Shown piece by piece: positions 1 through 64,000 of a stretch of DNA of 64,000 nt. The stretch covers positions 24,129-88,128 of the forward strand of contig JAJDCH010000014.1 of NCBI GenBank assembly GCA_029260905.1. Reading direction: 5' to 3'. The first letter of the stretch is position 1. Each line of letters starts with the position of its first letter. The stretch comes from Candidatus Levyibacteriota bacterium. GTDB taxonomy: Bacteria > Patescibacteriota > Microgenomatia > Levybacterales > UBA12049. Position numbers and translations under genes: made by a program. The notes beneath the pieces are model-generated. The model saw only the letters and a program-made list of their open reading frames with translations, had not been told where the DNA came from and did no database searches.

Positions 1-14
1 AATTTTTTGTATAC

Positions 15-1307
15 GTGTTAATTTCACTTGCCGTCAAATTGATGGTGGTTATTTCTTATTTCAACAAAATAGTTGATAATAATATAGGATCTATTATTGG
101 GCTTTTCAAAAGTTACAAATTTGAGAAAAAGAATAACAAAAAAAAGCTGCACGTATTGTTTTTTAACTGGAGAGACACAAAGCATATTTATTCAGGAGGA
201 GCTGAGGTTTATATTCATGAAATTGCAAAAAGATTTGTAGGTGATGGAAATAGGGTTACTGTTTTTTGTGGAAACGATAATAATCAAAGAGCAGAAGAGG
301 TAATTAACGGGGTTGAGATTATGAGAAGAGGTGGAACTTTTAGTGTTTATGTATATGCACTTTTTTATTATCTTTTAAAATTTAGAGGTAAAGTAGATGT
401 TATAATTGATTGTGAAAATGGAATTCCATTTTTTACACCTCTTTTTGTAAAAGAGCCAGTTATTCTTCTTGTACACCATGTTCATCAAGAAATATTCAGA
501 GCATTTTTAAAATTTCCACTAAATTATATTGCAGAATTTTTGGAGGGAAATTTGATGCCATTGGTGTATAGCAAAAAAAAGGTTGTAACCGTCTCTCAAT
601 CATCAAGAGAGGATATTATATCGCTAGGATTTACTGATCCATCAAGAATTGAAATTATCCAAAATGGTGTTTCTGGAAATGTGAGTATTTTGCCAGCTGA
701 AAAAACGACATACCCCTCATTTATTTATTTGGGGAGATTAAAAGAATATAAGAGTGTTGATATTGCCATAAAAGCATTTTCAAAAATTCTTTTAAAACAT
801 AAAGATGCAAGATTATCAATAGTTGGCTGGGGAGAAACTTACCCAAAGCTAAAAAACTTAGTTAATAACCTTGGATTAACTGAAAGTATTAATTTTTATG
901 GAAAAGTTGATGAGGCTAAAAAGATTCAGCTTCTCTCATCGGCTTGGGCAATGATTCAGCCTTCATTATTTGAAGGTTGGGGTCTTACTGTAATAGAGGC
1001 AAATACATGTAAAACACCTGTTATTGCATCAAGGGTAAACGGTCTTGTTGATTCTGTTATTGATAAAAGTACAGGAATTTTGGTTGATGTCAAAGATGTT
1101 GATGGTTTTGCAAAAGCGATGTCAGAGATTATATCAGATCCTCAATATTTGCAGATACTCTCGAAAGAAGCAGAAATTTGGTCAAAGAATTTTAGCTGGG
1201 AAAGAAGCGTTCAGGAATTTTATCAAGTAATCGATAAAACAGTAAGTGAAAATAAATCCAGAGCTTCATTTGCCGGATTTACATTTTGGTCAGACTTGAA
1301 TAATTAA
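15..1307 (+). CDS. Glycosyltransferase family 4 (GT4, RfaB-like). The ORF runs to the window edge, so the true start may lie upstream, or internally near the KKKLHVLFFNWRD segment.
   Basis: The N-terminal GT-B motif HVLFFNWRD...GGAEVYIHEIAKRFV and the C-terminal EGWGLTVIEANTCKTPVIASRVNGLVDSV motif (the EX7E region) are both present. It is the first gene of a tightly packed plus-strand operon. Confidence 0.8.
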   Translation: MLISLAVKLMVVISYFNKIVDNNIGSIIGLFKSYKFEKKNNKKKLHVLFFNWRDTKHIYSGGAEVYIHEIAKRFVGDGNRVTVFCGNDNNQRAEEVINGVEIMRRGGTFSVYVYALFYYLLKFRGKVDVIIDCENGIPFFTPLFVKEPVILLVHHVHQEIFRAFLKFPLNYIAEFLEGNLMPLVYSKKKVVTVSQSSREDIISLGFTDPSRIEIIQNGVSGNVSILPAEKTTYPSFIYLGRLKEYKSVDIAIKAFSKILLKHKDARLSIVGWGETYPKLKNLVNNLGLTESINFYGKVDEAKKIQLLSSAWAMIQPSLFEGWGLTVIEANTCKTPVIASRVNGLVDSVIDKSTGILVDVKDVDGFAKAMSEIISDPQYLQILSKEAEIWSKNFSWERSVQEFYQVIDKTVSENKSRASFAGFTFWSDLNN

Positions 1308-1309
1308 TT

Positions 1310-2218
1310 ATGAAAAATAAAAAATTACTATCTGTTGGAATACCTGCATATAATGAATCAGGAAATATCAAAAAACTGATTAAATCAATATTGTCTCAGG
1401 CTCAAGACAATTTTAGACTAAAAGAAATTATTGTTGTGTCTGATGGAAGTACAGACAGTACTTATGAAAAAGCAAAAAAATATAATAGTTCAAAGCTACG
1501 TGTTGTAAAAAATAAAAAAAGAATGGGAAAATCTTTTTGTCTTAAGGAGATTATCAAAAAAAACAAAAGTGACATTCTTATTCTGATTGATGCGGATGTT
1601 TATATAGATAATTCATTTTTATTTTCATCAATCGTGAATAACTGTAATTTCAAAAAAGCTGGAATTGCAGCAGTTAACGCATCGCCGATTGATGGAAAGA
1701 CATATTTTGAAAAAATTCTTCAATCAGGTGTTGTTGCAATGAAGCAAATATCAAAATTGTGGTTGAAGTCTCACAATTATTTAGCATTTAGAGGTAGTTT
1801 GTTAGCTTTGGATCGCAGATTTTCAAAAAAGTCACAAATAGACGAAAACCTGGTAAATAATGATTCATTTTTTTACTTTAAAGCAATTGAGCTTGGTTAC
1901 TCCCCTATTTTTTTTGAAAACCTTTTTGTTTATTATAAATTACCATCAAATTTCACAGACCATAAAAAACAATCTCTTAGACATTCTTTTGCAAAAAATG
2001 AGTTGAGGATATATCTTAATAAAGACTTAAGCAAGAAACTTAAAATACCATTTCAAATATATTTTTTTGTAACACTTTCAAATATTGCTAAAAATTTTAT
2101 TTATTTTTTCCCTTATTTAATTATTAGTTTTTTAATAAAATTTGGCAAAAAAGAAAAAGTAAAAAATAAATGGATGGTTGCTGAGTCAACCAAGAAAGGT
2201 GTTTATGTCAAAAAATAA
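1310..2218 (+). CDS. Glycosyltransferase family 2 (GT-A fold) with C-terminal transmembrane helices
   Basis: The N-terminus LSVGIPAYNESGNIKKLI...VVSDGSTDST...DADV matches the GT2 DXD-type signature. It starts 3 nt after the upstream gene. Confidence 0.8.
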   Translation: MKNKKLLSVGIPAYNESGNIKKLIKSILSQAQDNFRLKEIIVVSDGSTDSTYEKAKKYNSSKLRVVKNKKRMGKSFCLKEIIKKNKSDILILIDADVYIDNSFLFSSIVNNCNFKKAGIAAVNASPIDGKTYFEKILQSGVVAMKQISKLWLKSHNYLAFRGSLLALDRRFSKKSQIDENLVNNDSFFYFKAIELGYSPIFFENLFVYYKLPSNFTDHKKQSLRHSFAKNELRIYLNKDLSKKLKIPFQIYFFVTLSNIAKNFIYFFPYLIISFLIKFGKKEKVKNKWMVAESTKKGVYVKK

Positions 2219-3215
2219 ATATTCAGATCTAAAAAAAATAAATTTTTTAAAAATAATTAAAAATCAAAAAAAAATCAAGAATTTAAAATGTTTAATTTTT
2301 GGTAATTTTGGCGCTGGCAATATGGGAGATGAAGCAATTCTTGCTGGAGAATTAAATCAATTAAGAAAAAATAAAATTAGTAATATTTTTGTAGTTGGAA
2401 AAAATACAAGATTGATTAAAAAAATCCACAAGGTAAATGCAATTAATCTTTATAAATTGGATAAAATACTTAGAGCACTTTTAAGTTCAGATTTAATAAT
2501 ATTTGGTGGAGGTGGGATAATCAATAAATCTGATATTAAAGGATTTATTTATCAAATATACATTTTAACTATTTTTTTGTTTATTCCATCTTTATTTGAA
2601 AAAAGAATTTATCTAATAGGACTTGGCATATATAAAAATGCTAATAAATTAATTATTGGTTATTTTGTTTCTCTTTTAAAGAAAGTAGAATTTATTTCAG
2701 TAAGAGACAGGGATTCAAAGGTTTTACTTGAAGAAAAAGGAGTGAGTAGTAGTGTTTTTATGGACAATAGTTTTTTGATGGATTTGCTATCAAAAAAAGC
2801 TGTGTTAAAAAATGATTTTTTTTCAAAAAAATATGACAAAAATAAAAAAAATATTGGAGTTGCGCTTGTTGATCCAAAAGACAAAGAGCTTGAAAAAAAG
2901 ATTCTGTCTGAAATAAGCAAACTTGTTTTATCTAAAAAAGATACGGTTTTTTGGTTTTATTATTCATATGTAAATGATAAAAAATTTGTAGATAAAATAA
3001 AAATTAGTATTAGCAAAAAATTTAATGATAAATTTGTTTATTTTGATATTCCAGTAGATTTTGGTCCCAAAATGTTTTTCTCCTCATTTTGCCTAATGGA
3101 TTATTTCCTAGCAAGCAGATTTCATGCTATGGTATTTGCATACCGTCAAAAAATAAAGTTTAGTCCTTTCCCTTATGATCTGAAATGTAGCCAATTCTTA
3201 AATTCAATAAAATAA
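2205..3215 (+). CDS. Polysaccharide pyruvyl transferase family protein (CsaB/WcaK-like)
   Basis: The motif FGNFGAGNMGDEAILAGEL near the N-terminus is typical of the PS_pyruv_trans family. The ATG at 2205 is preferred over the TTG at 2178 that the ORF track used. Confidence 0.55.
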   Translation: MSKNKYSDLKKINFLKIIKNQKKIKNLKCLIFGNFGAGNMGDEAILAGELNQLRKNKISNIFVVGKNTRLIKKIHKVNAINLYKLDKILRALLSSDLIIFGGGGIINKSDIKGFIYQIYILTIFLFIPSLFEKRIYLIGLGIYKNANKLIIGYFVSLLKKVEFISVRDRDSKVLLEEKGVSSSVFMDNSFLMDLLSKKAVLKNDFFSKKYDKNKKNIGVALVDPKDKELEKKILSEISKLVLSKKDTVFWFYYSYVNDKKFVDKIKISISKKFNDKFVYFDIPVDFGPKMFFSSFCLMDYFLASRFHAMVFAYRQKIKFSPFPYDLKCSQFLNSIK

Positions 3216-3219
3216 TAAT

Positions 3220-6200
3220 ATGAAACTTACAAATCTGTTTAATAAAATAACTTTTTTTAAAAACCCAAATTTTTTACTTGCATTTTTTTGCTTTATAATT
3301 CTTGGATTTGTTTTAAGAGGAATTCCTGGAAATCCTACCGCAAAGGATTTGAGTTCTGATGTATGGGTAGATGAGAAGGGGCCACTTGAACTTTCTCCTG
3401 AAAAAGGAAGATACGCTCTTACCTATTCACTAGTTGAAAATAAGTCGATTTATTTTTCAAAGGAATTAGCTCGTTTTTCTGCACCAGATGTAGGATATAT
3501 AAATAATAGATATGTATCTCTTTTTGCTCCAAGCCTCTCAGCTATTGCCATCCCTGGATATATTTTAGGAAAATTTTTTGGATCAGCACAACTTGGTACA
3601 TATCTTACTGTTACTATTTTTGCAGTTCTTAATGCACTGCTGATTCGTTTGATTGCGATAAGAATAGGTGTGGGTAAAAAAGCTGCAATTATTTCATCGT
3701 TTGCTTTTATTTTTGCATCGCCTGCTTTTTCGTATGCAGTCAGTTTTTATCAACATCATTTAAGTACTTTTTTAATTCTATTAAGCATTTATATATTAAC
3801 CTGTTCTAAATCTGTCAGATCACTAGCTGCTATATGGTTTTTGTTTGCATTTGCCGTAACTGTTGATTATCCAAATTTTTTCATGATGCTTCCAATCGCG
3901 CTTACAGCGTTTTTTAGATCTATTAATGTAAGAAACAAATTAGATCAAATAAGCTTACAAGTAAATTATAAAAAACTGTTAACATTTATTGTCGCTTTTG
4001 TTCCATTAATATCTCTTTTATTATTCAATCAATTTTCAAACGGCAATCCTTTTCTTTTATCAGGAGGTGTTGAGAGAGCAATAGGGGTTGAAAAAGATGG
4101 AACACCAAAGCTTGAAGGGGATGTAATACTTGAGAGACTGGATTTAAAACCAGGTGAGGCTTTGCCAGAAAAAACCATACTTGGATTTTTTCAGAACAGG
4201 AATATGTTAAATGGAATTTATATACAGTTATTTAGTCTTGATAGAGGATTTATTGTTTATGCACCAGTTATGCTTTTTGGAATTCTGGGTCTTATATATG
4301 CTTTAAGAAAAAAAATCAGCAATAGTGAACTTTTACTTTCAATTGTTGGATTCAATCTTATTTTATATTCAATGTGGAGTGATCCAGCAGGCGGTTGGGC
4401 TTTTGGAACGCGTTATCTTATTCCATCTTTCGCAATTCTTTCGATATTCATTGGTTTTGCGCTTCGTATTATTAGAAAAAATATTGTTCTCTTACTTATA
4501 TTTATGAGTCTTTTTTCGTATTCAATTGGAGTTAATACAATTGGTGCAGTCACTTCCAATAGAAATCCGCCAAGAGTTGAGATAAATGATTTGGAATCGA
4601 AAACAAAAAAAGTAGAAAAATACACATTCATGAGAAATTTTGAAAAGCTTAACGACGGAAACGTTAAGTCATATTTCTATCAAACAAATGCAAAAGCTAT
4701 TATCTCAGCAAAAACTTATTATTTAATAATCTTACTGATTCTTTTATCTTCAACTTGTTTTATTTTGTATCAGTTTCAAAGAAAAGATGATGAGATATCT
4801 GAAGTTAAAAATAATGAGTCAGAATCGCTTACGAATTATTCGGAAATTGATATTTCTCAAAAATTTGTTCAAAAAGTAAAAAATTTCTTTCACAAAAGAA
4901 CGATCAAGGTAATTGTTGTAAGTTTTTCGACTGTTTCTATTGTTGCTTTTATCATTTATTATTTGAATGGTCTTGGTCTTGCATACAATGATGCAAGATC
5001 ACATCTAGACATTGGGCGACGCGTGGTAGAGAATTTGCAGCCAGGATTTGCTCAGCTTGGGTCAGTCTGGTTGCCGCTTCCCCATCTTCTTATGACTGTT
5101 ACGATCTGGAATGACTTTATGTGGCATTCTGGATTGTCTGGGGCAATACAGTCTATGGTTTCATATGTAGCATGTAATGTAATGATTTATCTATTTCTTA
5201 AAAAACTTAATGTCTCTATGTTTGGTCGAGTAATAGGAGTTTTGATTTTTGCATTTAATTTAAATGTTTTGTATATGCAATCAACTGCCATGACTGAGCT
5301 TTTACTGCTTGCTACACTTCTGGCTGGCACATATCAGCTTTTGTTGTGGTTTGAGTCAGATGAGGTATGGGATTTGATAAAGTCTGCATTTTTTGTCATG
5401 CTTGCAACACTTATCCGTTATGAAGGCTGGTTTTTGCTTCTTTTTTCAGCTATTTTAATTTTTCTGAAAACACTTAAAAAATCTAGTTATAAAAGAGCTG
5501 AAGGAATGTTTCTTCTTTATTCAAGTTTTGCAGGACTTGGTGTTGTCCTCTGGGTGTTGTGGAACACAATGATTTTTAAAGACCCTCTGTATTTCATATT
5601 CGGACCTTATTCTGCGTCTGCGCAGCAGGAGCTTTTGGAAGAAGCAGGAGTACTAGCAACTAAGCACGATTTGTTTTTTTCATTAAAAACATATTATTTT
5701 GCGCTTGTTTATAATACCGGAATGTTTCAAGTTATCCTAGGAGTTGTAGGTGCGCTTTTCCTTTTCTTTGATAAAAGAATATCTAAGAATCTAAAAATGG
5801 CATCTACTGCTCTTTTTGCGCCTTTTATTTTTAACGTGTTAGCTTTGTATCTAGGTCATTCTGTACTATTTGTACAAGGCTTATCAGGCACCTCATGGTT
5901 TAATGTCAGATATGGCTTGATGATGGCACCTGCTATTGCTATATTTATTGGATTTTTTATGGATAGAGTTAAATCAGTAAGACTGACTATTATTGGTATG
6001 TTGCTTTTTGTAACATTTTTTACATTTGTAAATCATGATGCTGTGACAATTGATGATGCGGTAGTTGGAGCAAGTGGGAAAAACGTTAAAGAAGTTAGTG
6101 GGTATTTAGAAGAAAATGCATTGCAAGAGCCTCATTTTGTACTTATATCAGCAGCAAGTCATGATGCAATTATTTTTTCATCAGGTCTCCCAATGAAGCG

Positions 6201-6441
6201 ATTTATTCATGAAGGAACAGGTTTGTATTGGGATTTAGCAACAGCACATCCTGAAAAATGGGCACGCTGGATCATTCTTCGAACTTATGATCAAGGAGAT
6301 CAAACCTACAGAATACTACAATACAGCACATCTTTTAAGGAAAATTATACATTAGTACATAAATTTCCATTTGCCGATATATATGAATTAAAACCTGAAT
6401 TCATATCTGCTCTTGAGACAAATGCAAGCGCTTTTGAATAA
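3220..6441 (+). CDS. Large polytopic membrane protein that looks like two tandem GT-C-type (PMT/ArnT-like) glycosyltransferase modules fused into one 1073-aa protein
   Basis: The hydrophobic periodicity suggests many TM helices. The first half carries an extracytoplasmic loop (YSLVENKSIYFSKELARFSAPDVGYINNRYVSLFAPS) that resembles PMT_2/ArnT. The second half (from about residue 560, AYNDARSHLDIGRRVVENLQPGFAQLGSVWLPLPH) starts a second GT-C-like module. The modules are separated by a K/E-rich linker. Confidence 0.55.
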   Translation: MKLTNLFNKITFFKNPNFLLAFFCFIILGFVLRGIPGNPTAKDLSSDVWVDEKGPLELSPEKGRYALTYSLVENKSIYFSKELARFSAPDVGYINNRYVSLFAPSLSAIAIPGYILGKFFGSAQLGTYLTVTIFAVLNALLIRLIAIRIGVGKKAAIISSFAFIFASPAFSYAVSFYQHHLSTFLILLSIYILTCSKSVRSLAAIWFLFAFAVTVDYPNFFMMLPIALTAFFRSINVRNKLDQISLQVNYKKLLTFIVAFVPLISLLLFNQFSNGNPFLLSGGVERAIGVEKDGTPKLEGDVILERLDLKPGEALPEKTILGFFQNRNMLNGIYIQLFSLDRGFIVYAPVMLFGILGLIYALRKKISNSELLLSIVGFNLILYSMWSDPAGGWAFGTRYLIPSFAILSIFIGFALRIIRKNIVLLLIFMSLFSYSIGVNTIGAVTSNRNPPRVEINDLESKTKKVEKYTFMRNFEKLNDGNVKSYFYQTNAKAIISAKTYYLIILLILLSSTCFILYQFQRKDDEISEVKNNESESLTNYSEIDISQKFVQKVKNFFHKRTIKVIVVSFSTVSIVAFIIYYLNGLGLAYNDARSHLDIGRRVVENLQPGFAQLGSVWLPLPHLLMTVTIWNDFMWHSGLSGAIQSMVSYVACNVMIYLFLKKLNVSMFGRVIGVLIFAFNLNVLYMQSTAMTELLLLATLLAGTYQLLLWFESDEVWDLIKSAFFVMLATLIRYEGWFLLLFSAILIFLKTLKKSSYKRAEGMFLLYSSFAGLGVVLWVLWNTMIFKDPLYFIFGPYSASAQQELLEEAGVLATKHDLFFSLKTYYFALVYNTGMFQVILGVVGALFLFFDKRISKNLKMASTALFAPFIFNVLALYLGHSVLFVQGLSGTSWFNVRYGLMMAPAIAIFIGFFMDRVKSVRLTIIGMLLFVTFFTFVNHDAVTIDDAVVGASGKNVKEVSGYLEENALQEPHFVLISAASHDAIIFSSGLPMKRFIHEGTGLYWDLATAHPEKWARWIILRTYDQGDQTYRILQYSTSFKENYTLVHKFPFADIYELKPEFISALETNASAFE

Positions 6442-6442
6442 T

Positions 6443-7411
6443 ATGAAAAAAAAATTAAAAATTATAATTTTTTTACTTTTAATGATAATTTTTTTGTCAG
6501 GTTTTTATATATTTATAAAAAATAAGATAGATCAAAACTGGCAAGTAAAATCAATTGATACTATGAAATATTCAAGAGATGAGGCTCAAAGAGGAATAAA
6601 TGATAAGAATTATGTTTCATCAATTGACAGACAGATGGCCGAGATTGCTGGAGCTGGGGCAAATTATGTTGCAATAGGAACACCATATGATAAAGAATTT
6701 TTGCCGGTATTGAGGTTGTGGGTAAAAGCAGCAAGAAGACGTGAGCTAAAAGTTTTCTTTAGGGGAAATTTTTCGGGTTGGGAAGAGTGGTTTGGGTATG
6801 AAAAAATTGGAGAAGAAGAACATCTGAGGTTAACAGAAGAGTTTATTCTTGAAAATTCTGATCTTTTTGAAGATGGAGATATTTTCTCATCTTGTCCAGA
6901 ATGTGAAAATGGTCCAAGATTCTCATATCATGACAAAATAGCTGTTTCTAAGCACAGGAGCTTTATCCTACAGGAATACCAATTAACCAAAAAAGCTTTT
7001 GAGGAAATAGAAAAAGATGTTGATTCAAATTATTTTTCTATGAATATGGATGTTGCAAAACTTATTATGGATCGTGAAACTACTGAAAAACTTGATGGAA
7101 TTGTGACTGTTGATCACTATGTAAAAGATACTGAGGTGCTTGCTAGAGACGTAGAAGCACTTGCTAACCAAACCGGTGGAATGATAGTTCTGGGTGAGTT
7201 TGGCGCTCCAATTCCTGATATCCATGGAGAAATGAACAATCAGCAACAAAAAGATTGGATTGAGGCTGTTTTAACAGATTTATCTAATCGTTCTTATATA
7301 AAGGGAGTTAATTATTGGGTGGGTGTGGGGGGCTCTACAGCTCTCTGGAGTGACAGTGGGGATCCCAAACCAGCAGTTGAGGTAATTAGACAATTTTATC
7401 AAAAGAAATAA
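6443..7411 (+). CDS. Membrane-anchored hypothetical protein, possibly a TIM-barrel glycoside hydrolase (GEFG nucleophile-like motif)
   Basis: An N-terminal TM anchor is followed by the motifs VAIGTPYDKEF, FFRGNFSGWEEWFGY and VLGEFGAPIP, which are reminiscent of GH5-type catalytic motifs. The ATG at 6443 lies 2 nt after the upstream stop and is last in the glycan operon. Confidence 0.35.
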   Translation: MKKKLKIIIFLLLMIIFLSGFYIFIKNKIDQNWQVKSIDTMKYSRDEAQRGINDKNYVSSIDRQMAEIAGAGANYVAIGTPYDKEFLPVLRLWVKAARRRELKVFFRGNFSGWEEWFGYEKIGEEEHLRLTEEFILENSDLFEDGDIFSSCPECENGPRFSYHDKIAVSKHRSFILQEYQLTKKAFEEIEKDVDSNYFSMNMDVAKLIMDRETTEKLDGIVTVDHYVKDTEVLARDVEALANQTGGMIVLGEFGAPIPDIHGEMNNQQQKDWIEAVLTDLSNRSYIKGVNYWVGVGGSTALWSDSGDPKPAVEVIRQFYQKK

Positions 7412-7428
7412 CATATAGTAATATACTA

Positions 7429-7457
7429 TTGACAAACTAATTGATCTATGATATAAA
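7429..7457 (+). promoter_or_regulatory. Sigma70-like promoter: TTGACA, 17-nt spacer, TATAAA
   Basis: TTGACA lies at 7429-7434 and TATAAA at 7452-7457 with a 17-nt spacer, 29 nt upstream of the ATG at 7486. Confidence 0.4.
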
Positions 7458-7485
7458 GTGATTCATACTTTCTATAAGTCTTAAT

Positions 7486-8010
7486 ATGAATAAAAATAAA
7501 AGTATTTTAATGGTAACAGCATTCGCCCTTTCGCTTGGGTTTGTTTCACCAGTTGAAGCAGCAGGCGGTGCTCCTGATTTTGGGACATGTGTTGCTCCAA
7601 AAGGAGAAGTAATAGCTAGCTACGCAAATGGGGTTCATGGAATTCCAGGAAAAAGAGAAACCTTTAAAGGTTCAGACACTGTATATAAAATATCTCAAGA
7701 CGTAGTCTTGCAGTGTTTTTGTCCAGAAAACGGCAAAGGAATCCAAACTAATTGGCTTAGAGCAAAAGATCTTTCCAAAACAGAAATAGCAAAGCTCAGA
7801 AAACAAGGATGGGTCTATATCGCAACAGGTTCAGTCTGGGGACTTGATGATGTTGCATATCTTGCAAAAAATGTTGAATATACATGTAAAGCTGGAGTAG
7901 CCACAAAAGGTCTTGCAAATACAGGTAATCTTTTTCTTCTCAATACCCTTCTTTTAGGCGGCATGACAACAGCTGCATTAGCATTTCTTTTAAAGAAATT
8001 CAGAAAATAA
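7486..8010 (+). CDS. Secreted Cys-containing protein with a C-terminal cell-wall sorting signal (LANTG, a hydrophobic stretch and a KKFRK tail); a predicted sortase substrate
   Basis: It has a signal peptide (MNKNKSILMVTAFALSLGFVSPVEA). The C-terminus reads LANTGNLFLLNTLLLGGMTTAALAFLLKKFRK, which is the classic three-part sorting signal with an LAXTG-type motif. A sortase gene follows immediately. Confidence 0.65.
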   Translation: MNKNKSILMVTAFALSLGFVSPVEAAGGAPDFGTCVAPKGEVIASYANGVHGIPGKRETFKGSDTVYKISQDVVLQCFCPENGKGIQTNWLRAKDLSKTEIAKLRKQGWVYIATGSVWGLDDVAYLAKNVEYTCKAGVATKGLANTGNLFLLNTLLLGGMTTAALAFLLKKFRK

Positions 8011-8022
8011 TCGAATTTCATT

Positions 8023-8592
8023 ATGAAGAATGCATTCAACATTTTTCTAATTACTTTATCTATCGTTTTTTTCACACTTGCAGGTTTCCAGGTTTATCTT
8101 CGACTCAATCCCTCACGTACTCTAGCTGTTTCTACTGTTGGTTTTGAAAAATATCGTTATCCTCAGGTATTTGATCAAGTTGATGAAATAGTCGTTCTAA
8201 GCAACCCAATAAGAATTCAAATCGAAGATTTAGGAATTAACTTACCTATTTTTCAATCAAGAATTAATAACGATGTTTGGGAAACAACGGATAAGGGCGC
8301 ATCTTATCTCGTAGAAACGCCAGTTCCTGGAGACAAAGGCAATAGTGTTATCTATGGACATAACTGGAATGGTTTGTTTGCAAATCTAGTAAATACAAAG
8401 TCAGGACAAATTGTGAAAGTGGAGTATGAAGATGGAAGCACTAAGGAATTTGTAGTTGATCATACATCAATTGTAGGTCCTGATAATTCAGAAATTTTAG
8501 CTTTTTCAGAAAAACCGATATTGACAATATATACATGTACTGGTTTTCTTGATTCTCAAAGATTTGTTGTTGTTGCAACACTTAAACAATAA
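8023..8592 (+). CDS. Sortase (transpeptidase, C60 family), probably LAXTG-specific (class E-like)
   Basis: An N-terminal TM anchor is present. The catalytic residues are His in IYGHNWNG, Cys in the TLXTC motif LTIYTCTGF, and Arg in RFVVVATL. It lies 13 nt downstream of the substrate gene. Confidence 0.85.
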   Translation: MKNAFNIFLITLSIVFFTLAGFQVYLRLNPSRTLAVSTVGFEKYRYPQVFDQVDEIVVLSNPIRIQIEDLGINLPIFQSRINNDVWETTDKGASYLVETPVPGDKGNSVIYGHNWNGLFANLVNTKSGQIVKVEYEDGSTKEFVVDHTSIVGPDNSEILAFSEKPILTIYTCTGFLDSQRFVVVATLKQ

Positions 8593-8626
8593 AACCCCAC
8601 TATAGCTTTTTGCTAGGCGGGGTTTT
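8591..8626. terminator. Bidirectional rho-independent terminator between convergent genes
   Basis: The sequence AAAACCCCAC TATAGC TTTTT GCTAGG CGGGGTTTT forms an imperfect GC-closed hairpin flanked by an A-run and a T-run. It sits right after the sortase stop codon. Confidence 0.6.
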
Positions 8627-8767
8627 AAGTAAAACAAATATTGTTGTTTCATGATTATGATTAGGACAGAAAATCATAATCTAAAAAGTGTGTTCTTAGA
8701 TTAAGGGATATGCTTATTCTTGTCAATTAGTGCAAAGACAATTAAACTATATCAAAAGGTAGAATTA

Positions 8768-9619
8768 TTATTTTTTGTTAAAACTTAAAGATATTTTTGT
8801 TTTTAATCCAATGTGATCTGAGAGAAACCTTTTTTTGTTATTTCCAAGTATTTCTTTTTTGTTGAAAATCTCAATTGTATTTTGTATTTTTATTTTTCCA
8901 GTATTCATTCTTAAAAATATATAATCAATTCTTTTTACTTTTTTGTGTTTGGGTAAAAATGATTGGTGCTGTGTAGGGGTATGAAGTCGTTTAAATAAAT
9001 CCTCAAGCTTTGCATTTTTAATAAAATCCTTATAGATGAGTGAATCTTTTGCGGTATTAAAATCTCCTGCTGCTATTAGATCTCTTTTCTTTTTTGAATG
9101 ATTGTTTATTATTTCTGAAAGTTGCGCAAGTTGAGCGCTATTATACTTGCTAAAACGGTTTTTCATCGAGTAGTCATGGTCTAGATTTGGCGTGATGTGA
9201 GCGTTTAGTATATATACTGGGTAATTCTTCAATTTGCAAACAAGCGCTCCATTCCTAATTATATGAGCTATAAATGAAGTGTTGGTGAGACTTCCTCTAA
9301 TTTCAAAATCGATATATTCTGTTTTTTCAACTTTATGTTTGGAAAACATAACGAGTCCGCCTTTTGGCCCATAAAGATATTTTTTATAAATAACATAAGG
9401 ATATTTTGTAAGTTGTTTTCTTAAAATATTTAAAAAAGAGTATGTGTGAACCTCTTGAAGAAAAATTAAATCAACATCTTCTTTTTCAAGAATTTCAGCA
9501 ATTTTTTTTTGTCTTTTTATAAAATTTATAGAGTCCCAAAAGCCGTGAAGACTATCAAAACTAAATGCTCCCATGGTATTAAAACAAATAAGTGTTAGTT
9601 TAAGGGTTGTAAATTTCAT
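8768..9619 (-). CDS. Endonuclease/exonuclease/phosphatase (EEP) family protein
   Basis: The N-terminus has DLIFLQEVHTY, the catalytic Glu region. The C-terminus has FLSDHIGLK, the EEP SDH motif. Confidence 0.7.
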   Translation of the reverse strand: MKFTTLKLTLICFNTMGAFSFDSLHGFWDSINFIKRQKKIAEILEKEDVDLIFLQEVHTYSFLNILRKQLTKYPYVIYKKYLYGPKGGLVMFSKHKVEKTEYIDFEIRGSLTNTSFIAHIIRNGALVCKLKNYPVYILNAHITPNLDHDYSMKNRFSKYNSAQLAQLSEIINNHSKKKRDLIAAGDFNTAKDSLIYKDFIKNAKLEDLFKRLHTPTQHQSFLPKHKKVKRIDYIFLRMNTGKIKIQNTIEIFNKKEILGNNKKRFLSDHIGLKTKISLSFNKK

Positions 9620-9659
9620 CCAAACATTATACCATATTAGTCGTTATTTAAAGCTTTTT

Positions 9660-10634
9660 ATGCAGTTTAAAAAATTTATAAAATATATAAGTAAAATCAT
9701 TTTTTTCTCAGTTGTCTTTGCTTTTTTGGCTTGGCTCTTGATTGGTCGGAATATTGAAAATGGTTCACCACTTTCCCCTCTTCCAGACTTTTTAACACTA
9801 AGCAAGAATAAGCAAGTCAGATTTTTAGATTTGTGGTTTCCAGCTCTTGAAAAAAAAGATGTTGCAGGATTTGATACCTCATTCTTTACAGCGGAATCAG
9901 CAATTGTTTACGACCTGACAGATAATAAAACAATTTTTGAAAAAAATCCTACAAAAAAATTAGCCATGGCATCTATTACTAAAATAATGACTGCTATTGT
10001 AGCCATAGAAAATAAAAAAAACGATGATAAATACCTGGTGAAAAAAGAAAATCTGGTGGGAGAGAATGTAATGGGACTTGATATAGGAGAGGTGCTTTCT
10101 CTGGAAGATTTGCTTTATGGACTTATTCTTCCATCGGGAAATGATGCTGCTGAAGTTCTCGCGTCAAATTTTCCAACAGGAAGAAGAGGATTTATAAAAG
10201 CTATGAATGACAAAGCAAGATCAATGGGCCTTTTTAATACAGTATTTAGCAATCCGTCAGGACTCCAGGGTGATGGTCTTCAGCAGACAACTACTGAAGA
10301 TTTGGTGGTTATTACCAAATATGGACTTGAGAATCATCCGCTTTTTGCAGAAGTTGTTGCTACTCCAGAGCATCAAATTCCAAAAACATATGATCATAAG
10401 TCTTATTATTTATATAATGAAACAAATCTATTGACAACATATGAGGGTGTAAAAGGTGTAAAAACAGGTTATACACCTGAGGCAGGATTTTGTTTGGTTA
10501 CTTACATTGATTATGGTGGTCATGAACTAATAGCAGTGATTCTCAATAGTGAAAATAGAAGAGAGGAGATGATAGAACTGCTTGATTTTTCTTTAAATTC
10601 CCTTGGCATAGCTCCACCAAAGTACAGAGGATGA
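9660..10634 (+). CDS. D-alanyl-D-alanine carboxypeptidase (serine-type, S11/PBP5 family)
   Basis: All three PBP motifs are present: SxxK (ASITKIMT), SxN (LPSGND) and KTG (KTGYT). An N-terminal TM/signal segment is present. The ATG at 9660 avoids overlap with the convergent gene. Confidence 0.85.
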   Translation: MQFKKFIKYISKIIFFSVVFAFLAWLLIGRNIENGSPLSPLPDFLTLSKNKQVRFLDLWFPALEKKDVAGFDTSFFTAESAIVYDLTDNKTIFEKNPTKKLAMASITKIMTAIVAIENKKNDDKYLVKKENLVGENVMGLDIGEVLSLEDLLYGLILPSGNDAAEVLASNFPTGRRGFIKAMNDKARSMGLFNTVFSNPSGLQGDGLQQTTTEDLVVITKYGLENHPLFAEVVATPEHQIPKTYDHKSYYLYNETNLLTTYEGVKGVKTGYTPEAGFCLVTYIDYGGHELIAVILNSENRREEMIELLDFSLNSLGIAPPKYRG

Positions 10635-10636
10635 TG

Positions 10637-10707
10637 AGCGGGTGAAGGGAATCGAACCCTCGTATGCAGATTGGAAATCTGCTGTTCTACCATTGAACTA
10701 CACCCGC
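10637..10707 (-). tRNA. tRNA-Gly (anticodon TCC)
   Basis: It forms a manual cloverleaf with acceptor gcgggtg/cacccgc, anticodon loop tttCCaa (TCC), a 4-nt variable loop, T-loop ttcgatt and discriminator U. No CCA is encoded. Confidence 0.85.
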
Positions 10708-10780
10708 ATATTCAGATCTATATTTTATAATAATTGAGGTTTTAATACAACTGAGGTATAATATATTTCTGGTTGTTTAT

Positions 10781-10863
10781 GCCGCGGTGGTGGAACGGTA
10801 GACACAGGGGCCTTAAGAGCCCCCGTCCGCAAGGGCGTGAGAGTTCGATTCTCTCCCGCGGCA
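10781..10863 (+). tRNA. tRNA-Leu (anticodon TAA), type II with a long variable arm
   Basis: The acceptor is gccgcgg/ccgcggc, the anticodon stem-loop is ggggc-ctTAAga-gcccc, the long variable arm is cgtccgcaagggcg, and the T-loop is ttcgatt. Confidence 0.85.
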
Positions 10864-10870
10864 CCCCGCT

Positions 10871-10896
10871 GACTAATAGCTTAATAGCTATTAGTC
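10871..10896. repeat. Perfect 10-bp inverted repeat (GACTAATAGC ttaata GCTATTAGTC) between tRNA-Leu and tRNA-Pro
   Basis: Direct inspection shows the arms at 10871-10880 and 10887-10896 are exact reverse complements. No U-run follows. Confidence 0.5.
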
Positions 10897-10913
10897 ATTG
10901 GCTAAATTAAATT

Positions 10914-10990
10914 CGGGGAGTAGCTCAGTTGGCTAGAGCGCGCGGTTTGGGACCGTGAGGTCGGAGGTTCGAGTCCTCTCTCCCCGACCA
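10914..10990 (+). tRNA. tRNA-Pro (anticodon TGG), CCA encoded
   Basis: The acceptor is cggggag/ctccccg, the D-arm is gctc-agttggcta-gagc, the anticodon stem-loop is cgcgg-tttGGGa-ccgtg, and the T-loop is ttcgagt. The 3' ACCA is encoded. Confidence 0.9.
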
Positions 10991-10997
10991 ATATATT

Positions 10998-11606
10998 ATG
11001 AGTCGAGTCACAGATAATTATAAAAAACATACTGTTGGTTATTCTTTTTGGCAATTCAAATTTTTGCAAAAACTATTAATCGATAACTACTTATTCATCC
11101 TTCTTCGAGAGGTAAAAAACCTCAAGCCTGAAAACGTACTAGAAGTTGGATGTGGTGAGGGGTTTATTCTTGAAAAGTTAAAAAATGAAAAGGCTTGTAA
11201 AAAACTATTTGGAGTTGATATCTCAAAGGATGCAATAAATTTAGCAAAAAAAATACACCCTGGCCTTGACCTCAAAGAAGGGAATATCTATAATCTCCCC
11301 TATAAAGATAACTCTTTTGATTTAGTGATTTGCGCTGAGGTTCTTGAGCATCTTGAAAAACCGATTGACGCGATGAATGAAATAAAAAGAGTCTGCAAAA
11401 AAAATCTACTACTTTCAGTTCCAAATGAACCTCTTTTTAGAATTGGAAATTTTACAAGAGGCAAGAACTGGTCAAGATTTGGTAATGACATAGATCACAT
11501 TCAGCATTGGTCAGAGAATAGTTTTAGGAAATTTGTAGGCAAATTTCTGAAGGTTAAAAAGGTTGTTACTCCCCTGCCATGGATATTTGTGATTGCTGAA
11601 AAATAA
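10998..11606 (+). CDS. Class I SAM-dependent methyltransferase
   Basis: It has motif I VLEVGCGEGF and motif II/III DLVICAEVLEHLEKP. The ATG lies 7 nt after the tRNA-Pro 3' end, with no Shine-Dalgarno sequence. Confidence 0.8.
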   Translation: MSRVTDNYKKHTVGYSFWQFKFLQKLLIDNYLFILLREVKNLKPENVLEVGCGEGFILEKLKNEKACKKLFGVDISKDAINLAKKIHPGLDLKEGNIYNLPYKDNSFDLVICAEVLEHLEKPIDAMNEIKRVCKKNLLLSVPNEPLFRIGNFTRGKNWSRFGNDIDHIQHWSENSFRKFVGKFLKVKKVVTPLPWIFVIAEK

Positions 11607-12602
11607 TTATTTTTTCGCCTCAAGACTCTGGAGAATAACAATTATAAATGAAACAAAAGGAATAGCTAGAAGTGCTCCTGATATTCCCATCAAATTTGCA
11701 CCAGTTATCACAGCAAGAATCACAACAACAGGATTAAGGCCAACTGCGCGTTCCATTATTTTGGGAACTAGGAAATTGTTTTCAATTGCCTGTATCAGAA
11801 GATAAAGAATAATCACAATTACTGCCAATTGAGGTGAGATGGTAAGCGCAACGATTACAGCGGGGATAGCAGATAGGATGGGTCCAAGAGTTGGTATGAC
11901 CTCAAGAATCCCTGCAAGAAGTGCAAGGGGCAATGGGTCTGGTATCCCGATAAGTGTCAAGCCAATCCATGAAAAAACACCTATAAAAACACTAAGAACT
12001 ACTTGTCCCCTTACCCAAGCGCCAAGTTTTTCGTTAATCTGGTCAAGTGTCTTGAGAATAAATGTATGCCGATGTGGCTGAAAAAGATCAGCAAACCATT
12101 TTTTAAAAGATTCATGATAAAGAAGAAGGTAAAAACTAACGATAAGAATGGTAAGAAAAGAAAACAATCCTCCAAATACTTTGGTTGTGAAAGAAAAAGC
12201 TCCCTCACCAACTTTTCCTAATTGCCCGCTGAGATTAAGTGTTTGTTCAAGTTGTCTTGGGTCAAAAGCAAATCCAAAAGTTGATGCGGATTGATCTATG
12301 TATCTTGGCAGTCCTTTCACAAGAGCTGATATTTGTTCAATTGTAAACGGAACAAGCGGAAATACAATTAAAATTATTGAAAGCAGTATGCCTAAGTATG
12401 GGATGAGAACCGCAAGCACGTTTGGTAGTTTTTTTATTTTAAGATAATCAACAATCGGAAGAATAGCTGCCATTATAATATAAGAGATAAATATAGAAAC
12501 TAAAATTCCTCGTACATGAAATACAAGCCAGCCCAACACAATCGCAAAAAGTGCGAACATTACCTGATTAGCAAGAAGATATTTTATAAATCTCTGTAGC
12601 AT
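11607..12602 (-). CDS. AI-2E family transporter (UPF0118, PerM/YdiK-like)
   Basis: It has 7-8 TM helices. The C-terminal region GANLMGISGALLAIPFVSFIIV is typical of AI-2E. Confidence 0.8.
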   Translation of the reverse strand: MLQRFIKYLLANQVMFALFAIVLGWLVFHVRGILVSIFISYIIMAAILPIVDYLKIKKLPNVLAVLIPYLGILLSIILIVFPLVPFTIEQISALVKGLPRYIDQSASTFGFAFDPRQLEQTLNLSGQLGKVGEGAFSFTTKVFGGLFSFLTILIVSFYLLLYHESFKKWFADLFQPHRHTFILKTLDQINEKLGAWVRGQVVLSVFIGVFSWIGLTLIGIPDPLPLALLAGILEVIPTLGPILSAIPAVIVALTISPQLAVIVIILYLLIQAIENNFLVPKIMERAVGLNPVVVILAVITGANLMGISGALLAIPFVSFIIVILQSLEAKK

Positions 12603-12654
12603 AGCTTGACTATATGAGAATTAGAAGCTTTTGTCAATTAGAAATGGGTTTGTA

Positions 12655-12728
12655 GTACGCCCAGAGGGATTCGAACCCCCGACCATGTCGTTAGAACCGA
12701 CGTGCTCTATCCAACTGAGCTATGGGCG
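12655..12728 (-). tRNA. tRNA-Arg (anticodon TCT). The call is tentative because of a C-A mismatch at 27-43 and G at position 32.
   Basis: The acceptor is gcgccca/tgggcgt with G1-U72. The D-arm is gctc-agttggata-gagc (cf. argU), the anticodon loop is gtTCTaa, and the T-loop is ttcgaat. Confidence 0.7.
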
Positions 12729-12816
12729 CATAAAGCTATTTTACCAATTACGCCTACAAGTTGCAATAAGATATCCTATAGTTGAAAATTTGATAAAATT
12801 TTGCTATACTTCAGGC

Positions 12817-13374
12817 ATGAAAGAAGTAAAGATATCTGCTATTGACTTACTGGCATATCCTGATTTTGAAGCAAGTGTGTTTGATAATGGAAAAAAACTT
12901 CATGCTAGGCAATTGGAATTAAGAAATGGTTGGGATCGAAGAATAGAAAATATTTCAAGGGAACCAGGGGTTATTTTGGTTTATTTTTCTATACTTGATA
13001 TCAACCAGATATCTAGTGGTTGGAAGAGCAGTGACTCATTGTTATCAGCTATTGAAAAAGAGGAGATTAAAAGACAACAAAAGTATAATAATCTCCTTAG
13101 AGAAAGGCTTCTTATTATTCCAAGAGATGTGCCCGTTACCAAAGATCTTCTTGGTAAAAAATTGAAGCAAAATGGGCTAATATTTAGCCCAGAAAATTCT
13201 AGGTTGACAGCTTATGGTGAATATACAGAAAATGGAGTAGTGGGCAGGAGAAATGATGTTCGAGTTGCTCTTGGGATATCTGGTATCCATATTGGAACAG
13301 ATTGTGATTTATCTTTATCTATTGAGCAGCAAAGACAGATAACACGTTGGAGAGCAAGAAATAGAGACGAGTAA
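12817..13374 (+). CDS. Hypothetical protein (185 aa), first gene of a three-gene operon
   Basis: The start is set at the first ATG (12817) downstream of the tRNA-Arg gene, because the annotated N-terminus from 12631 overlaps that tRNA. I recognise no domain. The gene is 3 nt upstream of the next gene. Confidence 0.45.
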   Translation: MKEVKISAIDLLAYPDFEASVFDNGKKLHARQLELRNGWDRRIENISREPGVILVYFSILDINQISSGWKSSDSLLSAIEKEEIKRQQKYNNLLRERLLIIPRDVPVTKDLLGKKLKQNGLIFSPENSRLTAYGEYTENGVVGRRNDVRVALGISGIHIGTDCDLSLSIEQQRQITRWRARNRDE

Positions 13375-13377
13375 AGT

Positions 13378-14616
13378 ATGAGAATTTTTAATTTAGAAAC
13401 TAGAAATAAAGATAGGAGTATTGTTCTTTCCGCTGATGTTGTTTTTGATGGGAAAAAGCCTGAGCGAATTTGGTTTGAGATTGAGGATATTCGTGTTGAA
13501 ACTCCAGCTATTGATTACACTCCATTTCTTGCATGTGTTCTTCTTCCCTGTCTCAAACTTGGTGAAAATATTTATATTGAAGGAAATGTTTCTGAAAAGT
13601 TTTTGGAGAAAACTAAAAAGTTGATGGATTTGGTAGTTGGATGGAAAGTGGGATTTAGAAAAATAACAATTGAAACAGCTCCATCCCAGCTTCTTTCTGA
13701 AAAAAGTACAAGTTTGAAAGGAGTGGGGACGTTTTTTTCTGGTGGGGTTGATTCGTTTTATACATATCTAAAGCACAAAAAAGAAATTACTGATCTTATT
13801 CTAATTCATGGATTTGATATACCACTTAAAAATAAGATTTTATCTGAAGAAACAAAAAAACAAATTGCAAAAATTGCAGAAAAAGAAAATTTAAAGTTTA
13901 TTATCGTCAAAACAAATGCCAAAGATATTCTTGAAAAATATTTGATTTGGGATTTTACACACGGAGGCGTGCTAGCTGCAGTTGGACTTTTGTTTGAAAA
14001 TAATTTAAAAAAAATATTTATTCCTGGATCTGTCAGAAAAGATGAACTTTTTCCATATGGCACACATCCTTTGCTTGACCCCCTTTGGTCAACAGAGAAA
14101 ATTAATTTCATTCATGACGGCACAGAATACAATAGGCTTGGCAAAATAATAAATAGTATTTCCAAGTCAAATCTGGCTCTTTCCAATCTTCGAGTCTGTA
14201 CAAAAAACATAAAGGGAAAATATAATTGTTCTGAATGCTATAAATGTCTTCAGACCATGATTGAATTGATAGTTGCAGGAATTTTTGAAAAAGCAAATAC
14301 TTTTGAACATCCTCTTGATCTTAAAAAAGTAAAAAATATGTACTATGACTATTCTCTTCATTATAATGATCAGGGAGAGGAAAACTTAAAAATCCTTAGA
14401 GAACAAAACCGTAAACCGGAATTGCAAAAGGCAATTGAGGAAAGTCTTAAAAAAAGTAGAGAGTTTTCTATGATTAGAACTGTTTCCAAAATTTTTTCTC
14501 AGTTCGATCAGAAATATATGGATAGAAAATTTTACAGATTTGTTTTTGGCATCAGCAATAATCAAGATAGAAATTTTGTTTTTAAATTTTTGATGAAAAT
14601 AGGTTTTTTGAAATAA
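13378..14616 (+). CDS. QueC-like PP-loop ATP pyrophosphatase with N- and C-terminal extensions (412 aa)
   Basis: The PP-loop SGGVDS lies at about residue 120 (FFSGGVDSFYTY). A downstream Cys cluster C-x10-C-x2-C-x2-C (RVCTKNIKGKYNCSECYKC) is spaced about 165 aa after the PP-loop, as the Zn site is in QueC. The extra ~110-aa N-terminal and C-terminal domains are unassigned. Confidence 0.55.
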   Translation: MRIFNLETRNKDRSIVLSADVVFDGKKPERIWFEIEDIRVETPAIDYTPFLACVLLPCLKLGENIYIEGNVSEKFLEKTKKLMDLVVGWKVGFRKITIETAPSQLLSEKSTSLKGVGTFFSGGVDSFYTYLKHKKEITDLILIHGFDIPLKNKILSEETKKQIAKIAEKENLKFIIVKTNAKDILEKYLIWDFTHGGVLAAVGLLFENNLKKIFIPGSVRKDELFPYGTHPLLDPLWSTEKINFIHDGTEYNRLGKIINSISKSNLALSNLRVCTKNIKGKYNCSECYKCLQTMIELIVAGIFEKANTFEHPLDLKKVKNMYYDYSLHYNDQGEENLKILREQNRKPELQKAIEESLKKSREFSMIRTVSKIFSQFDQKYMDRKFYRFVFGISNNQDRNFVFKFLMKIGFLK

Positions 14617-14617
14617 T

Positions 14618-15193
14618 ATGACGACACTTTTCGTACCACTTATTGTTAATATGTTGTTTGGGATATTTAGTCTTAAGATTTTTTGGATTGCTACAGAAAT
14701 TAGAGAATTCCCAAAACGTCTTAATTTTCAGATGTTCAAGACTAACTTTATTGAAATTATCATACTTGTTCTTCAGATTTTTGCATCAGTCTATACTCCT
14801 CTTCCACAAACGCCTTTTGATTCGCTAATTGTTATAACAGGAGTCTTAATGTATGTTGCTGGATTTGTGATTGCTGTTTGGGGAAAGGTGATAATGAGTG
14901 GTTCTTGGGGAATACCTGGTGTGCATGATAAAAAACAAGACGAACTAATTGTCGCTGGTCCTTTCAAATTTAGTCGAAATCCTATTTATGTTGGATTTAC
15001 GCTTTTGTATTTAGGGTTTGCTATTGCAATTAAAAGTTGGTTGGTGATACTTAGAATTCCTCTTATTTTTTATTTTTATAAATCAATCCTTAAGGAAGAA
15101 AAGCTTTTGGAGAAAAAGTTTGGAAGTAAGTATTTGGATTACAAGTCTAAAACTCCCCGCTTTATTTCTTTGAAAAAGAAAAAAAAGGCATAA
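14618..15193 (+). CDS. Isoprenylcysteine carboxyl methyltransferase (ICMT/PEMT-like) family membrane methyltransferase
   Basis: It has 4-5 TM helices. The C-terminal motif FKFSRNPIYVGFTLLYLGFAI matches the RHPxY-hyd-G signature of ICMT family enzymes. It starts 2 nt after the upstream gene. Confidence 0.7.
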   Translation: MTTLFVPLIVNMLFGIFSLKIFWIATEIREFPKRLNFQMFKTNFIEIIILVLQIFASVYTPLPQTPFDSLIVITGVLMYVAGFVIAVWGKVIMSGSWGIPGVHDKKQDELIVAGPFKFSRNPIYVGFTLLYLGFAIAIKSWLVILRIPLIFYFYKSILKEEKLLEKKFGSKYLDYKSKTPRFISLKKKKKA

Positions 15194-16484
15194 GTAGATA
15201 TGCCAGAAGATCAACTCCGATATATTTTGCAAAAAGATCCTGCTTTTTTTTATTGTCATAAGCTTTTTTGTAGTCAATAGTATCTTTTGCAATAGTGTAG
15301 TAAAGAGGCGGAAGCCAATTGTTTGGAAAAAGCTTATGTAGCAGGGTGTCAATCTTGTCTTTGGCAATTGAAAAAGGCTTTTTATTTTTTTCTCTTAGTT
15401 CAATAAAATTTTCTCTTGAAAGCGCTGCCAAAACATCGGTATTTGGCTTTCTGGTGTCCTGATATTTTTTGAAAGCATCTTCAAGAGAGGATGTATTATC
15501 GATCAGGTCTCTTAGAAGCAAACAATCATCAAAAGCAGCACAGGTTCCCTGTCCGTAAAATGGTATTACTCCATGAGCGCTATCACCAACAAGTACAAAG
15601 CTTTTTAAATACCAGTTGTTAGTAAGAACTGTTACAAATGATCCTGTTGGTTTTTTTATAAAGCTTTCAGTAATTTGACTTGAAAGATCAGTTAGGTCTG
15701 GAAAATTTTTATCTAGATAGGTTTTTATAAAAGGTTCGCTTATAAGTTCTTCAAAACTATTTATGCCTTTGAGGGGAAGATTAAACATAAGTGTAAATGT
15801 TTTGTCAGGATTTGGAAAGGCAAGAAGAAGAGAATTTTTTCTTGGCCAGGTGTGGGTTGAATTGTTTCTTAAGTTTAGTTTTGTTGCTGTTTGCTCAGAA
15901 ATATTTACTTCTTTGTATCCCCAGTCTTCGTAAGTTCGCGCTTCTGATTTGTCACTTTTCTCATTTTTAATATTTGTTCTGACAAAAGAATTTACCCCAT
16001 CTGCGCCTATTATTATATCTGCTGAATCTGAAAAATGACCAGATATTTTTTCAAGCACTATTGTTTTGTTAAGAAAATCAATTCTTTGGCATTTTGTGTT
16101 GAAGTAGATTTTGATATTTTCTTTTTTTTCAATTAAGTTAAGGAAAGTTGAATTGAGATTATTCCTGTGAATAGTAAAAAGCACTTCTTTGCCTGATGTG
16201 TCAAACGATGTGAATTGTGGCTTTTTGTTTAAAAAATGCGCAACGTTTCCCTCGGCAAGAATAGTATGCTTTGCTACTTCGTCCCAGATGTTTATGCGTT
16301 TTAAAGCTAAGATACTTCTGTAGTAAAGCGTGAGGTTGTATGAGCGTCCAGATATCTCAGGGTAATGTCTTATGTCTTCACCTGCTTCATAGATATTTAT
16401 ATCGTATTTTTTGCTATCCAAACAAAGCGCCATGAAACACCCTGCTAGCCCACCGCCAATAATAATTATTTTCTTTTTTATCAT
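15162..16484 (-). CDS. FAD-dependent monooxygenase (kynurenine 3-monooxygenase-like / UbiH family)
   Basis: The N-terminus has the GxGxxG Rossmann motif KIIIIGGGLAGCFMALCL. The motif GDSAHGVIPFYGQGTCAAFDDC is the FAD monooxygenase DG/GD signature. The C-terminus is hydrophobic. The 3' end overlaps the convergent ICMT gene by 32 bp. Confidence 0.8.
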   Translation of the reverse strand: MIKKKIIIIGGGLAGCFMALCLDSKKYDINIYEAGEDIRHYPEISGRSYNLTLYYRSILALKRINIWDEVAKHTILAEGNVAHFLNKKPQFTSFDTSGKEVLFTIHRNNLNSTFLNLIEKKENIKIYFNTKCQRIDFLNKTIVLEKISGHFSDSADIIIGADGVNSFVRTNIKNEKSDKSEARTYEDWGYKEVNISEQTATKLNLRNNSTHTWPRKNSLLLAFPNPDKTFTLMFNLPLKGINSFEELISEPFIKTYLDKNFPDLTDLSSQITESFIKKPTGSFVTVLTNNWYLKSFVLVGDSAHGVIPFYGQGTCAAFDDCLLLRDLIDNTSSLEDAFKKYQDTRKPNTDVLAALSRENFIELREKNKKPFSIAKDKIDTLLHKLFPNNWLPPLYYTIAKDTIDYKKAYDNKKKQDLFAKYIGVDLLAYLLMPFFSFSKK

Positions 16485-16498
16485 GTTATAATATTAAA

Positions 16499-16864
16499 AT
16501 GAACCCCCTTATTACTATAAAAGGAAATGTGATAGATGGCAAGAAGCGCGGCAAGGATTTTGGATTTCCAACTGCGAATTTAAAACCTGAAATAACTTTG
16601 CCTGAGGGTGTTTTCGTATCTGAGACTATTGTAGCTAAAAATGTATATAAGTCAGTTACTTTTATTGGAGCAGCAAGAACCTTTAATGAGTCAGATATTA
16701 TAGTTGAAACATATATTATTGATTTTAGTCAGGATATCTATGGTTTGGAAATCGAGGTTAATTTATTGAAAAAAATAAGAGATAATGTGAGGTTTAACAA
16801 CAAAGAAGATTTGATAGCGCAAATGAAAAAAGATGAGGCAGAAACAGTTAGGTTTTTTAATTAG
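16499..16864 (+). CDS. Stand-alone riboflavin kinase (RFK domain only, 121 aa)
   Basis: GKKRGKDFGFPTANL matches the RFK signature GxxxGRxLGFPTAN. No FAD-synthetase (FMN adenylyltransferase) domain is attached. Confidence 0.7.
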   Translation: MNPLITIKGNVIDGKKRGKDFGFPTANLKPEITLPEGVFVSETIVAKNVYKSVTFIGAARTFNESDIIVETYIIDFSQDIYGLEIEVNLLKKIRDNVRFNNKEDLIAQMKKDEAETVRFFN

Positions 16865-17930
16865 TATAACCCATGGTAAGTAGATCTCTGTCAATTTTTT
16901 TGTAAATAACATTTTTTAATTTTATAGCATCAGCTATTTTTTCGACACCTTTTCCTGAAATTGCAGAAACAGATTCTTTTCCACCAATCAGAATTGGCGA
17001 ATGAAAAATGTATACTTTGTCAATAAGTTTTTCATCAATAAAACTTCCAATTACTTCTCCCCCGCCCTCAACAAGAACGCTGAGAATATTTCTTTTTTTT
17101 AGTTCATTTAACAAAGTTCTAATAATTATTTTATCGCTTTTAAATTTGATAAAATCTATTCCTATTTTTATTAACGCCTTTTCATTTTTAGCATCTGCTT
17201 TATTTGTTGTGACAATAATTATATTTTTATCTCTTAAGACATCTGACTTAAGAGGAATTTTTAGAGTGGAATCAAGGATTATTCGAGTTGGGTTTTTTTT
17301 GTTTTTAGACTTTGTTCCAAGATTGGGATTATCTGCTAGAACTGTATTTATGCCAATTAAAATTGACTGATATTCTCCTCTAAGGCTTAAGGCAAATTTT
17401 CGGGATTTTTGATTGCTAATCCATTTAGAATCTTGCGTTTTTGTCGCGATTTTGCCATCAAGACTTGAAGCAAATTTGATAGCAACAAAAGGTCTTTCTT
17501 TTTCAAAAAAACTAAAAAAGGCTTCATTTAAAATCTTTGCTTCTTCTTCAAGAATGCCAATAGATGTAGTTATTCCTGCTTTTTTTAATTTTTCAATTCC
17601 CTCTCCAGATACTTTAGGATTTGGATCAAGCGTTGAGCATATAACTTTTTTGATGCCCGATCTTATTATTAAATCAACACAAGGTGGAGTTTTTCCAGAG
17701 TGACTACATGGTTCAAGATTTACATAAAGTGTTGACCCAGTTAATTTTTCCTTGCAATTTTTAATTGCTTCTACTTCTGCATGATATGAGCCAAATTTTT
17801 TATGAAAGCCATTGGAAATTATTTTGTCATTTTTAACAATAATAGCTCCAACCATTGGATTGGGATTGGTGTGACCGAGTGCTTTTTTTGCAAGTTTAAA
17901 AGTTTGATTTAGGTAAAATTGATCTGTCAT
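16857..17930 (-). CDS. ribD: Bifunctional diaminohydroxyphosphoribosylaminopyrimidine deaminase / 5-amino-6-(5-phosphoribosylamino)uracil reductase
   Basis: The CMP/dCMP deaminase zinc motifs HAEVEAI and LYVNLEPCSHSGKTPPC are present. A C-terminal RibD reductase domain follows. Confidence 0.9.
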   Translation of the reverse strand: MTDQFYLNQTFKLAKKALGHTNPNPMVGAIIVKNDKIISNGFHKKFGSYHAEVEAIKNCKEKLTGSTLYVNLEPCSHSGKTPPCVDLIIRSGIKKVICSTLDPNPKVSGEGIEKLKKAGITTSIGILEEEAKILNEAFFSFFEKERPFVAIKFASSLDGKIATKTQDSKWISNQKSRKFALSLRGEYQSILIGINTVLADNPNLGTKSKNKKNPTRIILDSTLKIPLKSDVLRDKNIIIVTTNKADAKNEKALIKIGIDFIKFKSDKIIIRTLLNELKKRNILSVLVEGGGEVIGSFIDEKLIDKVYIFHSPILIGGKESVSAISGKGVEKIADAIKLKNVIYKKIDRDLLTMGYTN

Positions 17931-18505
17931 TTTAGAAAATGTCCAAGCTTTTGTTTTTTAACTAGTAGATATTTTTGGTTTTGTTTGTTTGGTTTTACTT
18001 CAAGAGGGATTCTTTTTACAATCTCAACCCCATAAGTTGTTACTTGTTTTATTTTATCCGGATTATTTGTCAAAAGATTTATTTTTGCAATGTTTAGGTC
18101 TTTTAATATCTCAACTGCTATTTTGTAATCCCTGTCATCAATTGGAATGCCCAGCTCGTTTTGCGCATCAACAGTATCAAATCCTTTCTCCTGAAGCGCG
18201 TAGGCTTTTATTTTATTAAAAAGTCCAACACCTCGACCCTCCTGGTTGAGATATATAATGATACCTGATTTGTTTTTTTGAATGAGCTTCATGCTTTTAA
18301 TTAATTGTTCCTGGCAATCGCAACGTAGTGATGAAAATGTATCACCAGTCAGGCATTTTGAATGAATCCTTGTAAGGACGGGTTGTTCTTTTAAATCACC
18401 AACTGTCAGTAAAACATGTTCGAGATTGTCTGTTTGGGATTTGTAAATACTAATTTGAAAGTCTCCGTATTTTGTAGGAAGAAATGCTTGTATTGTGTTG
18501 GTCAT
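17927..18505 (-). CDS. ribA: GTP cyclohydrolase II (monofunctional; no DHBP synthase domain)
   Basis: The motifs RIHSKCLTGDTFSSLRCDCQEQ and YLNQEGRGVGL are present, and the protein is 192 aa. It overlaps ribD by 4 bp (ATGA). Confidence 0.9.
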   Translation of the reverse strand: MTNTIQAFLPTKYGDFQISIYKSQTDNLEHVLLTVGDLKEQPVLTRIHSKCLTGDTFSSLRCDCQEQLIKSMKLIQKNKSGIIIYLNQEGRGVGLFNKIKAYALQEKGFDTVDAQNELGIPIDDRDYKIAVEILKDLNIAKINLLTNNPDKIKQVTTYGVEIVKRIPLEVKPNKQNQKYLLVKKQKLGHFLK

Positions 18506-18507
18506 TA

Positions 18508-18975
18508 TTATAATTTTTTTGCTGTCTTAATAGTTTCAACAGCCGATCTTGCAACCTCTGCACCCTTCATAGTCAAGTGTTTTTTAAAGAATTTAATATC
18601 TGATGAATTGTTTTCATCAAATCTTTGTGGAGTAAGGACAGCAGAAAGAATGGGAGTATTTGTTTGAAGTGAAACCTCCATCATTCCATTTAGTACTGTT
18701 TGGGCTACAAATTCATGACGGTATATTCCACCATCAACAACAAGTCCAAAAGCAATCACTGCATCAAAATTATTCTTTTGAAGTATTAACTTAGATGTGA
18801 GTGGTATTTCAAGACTGCCTGGAACTTGAAATTGTTTAACATTTTTTTTAGTATCAATCCCAAGCATTGATAACTCAAGAGTACATGATTTTGTCATGGC
18901 GCTGACAAGATCCTGATGCCATTTAGCAGAAATAAATGCAATTTTATAATCTAATTTTTTATTATTATTTTTCAT
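18508..18975 (-). CDS. ribH: 6,7-dimethyl-8-ribityllumazine synthase
   Basis: The 155-aa size, the VPGSLEIP motif and the operon position support this call. Confidence 0.8.
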   Translation of the reverse strand: MKNNNKKLDYKIAFISAKWHQDLVSAMTKSCTLELSMLGIDTKKNVKQFQVPGSLEIPLTSKLILQKNNFDAVIAFGLVVDGGIYRHEFVAQTVLNGMMEVSLQTNTPILSAVLTPQRFDENNSSDIKFFKKHLTMKGAEVARSAVETIKTAKKL

Positions 18976-18980
18976 CTCTA

Positions 18981-19568
18981 TTAGTTATTTTTATTTAAAT
19001 TTTTTTCTATGTATTTACCAATTAGATCTGTTTCGATATTTATCATATCGCCAATTTTTATATTTCTTAACATCGTGTTTGCATAGGTGAATGGAATAAT
19101 TCCGACATTAAATGATTTTCTGTTAACACTGATAACAGTAAGAGAAATTCCATTTATAGTAATTGAACCCTTTTTAATAATTTGTTTGCTAAGCTCAATT
19201 GGATAAGAGATTGTTAGTATTTTGCTGTTTCCATTTTGTTCAATTTTTTTGATTATTCCTATGCCGTCAACATGCCCTTGAACAAGATGTCCGGATATGA
19301 AATCATTAAGCGTAAGAGGTAGTTCAAGATTTACAACATCATTTATTTTTAATGTTTTAAACATTGTTTTGGAAACAGTTTCTGGCATGATATCAATAGA
19401 GAAGCTTTGTTTTGTTGGTAAGTCTACAACTGTTAGGCAAGTACCATTTGCTGAAACACTCATGCCCTTTTCTAGTTTTTGATAGAAATCTTTTTTTGCT
19501 TTAAACACAAAAGTTGATTTCTTATTTTTAATTAACTTTCCCAAATGATTTATAATTCCTGTAAACAT
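18981..19568 (-). CDS. ribE: Riboflavin synthase alpha subunit
   Basis: It has the MFTGII N-terminus and the GHVDG motif (ISGHLVQGHVDGIG) of the internal lumazine-binding repeats. Confidence 0.9.
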   Translation of the reverse strand: MFTGIINHLGKLIKNKKSTFVFKAKKDFYQKLEKGMSVSANGTCLTVVDLPTKQSFSIDIMPETVSKTMFKTLKINDVVNLELPLTLNDFISGHLVQGHVDGIGIIKKIEQNGNSKILTISYPIELSKQIIKKGSITINGISLTVISVNRKSFNVGIIPFTYANTMLRNIKIGDMINIETDLIGKYIEKNLNKNN

Positions 19569-19573
19569 AGCAC

Positions 19574-19594
19574 AAAAAAACCCGCGTCAACGGG
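19574..19594 (-). terminator. Intrinsic terminator of the FMN riboswitch expression platform
   Basis: On the minus strand the sequence reads CCCGT-TGAC-GCGGG followed by TTTTTTT. It ends 5 nt before the ribE ATG. Confidence 0.5.
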
Positions 19595-19618
19595 GTGAAA
19601 CTCTGCCTAAGCAATTTG

Positions 19619-19744
19619 TCTTTCTTTTATCCCGACTGTACGGTCGCTATTGGATTTTCACCAATTCATGTCGCCTTAGACGACTCGTAGAGTTATCCCA
19701 TTGGGAATCACTACCGATTTGGACTTCCACCAAACCCCGAAAGA
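19619..19744 (-). promoter_or_regulatory. FMN riboswitch (RFN element) aptamer upstream of ribE-ribH-ribA-ribD
   Basis: The minus-strand read is TCTTTCGGGGTTTGGTGGAAGTCCAAATCGGTAGT...TTGGTGAAAATCCAATAGCGACCGTACAGTCGGGATAAAAGAAAGA. P1 is closed by TCTTTC/GAAAGA. The conserved GGUG-AAAUCC and GCGACCGUACAGUCGGGAU blocks match the RFN consensus. Confidence 0.85.
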
Positions 19745-19817
19745 ACAATATAATAATACTTAATCTGAAGCTATTTGTCAAATAAAAATCTATTTTGAAT
19801 TTAGTATAATTAAGAAA

Positions 19818-20483
19818 ATGTTTCCGCTTTCAGACTCAATCAAATCCAAAAGATTTCCTTTTCTTAATCTTGCTATTGTTGTTGTGACTGTATATGTATT
19901 TTTCAGACAGGTTATGACGCCAGACTTTGAAGCATTTATTTTCCAGTATGCGTTGGTTCCAAGACTTGTTGATTTCTCAAATTTTGAAACGTTTTTGCCG
20001 TTTATTACTTCAATTTTTCTTCATGGAGGATTTTTGCATTTGCTTTCCAATATGTGGTTTTTGATTGTTTTTGGAGACAATGTGGAGACGCATCTTAATC
20101 CAATAATTTTTTTATTTCTATATTTTGTTGCAGGAGTTGCAGGGGGTGTCAGTCAGTATTTATTGATGCCTGATGCAAACATACCAATGCTTGGTGCATC
20201 AGGCGCAGTTGCAGGAGTTCTTGGTTGCTACTATGTTCTTTTTCCTCATTCTAGGATAAAAACACTTGTCTTTATTTTGTTTTTTGTAACAATTGTAAAT
20301 ATTTCTGCCCCCTTTATGCTTGGTTATTGGTTCGTACTTCAGGTTTTGTCTGCGCTGAGTGCCGGATCCGAGCTTGCAGCACAGGGTGGAGTTGCATTCA
20401 TGGCGCATGTTGTTGGGTTTATAATCGGCGTTTTATTTGGAAATATATTTAGAGGAAAAAGAGATCAAGCTTTTGAAAAATAA
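19818..20483 (+). CDS. Rhomboid family intramembrane serine protease
   Basis: The catalytic Ser lies in GASGAVAGVLG and the catalytic His in AHVVGFIIG. The HxxxN region is FLHGGFLHLLSNMWFL. It has six TM helices. Confidence 0.85.
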   Translation: MFPLSDSIKSKRFPFLNLAIVVVTVYVFFRQVMTPDFEAFIFQYALVPRLVDFSNFETFLPFITSIFLHGGFLHLLSNMWFLIVFGDNVETHLNPIIFLFLYFVAGVAGGVSQYLLMPDANIPMLGASGAVAGVLGCYYVLFPHSRIKTLVFILFFVTIVNISAPFMLGYWFVLQVLSALSAGSELAAQGGVAFMAHVVGFIIGVLFGNIFRGKRDQAFEK

Positions 20484-20542
20484 TATATTCGGGCTTTGGG
20501 CTTTGAATTAATCTTTAAAAATGCTAAACTAAATAAGTTGTA

Positions 20543-21802
20543 ATGAAATTTTTAAAGCTTCTTAAGAAACCCCTTGTATGGTTTAGGAAAACAAGAAAGA
20601 GAAATAAATTACTATCCATAATTGCTGTTGTGGTTGTAATTATTTTGCTAAATTCTATTGTTGCTGCAAATAAGAAGCCAGATTATGAAACAGATACTGT
20701 AAAAAGAGGAAGCATAACTCAAATAGTAAGCGAAACAGGAAATATAAAATCTGCAGGAAGAGTAGATGTACCAAGCACAACAACAGGGATAGTTGAAGAA
20801 ATCTATGTGGATAATGGCAATAGCGTCACAACTAGTCAAAACCTTTTTAAGGTTCGCGCTATTGCAACTGAGCAGGAAAAGGCTAGCGCTTATGCAGGAT
20901 ATCTCTCAGCGAAATCAACTCTAGATGCTGCTAATGCTACACTGTTTACTTTGCAGTCGCAGATGTTTGCTGCATGGGATAAGTACAAAGAGCTTGCAGA
21001 AAGCGATGAGTATGAAAATGATGATGGTACAGCAAAAACGCAACAGAGAACGCTTCCAGAATTTCATATCCCTGAAAAAGACTGGTTCGCAGCAGAAGCA
21101 AAGTTTAAAAACCAGCAAGCAGTTATCAAGCAAGCAGAAGCATCTGTAAATGCTGCATATTTATCTTATCAGGCAACTCAAAACTCAACTACCACTTCCC
21201 CTACCTCAGGTACAGTTGCAAACCTGTCTGTTTCAGTTGGCGACAATGTTCAAGCCGGAGGTAATGCTCAGGCAGCGCTTCTGACAGGGGTGAGCGCTAA
21301 GCCTGTTTTGACAGTTGCTGGTTTGTCTGAGAATTTTTCAGTTGAGGTAGTGTTGAATGAAACAGATATTCCTAAAATCAAAAAAGGTCAAAGAGCAAAG
21401 GTAGAGGTTGATGCACTTTCCGATAAAGAATTTGATGGGATTGTAGATCATGTTGACTCAATTGGATCAAGCAATAATGGCGTGATCACCTACAATGTAT
21501 TGATATCTCTCTTGGGTACGGATAGTGAAATTCGCTCAGGTATGACAACAGGAGTTGAGATAGAGGTAGAAAAGAAAGAGAATGTGTTGACAGTTGCAAG
21601 CTCTGCAATCAAGCCATATCAGGGTGGAAGAGCAGTTCGCGTCTACAATGAAAAAATCAAAAAAATTGAATTTAAATCTGTAAAGCTTGGAATTAAAGGA
21701 GATGGTAGAACTGAAATATTAGAAGGCTTGGATGAGGGAGAGGAATTGATAATTTCACTTCCAAATGAAGAAATATCACGACCAGGACTTTTTGGCAACT
21801 AA
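20543..21802 (+). CDS. Efflux periplasmic adaptor (membrane fusion protein, HlyD/MacA family)
   Basis: It has an N-terminal TM anchor, a long coiled-coil Q/A-rich hairpin and a C-terminal beta-barrel region. It lies upstream of MacB-like ABC genes. Confidence 0.75.
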   Translation: MKFLKLLKKPLVWFRKTRKRNKLLSIIAVVVVIILLNSIVAANKKPDYETDTVKRGSITQIVSETGNIKSAGRVDVPSTTTGIVEEIYVDNGNSVTTSQNLFKVRAIATEQEKASAYAGYLSAKSTLDAANATLFTLQSQMFAAWDKYKELAESDEYENDDGTAKTQQRTLPEFHIPEKDWFAAEAKFKNQQAVIKQAEASVNAAYLSYQATQNSTTTSPTSGTVANLSVSVGDNVQAGGNAQAALLTGVSAKPVLTVAGLSENFSVEVVLNETDIPKIKKGQRAKVEVDALSDKEFDGIVDHVDSIGSSNNGVITYNVLISLLGTDSEIRSGMTTGVEIEVEKKENVLTVASSAIKPYQGGRAVRVYNEKIKKIEFKSVKLGIKGDGRTEILEGLDEGEELIISLPNEEISRPGLFGN

Positions 21803-22497
21803 TGGCAGTAAAAACTCCACTCATAAAACTTGATAATGTAACAAAACGCTATCCCCTAGCAGATGGTGAATTTTATCAAGCGCTAAATGGCGTCTCTATG
21901 AATATAAAAGAGGGGGAATTTGTGGCAATCATGGGGCCATCTGGCAGTGGGAAGTCAACATTTATGCATATCATGGGTCTTTTGGATGTACCAAGTACTG
22001 GCAGATACTTATTGAAAGGAAAAGACATAGAATTATATTCCTCAGATGAATTAGCGGATATACGCAATAAAGATATTGGTTTTGTTTTTCAGTCATTTAA
22101 TCTTCTCTCTCGTACTACTGTTCTTAAAAATGTAGAACGTCCCATGATGTATGCTGGGATTTCTCAAGATGAGCGAACAAAGCGCGCGATGGATGCTCTC
22201 AGATTAGTTCAGATTGATAATAAAGCTGAGAATCTTTCAAATCACATTTCAGGAGGTCAAATTCAACGAGTTGCCATAGCTCGTGCCATGGTAATGAATC
22301 CTAGTATTTTACTTGCTGATGAGCCGACTGGAAATCTAGATACAAAAACATCAAAGGAAATAATGGAGCATATAAAAGAGCTAAATAAAAAAGGGACAAC
22401 TATAATTTTAATTACACATGAGGAAAACATAGCTGACTATGCAAAAAGAATTGTACGGATAGTGGATGGAAAAATAGTTGCAGATAGACAAAAATAA
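21802..22497 (+). CDS. ABC transporter ATP-binding protein (MacB/LolD-like)
   Basis: It has Walker A (GPSGSGKST), the signature ISGGQIQRVAIARAM and Walker B (LLADEPTGNLD). Confidence 0.9.
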   Translation: MAVKTPLIKLDNVTKRYPLADGEFYQALNGVSMNIKEGEFVAIMGPSGSGKSTFMHIMGLLDVPSTGRYLLKGKDIELYSSDELADIRNKDIGFVFQSFNLLSRTTVLKNVERPMMYAGISQDERTKRAMDALRLVQIDNKAENLSNHISGGQIQRVAIARAMVMNPSILLADEPTGNLDTKTSKEIMEHIKELNKKGTTIILITHEENIADYAKRIVRIVDGKIVADRQK

Positions 22498-22499
22498 TT

Positions 22500-23711
22500 A
22501 TGGATTATAAAGAAATAGTTAAGACTTCGCTTCAGGTTCTCAGACGAAACGTCATGAGGACATCTCTAACTATGCTCGGAATCATAATTGGTATTACATC
22601 AGTAATACTTATTGTCTCAATTGGGCAGGGTGCTGTAAAGTTCATAACTGATGAACTTTCAACTTTTGGTACTGATTATTTTCAGATAAGTCCCGGGGCT
22701 GATCAGTTTAGCACACTTACGGGTTCGGATACCTTAACGCTTGATGATGTTGATGCAATAAAAACTGATCCATCGCTTACAAATGTTAATAAGGTTATCC
22801 CTGTTTCTCTTCAGTCAGCAAGGGTCACCGCCAATGATGAAGATGAAACAATTAATATATCAGGAACTACCACCGATGCTCCAGCTATCTTAAGGCCTGA
22901 AATACTCTATGGTGAATTTTTAAGTAATGAAAATAATACTGCCTCTGAGCATGTGGCTGTGATGGGTTCTGATGCAGCAGAAACTTTTTTTGGTGAAGAT
23001 ACAAATCCCACAGGTGAGCGGATAAGAATTAATGGTACGCCATACCTCGTGATAGGAGTAGCGCATTTTGAATCAGCCCTAGCAGGCTCTGTTCTTAGTA
23101 ATTCTATTTTTGTTCCTATTAATGTGATGTTTCGTGAGATACAGGGGCAAGAAAGAATACAAGAAATAAATGTAAGTGTCAAAAATACAGATGCTCTAAA
23201 TCAAACCATTGATGACGTGGAAGTGCTTTTGAGAGACAGGCATGATCTAGACGAAGATGAGGAAAATGATTTTCGTATATCTAGCGCGCAGGATATACTG
23301 AGCACGGTTGAGACAATTACAAGTCTTTTGACTCTTATGATTGCAGCAATATCTGGTATCTCACTAGTTGTCGGAGGAGTCGGTGTCATGAATATCATGC
23401 TCGTGTCAGTTACGGAGCGAACGAAAGAAATAGGGCTGTTGAAGGCAATTGGCGCCAAAGAAAAAGATATCCTGACTCAATTCCTGGTGGAATCAGTAGT
23501 AATGACAATGCTTGGTGGAATTATAGGAATAGTTTTTGGGGTAGCTGGTGCATTCGTAGTCTCAATTTTTGTAGGAATTCCATTTGTGGTCAGTCCTATT
23601 GCAGTCCTTCTAGCAGTTGGTGTTTCATCACTTGTGGGAATAGCATTTGGCCTCTATCCTGCGCGTAAGGCTGCCCGTCTCTCCCCCATCGATGCGCTGA
23701 GGTATGAGTAA
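22500..23711 (+). CDS. ABC transporter permease, FtsX/MacB family
   Basis: It has the MacB_PCD-like periplasmic domain followed by a C-terminal FtsX 3-TM bundle. It lies 3 nt after the ATPase gene. Confidence 0.85.
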   Translation: MDYKEIVKTSLQVLRRNVMRTSLTMLGIIIGITSVILIVSIGQGAVKFITDELSTFGTDYFQISPGADQFSTLTGSDTLTLDDVDAIKTDPSLTNVNKVIPVSLQSARVTANDEDETINISGTTTDAPAILRPEILYGEFLSNENNTASEHVAVMGSDAAETFFGEDTNPTGERIRINGTPYLVIGVAHFESALAGSVLSNSIFVPINVMFREIQGQERIQEINVSVKNTDALNQTIDDVEVLLRDRHDLDEDEENDFRISSAQDILSTVETITSLLTLMIAAISGISLVVGGVGVMNIMLVSVTERTKEIGLLKAIGAKEKDILTQFLVESVVMTMLGGIIGIVFGVAGAFVVSIFVGIPFVVSPIAVLLAVGVSSLVGIAFGLYPARKAARLSPIDALRYE

Positions 23712-23777
23712 TGCGAGATCCTGAGTACGTTGAAGGATTAACGCGCTGAGATAAGAGTAGTGTTTGTTTCAATAATT

Positions 23778-24326
23778 TTAATTTGATTTAAGAAGTACCC
23801 AGTTTTTTGATACTTCGGGTACTGAGCAAAGATTGCGGTTAAAACAGCACGGGCGTCTCACGCCGTGGTTTAGCTTATCAAGCATGACTTCTATATGCTT
23901 TTGGCGCGTCTCAGGTGTCTTGACTGCTCTTACCCAGCGGATCCAGTCCCATCTAGCAAGAGGTGTGATATCTTTCCATAAAGCTTGTGCTTTTTGAGAA
24001 GTTGACAGAGCTTTCTTTACATCCGAGGGGACAACCGGTTCTATCCACTCTTTGGTTGGTTCAAGTGTGACTTGAACCATATCCCCTACCCTGGCTTTTA
24101 CCTGATCAAGAAGTTTTTTATCAGGAGCAAACCAGTGACTAGGTTTTGATCCCTGTCCATACCTCCCATCAGGTTCAAGGAGTGTTTTAAAAGGAACATT
24201 ATTTATCTTTCCCTTCACCATCGTCATCCCACGCGATGGAAGCTGAGCAGAAGAGTCTTCAGGCAGGTGAAGAATCGTCCAGTTGTTGATTTTAAATAGC
24301 TTGGTTTCAAAGTGAATAGCGGACAT
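23778..24326 (-). CDS. DUF1905 + YdeI/OmpD-associated (bacteriocin-protection) family protein
   Basis: The N-terminus FETKLFKINNWTILHLPEDSS...EPDGRYG...HWF matches DUF1905. The C-terminus WKDITPLARWDWIRWVRAVKTPETRQ matches YdeI/OmdA. Local GC is visibly higher than in the flanking genes. Confidence 0.7.
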   Translation of the reverse strand: MSAIHFETKLFKINNWTILHLPEDSSAQLPSRGMTMVKGKINNVPFKTLLEPDGRYGQGSKPSHWFAPDKKLLDQVKARVGDMVQVTLEPTKEWIEPVVPSDVKKALSTSQKAQALWKDITPLARWDWIRWVRAVKTPETRQKHIEVMLDKLNHGVRRPCCFNRNLCSVPEVSKNWVLLKSN

Positions 24327-24496
24327 GAAGATATTATAGCAAAGTTAGAAAATGGGTTATTGGGTGAGTGATAGTTCGACAGGTTCACATCTTTTTCAAG
24401 GTTCTTTAGCGACGTCTGACATCGCAATACTAAAAATATATAAAACATGTCGCGTCATACGCGATCACGTCTGCACGGGCGAAGCCACGTTTGACG

Positions 24497-24571
24497 TGGG
24501 TGAGTGACGGGGATCGAACCCGCGGCATCCAGCTCCACAAGCTAGCGCTCTACCACTGAGCTACACCCACC
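24497..24571 (-). tRNA. tRNA-His (anticodon GTG) with encoded G-1 and CCA
   Basis: The acceptor is gtgggtg/cactcac. An extra 5' G pairs with discriminator C73, which is a His identity element. The anticodon loop is ttGTGga and the T-loop is ttcgatc. A 3' CCA is encoded. Confidence 0.9.
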
Positions 24572-24804
24572 ATGATTAAATTCTAGTTTCTAAAAAAATT
24601 TCTTCTGTACCTGTCTTAAAATATTGTTCTCTTTTATATGCATTTGCATAAATGTATCTACCCACTGACTTCTCCCGCAAGCGGGCGGGGCTACACCTAT
24701 CAAAGCAAATGTAATTATATCAATTTCGCGTAGAAGATAAAAGCAGTATATATTACTAATAGCTTTTACTTATTATTTCAAGTTTTAGTATAGTCATTTG
24801 CTAA

Positions 24805-24833
24805 TTGACATTAATTTTGGTTGATTTTATAAT
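24805..24833 (+). promoter_or_regulatory. Consensus sigma70 promoter TTGACA-17-TATAAT, 10 nt upstream of an ATG (leaderless or near-leaderless)
   Basis: TTGACA lies at 24805-24810 and TATAAT at 24828-24833. The ATG is at 24844 with no Shine-Dalgarno sequence. Confidence 0.55.
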
Positions 24834-24843
24834 TAATTTAAAA

Positions 24844-25329
24844 ATGATAACTGAAAAAGGTACTTCGCTTGTTAAAATAGGATTTTGGGAAAAACAGGTT
24901 CTTTTTGACGCGAGAGTATTTTCAATGCCTCTTAGAGCTAGATGGCAAATTAATGAAAGGTTGGGCTTGGAAAGTCCAACAGATAGAAAATTAGCTGCAT
25001 ATTGTTTCAGAGAATATCAACTTAGACAGAATAGCTTATCGATGGGTAGAAATTTATCTACGATAAGAATGTCTAGCTTTAAAAATTTAGTTGATGAAAA
25101 AGAAAGAATAGAAAATCAGATTATCGAATTGGCTCATATCACGGATTTATTTGTTCAGAATAATTATTCTTCCCAATCCAACAGGCCAAATCTGATAAGG
25201 CAGGCAATCAGTAATTTAGTTACTTCTGGTACTCAACGGGATGAGCAGGAAAGAGTTGCTTTTAGGCTTGAGAGATCGATGCTCTCCACATGGGGTACTG
25301 AATGGAAAACTAGACTAGCTGAAGCTTAA
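24844..25329 (+). CDS. Hypothetical protein (161 aa) upstream of dinB
   Basis: The start is reassigned to 24844 so that the consensus promoter is not inside the CDS. No domain was recognised. Confidence 0.45.
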   Translation: MITEKGTSLVKIGFWEKQVLFDARVFSMPLRARWQINERLGLESPTDRKLAAYCFREYQLRQNSLSMGRNLSTIRMSSFKNLVDEKERIENQIIELAHITDLFVQNNYSSQSNRPNLIRQAISNLVTSGTQRDEQERVAFRLERSMLSTWGTEWKTRLAEA

Positions 25330-25399
25330 TTTTTGACCTCTTTTTATCTTCTTTGTCATCTTGTTTTTCGTAAATTTTTTACATAAACTAATATTGCCT

Positions 25400-26767
25400 A
25401 TGTTTCCTGAAAAGATCATTCTTCATATTGATTTTGATTCATTTTTCGCAAGTGTGGAGCAGCAGAAAAACTCGCTTCTAAGAGGAAGACCTGTTGGCGT
25501 TACAGCAACCAATGGTAGAACGTGCATAATTGCCGCAAGTCGCGAGGCCAAAGCACTTGGTATCAAATCTCCCTCTCGTACATTTGATGCGAAAAGAATC
25601 TGTCCCTCAATTGTATTTGTGCCAGCTGACTTTGTTAATTACTGGAATATAAGTAAGAAATTTTTAAAGATTTGCAATAACTACTCCCCTGTAGTTGAGG
25701 TTTTTTCACTTGATGAGGTTTTTATGGACGCGACGCTTACGGCACCTCTTTTTGGCGGGGTTGAGGGTTTAATAAAAAAATTGAAAAAAGAACTGGCTCA
25801 GGAAATAGGTGAATACATCACTGTGTCTGTTGGTATTTCTCACAATAAAATACTTGCCAAGCTTGCATCAGGAATGAAAAAGCCTGATGGCGCTTTTGAA
25901 ATAAACAAAGAGAACCTGACAGATATTTATAAAAAGGCAAAACTTACTGATATTTGTGGCATAGGTAATAGGATTGAGGTGAGGCTCAATCAAATGGGTA
26001 TTTATAGTCTTGTCCAGCTTTCAAAATGTCCGTTAAATTATTTAATTGCTGAGTTTGGAGAATCTGAAGGAAATTTTCTTTTCAATGTTGGTCGTGGTGT
26101 TGATCAGAGCAATATTGTCCCGTATGCCCAGTTTCCAGGCGTTAAATCAGTGGGACGCAGCTATTGTCTGCCTGTTAATGAATATGATATGAGAAAAGCA
26201 ACTCAGAATATTTATGAGCTCTGTGAAGAGGTCGCGCTCAAATTGAGGAGGCTAAATAAAAAAGCACGCGGTGTAGGATTTTGTTTCAGAGGAAACAAGG
26301 ATATCTCAGGCAGGAAAACTTTTGGAACATACATGAATACAGGGAGGGAATTGTTTGAAGCATGCATGAACAATTTAAATTCTAATTTCCAATACCTAAA
26401 TCCTAAACAATTTCAAAAAATAAAATATAAAAATACAAAACAATTCGATAATTATAATTTTGAAAATTTAGATTTATTTAGTGTTTCTGGTTTGGAATTT
26501 AGGATTTTTGAAATAAAATATCTCCGTCAGATCAGTATTTGGACTTTTAGCTTGAAGAATGCAGACAGTGTGCCTTTATCTTTTTTTGAAACAGCAAAAT
26601 CACAAAAACTTCTTAAAACAATTGATATTTTAAATACCAAATTTGGTGATCATACGATCAGAAACGGATACCTTTTGGATGCTGATAAGCTGACAACTGT
26701 GCCAAACGGTTTTGGGGCTGATAGATATGAAAGGAAGAAATTGACTGATGAGAGTAGGCTGGTCTAA
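25400..26767 (+). CDS. dinB: DNA polymerase IV (Y-family) with an unusually long low-complexity C-terminal extension
   Basis: The N-terminus has ILHIDFDSFFASVEQ (catalytic Asp residues), followed by SVGISHNKILAKLASGMKKPDG. The protein is about 456 aa, against about 350-400 aa typically. The region NSNFQYLNPKQFQKIKYKNTKQFDNYNF is low complexity. Confidence 0.85.
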   Translation: MFPEKIILHIDFDSFFASVEQQKNSLLRGRPVGVTATNGRTCIIAASREAKALGIKSPSRTFDAKRICPSIVFVPADFVNYWNISKKFLKICNNYSPVVEVFSLDEVFMDATLTAPLFGGVEGLIKKLKKELAQEIGEYITVSVGISHNKILAKLASGMKKPDGAFEINKENLTDIYKKAKLTDICGIGNRIEVRLNQMGIYSLVQLSKCPLNYLIAEFGESEGNFLFNVGRGVDQSNIVPYAQFPGVKSVGRSYCLPVNEYDMRKATQNIYELCEEVALKLRRLNKKARGVGFCFRGNKDISGRKTFGTYMNTGRELFEACMNNLNSNFQYLNPKQFQKIKYKNTKQFDNYNFENLDLFSVSGLEFRIFEIKYLRQISIWTFSLKNADSVPLSFFETAKSQKLLKTIDILNTKFGDHTIRNGYLLDADKLTTVPNGFGADRYERKKLTDESRLV

Positions 26768-26800
26768 TTCTGCCAGCCTACTCTCAAACCCTGTAATCTT

Positions 26801-27058
26801 TTAAGTTTTTCTCCTGCTAAACATCATGTAGAGCCATAGGAGTATAACTGATCCTAAAACTGCCACAAATGTTGAGTACAAATTAAATCCTGTGACTCCA
26901 GGCTCTCCAAACGCATTCATAATCATGCCACCGACGAAAGCGCCTATAATTCCAACAATAATATTTCCTAAAGCGCCTTGTTCTGCGTCATTTCCCATAA
27001 TTAGTGATGCAATCCACCCAGCAAGAGCGCCAAATATAATCCAAAGAATAAAATTCAT
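26801..27058 (-). CDS. GlsB/YeaQ/YmgE family (transglycosylase-associated) stress membrane protein
   Basis: The sequence MNFILWIIFGALAGWIASLIMG...GIIGAFVGG, with three TM helices and 85 aa, is typical of the family. A strong AGGAGGTG ribosome-binding site lies upstream. Confidence 0.75.
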   Translation of the reverse strand: MNFILWIIFGALAGWIASLIMGNDAEQGALGNIIVGIIGAFVGGMIMNAFGEPGVTGFNLYSTFVAVLGSVILLWLYMMFSRRKT

Positions 27059-27094
27059 ATGTTTTCACCTCCTTCCTTTTTTAATAAAGGCTAT

Positions 27095-27316
27095 TTATTG
27101 TCCTTTATTTACATTTACATCTACCTGATCCGGAACGTTTATCTGCGGAGTAGATGATTGAGTATTGTTTCCTATTGAATTACTGACATAAGGAATTCCA
27201 TAGAAAATAAAAATAATTGCAAAAATTATTATCAAAATAACCCCAAGCAAAAAGCCCATTCCACCTCCTGAATCATTATTTGTGGGTGTTGCTGGATTGT
27301 TAACTACTGTTGCCAT
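27095..27316 (-). CDS. Small membrane protein (73 aa), hypothetical
   Basis: It has a single TM helix (GFLLGVILIIIFAIIFIFYGI). A strong AGGAGGTG ribosome-binding site lies 6 nt upstream. Confidence 0.5.
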   Translation of the reverse strand: MATVVNNPATPTNNDSGGGMGFLLGVILIIIFAIIFIFYGIPYVSNSIGNNTQSSTPQINVPDQVDVNVNKGQ

Positions 27317-27403
27317 CTAATATCACCTCCTTTCTGGTTTATGAAGCATCATAAGCTATGAGAGTAAGAGATAGATGAGGTGAAGGTAAGAAATAGATGA
27401 GAG

Positions 27404-28216
27404 CTATTCTATGCTACAGACATATGAGCTTTCATCAATTATTCTTTCTCTTTCTTCATGTGTGAGAGGAAGGTTATTAAGAATAGATGGATCTTTACAA
27501 ATGTCTTTACACATGACAATGTGGTTATTGAGAAGATTTACTTTGTTTGCAGGCTTGAGACTAGAAAGAACTGTAATTGGATGAAGTCCTGACTGCTCAA
27601 TAAGGTCTCTTAACGATCCATTTTCAGGATAGTCCCAGCTTATGACTTTCATACCCTTACACATGGCATATGCTTTAACATCTGATGTTGCTTTTGTGTT
27701 TGTGACAATCCATGCATCGTTTAATTCAGCTCCTCTTTTTATATCATCAAATCGTGCCTTGGTGTAAAGCGCTACATGAACTTGAGAGCGAGTACCAGGA
27801 TTATTGTGAAATTTTGCCTCAATCATTGATCTTAATCCGTCTTTTTCAGCAATTACATCAATTTCATGTGCAATACATTCCCCCTGAAGAATTTGTCTTA
27901 TTTTTGTCTTGTAGCCTTGTGCTTGAAGAATATTTGCAATAAAATCTTCAAATGGATAACCACTTGGCCCCAAGTCCATAATTGCCTGCTTGAGACTGTA
28001 TTTGGATCTAGTGAAGGGCTGGGGAGATTTATCAAGATATTCAAGTATATGATGATATATCTCTTTGGTTGAAATATTATCATGAAGTCTTTCTTTTACG
28101 TGAATAAGTGTTTGGTCTTGAAGATTTTTGGGAATTCCTGCACGTTTTATAGAGGACATGACCTTTTCTTCACTAAACGGTTCTGTCTTTCCGTTTGCTT
28201 TTAGGACATTGGGCAT
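27404..28216 (-). CDS. ATP-cone domain fused to an Mrr-cat-like (PD-(D/E)xK) restriction endonuclease domain
   Basis: The N-terminus VLKANGKTEPFSEEKVMSSIKRAG matches the ATP-cone signature. The middle region FEDFIANILQAQGYKTKIRQ...HEIDVIAEKDG...IEAKFH matches the Mrr_cat nuclease core (E/D...EAK). A C-terminal Cys-containing ~100-aa region is unassigned. Confidence 0.6.
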   Translation of the reverse strand: MPNVLKANGKTEPFSEEKVMSSIKRAGIPKNLQDQTLIHVKERLHDNISTKEIYHHILEYLDKSPQPFTRSKYSLKQAIMDLGPSGYPFEDFIANILQAQGYKTKIRQILQGECIAHEIDVIAEKDGLRSMIEAKFHNNPGTRSQVHVALYTKARFDDIKRGAELNDAWIVTNTKATSDVKAYAMCKGMKVISWDYPENGSLRDLIEQSGLHPITVLSSLKPANKVNLLNNHIVMCKDICKDPSILNNLPLTHEERERIIDESSYVCSIE

Positions 28217-28224
28217 AATTTATA

Positions 28225-30558
28225 TTATAGACTTTTTCGTTCAAAGACTACAACTTCTTTTTCTTCTAGAACAATTTTATAGTTTTTATCTTTCCTAAGG
28301 TTTTGAATTTGGATGAGTTGCTTTTCAAGTGATGGAGCTGATTCTGTAGGATTGGTTCTGAAAATTAATATGTCAGCTACCTCTATTCCCTTAGGCAGAA
28401 CATAAATATATTCCCGGTTTGATAGATGAGCCCCAATGTTATTTGATGCAGCAACTTTCTTATCTTTTGGAATATTATTTAAATAATTGTTTAGAATATA
28501 CTTTTCTTTTGCTGGTTTTGTAATCATATCAAGATTTGGTTCTCTTGATCCTGGAAGTGGTCCAAAAAGATAAGCTGCATAAACAGAAACAATAATCATA
28601 TGTATAGACAAATATGAAAGATTGATCTTGGGAAAAATCTTTCTTAGGACAGCTATTCCATAAATAGCACTAATAAAAATAAAAGGAGTAATGGTTGATG
28701 TGTATTGATAGTAAATTTGCTGAAAATTGTCATTGGTACTTAAGAGGTTTTTGAGAAGATCTGGAATTGCATAGATAAGAACTGGTGGAAAAAGAAGCGA
28801 AAGATATGAAAGGGGTAAAAAAAGCTTTGTTAGATAATCAATCTTTTTTTCAGTAAGAATGGCTGAGACTACATCCTGAGGGGATAAGATTATGTTTTTA
28901 ATAATTTCAAATGGACTATTACCAAATTGTGAATAGTTAGATAAGGCAAAGTGATCTCCTCCACGTGCCTGCGGAATTGCAATTGATACTAAATAATAAA
29001 AAACTCCAACTCCTGTGAAAAATAAAATTGAACCAAGTAGCTTTTTGTTGTGTTTTAAAAAAAGAACAGGACCAAAAAGGGCCACAATTAAAAAAACTTG
29101 TTCTTTGGTAATGGCTGCAAGAAGCGCAAAGATCAAAAATGTAAGGTATTTCTTTTTTATCATGAAATAATATGCTGCAAGAAGGAAAGTTGTCGCTAAG
29201 GCAACAGCATGAAAATCATAGATATTAACCCGTTGCAAGCTTGGATTAAGTAGATATGCTATTGACAAAGAAAGTGCTATATTTTTATTAGTTAAAATCC
29301 TCTCTGATATTAGAAAAACAAACAGTGCGCCTATGGACAAAATAATTGTCTGAATAAATAAAAGGGTTTTGGGTGTTTGGAAAACCGCATAGAATGGTGC
29401 AAGAAATATAAGTATAAAATCTGAATGAACCGCTAGTCGAGATTGGATATTTATTCCATCTGGATTTGTAAGTGTAAATATTCTACCCTGGGTAGTATTC
29501 CAGACAGTTTGTGCCATATTCCCAAGATCAAATCTCCCAGCATAATAGTTTTCGTATCTAAGAAAAGAAATTGTTGTGAAGTAGATAATATAAATAATAG
29601 CAAGTAAAATAAGAATGCTTAATTGTTTGTTTTTGTTAATCCATGTTTCTGTTTGTATTAAATATTTATTTTTGGATTTGTACCATAAAAAAGCAAGCCC
29701 TAAAAATATAATTTCAGATATGATTAGAAAAAACCGTGCCAGCAACGATGCAAAGCCTGCAGCACTTGATGAAATAATTTTTGAAAGTCCAAAAACAATT
29801 ATTCCCTCTCTAACACCAAGACCAGCTGGCGTAATAAAAGAAAGCGTGCCAATCAAAAAACTAAGTACAAAAAATCCAGCCAGTTGAAAAAAAAGTTGTG
29901 GATTAAGAAATGTAAAAGACGAAATAGCAAAATAAGCACCCATGCCAAAAAAAAGAAGGTATGTGCAGACAATCAAAAGATGAATAAAGTTCTCTGCTAC
30001 ACTAAATTTTTCCCAAAGTTTATGAATTTTGTGATTGAAAAGATAGACAACAAACCCGATTAGAGCTGATATGTAGACAATGCCTAACCAAAAGTTTCCA
30101 AAGTCAGGAAAAAGATATTTAGAAATAAAAGGAAGCGACAATATTGAAATTAGGAGTGCTCCAACCACAAAAAGCCCCATTTCAATAAGTAAAAGTTTGG
30201 CAATTTCTTTTTGGGTTATACCTTTGTCTGAAAAGTGGGCGCCTCTTGCTAAAAATGACCAAATATTTCCTGGAACATATCTTTTTAGTTCTGAAAACCC
30301 CCAAAAAAGAACAGAATGAGAAAGAGCTATGTCTGCATCATAGATTTTTATTAGTCTATACCACAATCCCCCTCTTAAGAAATAAAAACCTGTAAAGCAA
30401 CATAAAGCATAAAAAATAAAAATATAATTAAGGTTTTGAAATTGTGTTCCAACCTCTGATAAGTTAGGAAGAATTGTTTTGACAATAAAGAATATAGCGA
30501 CAATTGATATTGGCCAGCCAAGAAGGTATTTTAAGGTTGAAATAAATTTATTTTGCAT
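28225..30558 (-). CDS. Large membrane protein with an N-terminal UPF0104 (lysylphosphatidylglycerol-synthase TM-like, flippase-like) domain and a C-terminal GT-C / DUF2079-like domain
   Basis: The N-terminal part carries the GLGVREGIIVFGL motif typical of UPF0104. The C-terminal part RYENYYAGRFDLGNMAQTVWNTTQGRIF...AVHSDFILIF is a polytopic domain resembling DUF2079/GT-C. The start codon lies 6 nt after the tRNA-Arg 3' end. Confidence 0.55.
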   Translation of the reverse strand: MQNKFISTLKYLLGWPISIVAIFFIVKTILPNLSEVGTQFQNLNYIFIFYALCCFTGFYFLRGGLWYRLIKIYDADIALSHSVLFWGFSELKRYVPGNIWSFLARGAHFSDKGITQKEIAKLLLIEMGLFVVGALLISILSLPFISKYLFPDFGNFWLGIVYISALIGFVVYLFNHKIHKLWEKFSVAENFIHLLIVCTYLLFFGMGAYFAISSFTFLNPQLFFQLAGFFVLSFLIGTLSFITPAGLGVREGIIVFGLSKIISSSAAGFASLLARFFLIISEIIFLGLAFLWYKSKNKYLIQTETWINKNKQLSILILLAIIYIIYFTTISFLRYENYYAGRFDLGNMAQTVWNTTQGRIFTLTNPDGINIQSRLAVHSDFILIFLAPFYAVFQTPKTLLFIQTIILSIGALFVFLISERILTNKNIALSLSIAYLLNPSLQRVNIYDFHAVALATTFLLAAYYFMIKKKYLTFLIFALLAAITKEQVFLIVALFGPVLFLKHNKKLLGSILFFTGVGVFYYLVSIAIPQARGGDHFALSNYSQFGNSPFEIIKNIILSPQDVVSAILTEKKIDYLTKLFLPLSYLSLLFPPVLIYAIPDLLKNLLSTNDNFQQIYYQYTSTITPFIFISAIYGIAVLRKIFPKINLSYLSIHMIIVSVYAAYLFGPLPGSREPNLDMITKPAKEKYILNNYLNNIPKDKKVAASNNIGAHLSNREYIYVLPKGIEVADILIFRTNPTESAPSLEKQLIQIQNLRKDKNYKIVLEEKEVVVFERKSL

Positions 30559-30564
30559 TGTAAG

Positions 30565-30639
30565 TACGCCTGGAGGGATTCGAACCCCCGACCCCTTCGT
30601 CCGAAGCGAAGTGCTCTAAATCCGCTGAGCTACAGGCGC
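30565..30639 (-). tRNA. tRNA-Arg (anticodon TCG)
   Basis: The acceptor is gcgcctg/caggcgt with G1-U72. The anticodon stem-loop is cttcg-ctTCGga-cgaag with G37. The T-loop is ttcgaat and the discriminator is A. Confidence 0.85.
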
Positions 30640-30683
30640 GTATGGTAATTTTACCAGTCTGGAGGGTGAATAACAATAAAAAC

Positions 30684-31040
30684 TCACGAGGACTTTTTGG
30701 AGGTTTCTAATCGTTCTACTCTATCTTCAAGATCTGTTACTTTAATCTGAAGCTCTCTGGTTTGATGAGTTCCAACTTCATTGTCTATACTCAAGTCGTC
30801 AACCCTTCCTACAAAACCATCTAGAGTATTCTGAAGTTTATCAAGTTTGGAGTCCAGATTTATATTATCTGATTTCAGGTCTTTAATTTCATCCTGTATA
30901 TTTTCTACTTTTATTTCGACTCTAAATATTTCAGAATGAAGTAGTTTTGATTCTTTTCTAAGATCTGACTTTGTTGATTTTTGCAAGCCTTTAATTGCAT
31001 TGTCTAGATCTGACTTTGTTGCAGGTTTAATAACGTTCAT
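30684..31040 (-). CDS. Coiled-coil hypothetical protein (118 aa)
   Basis: It shows heptad-like charged periodicity, with no TM helix and no recognised domain. Confidence 0.4.
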   Translation of the reverse strand: MNVIKPATKSDLDNAIKGLQKSTKSDLRKESKLLHSEIFRVEIKVENIQDEIKDLKSDNINLDSKLDKLQNTLDGFVGRVDDLSIDNEVGTHQTRELQIKVTDLEDRVERLETSKKSS

Positions 31041-31101
31041 GTAGCGATTAGTATATCACTTTTACGCCCTTTTTAGTCAAGATAACAAATGATATCAAAG
31101 T

Positions 31102-31680
31102 CTATATTTGGCTTGACCAGAAGTACCAGAAATGAATAAGAATAGTAAAAAAGATTATAAGGTACCAGATGAGGATGATGCTTGCATGGAATCGTTTGAT
31201 AAAACTAATTGTTTTTTTAAGACTGTTTGGAGCTAAAATATGTTTATTTTCAAGATTAAAAAGTGTAGTGTAATAAAAAATGGGAATTGTTACACTCCAG
31301 ACAATCATGCAATACGGGCAAAGAACACCTATTACAAAAACGCTTTGATAAAAAAGCCAGTGAACAAATATAATTCCAAGAATAACTCCTGTCTCAAAAC
31401 ATAACCAAAACCAACGCTTAAAATTGGCACCTGCGAGAATACCCATTCCTACTGTAACCACCATAGAAAATCCTCCAATGCCAATAATGGAATTGGGAAA
31501 ACCAAAAATCTCTGCCTGTCTACTCGCCATGACAGAAGTGCAGCTGACTAAAGGATTTATGTTGCAGGCGGGTTGATAATTGGGATTTTTGATAAGTTCA
31601 ATTTTATCTAATGTCAAAGCAAATGAAGCGACAAAACCGATTACTCCAAGTGCTACCAAAATATATCCAAGTTTTTTCAT
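31102..31680 (-). CDS. Vitamin K epoxide reductase (VKOR) family protein
   Basis: It has a four-TM core with the active-site CxxC (VLCPYCMIVW) and loop cysteines (PACNINPLVSCTSV). Confidence 0.7.
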   Translation of the reverse strand: MKKLGYILVALGVIGFVASFALTLDKIELIKNPNYQPACNINPLVSCTSVMASRQAEIFGFPNSIIGIGGFSMVVTVGMGILAGANFKRWFWLCFETGVILGIIFVHWLFYQSVFVIGVLCPYCMIVWSVTIPIFYYTTLFNLENKHILAPNSLKKTISFIKRFHASIILIWYLIIFFTILIHFWYFWSSQI

Positions 31681-31684
31681 ATAA

Positions 31685-32236
31685 TTACTTTTTGGGATGA
31701 AGTGTAGTAGTTAGAAATAAAAACATCATAAACCCACCAATCATTATACCCACAAAAGCAATCCCTACAAAAAGCCATAGTCTTTTAATAAGTTCTTGCA
31801 AAAGAAAATAGGATGTCGGTTCCCTAACTTGGATTTGTTTTCCAGCGCCTTCATCTTCCTGGACTCCCCAAACATATTCAACATCATAAAAACCTTCATT
31901 TTTGAATTTGTATCTTAAACCTGTACTTCCTGCTCCATCGGTATATCCTTTTTCCGTATGAATAATTTCTATTTTTTCTTTAGGTTTCTCTCCGACAAAT
32001 CCCTGCTTTTCATTTTTTTTAATCAAAAAATTTCCTTGAAGCTCTTTAATAGGCTCTCCAGATTCGTTTTCAAAGGTAAATACGATATCTACATCTTCTC
32101 CAGTCAAAGGCGAAAGTGGCGTTTGTGTTATTTCAACTGTGTAGTCACCTCTTATTTGAGGCTCATCCGAATGCGCGAATGAGGTTTTGGGAATTATTAG
32201 TAGCAATAGAAAAGCAAAGATTAAAAAAAATTTCAT
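31685..32236 (-). CDS. Secreted/membrane-anchored hypothetical protein (signal peptide plus C-terminal TM helix)
   Basis: The start is reassigned to the ATG at 32236, because the annotated N-terminus overlaps tRNA-Lys. It lies 18 nt downstream of the tRNA 3' end. Confidence 0.45.
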   Translation of the reverse strand: MKFFLIFAFLLLLIIPKTSFAHSDEPQIRGDYTVEITQTPLSPLTGEDVDIVFTFENESGEPIKELQGNFLIKKNEKQGFVGEKPKEKIEIIHTEKGYTDGAGSTGLRYKFKNEGFYDVEYVWGVQEDEGAGKQIQVREPTSYFLLQELIKRLWLFVGIAFVGIMIGGFMMFLFLTTTLHPKK

Positions 32237-32254
32237 AGTTTTAAATAAGTTTTG

Positions 32255-32326
32255 TGAGCCGGGAGGGATTTGAACCCACAACCAATACCTTAAGAGGGTA
32301 CTGCTCTACCGTTGAGCTACCGGCCC
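32255..32326 (-). tRNA. tRNA-Lys (anticodon CTT)
   Basis: The acceptor is gggccgg/ccggctc. The anticodon stem-loop is gtacc-ctCTTaa-ggtat. The T-loop is ttcaaat. The acceptor is shared with tRNA-Lys(TTT) at 62496. Confidence 0.85.
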
Positions 32327-32403
32327 GAATTAGCTGTTAATCGCTAAGCGTTTGCTGTTTGCAAATTCAAGCTTTCTAATTGTAGCAAAACTGAGCTTAA
32401 ATT

Positions 32404-32994
32404 TCAGCCTTTTTTGAAAAGTGGGTGATTTATTATTTCTTTCCACGACTTAACTCTATAAATATCTTTTCTTAGTTTTTCTTTGTTCCATGGGTAATCA
32501 ATAAGCAATACTTTTGTTTTTCTTGATACGCATTCTTTTGCATAATCCAAATTGTCTTCAATTAATATATCTACTCCAAGATTTTCGCAAATCTCTTTTT
32601 TAGTTATTGACTTTCCTCCAAGCGCCCAATCTGCATGGTTAAGAACATATACATTTTCGAATTTACTTTTGAAGTATTTATCGACCCATTTTTTTGTTAT
32701 ATCTTCAAGCTCAATCTGACGAGAAGTGACTATAATTAGTTTGTGTTTTTTTGACAAAGTATTTATTCCCTCAATAGCACCTGAAAGAGGAATAATCCCT
32801 GGATATCGATCCTCCTTTATTAATTTTATGCAATAATTGACAGCATCTGATCTTGTAATGCCAAGTGTTTCCCACCAGCGGTAAGTATAAAACTGTAGCA
32901 CGGAATAATTAGTATTATTTTCTTTGTTGTATTCTTTAAATATGTAATTATGAAGACATCCAAGCACTTCATCTAAATCTACTGCAACAAGCAT
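32404..32994 (-). CDS. HAD-superfamily hydrolase, 5'(3')-deoxyribonucleotidase-like
   Basis: The N-terminus has VAVDLDEVL (the DxDxV HAD motif I). The protein is 196 aa. Confidence 0.5.
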   Translation of the reverse strand: MLVAVDLDEVLGCLHNYIFKEYNKENNTNYSVLQFYTYRWWETLGITRSDAVNYCIKLIKEDRYPGIIPLSGAIEGINTLSKKHKLIIVTSRQIELEDITKKWVDKYFKSKFENVYVLNHADWALGGKSITKKEICENLGVDILIEDNLDYAKECVSRKTKVLLIDYPWNKEKLRKDIYRVKSWKEIINHPLFKKG

Positions 32995-33069
32995 GTTTTG
33001 ATTATAGCATCTAGATCCAAACTATTGATTATCTTTCAAAAACACGGTACTATCAAAGTATATTAAAAG

Positions 33070-34239
33070 ATGAATAAGTATATGCAGTTAAAAGATAAAT
33101 CCCATTTATTGTTTCCTTTCTTTTCGTTTTTTCTCTTAATTGGAGCAATTGTGCTTGTTTCTTTTCAGAATCAGACAAGGCAAAGTATAAATTCAAAAGC
33201 TGCAAGCAATGTCGTAAATTGCGAAGTTCCTGGTTCTGATTTGACTATATCTACAAACGAGCAATCGCTTCTGACTCTAGTAAATGAGTATCGTAGTCAA
33301 AATAATGCAGGCCCTTTAGCTTTTAATGACTTGCTTAATAGAGCTGCTTCCTGGATGAGCAATGATCTTGCCGCAGGCAATAGACAAGGTCATACTGATT
33401 CTTTGGGAAGAAGTATTGCGCCAAGATTTAAGGATTGCGGTTATACGGCTTATCAGAATATAGGAGAAAATCTTTTTTATGGAAGTAGCAGTCCTCAGGA
33501 AGCAATTAGTTGGTGGAAAAACTCACCAAGCCACAATGAAACTATGTTAAATCCTATTTTTACAGAGGTTGGAATCGCAGAAAAGGGAGGAAAATATACA
33601 ATGGATTTTGGAAGACCTTTACAGGTGGTTGATCCTTCGATTACCCTAGAACCGTCTTTGAGTGTTACTGGTGTTCCAAATGCATCAGTTTCTGCTACTC
33701 CTACACCAGAAGTAAGACCAACCGTTGATCCTCAACAGCCTGCCACAAAGGTAAAGGTTTCTATCGAGTTTAATGGAATAGGCAGAGCGGGCAATTCTTC
33801 CCCAATTAATCTTTCTCGCCAAGTAGCGCTTCAGGTTCTTGATCTTGAAAATAAAGAGGTTACCACTGCTGTTGCATTCCTCACCTATAATCAACAAAAA
33901 GGGTTTTTTGCTGGAGATGTAAATCTTGGAAAAATTGCAAATGGTACTTATTATATGAAGGTTTTTTCTGAGTTTACTCTGATCTCTCTTGTTCTTCCTC
34001 AATTTCAAGTGCTTGATTATACAAAAACACTGGAGTTGCCAACAGTTCTTCTTTATCCTGGAGATTTTGATCAAGATAATGCATTAACAATTGATGATTA
34101 CACTTTGGCGCTGGCTTGTTTTCAGGATGCAGTCTGCTCAGCTGAAGAAAAAGCGGTTGATCTAAATGATGATGGAATAGCAGATATCAAAGACTATAAT
34201 TTGCTTTTAGACAGTTACAATAGTTTGTCTGGCGATTAA
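33070..34239 (+). CDS. Secreted CAP/SCP/PR-1 domain protein with a C-terminal dockerin-like double Ca-binding repeat
   Basis: It has a signal/TM anchor. The CAP core is LVNEYRSQNNAGPLAFND...HTDSL...GENLFYGS...WKNSPSHNETM. The C-terminus carries GDFDQDNALTIDDYTLAL and VDLNDDGIADIKDYNLLL, which is a tandem dockerin type I signature. Confidence 0.7.
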   Translation: MNKYMQLKDKSHLLFPFFSFFLLIGAIVLVSFQNQTRQSINSKAASNVVNCEVPGSDLTISTNEQSLLTLVNEYRSQNNAGPLAFNDLLNRAASWMSNDLAAGNRQGHTDSLGRSIAPRFKDCGYTAYQNIGENLFYGSSSPQEAISWWKNSPSHNETMLNPIFTEVGIAEKGGKYTMDFGRPLQVVDPSITLEPSLSVTGVPNASVSATPTPEVRPTVDPQQPATKVKVSIEFNGIGRAGNSSPINLSRQVALQVLDLENKEVTTAVAFLTYNQQKGFFAGDVNLGKIANGTYYMKVFSEFTLISLVLPQFQVLDYTKTLELPTVLLYPGDFDQDNALTIDDYTLALACFQDAVCSAEEKAVDLNDDGIADIKDYNLLLDSYNSLSGD

Positions 34240-35480
34240 GCACTCTTTCCAAAAAATTTATTAAGCAAACTAAACCTAACTTTTCTTTTGGGAACTCTAG
34301 CTGCTTCTTTTAGAGTTCTTGGATGTCTAGCTTTTTTGCTTGTACTTATCGCAGGAAATGAATCTACAATTTTTTTTAGTGATCTTCCCTCATTTTTTTT
34401 CAAACCAACTATTTTATTAATTGCTAAACGTACGTCTTCCCAGGTACCATCAAAATTTATTCCCAATTCTTCTGCAAATTTACTAATTATTTCTTTAGTG
34501 GGTTTATCCGGCAATAAAGCTGTAATGTCAGATCCCCTAACGCGCTTTGCATTCTTTTTTTCAAGCGCTGATTTGAAAGCATTGATAATTAAATTCATTC
34601 TTTCTGTTTGGGCTCCTGTATCAGTATCAAATTCTCGCCTGTTGTCTTTATTTAAGTTGGCATCTCCGGTGCCCTGTCTTTTTTTCAATTCAAAAATAAT
34701 TGTTTCTTTTGTTTCTGTTTCTAGACCCGTATGCGCTTCTTTGTTTGCTTTAGGGGTTGCTGATATTTCAGAACGTGTTTGGGTGTTTGTGATTTCTGCT
34801 AAAACATTTGTTTGTTCATCAGGTAATACAAGCGCAATATCTCTTAATTCCTCTTGGGTCAGGTCAGGATTAAGCTTTTCCTGCTCTTTTCGTTTTCTGC
34901 GTCTTAATTCTTCTTCAAGAGCGCTTATATCAGCGTAGTATCTAGAACTAATTTTCGGCATTATTGTTGCTTCAGGTTGTCTGACAGGTATCTCAGTATT
35001 TGTTTTTATACTTTTTTTCTCGAGTATAGAAATTAACTCACCTGCAGTAGACTTGCTGTCGGGATTTATCTTTGCCTCTTTTGGTTCTGATTGGCTTTTT
35101 GGTATATTAATAGAAGAGCTAACAGCAGGACGTGTCACGTGTGTTTCTTCTGCTTTGGGAACAATAACTTTTACTTTTGCTTCAGGTACGGGTCTGAATT
35201 CCTGGCTAAAAATACCTAGTGGTACAGATGGTGTTTCTTTTATCGCTGGGGCAAGTGATGTTTCAGCAGTAGGTTGTTTTACGTCAATTGCATTTATCCT
35301 AGGTACAGAGATGGCAAATGGTTTCCCAAGTGTTTTTGCTGGGCCTTCATTGGTAACAACAGTTGAAAGATTGAATTGAGCAAAAGATGATGCACGAAAT
35401 TCTCCTCCTCCTGTTAGGGTTTTAGGTGATGCGATAGAAATATTCCCACTGCGTAATGATCCTCCTTCTATTCCTCTCAT
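34236..35480 (-). CDS. Hypothetical K/E/T-rich low-complexity protein
   Basis: The start is set at Met12 (35480), which has an AGGAGG site 8 nt upstream. No domain was recognised. Confidence 0.4.
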   Translation of the reverse strand: MRGIEGGSLRSGNISIASPKTLTGGGEFRASSFAQFNLSTVVTNEGPAKTLGKPFAISVPRINAIDVKQPTAETSLAPAIKETPSVPLGIFSQEFRPVPEAKVKVIVPKAEETHVTRPAVSSSINIPKSQSEPKEAKINPDSKSTAGELISILEKKSIKTNTEIPVRQPEATIMPKISSRYYADISALEEELRRRKRKEQEKLNPDLTQEELRDIALVLPDEQTNVLAEITNTQTRSEISATPKANKEAHTGLETETKETIIFELKKRQGTGDANLNKDNRREFDTDTGAQTERMNLIINAFKSALEKKNAKRVRGSDITALLPDKPTKEIISKFAEELGINFDGTWEDVRLAINKIVGLKKNEGRSLKKIVDSFPAISTSKKARHPRTLKEAARVPKRKVRFSLLNKFFGKSA

Positions 35481-35613
35481 AGCATATGCCTCCTTTACAT
35501 TTGGTACACACAATCTATTATATTTTATACTTTGCTTTTTTCATATTTATGTGAGGTGATTATAGTAGTTGAGGCGGATTGCAACTTGATATTTAGCTTA
35601 CAAAATGATTTTA

Positions 35614-36714
35614 TTATTCTCCCTCTTCAAGCTCAAGCGCATCTGAAGCAAGTGGCTTAAGGGATGGTATATGCGCCTGAAGTTCGCCATAAAGCTGATT
35701 ATTATTTCTTGAGAGTTTCTCTATATATGTTTCCATTCTTTTCCAGCGTCTTTCTGTTGTAGATTTTTCGGAATCAAGTTCTTTTTTCATAACATCTATC
35801 AATTCATCTCTTTGCTCAAATTTACTCCTGAACGAATCGCTTGTAATGACTTTATAAAGATCTCTTAGCTCATCATCGGTATGAGATGCAGACTTTTTAG
35901 CTATTGCTACATTGAGAATCCCAAGTCGGAGCACAGATGTAATTTGGATAACATACTCAAAAGAAGTTACCCAAACATTGTCTATACGATCATAAACTTT
36001 TACATCCTGAGGCATTCTATCTGTAACTAATATACAGTCACTGGCCTCAATTTTTCGCATATCTTCCTTTAGTTTTGTAAGCCAATTTTTGTTCCATGCT
36101 TTTGCTCTTTTTGCCTCCCAAAGAATAGTTCCTGCTACATTGCCAAATTTATTTCTAATTTCATGAATAATATCGCCACCTCTTATGCCTGTTGGAACTG
36201 GTTTAAAATTGTCATAAGGAAATGCTTCTCTAAGTCTTTCTTCAAGATCTCGCTCTAAAACGTCTCCCTGAAGCTGCTGAGAGCCTTGCTTGCCTTTTCT
36301 TTGAGCTTCTTCAAGCGCTTTTTGCATATCTTGAATTTTCTTTTCGTATTCAAGCTTTTCAAGTCGGTGTTTGGTTTCTGTTTCTTTTTCTATATTTTCT
36401 TTTAATTTTTTTTCGAATTCAATTCTTTCTTCCTTTTCCTGAGCTAGTTTTTTTAGAAGCTCAGTTTCTTTCTTGCTTGCTTCTTCAGATCTTTTTTTTA
36501 CCTCCTCAAGCTCTCTCCTTTGTTCTTTTGATGTTTGTTCAAATTCCACTCGAAGCCTTTTTTCATTTTCGGCTGAAATTTTTGCTTTTTCTTTCTCAAA
36601 TTCAGCTTGAATAATTTTCTTTTCTTCCTCACGGATTGCAGATTGAAATTCATGGATAAGTGCTTCTGAAAGTTCTACCTTTTTATTGCAATGAGGACAA
36701 ATAACGCTTTTCAT
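35614..36714 (-). CDS. Zinc-ribbon plus long coiled-coil protein with a C-terminal globular domain (DUF2130-like)
   Basis: The N-terminus has CPHCNKK. About 180 aa of E/K-rich coiled coil follow. The C-terminus reads GGDIIHEIRNKFGNVAGTILWEAKRAKAWNKNW. Confidence 0.45.
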   Translation of the reverse strand: MKSVICPHCNKKVELSEALIHEFQSAIREEEKKIIQAEFEKEKAKISAENEKRLRVEFEQTSKEQRRELEEVKKRSEEASKKETELLKKLAQEKEERIEFEKKLKENIEKETETKHRLEKLEYEKKIQDMQKALEEAQRKGKQGSQQLQGDVLERDLEERLREAFPYDNFKPVPTGIRGGDIIHEIRNKFGNVAGTILWEAKRAKAWNKNWLTKLKEDMRKIEASDCILVTDRMPQDVKVYDRIDNVWVTSFEYVIQITSVLRLGILNVAIAKKSASHTDDELRDLYKVITSDSFRSKFEQRDELIDVMKKELDSEKSTTERRWKRMETYIEKLSRNNNQLYGELQAHIPSLKPLASDALELEEGE

Positions 36715-36784
36715 AAAACAGTCTAACTATAATAAACCCTAAAACGTATTTTGACAAGGATAATATTGTGTTAAGATATAAAAA

Positions 36785-37186
36785 GTGAAAACAATTTTAC
36801 GAAATACACTTGTTTATGCTTTGCTTCTTTATTTTCTTCCCCTAGCTGTGCCGGGTGTTCAAATAACAGGTGGTATAATTACCCTTTTTGTAGGGGGATT
36901 TGGACTTGCGTTGATGTTTATGCTTTTAAAACCAGTTCTGACTATAATTAGTTTTCCAATTAACTTAATAACATTAGGTTTTTTTTCGCTTCTGACAAAT
37001 GCATTCATTATCTATATTCTTACTTTTTTTTTAAGCGATGTAACCATAGACGCTTTTAACTATCCTGGCTTTGAATTTTCAGGTTTTGTAATTCCAAAAA
37101 TAAATTTTAATACGTTTTTTGCATACGTATATGCTGCATTTCTTCTATCTTTTAGCGATTCTTTTATAAAGTGGTTGATAGACTAG
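36785..37186 (+). CDS. Small 4-TM membrane protein of the phage_holin_4_2 / YvlD family
   Basis: The sequence [46 protein letters not shown] matches that family pattern. Confidence 0.5.
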
Positions 37187-37239
37187 ATCCCCCTCGTTGC
37201 CAATCATAAAAATTTCCTTTATAATAGTTCGGCTTCATA

Positions 37240-40125
37240 ATGGATAAAATTATAATAAAAGGTGCGCGTGAGCATAACTTAAAAAATATCAATCTTGAGA
37301 TTCCTAAAAACAAGCTTGTTGTATTAACAGGTCTTTCTGGATCTGGAAAATCTTCACTGGCTTTTGATACAGTCTATGCTGAGGGGCAAAGAAGATACGT
37401 AGAAAGTCTTTCATCTTATGCTAGGCAATTCTTGGGAACGATGAAAAAGCCTGATGTTGATTTGATTGAAGGATTGTCTCCTGCTATTTCAATTGATCAA
37501 AAATCAACTTCTCACAATCCGCGATCAACTGTTGGAACAGTAACTGAAATTTATGACTACATGAGGCTTCTTTTTGCAAGAGTCGGTCATCCACATTGTC
37601 CTGAATGTGGGCGGGAAATTGAAAGACAATCAAAAGAACAGATTGTAAATAATATATTAAAACTTACCCAAACTCACAAAGAAATGGGCAAAAAACTACT
37701 ACGGGTTCTTATCCTAGCACCAATTGTAAAAGATAGAAAAGGAGAATATACAGAACTATTTAAAGATTTACAAAAAAGAGGATATAGCAAAGTAAGAGTC
37801 GATGGAAAAATATATAATCTGACAGAGGATTTTGTGCTGATAAAAACCAATAAGCACTCAATAGATCTTGTAATCGATGCGATTGTTCTTTCGAAAGACA
37901 CAGAGCGGACAAGACTGGCAACAGATGTCGAGCAGGCGCTTAAATTTGGAGATGGCGAGATGATTATAAGCATTATAAAGGATGCCTCATTTGAAATGCC
38001 TGAAAAACCGGAAAAAATGGAAGATCAGCTGTTTTCTGAGAAATTTGCTTGTCCTGTTGATAATTTATCGCTTTCTGAAGTTGAACCAAGAATTTTTTCT
38101 TTTAACACTCCTCATGGCGCATGTCCAGAATGTTCAGGTCTTGGTCGTGTTCTTAATGTTGATCCTGAGCTTGTTTTTAATGACAATTTGACAATAAATG
38201 AAGGTGGGATAGTACCTTTTTTTAATATTGGAACAAGTGATACTTGGTTTGCAAGAACAGTAAAAAAGTTTTGTGAAGAAAATGATATTGCACTAAATAA
38301 AAGATTAAGTGAAATATCAGAAGAAAAGAAAAAGCTTCTTGTAAAAGGAACAGGCAATAAAGAATATTTTGTCGAAGGAGAAAATCGTTGGGGTCATGAA
38401 ACAGCAATAAGTGAGCCTTTTAAGGGAATTGAGGGTGAGTTGAAGAAAAAATATAATGAATCTGATTCGCAGTATATGAGATCTCAAATTGATAAATTTA
38501 TGCGTTATGAAATATGTCCAGCATGTAAAGGAGGTCGCTTAAAAAAAGAAGCTTTATCAGTAACAATCAACAATAAGTCAATTGTTGCGGTTTCAGATAT
38601 GCCAATTGAAAAAGCACTGGAATTTATAAGCGGATTAGAAAATATATTTACTAATCGCGAGCAAGAGATAGGAAAAATGATTTTAAGAGAAATAAAAGAA
38701 AGACTTTCTTTTCTTTCAAATGTTGGTTTGGAATATTTAACTCTTGCAAGAACTGCATCAACTTTGGCAGGTGGAGAAGCGCAAAGAATAAGGCTTGCAT
38801 CGCAAATCGGATCAGGCTTGACAGGGGTTCTTTACGTACTTGATGAACCATCGATTGGACTTCATCAAAGAGATAACTCTAAATTAATTGAAACTCTAAA
38901 AAAACTTCGTGATCTTGGTAATACTGTGCTTGTTGTAGAGCATGATCAGGACACAATGGAGCAATCTGATTATATATATGATTTCGGTCCAGGTGCTGGC
39001 GAGAATGGGGGCTACATAACAGCAGAAGGAACTATAGATCAAATTAAAAAAAATAAAAATTCACTTACCGGACAATATTTATCAGGAAAAAAACAAATAA
39101 AATCACAGAAATCTGAAAGCGAGCACGATCAAGGAAAATCGTTAAAACTAATTGGTGCAAAAGAACATAATCTCAAAAATATAACAGTTGAATTTCCTCT
39201 TAATATGTTAACAGTTGTAACAGGTGTTTCAGGATCAGGTAAATCAACTTTGGTTAATGATATTTTGTATCACGCGATGATGATGAAGAAAAATTCATAT
39301 CATCCACAAAAGCCAGGAGAATTTACTGAACTTGCAGGATCTGAAAATATTAGAAATGTTTTTGCAATTGACCAATCCCCAATTGGCAGAACACCAAGAA
39401 GTAATCCTGCAACTTACACTGGCGCATTCACTTATATTAGAACTCTTTTTGCAAGCACGAAAGAGGCAAAGCTGAGAGGTTATGGACCAGGAAGATTTTC
39501 GTTTAATGTAAAAGGCGGCAGATGTGAGGCGTGTGAAGGTGAGGGGCAGATAAAGATTGAAATGCAGTTCATGCCAGATGTTTATATAACGTGTGAAGTT
39601 TGTGAGGGGTCTCAATACACACACGATGCACTTGAGGTGTTGTTTAATGGAAAAAATATTGCTGATGTTCTTTCCATGAGCGTAAAAGAAGCACTTGAGT
39701 TTTTTCATTTTGTCCCCTCACTTGCACGAAAACTTGAAACCCTAAATGACGTTGGTCTTTCTTATATAAAGCTTGGACAGCCTGCTCCTACTTTATCTGG
39801 AGGTGAGGCGCAACGAGTGAAACTGGCAACCGAGTTGTCAAAAAAAGGAAGAGATGCACTATATATCCTAGATGAGCCAACAACCGGTCTCCATTTTGCA
39901 GATCTTGAAAAACTTCTTCATGTTCTTCGCAAATTAGTAGATGCAGGTAATTCAGTAATTGTGATTGAGCATAATCTAGATGTGATAAAAAACGCTGATC
40001 ATATAATTGATTTGGGGCCTGAAGGTGGTGAGAAAGGCGGACAGATTGTAGCAACAGGAACACCTCTTGAAATTGCATCACATTTAACGTCTTGGACAGG
40101 AAAATTTTTGAAAAAAGTTTTATAA
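37240..40125 (+). CDS. uvrA: Excinuclease ABC subunit A
   Basis: It has two ABC modules with Walker A ([13 protein letters not shown]; [13 protein letters not shown]), signature [12 protein letters not shown] / [12 protein letters not shown] and zinc-finger CxxC pairs. It is 961 aa. Confidence 0.95.
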
Positions 40126-40140
40126 TACGAGTTACGAATT

Positions 40141-42024
40141 ATGAATCGAGAATTAAGGAATGATAATAAGAATAAATCCTTTTTTCTAGGTTTTTTATTT
40201 TTGTTTCAGAAGTTTACAGTTTTTTTATTAACCTTTTTTTTATTAATTTTTTTAAATACCTCAAAAATCAGTGCCTCAAGTAATTTTATAACTGATTACA
40301 ATGTTACTTATACTGTGCTTGACTCAGGTATTACGAAAGCAAATTTTAAAATATCTCTTACAAATAAAACATCTGATTTTTATGCTTCTTCCTATAATGT
40401 CCAACTTGGATTTGAAGACATGAAAAATGTGCGTGTCACTGATCCTAAAGGAACGATCACACCAGTTGTAACTAAGGTTGAAAATGGACACATTCTAGAC
40501 CTTAGCTTTAATGAAAAATCAATTGGTAAAGACTCAAAAATGATTTTTGATATTTATTTTGAAACACCTGAAATTGCTGCAAAAATTGGAAAAATTTGGG
40601 AAATTAATGTACCCGGTGTTAGCGAAGTGTCTGAATTTAACAGTTTTAACGTAGAAATAATAGTACCTGATGAATTTGGAAGCCCGACTTATGTCAAGCC
40701 TGTCAAAAGTGACAATGATCTTAAATTTTCAAAAGAAGAACTTGGAAAATCAGGAATATCATTAGGATTTGGCAAAAAACAAATTTACAATTTTGATCTT
40801 TTGTATCATCTAAAAAATACAAATCTTTATCCAATTGATACAGAAATAGCAATTCCCATGACTACCAACTACCAAACAGTTTATATATCAAATATCGATC
40901 CAGAGCCAATAGATGTTGATATTGATAAAGACGGAAATTGGCTTGCAAAATATAAAATGCTTCCATCTGAAAGAAAAAATGTTCGTGTAAAAGGAGCAGT
41001 TGAAATAAGTCTTGCTCCCAAAGAAGTTCTACTTTCAAATTCAGAAAAAAAACTTTATACAAGACCGACTTTAAATTGGCAAACAGAAAATCCTGAGATC
41101 AAAAAAAATGCAGCTAATCTTAAAACACCAAGGGCAATTTATGATTATGTAATAAGCTCTCTTAATTATGATTTTAAAAGAGTAGAAAAACAGCTTCCCA
41201 GGCTTGGCGCTGCGCAGGCATTGGCTAAATCAGACTCAGCAGTTTGTCGCGAGTTCACAGATCTTTTTGTGGCTATTGCAAGATCAGCCGGTATTCCAGC
41301 ACGGGAAGTGAATGGATATGCATATACACAAAATTCCAAGCAGCGTCCCCTCTCGCTTATTCAGGACATACTTCATGCATGGCCTGAGTATTACGACTAT
41401 GATAAAAAAACTTGGGTTATGATTGATCCAACATGGGGAAATACAACTGGCGGTGTTGATTATTTTGAAGTTTTGGATTTTGATCATTTTGCATTTGCAA
41501 TAAAGGGTATTCAAGATGATTATCCTGTGCCTGCTGGTGGTTATAAATTTGAAGACAACAAAGACAAAAAAGATGTAAGCATTTCTTTTGATGGAAATAT
41601 ACCTGAGGTTATTCAAAGCATTGATGTGGATACTAATTTTAAGGATCCAATTTTTACCGTTCTTCCCATAAGGGGAAGGTTAGTTTTCATAAATACGGGT
41701 TCAGTTTTGATAGATAGTCAGGAGATAGTTGTTGTTTCAGAAGATTTGAATCCATCAGAACAAAAAATTAAAATAAATTCAATTCCACCATTTGGAAAAG
41801 AAGAAATTGAGATAAGTTTTAATTCTATTTTTTCATTTTCAAAAAAAGATGCGAGGATATCTATCTTAATAGCAGGTGTTGAAATATATAAACAAATAAA
41901 AATTATTCCTTTTTACCAAAATATTTGGGGAGTAGGAGGTGTTTTTGGTGGAATATTTACGGTCGGGTTACTCATCTTTGCCAGAAAAGCCTGGGGTTTA
42001 CATATTTTTGGACGAAAAAAATAA
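40141..42024 (+). CDS. Transglutaminase-like superfamily membrane protein
   Basis: The N-terminal TM anchor and the C-terminal TM anchor flank a TGase core. The core has Cys (AVCREFTDLFVAIARSAGIPAR), His (HAWPEYY) and Asp (DPTW). Confidence 0.75.
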   Translation: MNRELRNDNKNKSFFLGFLFLFQKFTVFLLTFFLLIFLNTSKISASSNFITDYNVTYTVLDSGITKANFKISLTNKTSDFYASSYNVQLGFEDMKNVRVTDPKGTITPVVTKVENGHILDLSFNEKSIGKDSKMIFDIYFETPEIAAKIGKIWEINVPGVSEVSEFNSFNVEIIVPDEFGSPTYVKPVKSDNDLKFSKEELGKSGISLGFGKKQIYNFDLLYHLKNTNLYPIDTEIAIPMTTNYQTVYISNIDPEPIDVDIDKDGNWLAKYKMLPSERKNVRVKGAVEISLAPKEVLLSNSEKKLYTRPTLNWQTENPEIKKNAANLKTPRAIYDYVISSLNYDFKRVEKQLPRLGAAQALAKSDSAVCREFTDLFVAIARSAGIPAREVNGYAYTQNSKQRPLSLIQDILHAWPEYYDYDKKTWVMIDPTWGNTTGGVDYFEVLDFDHFAFAIKGIQDDYPVPAGGYKFEDNKDKKDVSISFDGNIPEVIQSIDVDTNFKDPIFTVLPIRGRLVFINTGSVLIDSQEIVVVSEDLNPSEQKIKINSIPPFGKEEIEISFNSIFSFSKKDARISILIAGVEIYKQIKIIPFYQNIWGVGGVFGGIFTVGLLIFARKAWGLHIFGRKK

Positions 42025-43234
42025 AGTTCTCTATGTTGGTAAGGCAATAAATTTAAAATCTCGTGTCTCTTCATATTTTGCAAAATCAGGGCTTGGTGAA
42101 AAAACAAAATTAATGGTTTCAAAGATCAACAGGATAAGAATCATAACTGTTGAATCAGAGCTTGAAGCGCTTCTTCTTGAAGCTTTTTACATTAAAAAAT
42201 ACAAAGCTCGTTACAATGTAAAGCTAGCAGATGGAAAAGCTTATGTTCTTATCAAAATAAATCTAAAAGATAAATACCCTGCTGTTCTTATCTCAAGAAA
42301 AAAAGATGATCTTGATTCAGTTTATTTTGGTCCTTATCCTAACTCAAGTGCTGTAAGAACAGTTCTAAGAGTAATTAGGAAAGCATTTCCCTATCAGTCG
42401 GTTCTCAATCATCCAAAAAAAACTTGTCTTTATAACCATATTGGTCTTTGTCCCTGTCCTAATGTTTATGACTCACCTGTACTACAAAAAGAATACAAAA
42501 AAAATATCAAAAACATCATCAGAATTCTTGAAGGAAAATCTAAAAAAATACTGATTGAGCTTGAAAAAAAAAGAGACAAGCGTAGTGAGACTGAAAATTA
42601 TGAAGTTGCTCTTGAGCTTCAAAGGAAAATTAACGCCTTAAAAGTAATTACAGAGCCTTTTTTAAGACCTCATGAGTATGATTTAAATCCAAACCTTAGA
42701 CAAGACATAAGAGCAAAAGAATTAGCTGAACTTATCGAAATATTAAATGATAGCAAACTGAAAATTAAGAAATTAGATAGGATTGAGTGCTATGATATTT
42801 CAAACATTCAGGGAACAAATGCAACAGGCTCGCTTGTTGTTTTGACAAAAGGTGAAATCGATAAATCTCAATATAGAAAGTTTAAAATAAAAAGAAAAAA
42901 TACGCCAAATGATTTTGCGATGATGGAGGAGGTCCTGAGACGCAGATTCAATCGTACTGATTGGGAGATTCCTAATTTAATTGTGGTTGATGGTGGAAAA
43001 GGTCAAGTTACATCAGCGCTTAAAGCACTTGTTGCTAGTAATGTTAATATCCCGATTGTTGGTCTTGCAAAAAGAGAAGAAACAATTATTATTCCAATCA
43101 GAAAAAACTTCAAAGAAATTTTATTACCAAAAAATAGTAAAGCACTGCATTTAATTATGCGAATCAGAGATGAAGCTCATAGATTTGCAATCACTTATCA
43201 TAAGCATTTAAGAAGTAAGCAGTTTCTTAAATAA
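41945..43234 (+). CDS. uvrC: Excinuclease ABC subunit C, short form (GIY-YIG, UvrBC and RNaseH-like domains; no C-terminal (HhH)2 domain)
   Basis: It has the GIY-YIG motif PEKPGVYIFLDEKNKVLYVGKA. It ends right after the RIRDEAHRFAITYH motif. The start is probably the TTG at 41945 or the GTG at 41948, 5-8 nt after AGGAGG. It overlaps the upstream gene by about 80 bp. Confidence 0.8.
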   Translation: MVEYLRSGYSSLPEKPGVYIFLDEKNKVLYVGKAINLKSRVSSYFAKSGLGEKTKLMVSKINRIRIITVESELEALLLEAFYIKKYKARYNVKLADGKAYVLIKINLKDKYPAVLISRKKDDLDSVYFGPYPNSSAVRTVLRVIRKAFPYQSVLNHPKKTCLYNHIGLCPCPNVYDSPVLQKEYKKNIKNIIRILEGKSKKILIELEKKRDKRSETENYEVALELQRKINALKVITEPFLRPHEYDLNPNLRQDIRAKELAELIEILNDSKLKIKKLDRIECYDISNIQGTNATGSLVVLTKGEIDKSQYRKFKIKRKNTPNDFAMMEEVLRRRFNRTDWEIPNLIVVDGGKGQVTSALKALVASNVNIPIVGLAKREETIIIPIRKNFKEILLPKNSKALHLIMRIRDEAHRFAITYHKHLRSKQFLK

Positions 43235-43237
43235 TGC

Positions 43238-44590
43238 TTATCCTCTCTTAATCTCGTATTCGTAAGGAAAATAGAGAAATGATGCTGGGACATCTTCCCA
43301 AAGGTAACGTTGAAAGTCAGTATAAACACTACGTCTTTCATTTTGATTTGCTGTTTTTCTTCCATCTTCAAGAAGTTTATCAATTCTTAGATTTTTGTAT
43401 TTTGTAATATTGTTGATTTGTCCTGAATGCCAAAGGGTATATTGATCAGGGTCTTTTGGAAGATTAAAATCCCCTAGAAATATTTGAAAACTTGTTGGTA
43501 CCTGATCTACTTCTTCAATTTTTGTTATCACACCTGCTTTTTTCCAGTATTCACTTATTTTTTCAGCGAGATTTTTATATTTTGGTAAAGTTTTGAGATT
43601 TACTGTTCTTGCAGAACCCGACGCGCTTGAGTCTTCAAGTAAAAGCATCGCATGTTCGAAATCTTGAATACGGCCTGTTATTTCCTGATTATAAAAATGT
43701 GATGTTTTTGGATATGATTGGTAAACTCTTTCACCATTTTCAAACTTATTTGGCAACGAATAATCGAGTGCAAGTCTTACTTTTTTATCCGACAAAACAG
43801 GATCAGAGGTATTGTAAAAAACGGTAATTAGTTTGGAGTTATTAATCTTTGTTGTCACATCTGTTCTTGAAAAGTCAGAAAAGTTATATTCTTTAAATGT
43901 TGAATTAGTAAGGCCTTTTGCTGTGTCTATTTCGCCTAAGAGATAGGCCATTTTCAATGCTTCATCAGATGGATAAAATTGATATCTAATTACATTAAAT
44001 CTATTTTTTGAGCTGGAGACTTGAATTGATTGTACGAAATTTCCGTTTAAATCAACATCATCGATTGAATATTCTCCAACTCCGACATAACCATTTTTAA
44101 AAATTGGACTTGAGACAGTTGAAAGAAAGGGCGCGTATGAATTTTTTAGTTTAAATACCAGCGTATCCATATCTGGTTTTTCAACTGCGACATCAGTAAA
44201 ATTATAGTTTATATCATTTGAATTAAGAATCTTACCATCAGTAAACTTAATGTCTTTTTTGAGTGTAAAAATGTAAGTTTTTCCATCGTCTTTGACAATC
44301 CATTTTTCAGCAACATCTGGTTTTATTGTTCCATCTTCCTCTATTTTTGTTAACCCTCGACCAATTTTGCTCATAACAATTGGTGGAAGATGATTTACGT
44401 CATAAGCCCCAACCATTCCTATCGTCTCTTTCTTGCTAACAGGAATTATTTTCGTTAAAGTGGATGAACCAAAATATAATCCTGAAAATATAAAAAGACC
44501 TGCAAGAAAGGAGAATAAAATAATTTTTTTAGACTTTTTAAGATATGCCTTAAGAAGCCAAAAAATCAGTCTTTTTCTAAATATAATCAT
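43238..44590 (-). CDS. Membrane-anchored solute-binding protein, ABC family 5 (peptide/nickel)-like, orphan
   Basis: It has an N-terminal TM anchor. The segment KIIPVSKKETIGMVGAY...TFTLKKDIKFTDGKILNSNDI resembles the SBP_bac_5 N-lobe. There is no adjacent permease or ATPase. Confidence 0.45.
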   Translation of the reverse strand: MIIFRKRLIFWLLKAYLKKSKKIILFSFLAGLFIFSGLYFGSSTLTKIIPVSKKETIGMVGAYDVNHLPPIVMSKIGRGLTKIEEDGTIKPDVAEKWIVKDDGKTYIFTLKKDIKFTDGKILNSNDINYNFTDVAVEKPDMDTLVFKLKNSYAPFLSTVSSPIFKNGYVGVGEYSIDDVDLNGNFVQSIQVSSSKNRFNVIRYQFYPSDEALKMAYLLGEIDTAKGLTNSTFKEYNFSDFSRTDVTTKINNSKLITVFYNTSDPVLSDKKVRLALDYSLPNKFENGERVYQSYPKTSHFYNQEITGRIQDFEHAMLLLEDSSASGSARTVNLKTLPKYKNLAEKISEYWKKAGVITKIEEVDQVPTSFQIFLGDFNLPKDPDQYTLWHSGQINNITKYKNLRIDKLLEDGRKTANQNERRSVYTDFQRYLWEDVPASFLYFPYEYEIKRG

Positions 44591-44608
44591 ATTTTCCTAA
44601 TTCTCATT

Positions 44609-44833
44609 TTAGCTTTGAGGAAATAGAAGTATAAGTGAGATGCCAACTAATAAAGCTGCAAGCACAATTGTCGCAACAACAAAAAATTTTTCAACATTTC
44701 TTTTGCTCCTGTAGGACTCTCCACCCCCACCAAATACAGCAGACATTCCCTCTTCAGGAACTTGAAGAAGAATAACTGCTATTAAAAGTACAGACACAAT
44801 TATTTGAAATATATTAAGTACAGTCGTGAACAT
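44609..44833 (-). CDS. secG: Preprotein translocase subunit SecG
   Basis: It is 74 aa with two TM helices, a Gly-rich loop (VFGGGGESYRSKR) and the LLQ motif in TM1. Confidence 0.7.
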   Translation of the reverse strand: MFTTVLNIFQIIVSVLLIAVILLQVPEEGMSAVFGGGGESYRSKRNVEKFFVVATIVLAALLVGISLILLFPQS

Positions 44834-44897
44834 ATCAAACAGCTTTAATTATATAGCTATTAAGGCTGGTATGCAAGTTTATAAAAAAAATGCCATA

Positions 44898-44906
44898 TGC
44901 TATAAT
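44898..44906 (+). promoter_or_regulatory. Extended -10 element TGcTATAAT, 6 nt upstream of the aroG-type ATG (predicted leaderless)
   Basis: TGCTATAAT lies at 44898-44906 and the ATG at 44913. There is no Shine-Dalgarno sequence. Confidence 0.45.
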
Positions 44907-44912
44907 CATCAG

Positions 44913-45965
44913 ATGAAAACGCACAATTTAAGGATTAAATACATCCGTCCACTCATTCCTCCTACAATTCTCGTAGAAGAGCTTCCTCTATCAGAAAAAG
45001 GGTCAATTCTTATTTCTAATTCGAGAAAAACCTTAACCAATATTTTGGATAAAAAAGATGACCGATTGATTGCAGTTGTTGGCCCGTGTTCAATCCATGA
45101 TCCTATTGCTGCAATTGATTATGCAAAAAGACTAAAAAAGCTTTCCATAGAATTAGAAAAAGAACTTTTTATAGTGATGAGGGTCTATTTTGAGAAGCCT
45201 AGAACGACTATTGGCTGGAAAGGGCTTATCAATGATCCAGATCTTGACAATAATTTTGATATAAATAAAGGACTTCATGTTGCCAGAAAGTTGCTTCTGG
45301 ACATAACTGAAATAGGTCTGCCAGCAGGTTGTGAATTTCTTGATCCTATTACCCCTCAATTCATCGCTGATGTTGTTTCATGGGGTGCAATTGGTGCAAG
45401 AACAGCTGAGAGTCAAGTTCACCGTAATTTAACATCAGGTCTTTCTATGCCTGTAGGTATAAAAAACGGGACAGGTGGAAACGTAAACATGGCAATTGAT
45501 GCCATGCTTGCTGCGAAACACCCACATATTTTTTTAAGCGTAACAGAGCAAGGAATTGCAGCAATTGTCAAAACTCAGGGAAATAAGGATACTCATATAA
45601 TTCTTCGAGGAAGCGATAAAGGACCAAATTATGATAAAGAACATATAGAAAAAACAACTAAATTATTAGAAAAAACAAAGCTTCCAATACGCATTATGGT
45701 TGATACTAGTCATGGAAATAGCGGCAAGGATTACAAAAAACAACCAGATGCAGTTCATGCAGTTTCTAAGCAGATCGCTGCTGGAAATACAGATATTATT
45801 GGGGTATTGACAGAAAGTTTTATTGAAAATGGAAATCAAAGCGTTGGAACCAAAGAAGCAAGGATATATGGAAAAAGTGTAACTGATGCTTGCATGGGGT
45901 GGGAAATGACTGTTCCCTTGTTGCGTGAGTTTGCAAAAGCGGTTAAATCAAGAAGAACTAAGTAA
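44913..45965 (+). CDS. aroG: 3-deoxy-7-phosphoheptulonate (DAHP) synthase, class I alpha (AroG/F/H type)
   Basis: The motif LIAVVGPCSIHD, the KPRT motif (FEKPRTTIGWKG) and the 350-aa length from the ATG at 44913 support the call. Confidence 0.85.
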   Translation: MKTHNLRIKYIRPLIPPTILVEELPLSEKGSILISNSRKTLTNILDKKDDRLIAVVGPCSIHDPIAAIDYAKRLKKLSIELEKELFIVMRVYFEKPRTTIGWKGLINDPDLDNNFDINKGLHVARKLLLDITEIGLPAGCEFLDPITPQFIADVVSWGAIGARTAESQVHRNLTSGLSMPVGIKNGTGGNVNMAIDAMLAAKHPHIFLSVTEQGIAAIVKTQGNKDTHIILRGSDKGPNYDKEHIEKTTKLLEKTKLPIRIMVDTSHGNSGKDYKKQPDAVHAVSKQIAAGNTDIIGVLTESFIENGNQSVGTKEARIYGKSVTDACMGWEMTVPLLREFAKAVKSRRTK

Positions 45966-45977
45966 AACCAAATAAAC

Positions 45978-46907
45978 TTAGCTGATAGAAATTTTTGTGT
46001 TCCAGTGAGAGTAATCAGAACTTTTTCCTCTTACAATTTCAAAATAAATCTTTTGCAATTTCTTAGTGATTTCACCTATTTTACCGCTGCCGATTGTTCT
46101 TTTATCAATTTTTTCAACCCAAGCTATTTGACATCCAGTTCCTGACAAAAAAACTTCATCAGCTATATATAGTTCGCTTTTCTCTACGGGTCTTTCAAGA
46201 GTTTTTATACCAAGGTTTTCGCATATTTTAAGAATTGATCTTCTGGTAATGCCTTCAAGTACGCCCTCAGAAAGACTTGGTGTAATTAATGTTTTATTTC
46301 TAATAATAAATAAATTTTCAGCTGATCCTTCTGCAACACGACCGTATCTGTTAAGCATAATTGCTTCGTCAAATCCCCCATCTGTTGCCTCTTTTCTGGC
46401 AAGTGCTGAATTAACATAGCTTCCAGATATTTTGCCACGAGATGGAATAGCATTATCGCTAATTCTCTCCCAAGATGAGACAACAAGACTAAGTCCTTTG
46501 TCAACTGGTAAATAGTCGCCGAGTGGAATCATGTAGAGTGCAAAATCAAGCGTAGTATTGGCAAGATTTGGTCCAAGCTCTGTATGCCCAACATATGCAA
46601 ATGGCCTTAGGTAAAAATTTGTATTTGGTTTATTCTTTTTAATCAAATCCGTTGTTATTTTTTTCAATTCTCCATGGGAGTATGGAAATTTACAGCCTAA
46701 AATGTTTGCTGAAGAAAGAAAACGGTTGTAGTGATCATCAAACCTGAAAATAAATGCTGCATTTTGATCTTTGTCAAAATAGCCTCGTATCCCGCCAAAA
46801 AAGGCTGTACCATATTGCAATGCATTAGTCATGATTGAAACTTTTGCATCAACAACTGGAATAGTTTTTCCCTGAAAAAAAGAATATTGATAAAATTTTG
46901 TTTTCAT
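45978..46907 (-). CDS. ilvE: Branched-chain amino acid aminotransferase (class IV)
   Basis: It matches the class IV PLP fold, is 309 aa, and sits last in the ilv operon. Confidence 0.85.
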   Translation of the reverse strand: MKTKFYQYSFFQGKTIPVVDAKVSIMTNALQYGTAFFGGIRGYFDKDQNAAFIFRFDDHYNRFLSSANILGCKFPYSHGELKKITTDLIKKNKPNTNFYLRPFAYVGHTELGPNLANTTLDFALYMIPLGDYLPVDKGLSLVVSSWERISDNAIPSRGKISGSYVNSALARKEATDGGFDEAIMLNRYGRVAEGSAENLFIIRNKTLITPSLSEGVLEGITRRSILKICENLGIKTLERPVEKSELYIADEVFLSGTGCQIAWVEKIDKRTIGSGKIGEITKKLQKIYFEIVRGKSSDYSHWNTKISIS

Positions 46908-46920
46908 AAATTAAAGTTTA

Positions 46921-48708
46921 TCATGCCCAACCTGCACCATCAACTGCTGGTTTTGCAAATTTCCTCATTCTTAAAAGTATTCTGTTTGAAACTTTTTTTA
47001 CATTTGGATGAACTCCTTTATTTTTTTTAACTTCTTTTTTCCATGTGTTTAGTCTTTTTTCAAAAATTTGCTTATCAAATAATTGAGTGCAGTTTATGCT
47101 GTTTTTGTTGGTGTCAACAACTATATCATCTCCATCCTTAATTAAAGCAATCGGGCCTCCAAGATAAGCCTCAGGCCCAACATGTCCAATTACCAATCCA
47201 ACTGAGCCTCCAGAAAATCTAGCATCAGTCATAAGCGCAATTGTAATATTTTTTTTTCTGCAAAGAGATGTAATTCTCGAAGTCGGCTCAAGCAATTCGG
47301 GCATACCTGGGGCTCCTTGAGGTCCGGCGTATCGAATAACAACCATATCTTTGTCTAGAAATATCTCAGGTGTTTTTGATAGTGCATCTAAAAGTTCTTT
47401 TTCGCTATCAAAAACACGAGCCTTACCCTTAAATATACCATTTTCAAGTCCTTTTTCTACTCCAGCAACCTTTATAATTGCCCCACCCTTTGGTGCAAGA
47501 GATCCAGAAAGAAATTTAAGTCCACCTTTTGTTTTAAATGGTTTTTTGACTGAATAAATTACATCTCCATCAGGTTTTGGCGGATTAATACGTCTTACTT
47601 GTTCCATAAGTGTTTCACCAGTACAAGTTGTACAGTCTCCATCAAGAAAACCATTTTCCAGCAATTCTTTAACAATAACAGGGAGTCCTCCCTTTTTTTC
47701 TATGTCAACCATTGAATATTTTCCAAAAGGCCTTGCATTTATAAGAACTGGAAGTTTTTCTGAAAGTGAATTAAATTCTTCCTGTGTTATTACATCCCTC
47801 CAAAGATCAATTCCAGCAGCTCTTGCTATTTCAACGCTATGAAGCGCGACATTTGTTGATCCACCCATGGCAATTACTACAGTTAATGCGTTTTTCAGTG
47901 ATTTTGAAGTAACTATATCACGTGGTTTAATATCTTTTTTTACCATTGTGATAAGTGCTTTTATCAGTTCTTGCGGAAATTCACTTACTCTTCGGGGATC
48001 ATCTGATGTAGGCGTAACCATGTTTAGGGGCTCCATACCAGCAACTGCGATAAATGTCTGCATAGTGTTGTAAGTAAACATGCCACCGCAACTTCCCTGA
48101 CCACAACATGCATTCATGGCTATTTTGTTTCTTTTCTGTGCATCTTTTTCTCCTGCAGCTTGAAAAGCAGTAACAATATCAATCCTCTCTCCAGTTTCTT
48201 GATCAATTCCAGGTTTTATTGAACCATCAGAAAAAATAACTGCAGGTTCATTGTGTTCAAGAATGGCAGCAAGAGTTCCAACAGGTGGCTTGTCACAGGC
48301 AACAACTGAAATAAGACCTCTGAGCTTATTTGCGTTCAAATGAAGACTAATAGAATCATTCGTTATTTCTCGTCCAATTAGGGAATATCTCATTCTTTCA
48401 GTTCCATTCAACTGACCATCAGAAACGCCTATTGTAAATGCTGGTGCGATAAGTCGAATGTTCAAATTTTCATTATTTATCTTTGCACCAAGAAGTTTTT
48501 GGATAGTCTGAACCTTTTCAGTAACGCCCAGATAGCACTGACTATCCCCTAGGCTTCCAGTTACAGCAAAAACTGGGTCATGAACTTTTGTTGGATCCTG
48601 ACCCAGAAATTTTGCAGTACCAATCTGCTGGACATCACGTCCAGGATTATCAGATACAAAGTTTGAAGATTTTTTGTCTCCACAATTACAATCAATGCAC
48701 TTGTTCAT
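46921..48708 (-). CDS. ilvD: Dihydroxy-acid dehydratase
   Basis: It has the CDKPPVG motif (VVACDKPPVGTLAA) and Fe-S cluster cysteines. It is 595 aa. Confidence 0.95.
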   Translation of the reverse strand: MNKCIDCNCGDKKSSNFVSDNPGRDVQQIGTAKFLGQDPTKVHDPVFAVTGSLGDSQCYLGVTEKVQTIQKLLGAKINNENLNIRLIAPAFTIGVSDGQLNGTERMRYSLIGREITNDSISLHLNANKLRGLISVVACDKPPVGTLAAILEHNEPAVIFSDGSIKPGIDQETGERIDIVTAFQAAGEKDAQKRNKIAMNACCGQGSCGGMFTYNTMQTFIAVAGMEPLNMVTPTSDDPRRVSEFPQELIKALITMVKKDIKPRDIVTSKSLKNALTVVIAMGGSTNVALHSVEIARAAGIDLWRDVITQEEFNSLSEKLPVLINARPFGKYSMVDIEKKGGLPVIVKELLENGFLDGDCTTCTGETLMEQVRRINPPKPDGDVIYSVKKPFKTKGGLKFLSGSLAPKGGAIIKVAGVEKGLENGIFKGKARVFDSEKELLDALSKTPEIFLDKDMVVIRYAGPQGAPGMPELLEPTSRITSLCRKKNITIALMTDARFSGGSVGLVIGHVGPEAYLGGPIALIKDGDDIVVDTNKNSINCTQLFDKQIFEKRLNTWKKEVKKNKGVHPNVKKVSNRILLRMRKFAKPAVDGAGWA

Positions 48709-48729
48709 AAAATCAGTGATTTATATTTA

Positions 48730-49788
48730 CTATTCCCCCTTTTTTTGGTATTCAGGTCTTAGTTTTCTAACTTCAATTCCTGTTTGCCACATTTCACTAT
48801 TATGAATTTGATCAAGCTCGACTTGTAATTTTTCACGATAATCTGACTGACTGTTCTTTTTTATAGTTCGTTCGGCTTCTTTTCCTGTTTTGACACTCTT
48901 ATAAAGGTCTTTAAATACAGGTAAGCTTGCATCTCTAAATTTATTTTTCCAATCAAGCGCGCCTCTTTGCGCTGTTGTTGAGCAATTAGCAAACATCCAA
49001 TCCATGCCATTTTCTCCAATTAATGGGATGAGGCTTTGCGTTGCCTCTTCTACAGTTTCGTTAAACGCCTCCGATGGTGTGTGACCATTTTTACGAAGCA
49101 CGCTGTATTGCGCCTCCATTATTCCAGCAATTGCACCCATCAAAACTCCTCTTTCTCCTGTCAAATCACTATAAACTTCTTTTTTAAATGTGGTAGGAAA
49201 AAGAAAGCCTGATCCTATACCAATTCCAATTGCTTTTGCGGTTTCTTCTGCTTTTTTGCTTGGATTTTGATAAACAGCAAAGCTTGAGTTTATGCCTCGA
49301 CCTTCAAGAAAAATTTTCCTTACAGTTTTACCTGAGCCCTTGGGCGCAACCAAAATGACATCTACGTCTTTTGGTGGAACAATTCCAGTTTGCAATGAAA
49401 ATGTAACTCCAAATCCGTGAGAAAAATATAAAGTTTTACCTTTTTTCAAATATTTTTTAACAGTTGGCCAAATTTTTATTTGCGCAGCATCTGAAAGAAG
49501 ATAACAAATAATATCACCTTTTTCACATGCCTTATCAATTTCAAAAAGAGTTTTGCCTTCAACCCATTTGTCCAAAATTGCCTTTTTCCACGACTTTGAT
49601 TTTTTTCTCTGACCTACTATTACATTAAACCCATTATCACGAAGATTTAGAGCTTGTGCAGGACCTTGAACACCATATCCAATAACTGCGATTGTTTTAT
49701 TTTTTAATACTTTTTTTGATTTTTTGAGTGTAAATTCAGAGCGTGTAACCACTTCTTCTCTTACTCCTCCAAAATTTATTTTTGCCAT
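48730..49788 (-). CDS. ilvC: Ketol-acid reductoisomerase
   Basis: The Rossmann motif IGYGVQGPAQALNLRDNG matches the KARI signature GYGSQGHA. Confidence 0.95.
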   Translation of the reverse strand: MAKINFGGVREEVVTRSEFTLKKSKKVLKNKTIAVIGYGVQGPAQALNLRDNGFNVIVGQRKKSKSWKKAILDKWVEGKTLFEIDKACEKGDIICYLLSDAAQIKIWPTVKKYLKKGKTLYFSHGFGVTFSLQTGIVPPKDVDVILVAPKGSGKTVRKIFLEGRGINSSFAVYQNPSKKAEETAKAIGIGIGSGFLFPTTFKKEVYSDLTGERGVLMGAIAGIMEAQYSVLRKNGHTPSEAFNETVEEATQSLIPLIGENGMDWMFANCSTTAQRGALDWKNKFRDASLPVFKDLYKSVKTGKEAERTIKKNSQSDYREKLQVELDQIHNSEMWQTGIEVRKLRPEYQKKGE

Positions 49789-49816
49789 ATGTTTATATTA
49801 TCACCTCCTATCACCC

Positions 49817-50284
49817 TTAATTCATCAAAGCTATTCTACCAGATCTGACATATTCCAATATACCAAATGTTCTTAGTTTTTCCGATAATTTATTAATTGC
49901 TTCTTCTGTACCAGATAATTCAACAATGAAACTATTTTTTTTCTTAGATATAATCTTAGCCTTTTGATCTTTTATAATTTTTTCAATTTTTTCAGGTGTT
50001 TTTTTTGCATTTACTTTTATCAGAGCTATTTCTCGATAGACAATCTTATCATTGGTGGTGTTTATGACATCTATAACTTCAATTATTTTATTTAGTTGAT
50101 TAATTCCTTTTTGAAGAGTTTTAATATTTGCATCAATTACAACTGTAAATCGCGACATATTTTTTTCTTCAATTTTTGAAACAGTAAGACTTTCAATGTT
50201 TATTTTTCTTTTTAGAAAAACATCTGCAATTCTGTACAAAATTCCATGTTTATTTTCTGTAAATACAATAACAGTATTAAGCAT
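49817..50284 (-). CDS. ilvN: Acetolactate synthase small (regulatory) subunit, ACT domain
   Basis: The N-terminal ACT domain begins MLNTVIVFTENKHGILYRIADVF. It is 155 aa. Confidence 0.85.
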   Translation of the reverse strand: MLNTVIVFTENKHGILYRIADVFLKRKINIESLTVSKIEEKNMSRFTVVIDANIKTLQKGINQLNKIIEVIDVINTTNDKIVYREIALIKVNAKKTPEKIEKIIKDQKAKIISKKKNSFIVELSGTEEAINKLSEKLRTFGILEYVRSGRIALMN

Positions 50285-50287
50285 AAT

Positions 50288-51973
50288 TTACTCCAATCTT
50301 ATTTCATCAACAGCTGCACCACTTGGAATCATGGGAAAGATATTTTCTTCTTTTCTTACCTTTACTTCCAGCACATAAGGTTTTTTAGAATCAAGCATTT
50401 TATCAAGTTCTTTGCTTAATTTTTCTCTTTTTTCAACCCTCTCACCATCAACAAAAAATCCTTTACAAACTTTAATAAAGTCAGGGTTTTTAAGATCAAC
50501 AAATGAATATCTATTGTCAAAAAACAGCTCTTGCCACTGTCTTACCATCCCTAAAAAATTATTATTAAGAATAATTACTTTAACTGGAATTTGTTCTTGG
50601 GCAAGAGTGGCCAATTCCTGAATGTTCATCTGAAAACCTCCATCCCCAATTACTGCAACAACTTCTCTTTCAGGTTTTGCAAATTTTGCCCCAATTGCTG
50701 CAGGAAGCGCAAAACCCATGGTGCCAAGACCACCTGATGTAATAAAGCTATCTGTTTTTTGCGCTTTATAATATCTGGCTGCTACCATTTGGTGCTGCCC
50801 AACATCTGCAACAATTACAGCCTCTCCCTTTGTTTTTAGCGATAGCATGTGAATTACCTCAGCCATTGTAATCTTACCTGATTTGGGATGTGTTTCATGA
50901 GTAATGATTTTCTGATGTTCTTTTTTATAACAATCATTAAATTTCTTAACCCATGCAGTATGATTATTTTTCTTGACCATTGGATAAAGACCAGTTAACG
51001 CCTTTTTAGCATCAGCAACAATTGCTATATCTGCATTTACATTCTTGGAAAGCTCAGCAGGATCTATGTCAACATGAATAATCTTTGCATTTTTTGCATA
51101 ATCAGATACTCTTCCAGTCACTCTGTCATCAAATCTCATCCCCACTGCTAGTATTGCATCAGCTTCATTTGTGAGAAGATTTGGGCCATAATTTCCATGC
51201 ATTCCAAGCATCCCCATATACAATGGATGATTTGATGAAAGAGCAGAAAGGCCGTGAAGTGTTGAAGCAGTTGGTATTCCTGTTTTTTCAATAAACTTAA
51301 CAAGTGCTTCTTCAGCTTTTGAAATAAGTATTCCATGACCAATCAGCATAAGTGGTTTTTTTGCTGAATTTAAAATATTTGAGGCCTCTTTTAGCTTGTT
51401 TGGTTCAGGCTCAGGTATAGATTTATATCCAATTATTTTGGGATTTTGTTTATAGAAATAGTTAAATGACTCAATTTGTGCATTTTTTGTAATATCAATA
51501 AGAACCGGTCCGGGACGATTGGTTGATGCGATATGAAAGGCTTTTGCAAAAACCTCAGGTATTTCCTCAGCTTTTGTTATCTGGTAATTCCATTTAGTAA
51601 TAGGTGCAGTTATGCCTATTACATCTGCTTCCTGAAATGCGTCCGATCCTATTAGATGTGCCGCAACTTGTCCGCTTATGCAAACAATTGGTACAGAATC
51701 AAGCATTGCATCAGTTATTGCAGTGACCAAATTTGTTGCTCCTGGCCCAGATGTAACTAGCGCAACTCCTGGTCTACCAGTAAGTCTTGCGTAGCCTTCT
51801 GCTGCGTGCCCAGCACCTTGTTCGTGACGGACAAGCACATGATGGATCTTGTTTCTGTAGTCATATAAAGCATCATAAACAGGCATGATAGCGCCTCCGG
51901 GATAGCCAAAAATTGTATCAACCCCTTCGTTGACCAGTGATTCCATTACTGCTTTTGAACCATTTATTTTCAT
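50288..51973 (-). CDS. ilvB: Acetolactate synthase large subunit (ThDP-dependent)
   Basis: It has a TPP-binding GDG motif (IGDGGFQMNIQEL) and an N-terminal Pyr domain. It is 561 aa. Confidence 0.95.
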   Translation of the reverse strand: MKINGSKAVMESLVNEGVDTIFGYPGGAIMPVYDALYDYRNKIHHVLVRHEQGAGHAAEGYARLTGRPGVALVTSGPGATNLVTAITDAMLDSVPIVCISGQVAAHLIGSDAFQEADVIGITAPITKWNYQITKAEEIPEVFAKAFHIASTNRPGPVLIDITKNAQIESFNYFYKQNPKIIGYKSIPEPEPNKLKEASNILNSAKKPLMLIGHGILISKAEEALVKFIEKTGIPTASTLHGLSALSSNHPLYMGMLGMHGNYGPNLLTNEADAILAVGMRFDDRVTGRVSDYAKNAKIIHVDIDPAELSKNVNADIAIVADAKKALTGLYPMVKKNNHTAWVKKFNDCYKKEHQKIITHETHPKSGKITMAEVIHMLSLKTKGEAVIVADVGQHQMVAARYYKAQKTDSFITSGGLGTMGFALPAAIGAKFAKPEREVVAVIGDGGFQMNIQELATLAQEQIPVKVIILNNNFLGMVRQWQELFFDNRYSFVDLKNPDFIKVCKGFFVDGERVEKREKLSKELDKMLDSKKPYVLEVKVRKEENIFPMIPSGAAVDEIRLE

Positions 51974-51985
51974 AAAGCCTTTATA

Positions 51986-52009
51986 ATCAAAAACCCGCCT
52001 TCCGCGGGT
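51986..52009 (-). terminator. Attenuator terminator of the ilv leader (also palindromic on the plus strand)
   Basis: The minus strand reads CCCGC-GGAA-GCGGG followed by TTTTT. It lies 15 nt upstream of the ilvB ATG. Confidence 0.55.
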
Positions 52010-52035
52010 GTTTTTGTCATGTTGGACAACACCCG

Positions 52036-52080
52036 ATTAGGGGGTAACTTCAACAACAATGACAAGACCTGTTCTATACA
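52036..52080 (-). CDS. Candidate ilv leader peptide MYRTGLVIVVEVTP (14 aa; 6 of 14 residues are Val/Ile/Leu)
   Basis: The ORF was read directly from the sequence. Its stop codon is followed at once by GGGTGTT, which can pair with AACACCC overlapping the 5' arm of the terminator. An extended -10 (TGcTACTAT, minus 52106-52098) lies upstream. Confidence 0.5.
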
Positions 52081-52144
52081 TAATTTATTATTAAGGGTAT
52101 AGTAGCACCAACATGATTTTTTTTCAATAGTTTTTATTTACTTG

Positions 52145-52172
52145 TTGACGGATATTTTTCATGTGATATACT
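52145..52172 (+). promoter_or_regulatory. Promoter TTGACG-16-TGaTATACT (extended -10) driving a leaderless leu leader peptide
   Basis: TTGACG lies at 52145-52150 and TATACT at 52167-52172, with a TG at 52164-52165. The ATG at 52180 is 7 nt after the -10 box. Confidence 0.5.
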
Positions 52173-52179
52173 CACAGTA

Positions 52180-52224
52180 ATGAATAGCAAAAACCTTCTT
52201 AATCTACTTCTTCTTACCGTTTAG
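52180..52224 (+). CDS. Candidate leu leader peptide MNSKNLLNLLLLTV (14 aa; 7 Leu, including four consecutive)
   Basis: The ORF was read directly. Its stop codon TAG is followed by GGCGGG, which is complementary to CCCGCC forming the 5' arm of the downstream terminator. Confidence 0.55.
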   Translation: MNSKNLLNLLLLTV

Positions 52225-52257
52225 GCGGGAAGTTCGTATGTTGAGAAACGAGCAGAA

Positions 52258-52279
52258 CCCGCCGAAAGGCGGTTTTTTT
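52258..52279 (+). terminator. Attenuator terminator of the leu leader: CCGCC-GAAA-GGCGG followed by TTTTTTT
   Basis: A GC hairpin plus a 7-U run lies 37 nt upstream of the leuA ATG. Confidence 0.6.
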
Positions 52280-52315
52280 GTGCAAGTAAATTGTGATGTA
52301 TAATTTATTTAGTTT

Positions 52316-53806
52316 ATGAAAAATAGAATTTTTATTTTTGATACAACATTAAGAGATGGCGAGCAGGTTCCAGGTTGTCAGTTAAATACAGTAGAAAAAA
52401 TAGAAGTTGCCAAAAATTTAGAAAATTTAGGTGTTGATATTATAGAAGCAGGTTTTCCTATTTCAAGCCCGGGGGATCTTAAATCAGTTCAAGAAATTAC
52501 AAAAGTTATTAAAAAACCAGTTATTGCTGCTTTATCAAGAGCAATTAAGGGAGATATAGATGCTGCAGTAGAATCTTTGAAATTTGCTAAGAGAAAGAGA
52601 ATCCATACATTTATAAGCAGTTCTGATATTCATATTATTCATCAATTTAAATCAACCAGGGAAAAAATAACTGAACAAGCAGTTGAAGCTATAAAATACG
52701 CTAAAAAATATGCAGAAGATGTGGAGTTCTCAGCTATGGATGCAGGAAGAACTGAAAACAAATTTTTAGCTTACTTTATAGCACAAGCTATAAAGGCTGG
52801 CGCAACAACAGTAAATATTCCTGACACAACCGGATATTGTCTTCCATCTGAGTTTGGCGCTAAAATTAAGTATCTATTTAATAATGTGCCTGGGATTGAA
52901 GATGTGATCGTTGCTGTTCATTGTCATAATGACTTGGGGATGGCGACAGCAAATAGTATTGCAGCTGTTCAAAATGGAGCAAGACAACTGGAAGTGACAG
53001 TAAATGGAGTTGGGGAAAGGGCTGGCAACACTGCTCTTGAAGAGGTAGTGATGGTCTTAAAAACCAGAGAGGATCTAAATACAGAGACAAATATAAATAC
53101 ACAAAGAATTTATCCGATCAGTAGACTTGTATCAGGTCTTATGAAAATGCCTGTTCAGGCCAATAAGGCTATTGTTGGAAGAAATGCATTTGCTCATTCA
53201 TCAGGAATCCACCAAAATGGAATCTTAAAAAATAGACTCACCTATGAAATTATCAGCCCTCAGGAAGTTGGAATCAAAGAATCATCTCTTGCTTTAACAG
53301 CAAGATCTGGAAGAGCAGCACTTGCTCATCATTTGAAAAGACTGGGCTTTAAGACAACACCACAAAAACTAGATCAGATTTATCAACAATTTCTTGTAGT
53401 TGCAGACAAGAAAAAAGAAATAAATGATAATGATTTAAGAATGCTGATGGGTCAATCTGCAAGTGAGACCGGTGCTAAAATAGTTTCAATTGAAGTTACA
53501 GGTGGTTTTCCAGCCAAGCCACATGCAACTGTAACTCTTTCTATTAAGAATAAAATAATAACACAAAAAGCAGATGGAAACGGGCCAGTAAATGCTGCTT
53601 TTTTAGCAATTGACAAAATAATAAAAAAGGAAAATAAACTTGAAGAATACCTGGTTCAGGCAGTAACAAGGGGAATAGATGACTTTGCCAAGGTGCATGT
53701 TCAAATTGATTACAAAGGAGTTGTCTACTATGGATTGGGAGTTGATACAGATGTAATTGTTGCATCAGTAAAAGCATATCTTGATGTACTTAATAAGTTA
53801 AAATGA
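52316..53806 (+). CDS. leuA: 2-isopropylmalate synthase
   Basis: The N-terminus [11 protein letters not shown] and the HxH motif ([13 protein letters not shown]) are present. It is 496 aa. Confidence 0.95.
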
Positions 53807-55227
53807 AATTCGATAAACCAAAAACACTTTTTGAAAAAATTTGGGATAGTCATGTTGTTTATCAAAAAGATGGCTATCCTGCTGTTTTATATATAGACAC
53901 CCATCTTATTCACGAAGTCACAAGCCCTCAGGCATTTGAAGGTCTTCGAAAAAGAGGCGTAAAGGTCTATGATACCAATAAAACTTGGGCAACAATGGAT
54001 CACAATGTCCCAACTAAGGATCAAGATAAGATAATTAAAGAACCAATGTCTAGAAAACAGGTTGAAATGCTTAGAACCAATTGTGAAGAGTTCAGTGTCA
54101 GACTTTTTGGACTTGGACATCCATTTCAAGGGATAGTTCATATTATCGGACCTGAGCTGGGAATTACCCAACCAGGTATGACCATTGTCTGCGGAGACAG
54201 CCATACTTCAACACACGGAGCGTTTGGGACAATTGCTTTTGGAATAGGAACAAGCGAGGTTGAGCAAGTTTTGGCAACTCAAACAATTCTTCAGTACAAA
54301 CCAAAAACAATGAACATAAGAATAGATGGCATGCTTGGTCAAGGTGTAAGCTCAAAAGATATTATTCTTTATATTATCTCAAAAATCTCAACATCTGGTG
54401 GAACAGGATACTTTGTTGAATACACAGGAACAGCAATTGAAAATCTTTCAATGGAAGCACGCATGACAATATGTAACATGAGTATAGAAATGGGCGCAAG
54501 AGGCGGTCTTATCGCCCCTGATCAGACAACATTTGATTACATAAAAAGGCGTAAATTTGCGCCAAAAGGCAAAGATTGGGATAAAAAGATTGAAAAATGG
54601 AAAAAACTTACAACAGATAAAAACGCTAAGTATGATAAAGAGCTCTTTTTTGACGCTGCTGAAATAGAACCCATGATTACATACGGTACAAATCCGGGAA
54701 TGGGGATGGGTATTACAGGTACAATTCCATCTGTTGATGATTATGAAACTCAATCACAAAAAGACAATTTTCTTAAAGCAATGGAATATATGGGATTAAC
54801 AGACAAGCAAGGGTCAAAATTGCTTGGAAAAAAAGTTGATTATGTGTTTTTGGGTTCTTGTACCAATTCAAGAATTGAGGATTTTAGAAAAATTGCCAAA
54901 ATAGTAAAAAACAAGAAGAAACCAGATTGGCTTCATGTTTTTGTAGTTCCAGGATCTGCACAAGTTGTTAAGCAAATTGAAAAAGAGGGGTTAGATAAAA
55001 TATTTACTGATGCGGGATTTGACATGAGAGGCGCTGGATGTTCTGCGTGTCTTGGAATGAATGAAGACAAAATACCAGCTGGTAAATACTGCGTTTCTAC
55101 ATCCAATCGAAATTTTCAGGGCAGGCAAGGGCCAGGTGCGAGAACTTTTCTTGCAAGCCCGATGACTGCAGCAGCTGCAGCAATTACAGGAAAAGTAAGT
55201 GATGTAAGAAAATTTTTAAAGTTATGA
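53803..55227 (+). CDS. leuC: 3-isopropylmalate dehydratase large subunit
   Basis: It has an aconitase-family fold with Fe-S cysteines (GSCTNSR, GCSACLG). It overlaps leuA by 4 bp. Confidence 0.95.
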
Positions 55228-55817
55228 AAAAAAAGTTACTCAATAAAATTGTTTCAACTGCAGTTCCACTTGATATGGAAGATGTTGACACAGATCAGAT
55301 TATTCCTGCGCGATTTTTAAAAAGCATAGGAAGAGATGGGTTTGGTTTGAATGTATTTAGAGATTGGCGCTATGATCCTGAGGGCAATCCCAAACCTCAC
55401 TTCATTCTCAATCACCCGCAATACAAAGGAGAGATATTGATAGCAGGAAATAATTTTGGTTGTGGATCAAGCAGAGAACACGCTGCTTGGGCCTTATCTG
55501 ATTATGGATTTAAAGTCGTTGTTTCAAGCTTTTTTGCTGATATTTTTAAAAACAATGCTCTTAACAACACCCTACTTCCAGTACAAGTTAGCAATAAATT
55601 TCTAAGAAAATTATTTGCTGAAGTTAATAAAAATCATCAAACAATAATTGAAGTGGATATTGAAAAACAAACAATAAGTATTCCAAAAAAAAACCTGAGT
55701 GAATTTTTTGAAATAAATCCTTATAAAAAAATTTGCGTGATCAATGGATATGATGATGTAGATTATTTAATCAGTATGAAAGAAAAAATAGCTGATTTTG
55801 AAAAGAAATATGAATAA
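55224..55817 (+). CDS. leuD: 3-isopropylmalate dehydratase small subunit
   Basis: The aconitase swivel domain ([13 protein letters not shown]) is present. It overlaps leuC by 4 bp. Confidence 0.9.
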
Positions 55818-56865
55818 AAAAATTGCTGTACTGGCGGGAGATGGAATAGGGCCAGAAATAACAAAAGAGGCTATAAATGTACTAAAAAAGGTAGCAGATA
55901 AATTTGGGCATCAGTTTGACTTCAGACAAGGGCTTGTTGGAGGAGTAGCAATTGATCAGACAAAAAACCCTTTTCCAGGTGAAACGCTTAAGCTTTGTCT
56001 TGACTCAGATGCTATTCTTTTTGGCGCAATTGGTGATCCAAAATATGATAATGACCCAACTGCAAGGATAAGACCAGAACAAGGACTTCTTGCTATGCGA
56101 AAAGAGCTTGGTCTTTATGCCAACATCAGACCTGTTTTTGTATTCAAAAGCTTACTTGATAGATCTCCTCTGAAAAAAGAAATTGTAGATGGAGTTGATT
56201 TTGTAGTTGTGAGGGAGCTGATAAGCGGCATATATTTTGGAGAAAGAGGAAGAAGTAATGATAATAAATCAGCCTTTGACACATCAGAATATAGCGTTGA
56301 TGAAATAGCAAGAATTGCAAAAGTGGGATTTGAAATGGCTGGGAAAAGAAGGAAAAAATTAACTGTTGTTGATAAAGCAAATGTGCTTGAAACATCCCGT
56401 CTTTGGCGAGAGACAATTCAAAATATGGAAAAAGATTATAGTGATATTGAAGTTGAGTATATGTTTGTTGATAATGCAGCGCAACAAATTATCAAAAACC
56501 CAACCAGGTTTGATGTAATAGTAACAGAAAATATGTTTGGTGATATTTTGACTGATGAGGCATCTGTGATAAGTGGATCTCTTGGTATGCTGCCGTCTGC
56601 ATCGCTTGGACTAAAGACATCTCTTTTTGAACCAATTCATGGATCTTTTCCAAAAGCAGCAGGTCAAAACATCGCAAATCCTACAGGAATCATCTTGTCT
56701 GCTGCTATGCTTCTCGAAGAAGCATTTGAGATGGTTGAGGAAGGAGCAGTGATCAGAAATGCTGTACAAAAAGTGCTTGATGATGGTTTTGGAACAAGAG
56801 ACATAGCAACTAAAAAAGTTATGGGTACAAAAGAATTCGGACAAAAAATAGTTGGAGCTTTATAA
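55810..56865 (+). CDS. leuB: 3-isopropylmalate dehydrogenase
   Basis: The N-terminus [13 protein letters not shown] and the isocitrate/isopropylmalate dehydrogenase signature [25 protein letters not shown] are present. Confidence 0.95.
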
Positions 56866-56870
56866 AGATT

Positions 56871-57260
56871 TTATTTTAAATGTTTTTGAAAAGTTGTGAA
56901 AACAAGTAGGGCGCATTTGGTTCGAGCTGGGGTAAGGGTTATTCCCAATTCTTCCAGAGCATCTTTAGGTTTTAAACTTCTTATTTTTTTAATCTTCTCC
57001 CCTTTTATTTTTTCAAGAAAAAGCGATGCTGATGCTTTTGAGATTGCACAACCCGTACTTTCAAATGCAACATCAGTCAAAACACCCTTTTTAACAACAG
57101 CTGTTATTTCTATCTGATCTCCACAAACTGGATTGTGCCCAACTGATTTAATATCAGGACTTTTTATTTTCCCATAATTTAAAGGATTTTCCCAATGATC
57201 AAGTACTAGTTCACGATATAAAGAATCATCATGATTATTTAGCTTTTTTACATTTGTCAT
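56871..57260 (-). CDS. sufU: Fe-S cluster assembly scaffold, SufU/NifU-like
   Basis: It has the CGDQIEI motif and three conserved Cys residues. It is 129 aa. Confidence 0.85.
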   Translation of the reverse strand: MTNVKKLNNHDDSLYRELVLDHWENPLNYGKIKSPDIKSVGHNPVCGDQIEITAVVKKGVLTDVAFESTGCAISKASASLFLEKIKGEKIKKIRSLKPKDALEELGITLTPARTKCALLVFTTFQKHLK

Positions 57261-57297
57261 GTTAGATTTTCATAATTCCTAATTCATTATTCTTTAT

Positions 57298-58509
57298 TCA
57301 TATCCTAAATACTTTTTTAACTTCTTTTATTCCAGCAAAAAGTCTGTCAATATCTTGTGTTGTATTATAAATATAAATTGATGCGCGAGTTGTTGATGAT
57401 ATGTTAAGTGCCTTCATCAAGACTTGTGCGCAGTGATGGCCTGATCTTACAGCAACACCAGACCGATTCAGAATCTCAGCCATATCATGCGAATGGATAT
57501 TTCCTACTGCAAATGAGAAAACACCAAGTCTTTGATCTGATTTATGAGATCCAAACAACTTAACTTTTTCTTCTTTTGCAAATTTTTTAAGCGTGTATTC
57601 TACAAGTTTTTTTTCATCTTTTTTTATTTTCTCAAAACCTATTTTTTCAATATAATCTATGGCTGCTCCAAGACCGATTACACCTTCAATATTTTTAGTA
57701 CCTGCTTCTAGCTTTTCAGGTATATCCGCAAGTTCAACAATTTCTTTGCTGACTGTTTTTATCATATGCCCACCAGTTATCACGGGACTCATATCGCTAA
57801 GAAGCTCTTTTTTTGCCCACAAAACACCAACTCCAGTTGGGCCAAGCATTTTATGAGATGAAAAAACAAGAAAATCGCAATTAAGTTTTTTAACATCAAT
57901 TTTTAAATGAGGAATAGACTGCGCAGCATCAATCAAAATCTTAGTATTGGGATTTTTTTTCTTAAAAAATAAAATTATTTCAGAAATTGGATTAACTGTC
58001 CCAAGTACATTTGACGCATGTGTAAGACTAACTAATTTTACTTTTTTAAAGTCAAGATCAATTGATTTGTAATCAAGATTTCCATCTTTTGTAACTGGAA
58101 TAAAAAATAATTTAATACCTATTCTTTGTTTTAAAATAAGCCAGGGAACGATATTGCTATGGTGCTCCATTTCAGACAAAACAACAATATCACCTTTTTT
58201 AAGATGTTTCCCAAAATACCCAATTGCTGCAAAATTTATTGCTTCAGTCGTGCCACTGGTAAAAATTATTTCATTTGAATCACTAGCTGATATAAAATCA
58301 ACAGCTTTTTTCCTGACATTCTCATACATTTCAGTTGCATCCTGACTGAGTGTATAAATTCCCCTGTGAATACTTGAATAATTTTTTTCATAAAAATCAG
58401 TTACAGCATCAATTACAACATTTGGCTTTTGCGTTGTTGCTGCGCTGTCAAGATAACACAAGTCAGGATTATTTTTAAAAATAGGAAAGTCTGATTTAAT
58501 ATTTATCAT
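57298..58509 (-). CDS. sufS: Cysteine desulfurase (class V aminotransferase, SufS type)
   Basis: The PLP lysine lies in SSHKMLGPTGVGVLW and the catalytic Cys in RSGHHCAQ. Confidence 0.9.
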   Translation of the reverse strand: MINIKSDFPIFKNNPDLCYLDSAATTQKPNVVIDAVTDFYEKNYSSIHRGIYTLSQDATEMYENVRKKAVDFISASDSNEIIFTSGTTEAINFAAIGYFGKHLKKGDIVVLSEMEHHSNIVPWLILKQRIGIKLFFIPVTKDGNLDYKSIDLDFKKVKLVSLTHASNVLGTVNPISEIILFFKKKNPNTKILIDAAQSIPHLKIDVKKLNCDFLVFSSHKMLGPTGVGVLWAKKELLSDMSPVITGGHMIKTVSKEIVELADIPEKLEAGTKNIEGVIGLGAAIDYIEKIGFEKIKKDEKKLVEYTLKKFAKEEKVKLFGSHKSDQRLGVFSFAVGNIHSHDMAEILNRSGVAVRSGHHCAQVLMKALNISSTTRASIYIYNTTQDIDRLFAGIKEVKKVFRI

Positions 58510-59069
58510 AGACCAATGTTTAGTGCTGCTTCAGCTTTTTTGGAAAGCAAGAGCGGAAATTTATCAATCATTTCTCTTAAAAATCCCTGAATGATAAGCT
58601 CTTTTGCCTTTTTGTGAGATAAACCTCTTGACATTAGATAAAAAATTTCAAGATCATTGATTCTCCCAACAGTTGTTGCATGTCCTGCTTTTATATCATT
58701 TTCAAGTATTTCAAGACTAGGTATTGCCTTGCCTTTTGCTTTGTCTGAAAGAAGAAGGATATGCGCGGCCAGCCAGGTGTTTGTGCCAATTGAACCTTGA
58801 TTTATCTTCACAAGGCCATCTATTTCCACTTTTGCGTTATCAGTTAATGCGCTTTTTATAATTACATTACTTTTTGTTTGAGCTGCTTTGTGTTCAACCC
58901 GAACAGACAAAGAAAGACTTTGATTTTCTTTGCCAAGAAGAAGACCCATGAAATCAACTGATGAATTTGCACCAGTTAGTTTGATATCATAAGAAAGCTC
59001 TGTTTCTTTGCCAATCCACAAGATAGGAATAACTTTTTTTTCGTTGGCTTTTACAATAATTGTTTTCAT
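58506..59069 (-). CDS. sufD: Short SufD-like protein (187 aa; only the C-terminal beta-helix portion)
   Basis: It has SufB/SufD family C-terminal similarity ([17 protein letters not shown]). It is less than half the usual SufD length. Confidence 0.6.
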   Translation of the reverse strand: MKTIIVKANEKKVIPILWIGKETELSYDIKLTGANSSVDFMGLLLGKENQSLSLSVRVEHKAAQTKSNVIIKSALTDNAKVEIDGLVKINQGSIGTNTWLAAHILLLSDKAKGKAIPSLEILENDIKAGHATTVGRINDLEIFYLMSRGLSHKKAKELIIQGFLREMIDKFPLLLSKKAEAALNIGL

Positions 59070-59075
59070 AACTTC

Positions 59076-60473
59076 TCATCCAACTGAGCCTGCCATAGAA
59101 AGTGTAATTAATTTATTTAACTCTATAGCATATTCAAGCGGCAATTCTTTTACGATCGGCTCTATAAATCCATTTACAACCATGGACGTCGCATCTGCCT
59201 CAGACAGACCTCTGGACATCAGGTAAAAGAGCTGTTCTTCACCAATCTTACTAACTGATGCTTCATGCCCAAGCGTGACATCTTCTTCATTTACAATATT
59301 TGTAGGATATGTATCAGATCTTGAAAGCTCGTCAAGAAGCAATGCGTCGCATCTGACAAAAGATTTACTTCCTTTGGCTCCATTTATGATCTTGACCATA
59401 CCGCGATAACTTGATCTGCCGCCACCAACACTGACTGATTTTGAATTAATAGTACTTGTTGTGTAAGGCGCCAAATGTATTGCTTTTCCTCCTGCATCCT
59501 GATGTTGACCTTTTCCCGCAAAAGCAAGCGATAAAACTTCTCCCTTTGCGCCTTTGCCGTTTAAGATAACTGATGGATATTTCATAGTAACTTTTGATCC
59601 GATATTTCCATCAATCCATTCACCAAAACCCTCTTCTTCGACCAGCATTCTTTTTGTCACTAGATTATAAACATTATTTGACCAGTTCTGGATGGTGGTG
59701 TAGCGGACTCTGGCGCCTTTTTTGACAATTATCTCAACAACTGCTGCATGAAGTGAGTCTGTTGTGTAGATTGGCGCTGTACAGCCCTCCACATAATGAA
59801 CATATGAACCCTCCTCAGCAATTATCAATGTCCTCTCAAACTGCCCCATATTGGCAGCATTGATCCTGAAATACGCCTGTAGCGGTATCTCGACATGTAC
59901 TCCTTTTGGCACATACACAAAACTACCCCCACTCCAGACAGCTGAGTTAAGAGCTGCAAATTTATTATCAGAAACAGGTATCACAGTTCCAAAATATTGT
60001 CTGAAAAGATCAGGATGTTTTTTAAGAGCAGTATCTGTATCAAGAAAAATAACGCCTTTTTTCTCCCATTCTTTTTTAAGATTGTGATAAATCACTTCAG
60101 AATCATATTGCGCGCCAACACCAGCCAAAAATTTTTTTTCAGCCTCAGGTACACCAATCAGATCATATGTATCCTTTATATCTTTTGGCACGTCTTTCCA
60201 TTTTCTTGATTTTTTTTGAGTCGGACTGAGGTAATAAAATATGTTATCAAAGTCAATACCTGTTAAATCAGCACCCCAAGCTGGCATCATCTTTTGCTCA
60301 AACATCATCAAAGCCTGAAGCCTGAATTGAAGCATCCAATCTGGCTCATTTTTGTAGTGAGAAATTTGTTCCACAATATCCCTGCTCAAGCCCCTTTCTG
60401 TTCTAAAAACAGAGGTCTCAGGCTTATGAAAACCGTATTTATAGCTGTTTTTTATATTTTGTGTAGATCTCAA
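59076..60473 (-). CDS. sufB: Fe-S cluster assembly protein SufB
   Basis: The 465-aa SufB signature regions are present, including [13 protein letters not shown]. Confidence 0.9.
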
Positions 60474-61231
60474 ATGAATTTTTTGTATCCTTCCTCTTCG
60501 ATTTTTTGGGCAAGTGATGATCCACCAGATTTGACGATCTTACCTCCTGCAATCACATGAACGAATTGGGGTTTTATATAATGAAGAATTCTTTGATAAT
60601 GAGTAATTAGAACAAGTCCCAGTGAAAAATCGAGCTTATTTATAGCAACTGAAATATGTCTGAGGGAATCAACATCAAGCCCAGAATCAGGCTCGTCAAG
60701 TACAGCAAACTTTGGTTTGAGCGCTGCCAACTGCAGGATCTCAGCTTTTTTCTTTTCTCCACCAGAGAAACCTTCATTCAGAGATCTTTTGACAATCTCT
60801 TCATTAAAGCCAATTTGTTTGGCAACAGGCTCAATCTGATTTCTAAAAGCAATAGGAGATAGCTTTTTTTCTTTGGCTTTTTTCTGTTCATTTATAGCAG
60901 TTCTGAGGAAATTTCCAAAGTTAACGCCAGCTACTTCAATTGGGTACTGAAATCCAAGAAAAAGCCCCAGCTTTGCCCGCTCATCAGGTTTGAGAGTGGT
61001 TATATCTTTATTGTTTAGTTTTATCTGACCCTTCGTAACAACATATCCAGGATGACCCATCAGAACTTGAGCAAAAGTTGATTTACCTCCTCCATTGGGT
61101 CCCATGATTGCGTGGATTTCGCCTTGATCTATACTAAAATTTAGACCTTTTAGAATTTCTTTGCCTTTTATTGTTTGGGCGTATAAATTTTTAACTGTTA
61201 ATTTATTATTCATTTTTCCATTCTTTCTCAA
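60470..61231 (-). CDS. sufC: Fe-S cluster assembly ATPase SufC
   Basis: It has Walker A (GPNGGGKST), the signature [14 protein letters not shown] and Walker B ([10 protein letters not shown]). Confidence 0.9.
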
Positions 61232-61448
61232 GCTGAGTGTTTATTTCATCAATCATTTCCAGCATCTCCTCTTCTGTCATATTGTGCATTTCTGCGCCGG
61301 TCTCAAGCGTATCGTTTTCATTGGCATAGCAATTCGCACAGTGCAGTCCGTATTCTGCCAGTAGTTCAGCAGCTCTAGGGCATTCCTGACCGATGATACT
61401 GACAGGATCAAAACGGGTGATAACATATGGGGATCCCTGTCCTTTCAT
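61206..61448 (-). CDS. DUF1858 (hybrid-cluster-protein-associated redox disulfide) domain protein
   Basis: The sequence GLHCANCYANENDTLETGAEMHNMTEEEMLEMIDEIN matches the DUF1858 pattern G-x-HC-x-GC...HG...L...LN. It overlaps the sufC start by 26 bp. An extended -10 (TGtTATAAT) lies 6 nt upstream of the ATG. Confidence 0.65.
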   Translation of the reverse strand: MKGQGSPYVITRFDPVSIIGQECPRAAELLAEYGLHCANCYANENDTLETGAEMHNMTEEEMLEMIDEINTQLEKEWKNE

Positions 61449-61506
61449 GGCTACATTATAACACGAAAGAAAAAAAGCTAAAAATATAAAATAAAAACAA
61501 CTTTTG

Positions 61507-61580
61507 TGACCCGTATGGGAGTCGAACCCATGATTTTCGGGATGAAAGCCCGACGTCCTAGGCCACTAGACGAACGGGCC
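61507..61580 (-). tRNA. tRNA-Glu (anticodon TTC)
   Basis: The acceptor is ggcccgt/acgggtc. The D-arm is Glu-type (cgtctagtggcctaggacg). The anticodon stem-loop is tcggg-ctTTCat-cccga. The T-loop is ttcgact. Confidence 0.85.
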
Positions 61581-61659
61581 TAAATTTATCGAAACACCTA
61601 AAATGGCGTCATAATATGTATTATAACGCCATTCAGGCTTAAATTCAATGAAGAAAGAT

Positions 61660-62319
61660 TTATTTAAATTTTTTCTTTGCTTCATCAACTACGCTTTTTG
61701 CTGCATCACGGCCTCCAAGACCAAATGCAATTCCACCTGCTAACGCAATCATTGCCACAAATCCAGTAAATAAGATTCTTACAAGATCTTGTGCAACACC
61801 TAGCTGATTAAGAACAGCTAGAAGTACAAAAACGGTCAGGGAAATTTTAGTCACTGATGCAATAGTATTTGCTGCATCAGAAGAAAGACCTGTTACTGAT
61901 GCTTGAACGAGATTGCCGGCAAGTCTGGCAAGAACTAAACCAACAAGACCGATAATTGCTGCTACAAATACATTTGGCAGATAAAGCAAAAATGTATTTA
62001 AGACTGTTGTGACTTGTGGTATACCCCAGACATCTGCTGTTGGGATAAGAAAAAGGATAAGTACAAACCACCTGACAATCTCAGCTAGTATATTTGTCCA
62101 TGTTAGTTCTTTTTTTGCCTCAGGAACCCCGTATTTCTTTAGGTATTTTTCAACCTTTAAGACATTAAAAATCTGGACAAAAACTTGCCTCGCGATTGAG
62201 GCTACGATAACACCAATTAAAAAGATAATAATGCCAGCAAGAAAATTGGGGAAAAAAGCAACTACTCCTTCAACACCTTTATTAATAGATGAAAGAAAAG
62301 TGTCTGCTATATTATTCAT
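61660..62319 (-). CDS. Membrane protein with conserved-TM-helix repeats (mechanosensitive-channel-associated TM_helix-like)
   Basis: It has repeated amphipathic or TM segments. The start is set at the ATG at 62319, 9 nt after AAAGGAG. The GTG at 62328 that the ORF track used abuts the Shine-Dalgarno sequence. Confidence 0.45.
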   Translation of the reverse strand: MNNIADTFLSSINKGVEGVVAFFPNFLAGIIIFLIGVIVASIARQVFVQIFNVLKVEKYLKKYGVPEAKKELTWTNILAEIVRWFVLILFLIPTADVWGIPQVTTVLNTFLLYLPNVFVAAIIGLVGLVLARLAGNLVQASVTGLSSDAANTIASVTKISLTVFVLLAVLNQLGVAQDLVRILFTGFVAMIALAGGIAFGLGGRDAAKSVVDEAKKKFK

Positions 62320-62495
62320 ATAATTCACCTCCTTTCATAGTAAGCTTCAAAAGTATGTTCGTCTTGATTTAGCAATCTAACCTAGATTGATATTTGGAAA
62401 TAGTATTGCACTTTAAAAATTACTTGTCAAGCATATCCCAGCTTGATATAATTCAATGATGTCCAAAAGCTATTAGTATAAGCTAAAAGCTAATC

Positions 62496-62567
62496 GGGCC
62501 GGTAGCTCAGCGGTAGAGCAGGAGCCTTTTAAGCTCTTGGTCGCGGGTTCGATCCCCGCCCGGCTCA
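62496..62567 (+). tRNA. tRNA-Lys (anticodon TTT)
   Basis: The acceptor is gggccgg/ccggctc. The anticodon stem-loop is ggagc-ctTTTaa-gctct. The T-arm is gcggg-ttcgatc-cccgc. Confidence 0.9.
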
Positions 62568-62591
62568 CAGTAAAGAAGAAAAAGTCTGAGG

Positions 62592-63377
62592 CTATGGAGT
62601 TTTTTCTGTACCGATAATTATCGTAACATCTGTGTCATTTTCTGCTTTTTCTATGTCCTCATCAATAGAATAAGTTTTTTTCAGAAATTCAGTTAATTTT
62701 TGAAGATACTCTTTATCTACTTTTTCAGCTGCAGTGATTTTGGTTAACTCAAAATCAGTTGAATCCGCATTGCCTACTGAGTCAACCTTGAAACCTTCTT
62801 CCTCCAAAGCTTCTTGCGCATCCCCTGCTGCGCCTGTCACGCCTGAACCATTTAGAACCTCAATGCTATATGCCTGAAGGTCAACTTCCACTGGCATTTC
62901 AATTATAGGAGTAGGTGTAGGTGGTACCTCAGTAGGCTTAGGAAAAAGATTTATTTGATTGCCAGATGTAACGTAGTAAATGCCGGCAAAAAGACCAATT
63001 CCAATAAGAAAAGTAACTAAAAAGACTGTTAAGAAATAAATAAATGCGCCTTTTTTGCTACCTACCTCAACATCAGGTGGCTTTGTAAAGAAATCTACTG
63101 CTTCATCTGTGGAGCTTTCTTCGACTATCTCTTCTTTGTGAAGAACAGATTTTTTTTCTTCCTTCTCCTCTTCGTCTTTTGCTTCAACTACTTCCACGTC
63201 TTCTACTGCTTCTTTCTCATCCACCTCATCTGGATTAACTGCCTCAATTTCTACTACTTCTGTTTCTTGCTTTTCGTCTTTGAGCGTATCTTTTTCTATC
63301 TTCTTTGGCTCTAGTGGCTGCTTTTTTTCTTTTTTTGAACCAAACTTAACTGGCTTTGCTCGTTTTTTTGTTTGCAT
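62592..63377 (-). CDS. LytR_C (LytR cell-envelope-related C-terminal) domain membrane protein with an acidic N-terminal tail
   Basis: It has an E/K-rich N-terminus and a single TM helix. The C-terminus IEVLNGSGVTGAAGDAQEALEEEGFKV...TVIIGT matches LytR_C. Confidence 0.5.
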   Translation of the reverse strand: MQTKKRAKPVKFGSKKEKKQPLEPKKIEKDTLKDEKQETEVVEIEAVNPDEVDEKEAVEDVEVVEAKDEEEKEEKKSVLHKEEIVEESSTDEAVDFFTKPPDVEVGSKKGAFIYFLTVFLVTFLIGIGLFAGIYYVTSGNQINLFPKPTEVPPTPTPIIEMPVEVDLQAYSIEVLNGSGVTGAAGDAQEALEEEGFKVDSVGNADSTDFELTKITAAEKVDKEYLQKLTEFLKKTYSIDEDIEKAENDTDVTIIIGTEKTP

Positions 63378-63421
63378 AAATTATCCTCCTTATTTAGTTT
63401 AGAATTAATTAGTGTTTGTTG

Positions 63422-63931
63422 TCAATTAATCAAAAACTCGATATGTAAAAGGTTGAGAGCAAAACTAGTTAATTGATCTCCCCAAAAAAGACATGCAAAT
63501 GTCCCCAGAACCAAAAATGGTCCAAATGGTATAGTACTTCCGTGAAGCTTTTTTTGCTTTGTAAGAATAAGTATCACAGCAGCAAAGGCACCTGTAAGAA
63601 CTGCTATATAAACAGCAACTATAATGTTTGGAAAGCCAAGCAGAAGCCCCATAAAGATTGCATAAACCACGTCTCCAAACCCTATTCCCCGACCCCTAGT
63701 TATCAAAAAAATAATTAAGAAAAAAGCAAATACTCCAATTGATGCAAAAAGCAGGTTGAAGATTTGATCATAATTATAGAAATATGAATACAAAAAAACT
63801 GCCAAGATAAGCGGAAAGACAATATTAAAAGGGATTAAGCCATATTTAAGATCTGTAAAAAATATAATGATTAGTCCTGAAATAATAAAAAGTAAATATA
63901 AAACATTAAATAACATATGCACATTATTCAA
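63422..63931 (-). CDS. Minimal A24-family prepilin peptidase-like protein (no N-terminal zinc-ribbon/methyltransferase part)
   Basis: It has GIGFGDVVYA (the GxGDxK-like catalytic Asp region) and the IPFGPFL motif, with about five TM helices. It is 169 aa. Confidence 0.55.
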   Translation of the reverse strand: MNNVHMLFNVLYLLFIISGLIIIFFTDLKYGLIPFNIVFPLILAVFLYSYFYNYDQIFNLLFASIGVFAFFLIIFLITRGRGIGFGDVVYAIFMGLLLGFPNIIVAVYIAVLTGAFAAVILILTKQKKLHGSTIPFGPFLVLGTFACLFWGDQLTSFALNLLHIEFLIN

Positions 63932-64000
63932 AGCTATATATATATTATTCCCAAAGACAGTAAATGTGGTAAAAGCAAAAAGTAGTGCTGTTGTTGTCTC

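Follow-up and report, generated by a model that had tools for sequence, protein, structure and literature searches.

The window, by which we mean the whole stretch of 64,000 nucleotides analysed here, contains two divergently oriented operons for branched-chain amino acid biosynthesis, both assigned by NCBIfam equivalog matches. The ilvB-ilvN-ilvC-ilvD-ilvE operon (45978..51973) is located on the minus strand and the leuA-leuC-leuD-leuB operon (52316..56865) on the plus strand. An earlier note on this DNA had described two tiny ORFs in the gap between them, and both were confirmed by translation. Each is followed by a hairpin with a U-run, located between a promoter and its own operon; no gene converges on either of these terminators. 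In total, six terminator-like sites were detected in the gap region, compared with 0.7 expected from shuffled sequences. When the window was scanned with filters off, no further attenuators were found besides the leu and ilv leaders. A further candidate, the gap preceding the DAHP synthase gene, was rejected, since it contains a SecG-like ORF rather than a leader.

On the plus strand, promoter scan identified a -35 box TTGACG (52145..52150) and an extended -10 box TGaTATACT (52164..52172, hexamer 52167-52172), separated by a 16-nt spacer (10/12 match). The -10 box ends 7 nt 5' of the leader ATG. From this promoter spacing, transcription is predicted to start at 52179 or 52180. The leader ORF (52180..52224, stop codon TAG at 52222-52224) encodes the peptide MNSKNLLNLLLLTV, in which 6 of 14 residues are leucines. 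Its regulatory Leu codons, CTT CTT aat CTA CTT CTT CTT (52195..52215), constitute segment 1 of the leader. They are followed by an antiterminator helix (52224..52263; -17.0 kcal/mol), formed by GGCGGG (52224-52229) and CCCGCC (52258-52263) and enclosing an inner stem-loop. The intrinsic terminator (52259..52279; -9.1 kcal/mol) consists of the hairpin CCGCC-GAAA-GGCGG (52259-52272) and U7. Its U-run ends 36 nt before the leuA ATG, one nucleotide less than the 37 nt given previously.

The minus strand displays the same organization. A -35 box TTGAAA (52122..52127) is separated by a 17-nt spacer from an extended -10 box TGcTACTAT (52099..52107, -10 box 52104-52099), which ends 17 nt 5' of the leader ATG. 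The 5' UTR would thus be about 10-11 nt long, A/U-rich and devoid of a Shine-Dalgarno (SD) site. The ORF, which had been placed one base off at 52080..52036, occupies 52037..52081 (stop codon TAA at 52039-52037) and translates into MYRTGLVIVVEVTP. Six of its 14 residues are Ile, Leu or Val, namely one Leu, one Ile and four Val. The regulatory codons CTT GTC ATT GTT GTT gaa GTT (52046..52066) again represent segment 1. The post-stop segment UCGGGUGUU (52036-52028) pairs with the 5' arm of the terminator, AACACCCG (52012-52005). The resulting antiterminator (52004..52036; -13.9 kcal/mol) comprises the helix CGGGUGUU (52035-52028) : AACACCCG and encloses a stem UUGUC/GACAA. The terminator (51989..52009; -10.8 kcal/mol) consists of ACCCGC-GGAAG-GCGGGU (hairpin 52009-51993) and a U-run that ends, as stated before, 15 nt from the ilvB ATG.

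Reading of the sequence revealed no SD upstream of either mini-ORF. This part of the earlier description holds, but it does not single out the leaders as special, since the internal genes of the window genome likewise lack SD sites. Both peptides had also been described as leaderless and as starting 7-10 nt after their -10 boxes. For the leu peptide, with 7-nt spacing, a leaderless start is plausible; for the ilv peptide, with its 17 nt, neither statement applies.

Alternative structures and ribosome position

We consider it very probable that the gap carries two independent, back-to-back transcription attenuators of the ribosome-mediated trp/leu/ilv type, one controlling leuACDB and the other ilvBNCDE. 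Each transcript would start at, or very near, the 14-codon leader ORF, and a ribosome translating this ORF would sense how much charged tRNA is available. If Leu-tRNA (leu) or Val-, Ile- or Leu-tRNA (ilv) is scarce, the ribosome is expected to stall on the regulatory codons. These would be codons 6-12 in the leu leader and the Leu/Val/Ile codons 6-12 in the ilv leader, where the window obtained by folding spans roughly codons 5-9. The stalled ribosome would cover segment 1, so that the G-rich segment 2, starting with the stop codon, stays available for pairing with segment 3. A ribosome that reaches the stop codon would mask segment 2 and so switch the terminator on, and if no ribosome is loaded, segment 1 would pair with segment 2. 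With segment 2 masked or paired in either of these ways, segments 3 and 4 would form the GC hairpin followed by the U-run, and transcription would end before ilvB or leuA. With no SD and a 5' UTR of 0-11 nt, initiation is assumed to be fast enough to couple the ribosome with RNA polymerase; this coupling, and premature termination in vivo, are inferred.

Folding in silico recovered all three pairings (1:2, 2:3 and 3:4) in both leaders. The structure formed by segments 1 and 2 has a predicted energy of -16.5 kcal/mol in the leu leader and -17.3 kcal/mol in the ilv leader. The pairing of the G-rich segment after the stop codon with the 5' arm of the terminator, proposed previously, was borne out on both strands. 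In free RNA, the probability of the terminator is 0.86 for leu and 1.00 for ilv.

The effect of the ribosome was modelled by masking the RNA, assuming that the footprint of the ribosome reaches 12 nt beyond the first A-site base in the 3' direction. The outcome can be written as a profile in which each digit stands for one codon in the A site, beginning with the first and ending with the stop, and gives the probability of the terminator in tenths. The profile is 880000000018998 for the leu leader of the window and 994400000688999 for the ilv leader. Both thus behave as three-state switches: the terminator forms while the ribosome is on the first codons, is lost on the Leu or Ile/Leu/Val codons and returns at the stop. 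In the leu leader, the terminator is off when the A site is on Leu-rich codons; in the ilv leader, codons 5-9 (G, L, V, I, V) in the A site bring its probability down to 0. For either leader, none of 200 dinucleotide shuffles reached the switch score of the window sequence. The folding check suggested in the earlier note yielded the alternative structures together with a switch that exceeds shuffled expectation.

Leaders in related genomes

Homologous leaders occur in relatives, giving, with those of the window, a total of 25 leu and 8 ilv loci. The leu leaders were gathered by DNA-pattern scan and gene look-ups. Twenty-three of them, i.e. the window and 22 further loci, can be aligned, and two are divergent; all share a common layout. 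Their peptides follow the consensus ...NLL(N/T)L(A/T)LLTV, ending directly at the stop codon. For most of the relatives, the search pattern had prescribed the stop, the three codons before it and a portion of the terminator, so that these positions are ascertained and do not count as independently conserved. A promoter of the TTGAC...TAnnAT type lies 6-13 nt upstream of the leu ORFs, with the TTGAC-type -35 box at the same position in 23 of 23 aligned leaders. In several relatives, the distance between the -10 box and ATG is 6-9 nt, which fits a leaderless start, taken as transcription beginning no more than about 1-2 nt from the start codon. For those with a distance of 10-13 nt, 5' UTRs of 3-7 nt are predicted. 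The eight ilv leaders (the window and seven relatives) carry an Ile/Leu/Val-rich ORF at an equivalent place upstream of ilvB.

Amino acid composition of the peptides fits the operon downstream, as had been noted for the window. Leu accounts for 36% of leu-leader residues, compared with 9.9% in proteins encoded in the window, and Ile, Leu and Val together make up 49% of ilv-leader residues, compared with 26%. The thr-linked leader in locus L089 is enriched in Ile and Thr.

A reading-frame test was performed on leu leaders only, using codons not fixed by the search pattern. Synonymous and nonsynonymous differences number 390/485 in the ORF frame, compared with 11/893 and 88/830 in the other frames. 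Differences at the three codon positions number 346, 253 and 648, i.e. there is an excess at third positions. The ORF frame is open in all leu leaders, whereas the other two frames contain stop codons in half of the sequences. Frame-specific synonymous change and the open frame argue indirectly for translation of the leu leader ORFs. Putative translation of the ilv ORF rests on its positional conservation and its enrichment in Ile, Leu and Val.

Pairing of the stop-proximal segment is also preserved. Among all windows of a leader, the stretch of 18 nt that begins with the stop codon pairs best with the terminator 5' arm; this holds for 32 of the 33 leaders. The partners themselves co-vary, as GGCGGG/CCCGCC, GGCGGGG/CCCCGC, UUUGGGAGA/UCUCCCAAA and CGGGUGUU/AACACCCG. 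In an alignment of 35 leaders, compensatory double changes were found in 12 of 14 antiterminator pairs, a count flattered by the model-guided alignment, which was fitted to the tested structure. The covariation score is 0.270, compared with 0.104 in shuffles (0 of 500 reach the observed value) and 0.08 or less in slid controls; 79% of cells are paired, compared with 64% in shuffles. Unguided MAFFT alignment of the leaders combined with RNAalifold predicted no pairs, because terminators of variable length are misaligned.

These data bear on the possibility that the hairpins are constitutive terminators or insulators of a divergent promoter region and the small ORFs chance products. ORFs of 14 codons are indeed frequent by chance in DNA of 35% GC, and the ilv hairpin is scored as a terminator on both strands. 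Against this, each terminator stands between a promoter and its own operon with nothing converging on it, and shuffled sequences do not reproduce the switch. Moreover, the operons of relatives are arranged differently, yet the ORFs, the position of the stop and G-rich segment and the pairing are kept across the 25 leu and 8 ilv loci. We regard this explanation as extremely unlikely and refuted by the comparative data.

Ribosome-dependent switching is likewise widespread. In 21 of 23 leu leaders, the probability of the terminator is high when the A site is on the first codons, drops to about 0 along the Leu-rich ones and returns to 0.7 or more for the final two codons and the stop. Clear three-state behaviour was seen in five of eight ilv leaders. 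In the ilv leaders L119 and L124 (and partly in L121), and in the divergent leu leader L089, equilibrium folding favours the terminator in every ribosome state. Their antiterminators would therefore need to form kinetically, during transcription.

Terminators were assessed singly by folding, as their columns are out of register in the alignment. One was found in each of the 33 leaders; the GC stems range from -8 to -12.6 kcal/mol, one being weaker, and are followed by 5-8 U. The distance from terminator to gene varies, and this is relevant to a second explanation, according to which the alternative structures act mainly on translation. The hairpin and U-run would hide or expose the initiation region of ilvB, leuA or an FTR1-like gene, either instead of termination or besides it. 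Consistent with this, the U-run abuts the downstream ATG in L085, L098, L100 and L109 and comes within 6 nt of it in L113, and the short distance to ilvB in the window points the same way. Where SD sites are missing from a genome, initiation probably needs unstructured A/U-rich RNA. On the other hand, a canonical intrinsic terminator is present at the end of each leader. As the leu terminator of the window lies 36 nt from leuA and those of L088 and L124 at least 80 nt from the downstream gene, occlusion is not the general mechanism. Control exerted mainly at translation thus appears very unlikely.

Taken with the codon-frame evidence and ribosome-mask folding, conservation and covariation strongly support the core proposal of the earlier note that the leu and ilv leaders are ribosome-mediated attenuators, one per operon, as far as sequence and modelling can indicate.

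Relation to known attenuators

No Rfam family, whether T-box, riboswitch or known leader, fits the leaders. The T-box model (RF00230) had no match in the whole window at the gathering score, nor in the gap when E values up to 10 were admitted; Leu_leader (RF00512) was likewise absent from the gap at E up to 10. At a permissive threshold, Rfam search of the gap returned only matches at chance level (STnc370, snoRNAs, Phe_leader and Trp_leader). Phe_leader (RF01859) scored 17.0 bits on the leu leader with a threshold of 55, and Trp_leader (RF00513) 17.6 bits with a threshold of 41, on the strand opposite to the ilv leader. Neither in the gap nor among the leaders of relatives did any Rfam leader family, Leu/phe leader (RF01743) included, reach its gathering threshold.

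It can be argued that the switch is real but responds to a factor such as a protein, a small ligand or uncharged tRNA rather than to a translating ribosome, in which case the mini-ORFs would be incidental. As segment 1, the coding segment also engages in RNA pairing, and this could by itself account for part of its sequence conservation. This explanation is difficult to reconcile with the absence of T-box or riboswitch matches and with the frame-specific synonymous excess and open frame found in all leu leaders. Furthermore, the enriched residue tracks the operon (Leu with leu, Ile/Leu/Val with ilv, Ile/Thr with the thr-linked L089 leader), and the ribosome positions that allow antitermination in mask folding fall on the regulatory codons. 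We therefore regard a trigger other than the ribosome as very unlikely.

T-box leaders sense uncharged tRNA directly by means of a specifier loop in a leader of about 200 nt and contain no ORF. They also control ilv-leu operons, as well as aminoacyl-tRNA synthetase genes, via a choice between terminator and antiterminator; their features are absent from the window. The earlier note expected T-box control, assuming a low-GC lineage in which this mechanism prevails. According to its closest named homologues (74-82% identity), the genome belongs to Patescibacteria/CPR and is not that of a Firmicute.

In enterobacteria, the leuL peptide has four consecutive Leu codons, and the leaders of ilvGMEDA and ilvBN contain mixed Ile, Val and Leu codons (multivalent control). 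The leaders of the window share with them an ORF of cognate codons, the 1:2/2:3/3:4 logic, a terminator before the first structural gene and the presence of one attenuator per operon. In contrast, there is no similarity in sequence or covariance model. The peptides are shorter (14-16 residues in the window family, 28-32 in enterobacterial leu and ilv leaders), SD is absent, and the 5' UTR is predicted to span only 0-11 nt. The stop codon marks the exact start of the antiterminator, and Leu is specified by CUU and CUC, codons common in the genome, rather than by the rare CUA.

Even in a low-GC organism, T-box control is not obligatory. This follows from the ilv-leu operon of Staphylococcus aureus, for which a leucine-rich attenuator peptide is reported (PMC5794164). 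Compared by description rather than by sequence, this system shares leader-peptide control of branched-chain amino acid genes with the window. It differs in having one attenuator for a fused ilv-leu operon, along with CodY control, while each operon of the window has its own.

Leaderless leader peptides, considered unusual for attenuation in the earlier note, have precedents. Fourteen were predicted in Deinococcus deserti (PMC4007540), and leaderless polycysteine attenuators are described in mycobacteria (bioRxiv 10.1101/834739). In these organisms, where leaderless mRNAs are common, leader peptides associated with attenuation of amino acid genes begin at the transcript's 5' end or 1 nt from it, with no SD. 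Leader peptides are also reported for Corynebacterium glutamicum trpE, leuA, ilvB and aroF; the available portions of the sources do not report them as leaderless (PMC3890552, PMC11857589). Internal genes of the window genome lack SD too, whereas in D. deserti an SD precedes the start codon of cysS (PMC4007540, Fig. 6). The window differs from all three groups in phylum (Patescibacteria/CPR), and its transcription start sites are predicted from promoter spacing.

Members of CPR/Patescibacteria are usually described as devoid of amino acid biosynthesis, and little work has been done on how they regulate their genes. The present lineage carries complete ilv and leu operons, which is unusual for CPR, and appears to tune them by leader-peptide attenuators. 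While the mechanism is a textbook one, the leaders are a conserved, uncatalogued attenuator family in a Patescibacteria/CPR lineage. Since no new principle is involved, their value lies in taxonomic reach and annotation. They supply a ready covariance model for annotation of CPR genomes, where no Rfam model covers them. They also point to coupled transcription and translation in CPR, and provide a natural test case for attenuation by ribosomes that dispense with both SD sites and long 5' UTRs.

More tentatively, and with slightly less than even confidence, we suggest that these are the first recognised cis-regulatory attenuators of CPR and that one conserved modular chassis has been re-used for leu, ilv and thr-linked operons throughout a Patescibacteria lineage. 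The chassis would comprise a consensus sigma-70 promoter, a leaderless or near-leaderless ORF of 14-16 codons without SD, an antiterminator starting from the stop codon, and a GC hairpin with a U-run. If so, SD-independent or leaderless 70S initiation would place a ribosome on the nascent 5' end quickly enough for coupling with RNA polymerase. A literature search on attenuation, leaderless mRNAs and SD usage in CPR retrieved nothing relevant, although a search of such limited extent is no proof of novelty.

Attenuator-like leaders before leuA are found outside CPR as well. The matches listed in a LeuA protein-pattern scan of genome contigs include Bacteroidota and Lentisphaerae sequences with 57-63% identity. 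Covariance model of the leu leader scored Bacteroidota leaders at E of 0.3-0.8, values that do not support homology with the CPR family. In four Bacteroidota loci (L030, L075, L023 and L026), a Leu/Ile-rich mini-ORF, a G-rich segment and a hairpin with a U-run nevertheless precede leuA genes from among these matches. These leaders thus share position and logic with that of the window, while their peptides are longer and different.

The ilv-leu intergenic gap

The gap between the divergent operons ilvB-ilvN-ilvC-ilvD-ilvE (51973 down to 45978, minus strand) and leuA-leuC-leuD-leuB (52316-56865, plus strand) is 342 bp long (51974-52315). All nine operon proteins match NCBIfam models for named enzymes; seven exceed an equivalog cut-off, and IlvD and LeuC are family matches below or outside such cut-offs. 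For IlvB (50288-51973, minus) the ATG at 51973 is supported, as homologues of 559-562 aa match its 561-aa ORF along the whole length; in the 552-aa database copy, P0123, the start is called 9 codons downstream.

Translation confirmed the leu mini-ORF at 52180-52224 (plus; MNSKNLLNLLLLTV-stop) and placed that of ilv at 52081-52037 (minus; MYRTGLVIVVEVTP-stop), one base away from the 52080-52036 of the earlier note. Consensus scans identified back-to-back promoters, TTGACG-16-TGaTATACT for the leu leader (plus) and TTGAAA-17-TGcTACTAT for the ilv leader (minus), as well as terminator hairpins followed by T7 (leu, 52259-52272, plus) and by a T-run (ilv, 52009-51993, minus). Terminator-like sites number 6 in the gap region vs 0.7 in shuffles. 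The G-rich segment of leu, GGCGGG (52224-52229, plus), shares its first G with the TAG stop and is complementary to CCCGCC (52258-52263, plus), which includes the terminator 5' arm. Its ilv counterpart, CGGGUGUU (52035-52028, minus), lies one base past TAA and is complementary to AACACCCG (52012-52005, minus).

A perfect TATAAT is found at 52299-52304 (plus), 3' of the leu terminator and 11 nt 5' of the leuA ATG. It lacks a convincing -35 box, and among relatives a similar box occurs in one contig (L094) only; it may be a weak attenuator-independent promoter or a chance occurrence.

Evidence for attenuation

Layout, folding, relatives and covariation all support the proposal of two leader-peptide attenuators; apart from the one-base shift and the promoter spacing of ilv, the observation of the earlier note stands. 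In silico the case for ribosome-mediated attenuation of transcription is good, each operon having its own attenuator, and this reading is very probable. Predicted energies of antiterminator, terminator and the pairing of regulatory codons with the G-rich segment are -17.0, -9.1 and -16.5 kcal/mol in the leu leader and -13.9, -10.8 and -17.3 kcal/mol in the ilv leader, so that in the folding models all four segments known from classical attenuators are present in both leaders. A ribosome stalled on Leu codons (leu) or Val/Ile/Leu codons (ilv) would leave the post-stop segment free to form the antiterminator, and the terminator would form once the ribosome has reached the stop codon, or if none is loaded. 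Between the last regulatory codon and the stop lie two or three non-regulatory codons (TV, TP, AH etc.), which may act as a spacer; judging from footprint geometry, they would hold the stalled ribosome just far enough upstream to expose the G-rich segment. Enterobacterial ilv leaders are multivalent, with mixed Leu, Ile and Val codons, and the ilv leader of the window resembles them in mixing the same three.

The alternative folds claimed by the earlier note were recovered when a ribosome was placed on each codon in turn, with the RNA masked as far as 12 nt past the first base of the A site. Terminator probability in the leu leader is 0.87 at codons 1-2, at most 0.13 at codons 3-11, Leu codons included, and 0.90 at codon 12 and all later positions, the stop among them. 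In the ilv leader the values are 1.0 at first, 0.00-0.04 at codons 5-9 (G-L-V-I-V) and 0.84-1.0 between codon 11 and the stop. When the sequence 5' of the terminator was dinucleotide-shuffled 200 times, this on/off/on switch was never reproduced, for either leader. Of 23 leu leaders 21 show the switch, and five of eight ilv leaders show it clearly; the others favour the terminator at equilibrium and would, according to the model, depend on co-transcriptional kinetics.

The mini-ORFs are conserved, with 25 leu leaders in all (23 alignable, two divergent) and ilv leaders in seven relatives. A DNA-pattern scan of metagenome contigs returned 29 loci, comprising 21 real leu leaders and 8 chance matches. 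Leu leader peptides, 14-16 aa long, resemble MK...NLL(N/T)L(A/T)LLTV-stop; those of ilv read MKKILITVVLLVAH, (V)KKFAVFAVVLIDLAT, MKPNNLGLVILIAR, MKNNVLNIVILITP, MRNSAALLVIVALAS, MNRRFAQLIIVLITH and MNRLLSLTNVVVLLIEG, each followed by a stop. Leu constitutes 36% of leu-leader residues vs 9.9% in the window's proteins, and Ile, Leu and Val together 49% of ilv-leader residues vs 26%. At leu-leader codons outside the search pattern, differences pile up at third positions, with synonymous/nonsynonymous counts of 390/485 in frame vs 11/893 and 88/830 in the other frames, where stops also occur in half of the sequences. Such frame-specific synonymous change supports translation of the leu ORF.

In 32 of 33 leaders, no other part of the leader pairs as well with the 5' arm of the terminator as the 18-nt stretch that starts at the stop codon, and the two segments change together across lineages. 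In a model-guided alignment of 35 leaders, which is biased towards the tested structure, 12 of 14 antiterminator pairs display compensatory changes; the covariation score is 0.270 vs 0.104 in shuffles (0/500 as high) and at most 0.08 with partners slid.

For LeuA and IlvB, the nearest proteins (66-79% identical) are encoded in metagenome-assembled genomes, and homologues are named Saccharimonadales or Patescibacteria. UvrA homologues are assigned to Levybacteria, Levyibacteriota and Roizmanbacteria at about 80% identity and to Patescibacteria and Saccharimonadales at 76-78%. A few clearly unreliable TPA names appear as well. In relatives the two operons are usually collinear rather than divergent, and a homologous leader nonetheless precedes each, suggesting that the window's layout arose by rearrangement, each operon keeping its own leader. 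Most relatives carry an FTR1-family (PF03239) membrane-protein gene between leu leader and leuA (L081 2166-3011, L085 2184-3011, L087 9187-10011; 11-nt overlap with the leuA start), absent there in the window.

Initiation without Shine-Dalgarno sequences

Both peptides had been described as leaderless, with -10 boxes 7-10 nt before the ATG. This is plausible for leu, where the 7-nt spacing predicts a transcript start at the A of ATG or one base earlier. In ilv, however, the -10 box ends 17 nt before the ATG, predicting an A/U-rich 5' UTR of about 10-11 nt without Shine-Dalgarno (SD) sequence; no better promoter nearer the ATG was seen by eye. Leu leaders of relatives have a TTGAC-type -35 and a (TG)nTAnnAT -10 ending 6-13 nt before the start codon, with SD in none, and their downstream genes often begin directly after the U-run, again lacking SD.

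The SD-free start is not peculiar to leaders. [quoted passage not shown] Taken together, these features suggest that the organism generally relies on leaderless and SD-independent initiation, example starts being 9619, 12602, 24326 and 32994 (minus) and the 34239 region (plus).

Relation to known systems and further leaders

The expectation of a T-box in a low-GC lineage does not apply: the window most likely comes from a Patescibacteria/CPR genome, probably Microgenomatia-like, not from a Firmicute, and Rfam search found no T-box in the gap or the window. Neither the gap nor the leaders of relatives give an Rfam hit at threshold. Judged by sequence the leaders form a new family, in kind a classical leader-peptide attenuator. 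Leader peptides beginning at the transcript 5' end have been shown in mycobacteria (bioRxiv 10.1101/834739), with 14 predicted in Deinococcus deserti (PMC4007540); in Corynebacterium, leader peptides of trpE, leuA, ilvB and aroF are known (PMC3890552), and low-GC Staphylococcus aureus has ilv-leu under a Leu-rich attenuator peptide (PMC5794164). The framing as unusual because leaderless, low-GC and T-box-expected is largely unsupported; what gives the leaders their interest is chiefly that the host is CPR, that SD sites are lacking and that the family is uncatalogued. A limited literature search, in which absence is not proof, found no paper linking CPR bacteria with attenuation.

At Bacteroidota leuA loci, whose LeuA (57-63% identity) is the closest among the matches listed in a genome scan, a Leu/Ile-rich leader ORF likewise precedes a G-rich segment and terminator (L030 2819-2975, containing ILLINLLNLLLLLIKK; L075 2853-2969; L023 and L026 about 2814-2960), but these leaders show no significant match to the covariance model built from CPR leu leaders.

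This model also detects ilv leaders, with E values between 5e-5 and about 0.1, and two further leaders in relatives, the Ile/Thr-rich one of L089 and the Ile-rich one of L097. In L089 (18146-18231, plus), TTGACA...TGaTACAAT is followed after 7 nt by Ile/Thr-rich MKKNQIITITTIPL-stop, then by AGGGGTTG...CAACCCCGC-TTA-GCGGGG-T6, 5' of a kinase-like gene and thrC (threonine synthase). L097 carries two in tandem (302-401 and 831-929, both plus), Ile-rich MINKHMINNIVITT-stop before a 121-aa ORF and leu-like MNSRANNIIVLLLTV-stop before a 362-aa protein other than LeuA. On these detections, several amino-acid operons of the lineage seem to share one re-used chassis, which, judging from the genes downstream in L097, may also regulate genes that belong to neither the ilv nor the leu operon.

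No leaders beyond leu and ilv were found in the window. The gap 5' of the DAHP synthase gene, with no aromatic-amino-acid leader seen, is filled by a 74-aa hydrophobic ORF (44609-44833, minus), SecG-like by eye. Of Rfam cis-regulatory elements, only one reaches threshold in the window, an FMN riboswitch (19615-19748, minus; 84.9 bits vs threshold 66.2), 5' of ORFs 18981-19568 and onward.
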